The translations under genes and the position numbers were made by a program. The notes beneath the pieces were generated by a model. It ran no database searches. It was not told where the DNA came from and saw only the letters and a program-made list of their open reading frames with translations. Source: Candidatus Jordarchaeales archaeon (GTDB lineage: Archaea > Asgardarchaeota > Jordiarchaeia > Jordiarchaeales > Freyrarchaeaceae). From it: 11,754 nucleotides of DNA. Every line of letters begins with the position of its first letter. The first letter of the stretch is position 1. Where the stretch lies: contig JAWCFL010000048.1 in assembly GCA_038858525.1 (NCBI GenBank), forward strand, positions 1 to 11,754, in the 5' to 3' direction. This document shows, piece after piece, positions 1 to 11,754 of this stretch.

Positions 1-2
1 AT

Positions 3-902
3 AACGAAACGATTCTAGAACTTTTCAGCGAATTCCTCCAGGAAAATCCAAAGTACATTGATGTATTTAACGAGTATATTGAACATCAGTCTATGTTGAA
101 CGACCTTATGACTGAGCAAGCCTGTCTAACAGATGAAGAAATAGAAGAAGCAGTCAAGTACGGAACTATTATCGCAGATTGGAATGGCACAATAGAAATA
201 AACGGAACATGCTGGCCATGCAACTACAAGACATATGAACTAAATAAAGACGGAAAAACACTAAAACTATGTAAAATAACAGTTTATGCGAACAGCGAAG
301 TTATAGACCCATACATTTCAGTTAGCGCTTTCCCCTTGATCGCCCCCATTTGGCCATGGGGCTGGGTGAATTTCGGGGAAGACGTATACCTACACATAAG
401 AGCACCCCACTTCATAGAAGTAAATGGAACACCATTCTTTGAAGCCACAGCCTTCGTTTACTATATTAATTACTTGTTAGATTCATATGGGGCTGTAGCC
501 ATTGCAATAAGCGGTATTCTAGGAGCTGCTCTGGCCTCTAAAGCCGGAAATCTTCCAGGCGCCGTGGCAGGTGCTCTCGCTGGTCTGATTACCGCTGAGA
601 TTATTGCCAAGTTAAGGTACGAGGCAAACTTAGCCCTTGAGAGAAGTATAGCAGCTTATATGCAGGGCAATAATTACGGAGTAAAACTTGTCTTGAAAGT
701 TCATTACCTGTATCCGTCGAACCCCTTCTTCTGGTTATCGTCGACCATCTCGTTTTGGTTCGTCTGGCCTAGTGGCGAGTGGAGAAATGCAGTTCCGGAG
801 CTTCCAATAAACTCGTATAGTGCTGGTCTCGTTGCAAACACAATAAAATCATATACTTGGTGTTGGGGTAATGAGGTCTGGATTTTTCCATATTACCTAT
901 AA
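3..902 (+). CDS. Hypothetical protein, 5'-truncated, with glycine-zipper-like hydrophobic hairpin (possibly secreted or membrane-active)
   Basis: Frame is open from base 3 (NETILELFSEFLQENPKY...) through the ATG at 93 to TAA at 900-902, so the real start is outside the window. Segment GAVAIAISGILGAALASKAGNLPGAVAGALAGLITAEII (489-608) is Gly/Ala-rich and hydrophobic. No family recognised. Confidence 0.8.
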   Translation, partial: NETILELFSEFLQENPKYIDVFNEYIEHQSMLNDLMTEQACLTDEEIEEAVKYGTIIADWNGTIEINGTCWPCNYKTYELNKDGKTLKLCKITVYANSEVIDPYISVSAFPLIAPIWPWGWVNFGEDVYLHIRAPHFIEVNGTPFFEATAFVYYINYLLDSYGAVAIAISGILGAALASKAGNLPGAVAGALAGLITAEIIAKLRYEANLALERSIAAYMQGNNYGVKLVLKVHYLYPSNPFFWLSSTISFWFVWPSGEWRNAVPELPINSYSAGLVANTIKSYTWCWGNEVWIFPYYL

Positions 903-910
903 AGGAGGTG
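903..910 (+). promoter_or_regulatory. Shine-Dalgarno site for the ORF at 918
   Basis: AGGAGGTG directly after the upstream TAA and 7 nt before ATG 918. Confidence 0.85.
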
Positions 911-917
911 TCGCATA

Positions 918-1694
918 ATGACAAGGTGGTCTCATGTGGCTTTACGGGCATTATATTTTCTTCCCCCAATTTTTTTGGTATCCTATTTCATGGTGATTTT
1001 TCTGTTTGGTATTAAATTGTGTTTGACACCAGTTATTCCGGTTGGTGTTTTCTTTCCTTCTATTTTAATTAATAATGAGAGTGCGTATGTTTTCGTTAGT
1101 GCTGTGGGCGTTTATGACTTTGTCACATGGGGCTGGGCCACTAAGCTTATGGTTTCGTTGACTGGCCTCATTCTGTCAGTGCTCCTGTTTCCGCTTAACA
1201 TTATCACCGCCTTCATGTTGTCATTCTCTGCGCATGGTTACTCTCTCCGTGATGCTGCCTCAAATGCAGTAGAATTTATCAGGTTCATCATCGGTCCGCA
1301 TGTGCCACTGCGCCAGCGATGGAGAATACTAGAAACACTTGGATGCTGGATAACAGGCTACTCAACAATTGCAGTTATCTTTGTTTACATTATGCAATTC
1401 ACCACGGTATCCCCTACAACTAGCATCATAGTGCTTCCACCTTTGCTTCACTACGTACTTACTAGGATAGGCGATCCAGCTCTCCTCTTACCCTTCACTC
1501 CACTAAGTGCTTTCCCCTCAGCCGCCCCCGCTGGGGTAGTCTCCTATATTCCTACCATCCCGCTCGTTATAAGCATAGCTTTTACAGGTTCAATGTTAGG
1601 TAGCCTATTCTTCTGGGTTGATAAAGGACGTCGTTCAGTTGAGAGAAACATGGATGCTTTCATGCAGTGGGCTTCTCACAGGAAAAAAACATAG
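918..1694 (+). CDS. Polytopic integral membrane protein of unknown function (about 5-7 hydrophobic segments)
   Basis: 258-aa ORF with a perfect SD, multiple long hydrophobic stretches and a basic C-terminal tail (…KGRRSVER…HRKKT); 15 nt from the upstream stop. Confidence 0.85.
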   Translation: MTRWSHVALRALYFLPPIFLVSYFMVIFLFGIKLCLTPVIPVGVFFPSILINNESAYVFVSAVGVYDFVTWGWATKLMVSLTGLILSVLLFPLNIITAFMLSFSAHGYSLRDAASNAVEFIRFIIGPHVPLRQRWRILETLGCWITGYSTIAVIFVYIMQFTTVSPTTSIIVLPPLLHYVLTRIGDPALLLPFTPLSAFPSAAPAGVVSYIPTIPLVISIAFTGSMLGSLFFWVDKGRRSVERNMDAFMQWASHRKKT

Positions 1695-1705
1695 GAGAGA
1701 TTATC

Positions 1706-1745
1706 GCAGCAAAGCTGCTTTGGAAGCATGACTCTTTTTTCTTAT
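1706..1745 (+). terminator. Possible terminator after the orphan gene pair
   Basis: GCAGC-AAA-GCTGC hairpin (1706-1718) then a pyrimidine/T tract CTCTTTTTTCTTAT (about 1732-1745); T tracts are typical archaeal terminators. Confidence 0.3.
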
Positions 1746-2252
1746 CCCCCTTCTTAGCGGGGTAGGGTGATGTAGTGGATTATACGTTTCCCTCCCCGTT
1801 TTCCTTTTTCCCATGGTCTATGTTATCAGCTTTAATAGAACATATGTTGGATTCATCGGTCTTTACCAGGAAAATCGTCAATCTCTCCTCTGTCAAGGGT
1901 GCCCTCCCTCATTTTCATGAGTTTGTCGAAGAAATTTTGGCTTAAAAGCTCTTTTGAAGGTATATACTCACTGATGTGTTCAGTTGCCTATCCGCTCTCA
2001 ACACGCAACCCTTATACATTCAAAAATTCTTCTTTTCGATGCGTCAATCATCCACATGGGATCATCTTTTATGTTGAGTATTTTTTATGTAAGGTTCCGA
2101 GCTGAATAATTGTCCAACTTTTTGTAACGTTTCTATTTTTTGAGCGTCATTTTATTCGTAGCAAGAGGATTTGGAAGCTTTTGAGCTCACTTTTAGAGCG
2201 GTAAGTCGTGTAATGCATTGTTCTCTTTAGAGTTTTGGGTGGCATCAGTTGC

Positions 2253-3140
2253 TTAACTACGCTTTTCTTGGAGATTTTCTTTTAGAAATTCGGTTTCTAT
2301 CTTTGTGGTTTCGCTGAATACTGGGTCGAAATACACGTCGAAGTGTCCTACGTCGAAGCCTATTACCTTCACGTTTCTTATTTTGCTAGCCGTCTTCCTG
2401 ACTGCTCTCGGCGGGATCAGCGTGTCCTTCTCAGCGTAGACTATCAGGACTGGGCACTTTATTCTGGGCGCATATCTTACTGGCCTATAGAAAGGTATTG
2501 AGAGGAGTATTCTTGCAGGGCACTCGTTTTTCCATGATGAGCCCTCGGGTATGAGGGAAAGGTACCCATCTTTCGAGCCTGGGGTGTTCATGACGGCGAA
2601 CCTGTCCGGGTCTGCGACTACTGGAACGTGGTGCACTCTGCCGAAGAGGGACGCTAAAGTGTCAGCTGCGCCGTGAAATGCTGCTTTTATGATGAACCTT
2701 AGGCCGAGGAGGGAAGCCGTTGCAAGCCCGTCCACGAAGGGGACTTGTGCCACGACGGCTGAGACATTTTGGTCTTGGGCTGCAGTGACAAGGACGTGCC
2801 CCCCACTGAAGGAGGTTCCCCAGAGTGCAATTCTCTCACCGTCAACTTCCTCTAGGCTGCGCACGTGTTTAAGCGCGTTTCTCCAGTCCTCCAGTTGCTT
2901 TTTAACGCTTACAAGGTTCCTCGGCCTTCCTTCACTATCCCCGAAGTGCCTGTAGTCGAACAGGAAGACCGCCATCCCCTCCCTGCAAAACCTCTCAGCG
3001 AAGGCTGTGAGTTGAAAACTTCTCTCAGCCGCGAACCCATGAGCCATAACCACGACAGGTGGCTTCTTCACTTCGGGAAGGTAAAGCCACCCGGCACACT
3101 TCAACCCTCCACTAACAAAATCCGACTCAACCCTCCTCAA
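2253..3140 (-). CDS. Alpha/beta-fold serine hydrolase (esterase/peptidase/lactonase-like)
   Basis: Oxyanion HG motif (MAHGF), FDYRHFGDSEG, nucleophile elbow WGTSFSGG, acid residue in EKDTLIP and His in VGHFDVY. Start moved from 3221 to TTG 3140 (MRRVESDFVSGG): GGAGGG SD lies 8 nt upstream and a BRE/TATA lies inside the longer ORF-track N-terminus. Confidence 0.9.
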   Translation of the reverse strand: MRRVESDFVSGGLKCAGWLYLPEVKKPPVVVMAHGFAAERSFQLTAFAERFCREGMAVFLFDYRHFGDSEGRPRNLVSVKKQLEDWRNALKHVRSLEEVDGERIALWGTSFSGGHVLVTAAQDQNVSAVVAQVPFVDGLATASLLGLRFIIKAAFHGAADTLASLFGRVHHVPVVADPDRFAVMNTPGSKDGYLSLIPEGSSWKNECPARILLSIPFYRPVRYAPRIKCPVLIVYAEKDTLIPPRAVRKTASKIRNVKVIGFDVGHFDVYFDPVFSETTKIETEFLKENLQEKRS

Positions 3141-3178
3141 CCCAGAAACCCTCCACAAACCAAAACTCGGAAGACCTG

Positions 3179-3194
3179 ATTTAAATCTTTCTTT
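3179..3194 (-). promoter_or_regulatory. BRE + TATA box for the hydrolase gene
   Basis: Minus strand reads AAAGAAAG-ATTTAAAT, about 40 nt before TTG 3140, leaving room for a short leader that carries the SD. Confidence 0.55.
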
Positions 3195-3421
3195 GATCTC
3201 AAATGGGAAATTCTTCACCATTTTTTATGCATCAGAAACTAAATTTTCGTGGAGCGCCTTACTATTAAGTGCTCTCAACTATTTATCGAGCTTTTATTGT
3301 GGTGAAATTTACGGGTTTAAACCAGTCAGAGCATGTATTCCTAACGTGGTTAGTGCGGATCGCTTCATTTTTGTAGAAACATTTATGTCGTACTTTATGG
3401 TTGTTACAATTAGGTGATAAC

Positions 3422-3655
3422 TTGGCGACAATAACGATTAGGGTCAGCGAGGACATTAAAAGGAAGATGCGTGAATTCAAGAATGTTAACTGGTCGGAGT
3501 ATCTGAGGGAAGCTATAGTCAGGAAGATTAGGGAGGAAGAGATGAAGTCCGCCTGTGCCGTCATGGATGAGATAGCTGCGAAGACCCGTGAAGGCTGGAG
3601 TGGAGTAGACGAGATAAGGAAGTGGAGAGATTCAAGGTATGGGCGAGAAGAGTAA
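3422..3655 (+). CDS. vapB: VapB-type ribbon-helix-helix antitoxin
   Basis: ATITIRVSEDIKRKM beta-strand/helix N-terminus and NWSEYLREAI, typical of archaeal RHH antitoxins; overlaps the PIN gene by 17 nt. GGTGA SD (3413-3417) favours TTG 3422 over 3401. Confidence 0.85.
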   Translation: MATITIRVSEDIKRKMREFKNVNWSEYLREAIVRKIREEEMKSACAVMDEIAAKTREGWSGVDEIRKWRDSRYGREE

Positions 3656-4094
3656 GCTCGTAATCGATGCGTCTGTGGTTGTAAAATGGTTTGTACGTGA
3701 GGACGATAGGGCGCCCGCCTTAAATTTAAGGGAGCTACATGTTTCAGGCAGGGTTGAGCTCTTAGCTCCAGACTTGCTGGTTTACGAGGTTGCAAACGCG
3801 CTGAGGTTTAACCCACACTTGGATGCGGGTGACGTTGAGCGTGCTGTGGAAAGTCTCTTTAAACTTCACATCAGACTGTGTCCCCCATCGGTGGCGCTGG
3901 TGGCTGATGCCGCCAGAAAGGCTAAAAGGTACGGAATAACGGTTTACGACGCGGCGTATATGAGTCTGGCTGAGGATGAGGCGTGCAACATGGTGACGGC
4001 TGACGGGAAGCTCTATGGCAAAGTTAAGGGATCTGGTGTAGTTCTCCTTCTTCCATCAGATGAACTTAATGATTGGCTTAAATGGAAAAGTTGA
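3639..4094 (+). CDS. vapC: VapC PIN-domain ribonuclease toxin
   Basis: PIN acidic quartet present: VIDASVV, YEVANAL, TVYDAAY, VTADGKL; 151 aa, directly downstream of an RHH gene. Confidence 0.93.
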   Translation: MGEKSKLVIDASVVVKWFVREDDRAPALNLRELHVSGRVELLAPDLLVYEVANALRFNPHLDAGDVERAVESLFKLHIRLCPPSVALVADAARKAKRYGITVYDAAYMSLAEDEACNMVTADGKLYGKVKGSGVVLLLPSDELNDWLKWKS

Positions 4095-4196
4095 GCGACA
4101 AGCAGAGATCAAAGAGTTCTCCTCGAAAAAGTGACTTCTCTCCCCTTTCGGAAACCTTTTTATTTTCTGGTTTGGGCTTAACGGTGGGGGATCGCC

Positions 4197-4862
4197 TTGC
4201 CTATCAGGGCTCTAGTGTTCGACGTTGAGGGCACACTGTTCAAGTCTAAGAGTTTGACTGACGCATACCGGAACCAGGTTTTGAAGCTTGTATCCGAGAA
4301 GAGTGGACTAAATGGTGAAGCTCTCCTTAAAGAGGTGAGGCGGGTTATAAGCGAGCTTAGGAGAGAAGGCTATGATCAGCGCCCTCCATCTACGTTGATA
4401 GCTGAGAGGCTTGGTGTGACGAGGGAAGAGTTTTACAGAGCCATAGATGAGGTGAACCCTGGAGATCATGTTAAACCCGACCCGGAACTGGTGTCCGCCC
4501 TGAAAGAAATGAAAAGGACGTTTAAGCTCGCTGTGCTGACAAACCTTAGCCGTAAAGGACTAACAGGAGTGCTTAGGGCGCTGGGACTGAGCGAAGATGT
4601 CTTTGACGTTATGCTGACAGCTGATGACCTCGAAGCTCTGAAGCCTCATATTTCAGCATTCAAAAGAGTTCTTGAAGCATTGAAAGTTAACCCAGAAGAG
4701 GTAGTTATGGTGGGCGACATAGTGGCGTCAGACCTAGCTCCAGCGAAGATTCTCGGAATGAAAACTGTCCTTGTAAGTGACGAGCCAGCCAACTCCCCCC
4801 ACGTGGACCTCACGGTAAAACATGTAGCCGAGCTAAAAAACAAAATAAGCCTCCTCCAGTAG
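4197..4862 (+). CDS. HAD-superfamily hydrolase/phosphatase with DxE motif I
   Basis: Motif I FDVEGTL, motif II LTN, motif III KP, motif IV GDIVASD; TTG start with GGTGGGGG SD 6 nt upstream. Confidence 0.92.
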   Translation: MPIRALVFDVEGTLFKSKSLTDAYRNQVLKLVSEKSGLNGEALLKEVRRVISELRREGYDQRPPSTLIAERLGVTREEFYRAIDEVNPGDHVKPDPELVSALKEMKRTFKLAVLTNLSRKGLTGVLRALGLSEDVFDVMLTADDLEALKPHISAFKRVLEALKVNPEEVVMVGDIVASDLAPAKILGMKTVLVSDEPANSPHVDLTVKHVAELKNKISLLQ

Positions 4863-5041
4863 GGAAGAAAAAAGCAATTAACGTCATCAGTAGTTGTAAC
4901 CTCTTCTTCTGCTTCAACCCTTTTTATTCTTTCTGTTTATGTATGTCCCTCTCACGTTATCCATTTTGTTAGGAGCAACGTGGCTGTGTTTGAAGGGTAT
5001 TTGAAGATTAATCCTTCCACCATTTTCCTGAATGATTCGCA

Positions 5042-5692
5042 TCACTTCATTTTTCTGATTATTTCGTAGACAGTTGCCCCATCCCTGATCACTTTTTCCG
5101 GTAATTGGTGTGGCTCTCCGATCATTAATGCCGTAACGTATATTTTCGCCATCCTCTCGAGGACCTTCGCTAGTTCAAGGACGTGGGCGAGACTTTTCCC
5201 GCAGCATAATACGCCGTGGTTAGCCAGCATGACTGCTGCCCTGTTGCCTAGCGCTTTAACTGCGTTCTCGGCGAGCTCCTCACTCCCTGTGAGCCCGTAC
5301 TCCGCAACCTCTATAGTTCCTCCATACTTGAACATGAATTCGTCCGTGAGCGGAGGAAGTGGCTTCCTTAAAACAGCTAGGACTGACGCGTAGAGCGAGT
5401 GAGTGTGTATTATCGCTCTCACGTCTTCCCTTGCATTGTAGACCTTGAGGTGCATGGGTTTCTCGCTTGACGGCTGCCTTTTGCCCTCCAACACGTTCCC
5501 GTTCAAGTCTAGTAAGACAAGGTCCTCGAGAGCCATCTCCATGTAACTCATAGAAGTAGGAGTTATTAGGACCCTGTCGTCGCCAACCTTCGCGCTCACG
5601 TTACCCTCTGTCCCCTCCACTAGTCCACTCTGAAGCATTTCCCTAGCAGTCCTAATAATCTCTAAACCAACTCTTCTAGTTTCTTCATCCAA
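5042..5692 (-). CDS. Class II aldolase/adducin family protein (FucA/AraD/MtnB-like metal-dependent aldolase, epimerase, dehydratase or decarboxylase)
   Basis: GTEGNVS phosphate-binding motif, ITPT, PSSEKPMH, metal ligands HTH and NHG; TTG start 4 nt after the kinase stop, so co-translated. Confidence 0.93.
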   Translation of the reverse strand: MDEETRRVGLEIIRTAREMLQSGLVEGTEGNVSAKVGDDRVLITPTSMSYMEMALEDLVLLDLNGNVLEGKRQPSSEKPMHLKVYNAREDVRAIIHTHSLYASVLAVLRKPLPPLTDEFMFKYGGTIEVAEYGLTGSEELAENAVKALGNRAAVMLANHGVLCCGKSLAHVLELAKVLERMAKIYVTALMIGEPHQLPEKVIRDGATVYEIIRKMK

Positions 5693-5696
5693 AGGA

Positions 5697-7214
5697 TTAA
5701 ACCCCCAAGCCAGCCACCTTATCGTAAAACTGCCTCCACCTGGAATATACCGCCTCGTACTCTTTATGTTTTTCCGGTGATGGCGACACGCTTTCTCCCT
5801 CCCTCACCATCCCCCTTATGGCGTCCTCAAAACTACTGTATAACCCAACTCCTTTAGCGATACATATAGCACACCCGAGAGAACTCCCCTGCTTTTCAAG
5901 TGGGCTACGCACAGGCAGCCCTGTCACGTCAGAAATCAGCCTCAGAAAGAAGCTGCTCCTAGCAAGCCCACCGGTCACCTTTAACTCCCTTATCTCGACG
6001 CCTGAAACCTCCCGGAGCTGCTCGCAGTTCGCCCTGACCGCGAATGCTACATTTTCAAGTAAAGCTCTGAAGAGCTCGCCCTTCGTGGTTGGCTTGTCAA
6101 CCATGATCAGAGGTGGGAAAGCCAGTGTTGACAGGAAAATCCTGATACCCTCCCTGTAATCCATTATTTGGGGCCCCATGGACGCGAGTATGCCTCCCGC
6201 CCCCAGGGGGGCTTCCTCAGCCATCCTGAAAAGCTCATCATAAGGGTTCAGCCCCCTCTTCTCAGCGTCCTCCGCTTCACCTTTCGCGACTCCATCCTTA
6301 AACCACTCGACAAGCCTACCGGTGATTCCAGCGTTGCTTTCAAGTACCCACCTGCCCGGCAGCACATGGCAACTCGTCCAGATCCTCCTATCGGGATCAA
6401 CAACGGGCTTAGAAAGCACCATCTGGATGGGAGTAGTCGTGCCAGCAACAGCGCAAGCGTCCCCCTCACTCACCCCCCTAGCTGCTAGGACAGCGCACTG
6501 CGTGTCTCCTCCACAAGCAACAACAGTGGTTCCTTCAGGTATGCCCGTTTCGTTGCATGCTTCCCTCGTCACTTCGCCGACAGCGGTTCCGGCTTCAACT
6601 ACCCTAGGCAACTGGTCGACGGTGACTCCCAGCTCCTCAAGCATCCTCCCTGACCATTCAAGCCTTGAAACGTCAAACATTATGGTTTCGGAGGCATTCG
6701 AGTAGTCCGTTGCGTATTCCCCGCAGAACTTGAAGGTGACCCAGTCGCACAGGTTGAGGAACCTGCCAAACTTTGCATAGACGTCAGGCTTCTCCCTCTT
6801 AAACCACAGGATCCTGGATGGCATAAAGATCAAAGGCGGCCAGTGCCCCGTTATCCTGTGAAAATCCCGCCCAAGCCTTTCCATTAAAACATGCTGAACG
6901 AAGACTCCTCTCGCATCCAAGTTTGGTCCAGCATATAGGGGCCGTCCCTCATCATCCGTGAATACCGCAGCATACCTTTGGCTCGTAACACCCACACCAA
7001 TAACCCTATCAGCCACCCCACTATCCCTAACCATGCGCGCCACGTTTTTCCATAGCCACTCAGCGTCGAGCTCAAACCCAACACCAGCCAACCCATCGGA
7101 AGCAGAATACCTCATCCTGAAAGATGAAAAATGGACAAATTTGCCCGCCTCGTCCACCGCCACAAATCTAGCTGACCCGGTGCCGATATCCAAGACAGCC
7201 AGCAAATCCCCCAA
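5697..7214 (-). CDS. FGGY-family carbohydrate kinase, YoaC/LsrK-like subgroup
   Basis: LDIGTGS, TSQR, PNLDARG, GGDTQ, GTTTPI, ESNAGITG, TGG. Start moved from 7301 to TTG 7214 (MGDLLAVLDIGTG) because the DxGT motif normally lies near the N-terminus and GGAGAGTGA precedes this codon. Confidence 0.93.
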   Translation of the reverse strand: MGDLLAVLDIGTGSARFVAVDEAGKFVHFSSFRMRYSASDGLAGVGFELDAEWLWKNVARMVRDSGVADRVIGVGVTSQRYAAVFTDDEGRPLYAGPNLDARGVFVQHVLMERLGRDFHRITGHWPPLIFMPSRILWFKREKPDVYAKFGRFLNLCDWVTFKFCGEYATDYSNASETIMFDVSRLEWSGRMLEELGVTVDQLPRVVEAGTAVGEVTREACNETGIPEGTTVVACGGDTQCAVLAARGVSEGDACAVAGTTTPIQMVLSKPVVDPDRRIWTSCHVLPGRWVLESNAGITGRLVEWFKDGVAKGEAEDAEKRGLNPYDELFRMAEEAPLGAGGILASMGPQIMDYREGIRIFLSTLAFPPLIMVDKPTTKGELFRALLENVAFAVRANCEQLREVSGVEIRELKVTGGLARSSFFLRLISDVTGLPVRSPLEKQGSSLGCAICIAKGVGLYSSFEDAIRGMVREGESVSPSPEKHKEYEAVYSRWRQFYDKVAGLGV

Positions 7215-7475
7215 CCGCTCACTCTCCCACAATAAGGAAGCCGGGCCGTAAGCTAAAAACGTTTTCAGAAAAACCAAATAATTCGAGAAGCCTTTTTCCA
7301 CTGCCAGCTCTTTTTGAAAGAAAGCTTCACGGTGAAGCAGTTCGAAGCTCGCACCCCCTCCTTAACAGGGCAAAAGGGGACTTTTCGTCTTCAGGTAGGT
7401 ACTTATGGAAAAGTATGAAGAAGTAACTTATCGTTGCTCCCCCCGGCCGCCGTACCCATAAATCCGTTAGGAAAG

Positions 7476-7509
7476 TTCACCGATTTAGTGAAAAGGTAAA
7501 TAAATTTCG
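7476..7509 (-). promoter_or_regulatory. Candidate BRE/TATA followed by a TTCAC-N7-GTGAA palindrome
   Basis: Minus strand CGAAATTTATTTA (7497-7509), then TTCAC-cgattta-GTGAA (7476-7492) between the box and the expected start site. Confidence 0.35.
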
Positions 7510-7785
7510 AGGCAATAGGAGAGAGAGAAATAAACCGGTAACAAACGGTAAAAATAGATTGTTGCATCAAAGCCGCTGGAAGCTCCGCTAATAGCCGGAG
7601 TGGAGCACGTTGGAAACTAAACGAAGCTGCCCTCATGCCGGTGCCGCCTCCAAGCTTCCCTTTAACTCATCCTTTAGAAAAGGCAGTTTTGTGATGGGAT
7701 AGTTGCCTGGTCGCTTGTAGGCGGCGCATGGGTATGTTTTTCAGTCAGAGTCTGATGGAAAAGTTGCCGAAAACATTCCTTCCAG

Positions 7786-8799
7786 TTACTTTCCTTCCTG
7801 CTTTAGGACTTCTGGGTTGAGCACGTTTTTGGGTTTTCCTCCTCTCAGTATTTCTCTAATGTCTTCTGCAACCATTATGCTTTGCCTTCGTATCGTGTCA
7901 TGTGTGTTTCCACCTATGTGGGGGGTTAGCACCACGTTATCAAGAGTTAGAAACCTGTTGTCCGACTGAGCCGGGTCATGCTGGACGACGTCCAAAGCTG
8001 CGCCAGCTATCCGCCCTTCCTTCAGCGCCTTGAAAAGGGCGTCCTCATCCACTATGCCCCCTCTGGCGAGGTTAACGAAGAAGGCGGTCGGCTTCATTGC
8101 TGCGAAGTGCTCCTCCCTTATCATCCCAGCCGTCTCCTGCGTTAACCTGCAGTGAACAGTGACAATGTCTGATTCCTGGAAAAGTTCCTTAAGCCCGACG
8201 GTGCGCCCGTCGACAGCCCTAAGCCTTTCAGGGTCAACATAGGGGTCATAGACGATTATTTCCACGTCGAACGCCCTAAGCCTCTTAGCCACCTCGAATC
8301 CTATGGCTCCAAGCCCCACTATCCCAACCTTCTTACCACTTAGCTCGAATCCGAGCGTGGCGTTGTAAACCTCTATGAAGTCCCTTGGGCCTGTATACTT
8401 CACCCGTCCAGACCTAAGCAGCCTGTCAGCCCTTACAATCCTCCTCATGGCGGCCAGCATTAACGCCACAGTGAGCTCAGCCACCGCTATAGTGTTCCTT
8501 CTGGGGGCGTAAACCACAGGAACCTTCTTAGCTGTCGCCGCCCTTAAATCGACGTTGTAAGGGTCATCCCTACACGAAGCTATGACTTTCAAATCGCACT
8601 TCTCGATCGTGTCACGGGTGACAAAGTCCGACTCGACAACAAGCACGTCTGCGCCAACCTCGTTGACGAGCGAGGCAAGCTCTCCCCCATCCAAATAAAT
8701 TTTCCCAGTATCCCTCCAGCTCCTATACTCGACATCCATAAGCTCCCTCAAAATACTCAACCCATCCTCATGAAAGGCAGCAGTAACCAGACACCGCAT
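7786..8799 (-). CDS. D-isomer-specific 2-hydroxyacid dehydrogenase (YoaD / Mtb SerA2-like), NAD-dependent
   Basis: Rossmann GIVGLGAIG then YDPY (Asp favours NAD), RNTIAVAE, NLARGG, TPHIGG. Start moved from 9030 to ATG 8799 (MRCLVTAA), with GGGGTGA SD 4 nt upstream. Confidence 0.95.
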   Translation of the reverse strand: MRCLVTAAFHEDGLSILRELMDVEYRSWRDTGKIYLDGGELASLVNEVGADVLVVESDFVTRDTIEKCDLKVIASCRDDPYNVDLRAATAKKVPVVYAPRRNTIAVAELTVALMLAAMRRIVRADRLLRSGRVKYTGPRDFIEVYNATLGFELSGKKVGIVGLGAIGFEVAKRLRAFDVEIIVYDPYVDPERLRAVDGRTVGLKELFQESDIVTVHCRLTQETAGMIREEHFAAMKPTAFFVNLARGGIVDEDALFKALKEGRIAGAALDVVQHDPAQSDNRFLTLDNVVLTPHIGGNTHDTIRRQSIMVAEDIREILRGGKPKNVLNPEVLKQEGK

Positions 8800-9147
8800 A
8801 AAATCACCCCAACAAAAACAGGAAAACAACACTAAAAAACTCTCCTCCTTAAAAACAGCGACACACGCAACCAGAAACGTGAACAACAAAAAACTCGAAA
8901 TCAAACAAACCAAAAAACAAAACAGGCAATCGGAGCCCAAAACTAGCCTTCGAAACAACAACCCTAAACCCCACGATAAAACACAACCCCCTCCACAATA
9001 GTCACAAAGTAAACTACAAAGGTCTCCCAAACAAAACTAAAAAGCAAAAGGACAACTCACAAAGACAAACGAAACCCGAATTATTTATTATCCGCCATCG
9101 ACAAACTACTTCTCAAGAGCAACTAAGAGAAAAAAGAGGGAACCCTC

Positions 9148-10230
9148 TTGAGCATCAAAGAAGAGTTCCTCCTCCTGCTGGAAAAAGACAAAGAATTCAG
9201 GTATGCAGTCCTAGGACTCCTAGGACTAGACGAGATAATAAAACGAATGGACCAGTACCATCAGACCCAGATAAAAATACTCGAAAGACTAGAAAACCTT
9301 GAACGAATACAGACCAAGCTCGCCGAAGAACACGTCTCCTTCAGGGAAGCCCTAGCCAAACTGAGCGAAGGGCAGGCGAGGTTGGAGGCTGCCATGGCTA
9401 GGCTTAGCGAGAGCCAGGCTAGGCTGGAGGAACGGCAGGCTAGGCTGGAGGAAAGGCAGATTAAGTTGGAGGAGCGGCAGGCTAGGCTGGAGGAACGGCA
9501 GATTAAGTTGGAGGAGCGGCAGGCTAGGCTGGAGGAAAGGCAGATTAAGTTGGAGGAGCGGCAGGCTAGGCTGGAGGAGGCTCAGGCGAGGTTGGAGGCT
9601 GCCATGGCTAGGCTGAGCGAGAGCCAGGCTAGGCTGGAGGAGCGGCAGGCTAGGCTGGAGGAGGCTCAGGCGAGGTTGGAGGCTGCCATGGCTAGGCTTA
9701 GCGAGAGCCAGGCTAGGCTGGAGGAGCGGCAGGCTAGGCTGGAGGAAGAGCAGCTGCGTCTTAGGGAAGACTTTAACAAAATGCTTGCTCGTATTGAGAG
9801 GCTGGAGGAAATTCAGCTTCGTATGGATGCACGCTTGACTAGAATGGAGGCTACTCTCGATAAGCTTACGTTAGACATTGAGGAGGAGGCTAGGTCTGTT
9901 GTAAGGTGGAGGTTACGCGAGATGGGTTATGAGGTTGATGTAGGCCCCCTTATGCTTCCTGACGGTGAAATAAATATTTATGGTGTTTCTGATGGTGTTT
10001 GCGTTATCGGTGAGGTGTCTGTTAGAGCTGGGGTCAAGTTGGTGGATGAAGTCGTCAGAAAGGCCGCGTTCTTGGAAAGGAAATATCCTGAAAAAGTTAG
10101 GCCGAAAAAGATACTTTTGATTTATACCTCTTGGATCCCCTTCGAAGCAATTGAGGAGGCTAAAGAAAAAGGGGTGTGGGTGCTTAAAGCTACAGGGGAC
10201 ATAACACCGCCGCCAAAGCTAACCAGCTGA
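9148..10230 (+). CDS. Archaeal coiled-coil heptad-repeat protein with C-terminal PD-(D/E)xK-like domain
   Basis: N-terminus EEFLLLLEKDKEFRYAVLGLLGL, long L-x6 heptad array, C-terminal EINIYG…IGEVSVR…LLIYTSW region resembling archaeal restriction-endonuclease-fold tails; TTG start with GAGGG SD. Confidence 0.85.
   Translation: MSIKEEFLLLLEKDKEFRYAVLGLLGLDEIIKRMDQYHQTQIKILERLENLERIQTKLAEEHVSFREALAKLSEGQARLEAAMARLSESQARLEERQARLEERQIKLEERQARLEERQIKLEERQARLEERQIKLEERQARLEEAQARLEAAMARLSESQARLEERQARLEEAQARLEAAMARLSESQARLEERQARLEEEQLRLREDFNKMLARIERLEEIQLRMDARLTRMEATLDKLTLDIEEEARSVVRWRLREMGYEVDVGPLMLPDGEINIYGVSDGVCVIGEVSVRAGVKLVDEVVRKAAFLERKYPEKVRPKKILLIYTSWIPFEAIEEAKEKGVWVLKATGDITPPPKLTS
9361..9759 (+). 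repeat. 19 in-frame tandem 21-nt repeats with nested 42-nt and 84-nt higher-order units
   Basis: Consensus YTGGAGGARCGGCAGGCTAGG (LEERQAR). The 42-nt unit LEERQAR-LEERQIK occurs 3 times (9424-9549). The 84-nt unit occurs twice (9571-9654 and 9655-9738), differing at one synonymous base (CTG/CTT). Confidence 0.97.
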
Positions 10231-10369
10231 TGTTGTTCTTAAGCCGCCGCGCTCCAAGCTATTCCCCCCTCAGCTTTTCATCGTCCATTTATGCTGCGTT
10301 AAATTTTTCTTGGAAAAGGGAGGAAATCTCTTTTAGGTTGCTTTTTTAACTTTTGCTTGGTGTTTCGGG

Positions 10370-11754
10370 TTGCGAGGGTATGCTGGGAGAATTTTGGAAG
10401 TCGACCTTGATAATGGTGGAGTTAGCGAAGTTAGGCTTGATGATTCAGTTCTGAGAGACTACATTGGGGGCAGAGGGCTTGCAGTTAAGATTCTATGGGA
10501 TAAGTTGGGGTCAAGGTGGGAGGAGATCGACCCCCTCGGCCCTGAAAACATCCTGACAATCCTTACGGGTCCCCTCACGGGATACTTTCCGGGCGCGAAG
10601 ATCTGCGTCTCGGGAAAGTCTCCACTAAGCAACGGGATAATAGGCTCGACAGTTTCCGGTGAAGCCGGAGTAGAGCTCAAATGCGCGGGATACGACGGAA
10701 TAATAATTACCGGGGTAGCTGAGAAGCCGTCCTACTTGTTCGTGTGCGACGACCACGTGGAAATCAGGGATGCCGGGCACGTCTGGGGTATGGAGGGGAC
10801 GGAAGCACTCAGAACACTGGTGGAAGAGGGGAGGCGCCTGGTAAGTGGGGTCCACCCCAGGCTTGGGAAGCTTAAGGAGCCCGCAGTCCTCTATGTTGGT
10901 CCAGCAGGTGAGAGGCGGGTTAGGTTTGCCTGCGTCATGGAGAAGAGGAGCCACGCTGCAGGCTATGGTGGTTATGGCGCCGTTATGGGGTCAAAGAACC
11001 TTAAAGCCATAGTGGTGAAGGGCACTGGGCCGCTCCCGGAGCCGGCGGACATGAAGAAAGTGGTCGAGCTCATGGAGTCAATATGCGGAGACTGCTACCA
11101 GAACGCTGGGTTCAGGAGGTATGGGACGGCCAGCGGAGGATACAATGTTGGAGCATTGATGAGCGCTGAGCCCATAAGAAACTGGCAGGAAGAATGGCAC
11201 GACGACAAAGGATACTCGGTCGAGGAGTTCTCAAAGTACTGGGTTAAGTCGTACTGGGGTGATTTCAACTGCCCGACCACCTGCATGAAGATAGCGGTCA
11301 TCAGGGATGGCGAGTTCAAGGGGGCAATATGCGACCCCCCAGACTACGAGCATCAAGCTTACAACGGAACAAACCTCGGAATATTTTCCCCAAGAGACAA
11401 CATATACCTCTCATGCCTCATGAACGAGCTCGGACTCTGCGCCATACAGGCAGGCAACGTGCTCGGCTTCGCAGCCGAACTATACGAGAAAGGAATAATC
11501 GGAAAGGACGACCTAGGCTTCGAGCTAAGGTGGGGCGACACGAAGGCCTTCGCTAAGCTAGCCAGAATGACCGCCTACAGGGAAGGTCTAGGAGACGTGC
11601 TGGCGGAGGGAACATATAGAGCGGCCTTAAAAATAAGCCAACTCAAAAAACTGAAGCCGGAGGAAGTTCTGAATTACGCCGTCCAAGTGAAGGGGGTCGC
11701 AGTCGGAGCCCACGGAGTGAGAAGCGGAGCAGACTTCCTAGTGGAGGAAATATC
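10370..11754 (+). CDS. aor: Tungstopterin aldehyde:ferredoxin oxidoreductase family protein, 3'-truncated (absent from the ORF track because no stop lies in the window)
   Basis: Hand translation: MRGYAGRILEVDL, YIGGRGLA, KSPLSNG, LKCAGYDGIIITG, VGPAGE, GAVMGSKNLKAIVV, DFNCPTTC, PDYE, NELGLC, GDVLAEG. TTG 10370 is the first start after the in-frame TAG at 10334-10336; GGTG lies 7 nt upstream. Confidence 0.95.
   Translation, partial: MRGYAGRILEVDLDNGGVSEVRLDDSVLRDYIGGRGLAVKILWDKLGSRWEEIDPLGPENILTILTGPLTGYFPGAKICVSGKSPLSNGIIGSTVSGEAGVELKCAGYDGIIITGVAEKPSYLFVCDDHVEIRDAGHVWGMEGTEALRTLVEEGRRLVSGVHPRLGKLKEPAVLYVGPAGERRVRFACVMEKRSHAAGYGGYGAVMGSKNLKAIVVKGTGPLPEPADMKKVVELMESICGDCYQNAGFRRYGTASGGYNVGALMSAEPIRNWQEEWHDDKGYSVEEFSKYWVKSYWGDFNCPTTCMKIAVIRDGEFKGAICDPPDYEHQAYNGTNLGIFSPRDNIYLSCLMNELGLCAIQAGNVLGFAAELYEKGIIGKDDLGFELRWGDTKAFAKLARMTAYREGLGDVLAEGTYRAALKISQLKKLKPEEVLNYAVQVKGVAVGAHGVRSGADFLVEEI

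Follow-up and report, generated by a model that had tools for sequence, protein, structure and literature searches.

A recurrent kinase, dehydrogenase and aldolase gene trio in a hot-spring Asgard archaeon

The DNA analyzed here (the window, 11,754 nucleotides in full) comes from a hot-spring Asgard archaeon and carries three neighboring genes, all on the minus strand, for a dehydrogenase, a kinase and a class II aldolase. The trio and the features around it are:

2253–3221, minus strand: alpha/beta-hydrolase, esterase/lactonase-like (Pfam Hydrolase_4/Abhydrolase_1/AXE1)
4197–4862, plus strand: HAD-type phosphatase (Pfam HAD_2/Hydrolase), convergent with the aldolase gene
5042–5692, minus strand: FucA-type class II (zinc) aldolase, 216 aa
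5697–7232, minus strand: FGGY kinase, LsrK-like, of a dehydrogenase-linked clade, 511 aa
7233–7785, no strand: non-coding spacer from dehydrogenase to kinase, 553 nt
7786–8799, minus strand: gene of the D-2-hydroxyacid-dehydrogenase fold, ATG at 8799, stop at 7786, 337 aa
10370–11752, plus strand: WOR5-type tungsten aldehyde:ferredoxin oxidoreductase (AOR; Pfam AFOR_N/AFOR_C), cut by the contig end

Coordinates and strands bear out the original prediction of three co-oriented genes with the last two 4 nt apart (5693–5696, from the stop codon of the kinase gene to the start codon of the aldolase gene). The kinase open frame reaches 7301 (ORF 5697–7301), and the start at 7232 is taken from the database protein (P0001, 511 aa). 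Pfam scores are 209 bits for 2-Hacid_dh_C, 141 and 80 bits for FGGY_N and FGGY_C, and 186 bits for Aldolase_II. The motifs quoted in that prediction are present in both the kinase (DIGTGSAR, TSQR, PNLDARG, GGDTQ, GTTTPI and ESNAGITG) and the dehydrogenase (CLVTAAF and CRDDPYNVD). The 553-nt gap between dehydrogenase and kinase was absent from its description. This spacer has no Rfam match, cannot be aligned with the 200–300-nt spacers of the relatives L005, L010 and L013, and is partly replaced in a strain of about 92% identity. The kinase-aldolase pair probably has a promoter of its own.

The nearest characterized relative of the kinase is E. coli LsrK, the AI-2 (DPD) kinase, a resemblance that had been anticipated. 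Among PDB entries, LsrK (5ya0) leads with 241 bits, followed by GlpK with 116 bits. LsrK has the FGGY fold and akin motifs, (T/C)S(Q/M)R, xNxDxR and GGxD(T/V)Q. In the tree the two share a clade (SH-aLRT 100), with XylB, GlpK, FucK, AraB, RhaB and three paralogues from the same genome outside it, which sets the kinase apart from the xylulo-, fuculo-, rhamnulo-, ribulo- and glycerol kinases. LsrK itself branches near the clade root, where the order is unresolved, and outside the dehydrogenase-linked groups. The residue following the QR motif varies by sub-clade (E, H, and Y in the window), so substrates may differ between sub-clades.

The dehydrogenase falls below every NCBIfam equivalog cut-off (PGDH, 261 bits against 454; glyoxylate reductase, 235 against 455), and its best solved relative is 1wwk (211 bits). 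In the tree it belongs to a kinase-linked clade of its own (SH-aLRT 99), with SerA, GhrB and PdxB outside. The catalytic Arg and His are retained. Residues E56, D58, R76, R101 and N102 are invariant in the family, E56/D58 in place of the R-S of phosphoglycerate dehydrogenases, and Arg76 and Arg101-Asn102 as additional residues of the substrate loops.

The aldolase is best matched by FucA, both in NCBIfam (PRK05874, 180 bits, cut-off 308) and among solved structures (4c24, 155 bits). It keeps the FucA residues N29, S71, E73, H92, H94 and H155, whereas FucA Tyr113 is Asp. Judged from sequence, the residues with which FucA binds zinc and forms the enolate are thus retained, and the metal ligands and catalytic Glu are common to both enzymes. 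The FucK-FucA and RhaB-RhaD pairs also combine an FGGY kinase with a zinc class II aldolase, yielding dihydroxyacetone phosphate (DHAP) and an aldehyde. Unlike these pairs, the window has a kinase outside the FucK and RhaB groups and no sugar isomerase, and the additional dehydrogenase is obligatory.

Recurrence of the trio was studied in 80 loci collected using the kinase as query. Of these, 75 have the dehydrogenase adjoining the kinase and 44 have the aldolase. In 21 archaeal loci, mostly Asgard, the gene order is SCP2-dehydrogenase-kinase-aldolase, and an AOR gene comes next in 19. In nine bacterial loci kinase, dehydrogenase, (SCP2) and aldolase form a single polypeptide of about 1290 aa; the fused frame runs FGGY, 2-Hacid_dh, SCP2, Aldolase_II in Mycobacterium attenuatum, Actinomycetota, Anaerolineae and Myxococcales. 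The three catalytic parts of this four-domain protein are homologous to the three window genes, and its kinase and dehydrogenase parts belong to the same two clades as their window counterparts. The window differs in having three separate genes, the gap after the dehydrogenase, and SCP2 unlinked, the one good SCP2 gene of the genome lying elsewhere, on contig C3. In the reciprocal direction, with the dehydrogenase as query against 301 genomes of a Bacillota-type phylum, the kinase again adjoins a dehydrogenase of the family type. The same major groups appear in the kinase and dehydrogenase trees. Chance adjacency is excluded because of the fusions and the constancy of the dehydrogenase-kinase pairing. 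These results show that the kinase and dehydrogenase form dedicated clades evolving together, and that a functional coupling of the three families extends over both Archaea and Bacteria. The recurrent cross-domain unit of the original prediction is therefore upheld by operons and fusions alike. About 40% of loci have no aldolase nearby (31 bacterial dehydrogenase-kinase pairs and the close relative L010), indicating that the invariant core is dehydrogenase plus kinase, whose role may need no cleavage. We found no paper assigning a function to the trio.

A layout like that of M. tuberculosis Rv0727c-Rv0729 had also been pointed to, and it holds in part. In the split locus of M. attenuatum, a SerA2-like gene of the dehydrogenase clade lies beside a class II aldolase and an FGGY kinase (334 bits and 216 bits against the family models for dehydrogenase and aldolase, respectively). 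The kinase there is divergent, being 24% identical to the window kinase and outside the LsrK-like clade.

The trio probably splits a three-carbon phosphate off a polyol-like compound. Our preferred reading, which we hold tentatively and at somewhat under even chances, is that of one catabolic module in which kinase, NAD+ dehydrogenase, aldolase and then AOR act on a polyol-type substrate; we infer the order of the steps from gene content only. The LsrK-like kinase would phosphorylate the terminal CH2OH of a polyol-type end, HOCH2-CHOH-CHOH-CHOH-R. The dehydrogenase, with NAD+, would then oxidize the CHOH beside the new phosphoester, giving a ketose-1-phosphate-like compound; phosphoglycerate dehydrogenase oxidizes the equivalent position in 3-phosphoglycerate. 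Retro-aldol cleavage by the class II aldolase would yield DHAP and an aldehyde, R-CHO, which AOR would turn into an acid. No isomerase is found in the fusion, which has exactly three activities, nor in the Asgard operons, so the dehydrogenase must make the carbonyl that a DHAP-type aldolase requires. The Asgard operons also offer a redox context: those of the Hermod/Loki type are bracketed by NfnA- and NfnB-like genes, and those of Thor have a group-3b-like NiFe hydrogenase upstream. This linkage fits a route giving one NADH and one reduced ferredoxin. Points against the route include the loci without a nearby aldolase, the conflicting operon contexts described below, the 553 nt that separate the window dehydrogenase from the kinase-aldolase pair, and the usual preference of D-2-hydroxyacid dehydrogenases for 2-oxo/2-hydroxy acids, mostly as reductases.

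The proposed route has the same logic as the first two steps of Brucella erythritol catabolism, in which a polyol is phosphorylated and the neighboring carbinol is oxidized to a tetrulose phosphate. EryB is of another dehydrogenase family, and the product is isomerized to erythrose-4-phosphate, whereas aldolase cleavage is proposed for the trio. In Brucella, too, phosphorylation comes first, EryA kinase acting before EryB (PMC5468441). FucA and RhaD are known to form and cleave erythrulose-1-phosphate and to accept many aldehydes (PMC10733421).

The module family probably serves more than one substrate, and the operon contexts conflict on its nature. In the archaeal (mostly Asgard) operons, SCP2 and a small 3-TM membrane protein, the sole unknown gene of the Asgard operons, suggest an amphiphile and speak against a substrate that is only small and hydrophilic. 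Two Bacillota loci suggest a soluble sugar or polyol: L054 has a CUT2 sugar ABC transporter, and L055 a regulator of the SorC type together with a polyol dehydrogenase and a sugar isomerase.

Alternatively, the dehydrogenase might act last. The kinase would make a ketose-1-phosphate from a free ketose, which the polyol dehydrogenase and isomerase of L055 could provide; the aldolase would release DHAP and a hydroxy-aldehyde, AOR would convert the latter to a 2-hydroxy acid (glycolate, lactate or glycerate), and the dehydrogenase would form the 2-oxo acid. Such acids are canonical substrates of D-2-hydroxyacid dehydrogenases, the best matches include glyoxylate reductases, and the operon order dehydrogenase-kinase-aldolase-AOR is compatible. 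However, AOR is absent from the fusions in aerobes, and the dehydrogenase stays with the kinase in the 31 loci that have neither aldolase nor AOR. E56/D58 and the extra arginines make a usual 2-hydroxy-acid site unlikely, FucK and RhaB, the known 1-kinases, are not related to the kinase of the LsrK clade, and oxidizing glycolate or lactate with NAD+ is energetically very unfavorable. We regard this order as unlikely.

The original prediction raised the possibility of a SAM by-product such as DPD. Here the kinase would act on 4,5-dihydroxy-2,3-pentanedione or a related diketo/deoxy-pentose; after a carbonyl shift the dehydrogenase would reduce one keto group to give a 5-deoxypentulose-1-phosphate, the aldolase would produce DHAP and acetaldehyde, and AOR would oxidize the acetaldehyde. 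The closeness of the kinase to LsrK favors this, as do the SorC/LsrR-type regulator of L055 and the CUT2 transporter of L054, both like those of lsr operons, and the SAM regulation of yoaDCB in B. subtilis. As had been stated, yoaDCB is an S-box unit (PMC2743287, PMC12121620); its products are a dehydrogenase, a kinase and a transporter (PMC2743287), and a speculative role has been proposed for it (PMC2885750). However, neither the window nor any of 20 bacterial loci shows a SAM or other riboswitch. Against the LsrK model the kinase scores 305 bits (cut-off 528), less than a glycerol-kinase-like paralogue of the same genome (324). In contrast to the setting of LsrK, LuxS is absent from the genome (92.7% complete), lsrRACDBFG are missing from the window, and the kinase family almost always comes with a dedicated dehydrogenase. 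The unknown operon gene encodes a membrane protein, unlike LsrG; the Nfn and hydrogenase linkage fits an oxidizing, not a reducing, dehydrogenase; and SCP2 is left without a role. The proposed SAM/DPD substrate thus finds no support in the genome, and we consider it decidedly unlikely. The DHAP shunt and 5-deoxyribose disposal (MtnK or DrdK, isomerase, class II aldolase) likewise end with DHAP and a small aldehyde, but the kinase is of another family and an isomerase replaces the dehydrogenase. No SAM link was found for the window module.

A sugar-acid route is improbable. In it the dehydrogenase would reduce or oxidize a 2-keto-aldonate or aldonate, the kinase would phosphorylate the acid, and the aldolase-fold enzyme would be a decarboxylase or epimerase, like OtnC or SgbE/AraD. 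The 2-ketogluconate reductases share the dehydrogenase fold, the aldolase also matches OtnC (120 bits) and epimerase models (155 bits), and tetronate pathways pair a dehydrogenase and a kinase with a class II aldolase-fold decarboxylase (PMC12994016). But these pathways rely on DUF1537 kinases and other dehydrogenase families, the best aldolase matches are FucA-type with the catalytic Glu73 kept (Asp in AraD), and AOR inside the operon implies an aldehyde product. Finally, a standard pathway for fucose, rhamnose or xylulose, or adjacency by chance with the dehydrogenase serving as the cell's SerA, agrees with the automatic annotations (xylulokinase or AI-2 kinase, fuculose-phosphate aldolase, phosphoglycerate dehydrogenase) and with this being the sole full-length 2-Hacid_dh gene of the genome, but is highly improbable, as the trees already contradict it, every equivalog cut-off is missed, no isomerase is present, and no SerC scores above cut-off.

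Returning to the polyol module, the role of AOR as aldehyde sink, also part of the original prediction, is strongly supported for other archaea, where the gene follows the aldolase and encodes AOR sensu stricto, but not for the AOR of the window. The latter, a WOR5-type paralogue (574 bits against P. furiosus WOR5, 6x1o), lies on the opposite strand behind an unrelated gene and scores lowest among the eight AORs of the genome on the operon-type model; an unlinked aldehyde sink is a possible role. The last step, operon-encoded in sister lineages, would here fall to one of the eight paralogues elsewhere in the genome.

In the window lineage, where SCP2 is unlinked, a phosphatase and an esterase-like hydrolase adjoin the trio. 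Both are lineage-specific neighbors. The hydrolase (138 bits against the UilS-type lactonase model of NCBIfam, cut-off 400) is syntenic in close relatives only. The HAD phosphatase (best NCBIfam match TIGR02253, below cut-off) is syntenic in the Jordarchaeales relatives L005, L010 and L013; a different HAD, of the beta-PGM type, follows the kinase in nine bacterial loci.

The dehydrogenase, kinase and aldolase genes of the window make up a genuine and strongly conserved module that is uncharacterised, and of which the window carries an archaeal variant without SCP2. Its pathway would be a variation on a familiar type, that of a kinase plus a DHAP aldolase. The window spans an entire contig of 11.7 kb, from an assembly of 2.09 Mb that is 92.7% complete; the closest relatives with a name are Candidatus Jordarchaeales, of the Asgard archaea, and near-identical DNA is present in hot-spring metagenomes from several studies. 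The Pfam family of each of the three products was confirmed, and the trio is laid out as follows.

8799-7786, minus strand: D-2-hydroxyacid-dehydrogenase-fold gene, 337 aa; its ATG at 8799 is where the family consensus begins
7233-7785: spacer between dehydrogenase and kinase, 553 nt, unusually long inside an otherwise tight trio
7232-5697, minus strand: FGGY kinase, 511 aa as in the matching database protein (P0001); the frame is open to 7301
5692-5042, minus strand: class II aldolase, starting 4 nt past the kinase stop

Recurrence of the trio was surveyed by scanning one genome per species with an alignment of the kinase and scoring stop-to-stop ORFs against family models. The dehydrogenase adjoins the kinase in 75 of the 80 loci found. 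In 21 archaeal loci (from Hermod-, Thor-, Odin- and Promethearchaeota, and one from Thermoplasmata) the order is SCP2-dehydrogenase-kinase-aldolase, with an aldehyde:ferredoxin oxidoreductase (AOR) directly next in 19; an AOR is also added in three bacterial loci. All three enzymes but no SCP2 are found in 11 loci, ones from Frey-, Jord-, Baldr- and Helarchaeota among them. The window and the Jord-, Frey- and Baldrarchaeal loci lack SCP2, and the one good SCP2 gene of the window's assembly stands alone on another contig (C3), beside a TFIIB gene. Dehydrogenase and kinase only are found in 31 bacterial loci, mostly of Binatia, nine of which have a beta-PGM-type HAD phosphatase next. In nine further bacterial loci the module is a single polypeptide, and Pfam searches of four of these find FGGY_N/C, 2-Hacid_dh, SCP2 and Aldolase_II in one frame of ~1290 aa. 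That the three genes of the window act together is best supported by this Rosetta-stone fusion. The search was also run the other way, with the dehydrogenase as query, in 301 genomes of a Bacillota-type phylum, a set built around a Bacillota MAG that looks, from its small genomes, like a non-Bacillus group; family-type dehydrogenases again lie beside the kinase, sometimes with the aldolase too. The literature yielded no study of the FGGY/SCP2/aldolase fusion and none of LsrK in Asgard archaea.

All three products miss every NCBIfam equivalog cut-off. The kinase scores 304.9 bits on the LsrK model NF008187 (curated cut-off 528) and 210 bits on the XylB model (cut-off 380). The LsrK model is not discriminating, because a paralogue from the same assembly that groups with glycerol kinases outscores the window kinase on it (323.7 bits). 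Among solved structures LsrK is the best match, at 241 bits, followed by glycerol kinase at 116. The kinase was also placed in a quick tree of 91 rows, which included E. coli LsrK, XylB, GlpK, FucK, AraB and RhaB and the other three of the assembly's four FGGY kinases. All the dehydrogenase-linked kinases, the window's among them, form one clade with LsrK (SH-aLRT 100), and the remaining kinases fall outside. Within this clade LsrK comes off the unresolved base on a long branch and stays out of the archaeal sub-clade to which the window kinase belongs. The tree thus shows no grouping with xylulo-, fuculo- or rhamnulokinases, the outcome named beforehand as speaking against the original prediction. 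The residue that follows the QR motif varies within the family: LsrK and the Frey, Bacillota and Binatia forms have Glu there, most of the forms that are SCP2-linked or fused have His, and the window's clade has Tyr.

The dehydrogenase follows the same pattern. The kinase-adjacent dehydrogenases form one clade (SH-aLRT 99), outside which lie E. coli SerA, GhrB and PdxB and the paralogues of two carrier genomes; the subdivisions of this clade match those of the kinase tree. The signature of the clade is an invariant Glu56 and Asp58 where phosphoglycerate dehydrogenases have Arg-Ser, together with an invariant CR(G/D)DPxNVD loop and an APxRN loop; in the window protein, VVESD replaces the VRS of 1wwk. 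Scores are 260.7 bits on the phosphoglycerate dehydrogenase model (cut-off 454) and 235 bits on that for glyoxylate reductase (cut-off 455). D-3-phosphoglycerate dehydrogenase (SerA) was rejected as its identity on three grounds: the sub-threshold score, the missing R-S phosphate-binding motif and the separate clade. The window gene is the sole full-length 2-Hacid_dh gene of its assembly, in which no SerC scores above cut-off.

The aldolase was aligned, with 11 other family members, to E. coli FucA. The zinc ligands His92, His94 and His155, the catalytic Glu73 and the phosphate site Asn29/Ser71 are all kept in the window protein and in the 11 others, and Tyr113 of FucA is Asp in the window protein. 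The best NCBIfam score is 179.7 bits (PRK05874, cut-off 308), and TIGR01086 gives 129.9 (cut-off 400). With these scores and the replaced Tyr113, L-fuculose-phosphate aldolase was rejected as an equivalog assignment. Membership of the module is clear, the window kinase and dehydrogenase lying inside the module clades with a FucA-like aldolase adjacent.

The surroundings of the module vary depending upon the lineage. In the Hermod/Loki-type operon there are eight genes: NfnA-like, a small membrane protein with three TM helices, SCP2, dehydrogenase, kinase, aldolase, AOR and NfnB-like. The Thorarchaeota have a group-3b-like NiFe hydrogenase ahead of SCP2 and an AEC-type transporter behind the AOR. 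The AOR of these operons is nearest to Pyrococcus AOR proper. The small membrane protein (L018:6133-6498 and eight homologues) is conserved, of ~115 aa, and matches no Pfam family; its three predicted helices led to rejection of the 122-aa gene of the Hermod operons as an LsrG-like isomerase. Two Bacillota loci have soluble-sugar or polyol genes in place of the archaeal context, one with a CUT2 sugar ABC transporter, an MFS transporter and an IclR regulator, the other with a SorC/LsrR-type regulator, a zinc polyol dehydrogenase and a xylose-isomerase-like barrel. Since these contextual clues to the substrate conflict, and the residue after QR also varies, the family may serve several substrates. 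The Binatia-type surroundings are quite unlike the archaeal ones: at L009:9508-13745 and about 10 similar loci, the dehydrogenase-kinase pair is followed by the beta-PGM-type HAD, an ABC-2 exporter, a GldG-like auxiliary protein and DUF4340.

FucA-type aldolases require a 2-keto-1-phosphate with 3- and 4-hydroxyls, and no isomerase is present in the fusion or in the Asgard operons. The simplest route using all three activities is kinase, then oxidation, then retro-aldol cleavage. The kinase would phosphorylate the substrate, the dehydrogenase would oxidise the carbinol next to the phosphoester, and the aldolase would cleave the product to DHAP and an aldehyde, which in the sister lineages the AOR would oxidise. 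The yield would be one NADH and one reduced ferredoxin, matching the Nfn or hydrogenase genes of the same operons. We infer this route throughout and favour it tentatively, at somewhat less than an even chance. The route has two precedents. In the erythritol catabolism of Brucella, EryB acts after EryA. The first step of that pathway is phosphorylation by EryA (PMC5468441). The second precedent is that FucA and RhaD work with erythrulose-1-phosphate and with a wide choice of aldehydes as acceptors (PMC10733421).

Other routes fare less well. One with the dehydrogenase acting last is unlikely. A DPD-type route is quite unlikely, and the connection to SAM and DPD/AI-2 raised in the original prediction is unsupported: there is no LuxS in the 92.7%-complete genome, the window has no LsrR, LsrACDB, LsrF or LsrG genes, and no SAM (S-box) riboswitch was found in 20 bacterial loci at the Rfam gathering score or in the window at E<=1. 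A sugar acid as the substrate is very unlikely; the enzymes in PMC12994016 are SDR and DUF1537 enzymes, of other families than the module's. That the trio is ordinary or a chance assembly is hardly credible beside its recurrence and fusion.

Of the systems to which the trio had been likened, yoaDCB is indeed S-box regulated (PMC2743287, PMC12121620). For its function there is a speculative guess of cysteine degradation (PMC2885750), and the literature yielded no functional study of YoaC/YoaD beyond that guess, and none of Rv0727c-0729. Homologue searches listed no protein named YoaC or YoaD. A layout like the one given for Rv0727c-0729 occurs in Mycobacterium attenuatum: a dehydrogenase and an aldolase, both of the family, lie beside an FGGY kinase that is divergent (24% identity) and outside the family. 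The same genome has a four-domain fusion as well as this split aldolase-dehydrogenase pair with its unrelated kinase (L115:5724-8746), which suggests two parallel systems.

From the SCP2-linked forms comes a testable idea, namely that polyol-tailed lipids are degraded by the module in anoxic sediments. The module might trim the polyol end of a membrane lipid by removing DHAP from a terminal tetrol, for which the C32-C35 side chain of bacteriohopanetetrol is the strongest candidate; the C32 aldehyde left would be converted by AOR to C32 hopanoic acid. We regard this as a long shot. C32 hopanoic acid is a dominant hopanoid acid of sediments. If the reading were true, the early diagenesis of hopanoids would have Asgard archaea and sediment bacteria among its agents, and the form in the window, which has no SCP2, would be derived, with a smaller or different polyol as its substrate.

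The module is conserved from Asgard archaea to mycobacteria, and in fermentative archaea it is wired to a tungsten aldehyde oxidoreductase and to electron disposal by Nfn or hydrogenase. If the kinase-oxidation-cleavage route is right, polyol-type compounds would be fed into glycolysis in an undescribed way that needs no isomerase. It would also give a function to genes that in thousands of genomes are mislabelled as AI-2 kinase, phosphoglycerate dehydrogenase and fuculose-phosphate aldolase, including the mycobacterial SerA2/FucA neighbourhood and possibly Bacillus yoaDC.

Within the window, the 553-nt spacer is unconserved in alignment with three relatives and holds no remnant gene, and an Rfam search of the window, spacer included, found no riboswitch or other RNA (E<=1), nor did that of the 20 bacterial loci. 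The lack of an Rfam match and of conservation in so long a spacer indicates that the dehydrogenase is probably transcribed apart from kinase and aldolase. The spacer is partly replaced in a ~92%-identical strain. Short contigs of metatranscriptome library X15, 95-99% alike, lie on the HAD phosphatase (4197-4862, plus strand), aldolase, kinase, spacer and dehydrogenase, although contigs from an RNA library are no proof of transcription; a single short insert of a metatranscriptome library falls at 7525-7654, in the spacer. The dehydrogenase frame extends upstream by 77 codons (8800-9030, minus strand), in a hydrophobic, Cys/Leu/Phe-rich reading that resembles a membrane segment. This G/T-rich stretch was rejected as coding and seems a compositional artefact rather than an anchor, because the family consensus and the relatives (called at 333 aa) start at the ATG at 8799.

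The trio of the window has the HAD phosphatase and an alpha/beta-hydrolase as neighbours, an arrangement shared only with close relatives. Between them in the window are a PIN-domain gene (3639-4094) and a small upstream ORF (region 3401-4094). The PIN gene looks like a toxin-antitoxin insertion, since the syntenic loci L005 and L006 have no PIN gene at that place. In another close relative (L010:6673-11321, kinase 71% identical), dehydrogenase, kinase, HAD and alpha/beta-hydrolase are syntenic and the aldolase is missing, either lost or never there.

The AOR of the window (10370-11752), proposed earlier as a sink for the aldehyde, is clearly orthologous to WOR5 (574 bits to the Pyrococcus enzyme, 6x1o, across 455 aa) and is cut by the contig end. 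It lies on the strand opposite to the trio with a coiled-coil gene in between, and of the eight AORs of the assembly it scores poorest against the operon-type model, the best being on contig C60. It was rejected as an operon-type partner, which would be AOR sensu stricto on the same strand, directly downstream of the aldolase. In the syntenic relative L005, a polyferredoxin-like gene lies just beyond the WOR5-type AOR. Elsewhere in the window's assembly (contig C40, 12604-15092), another AOR has as its immediate neighbour a second gene of the class II aldolase fold, a short one (188 aa), and this pair adjoins 3-hydroxyacyl-CoA dehydrogenase and thiolase/DUF35-type genes, a lipid-oxidation context.
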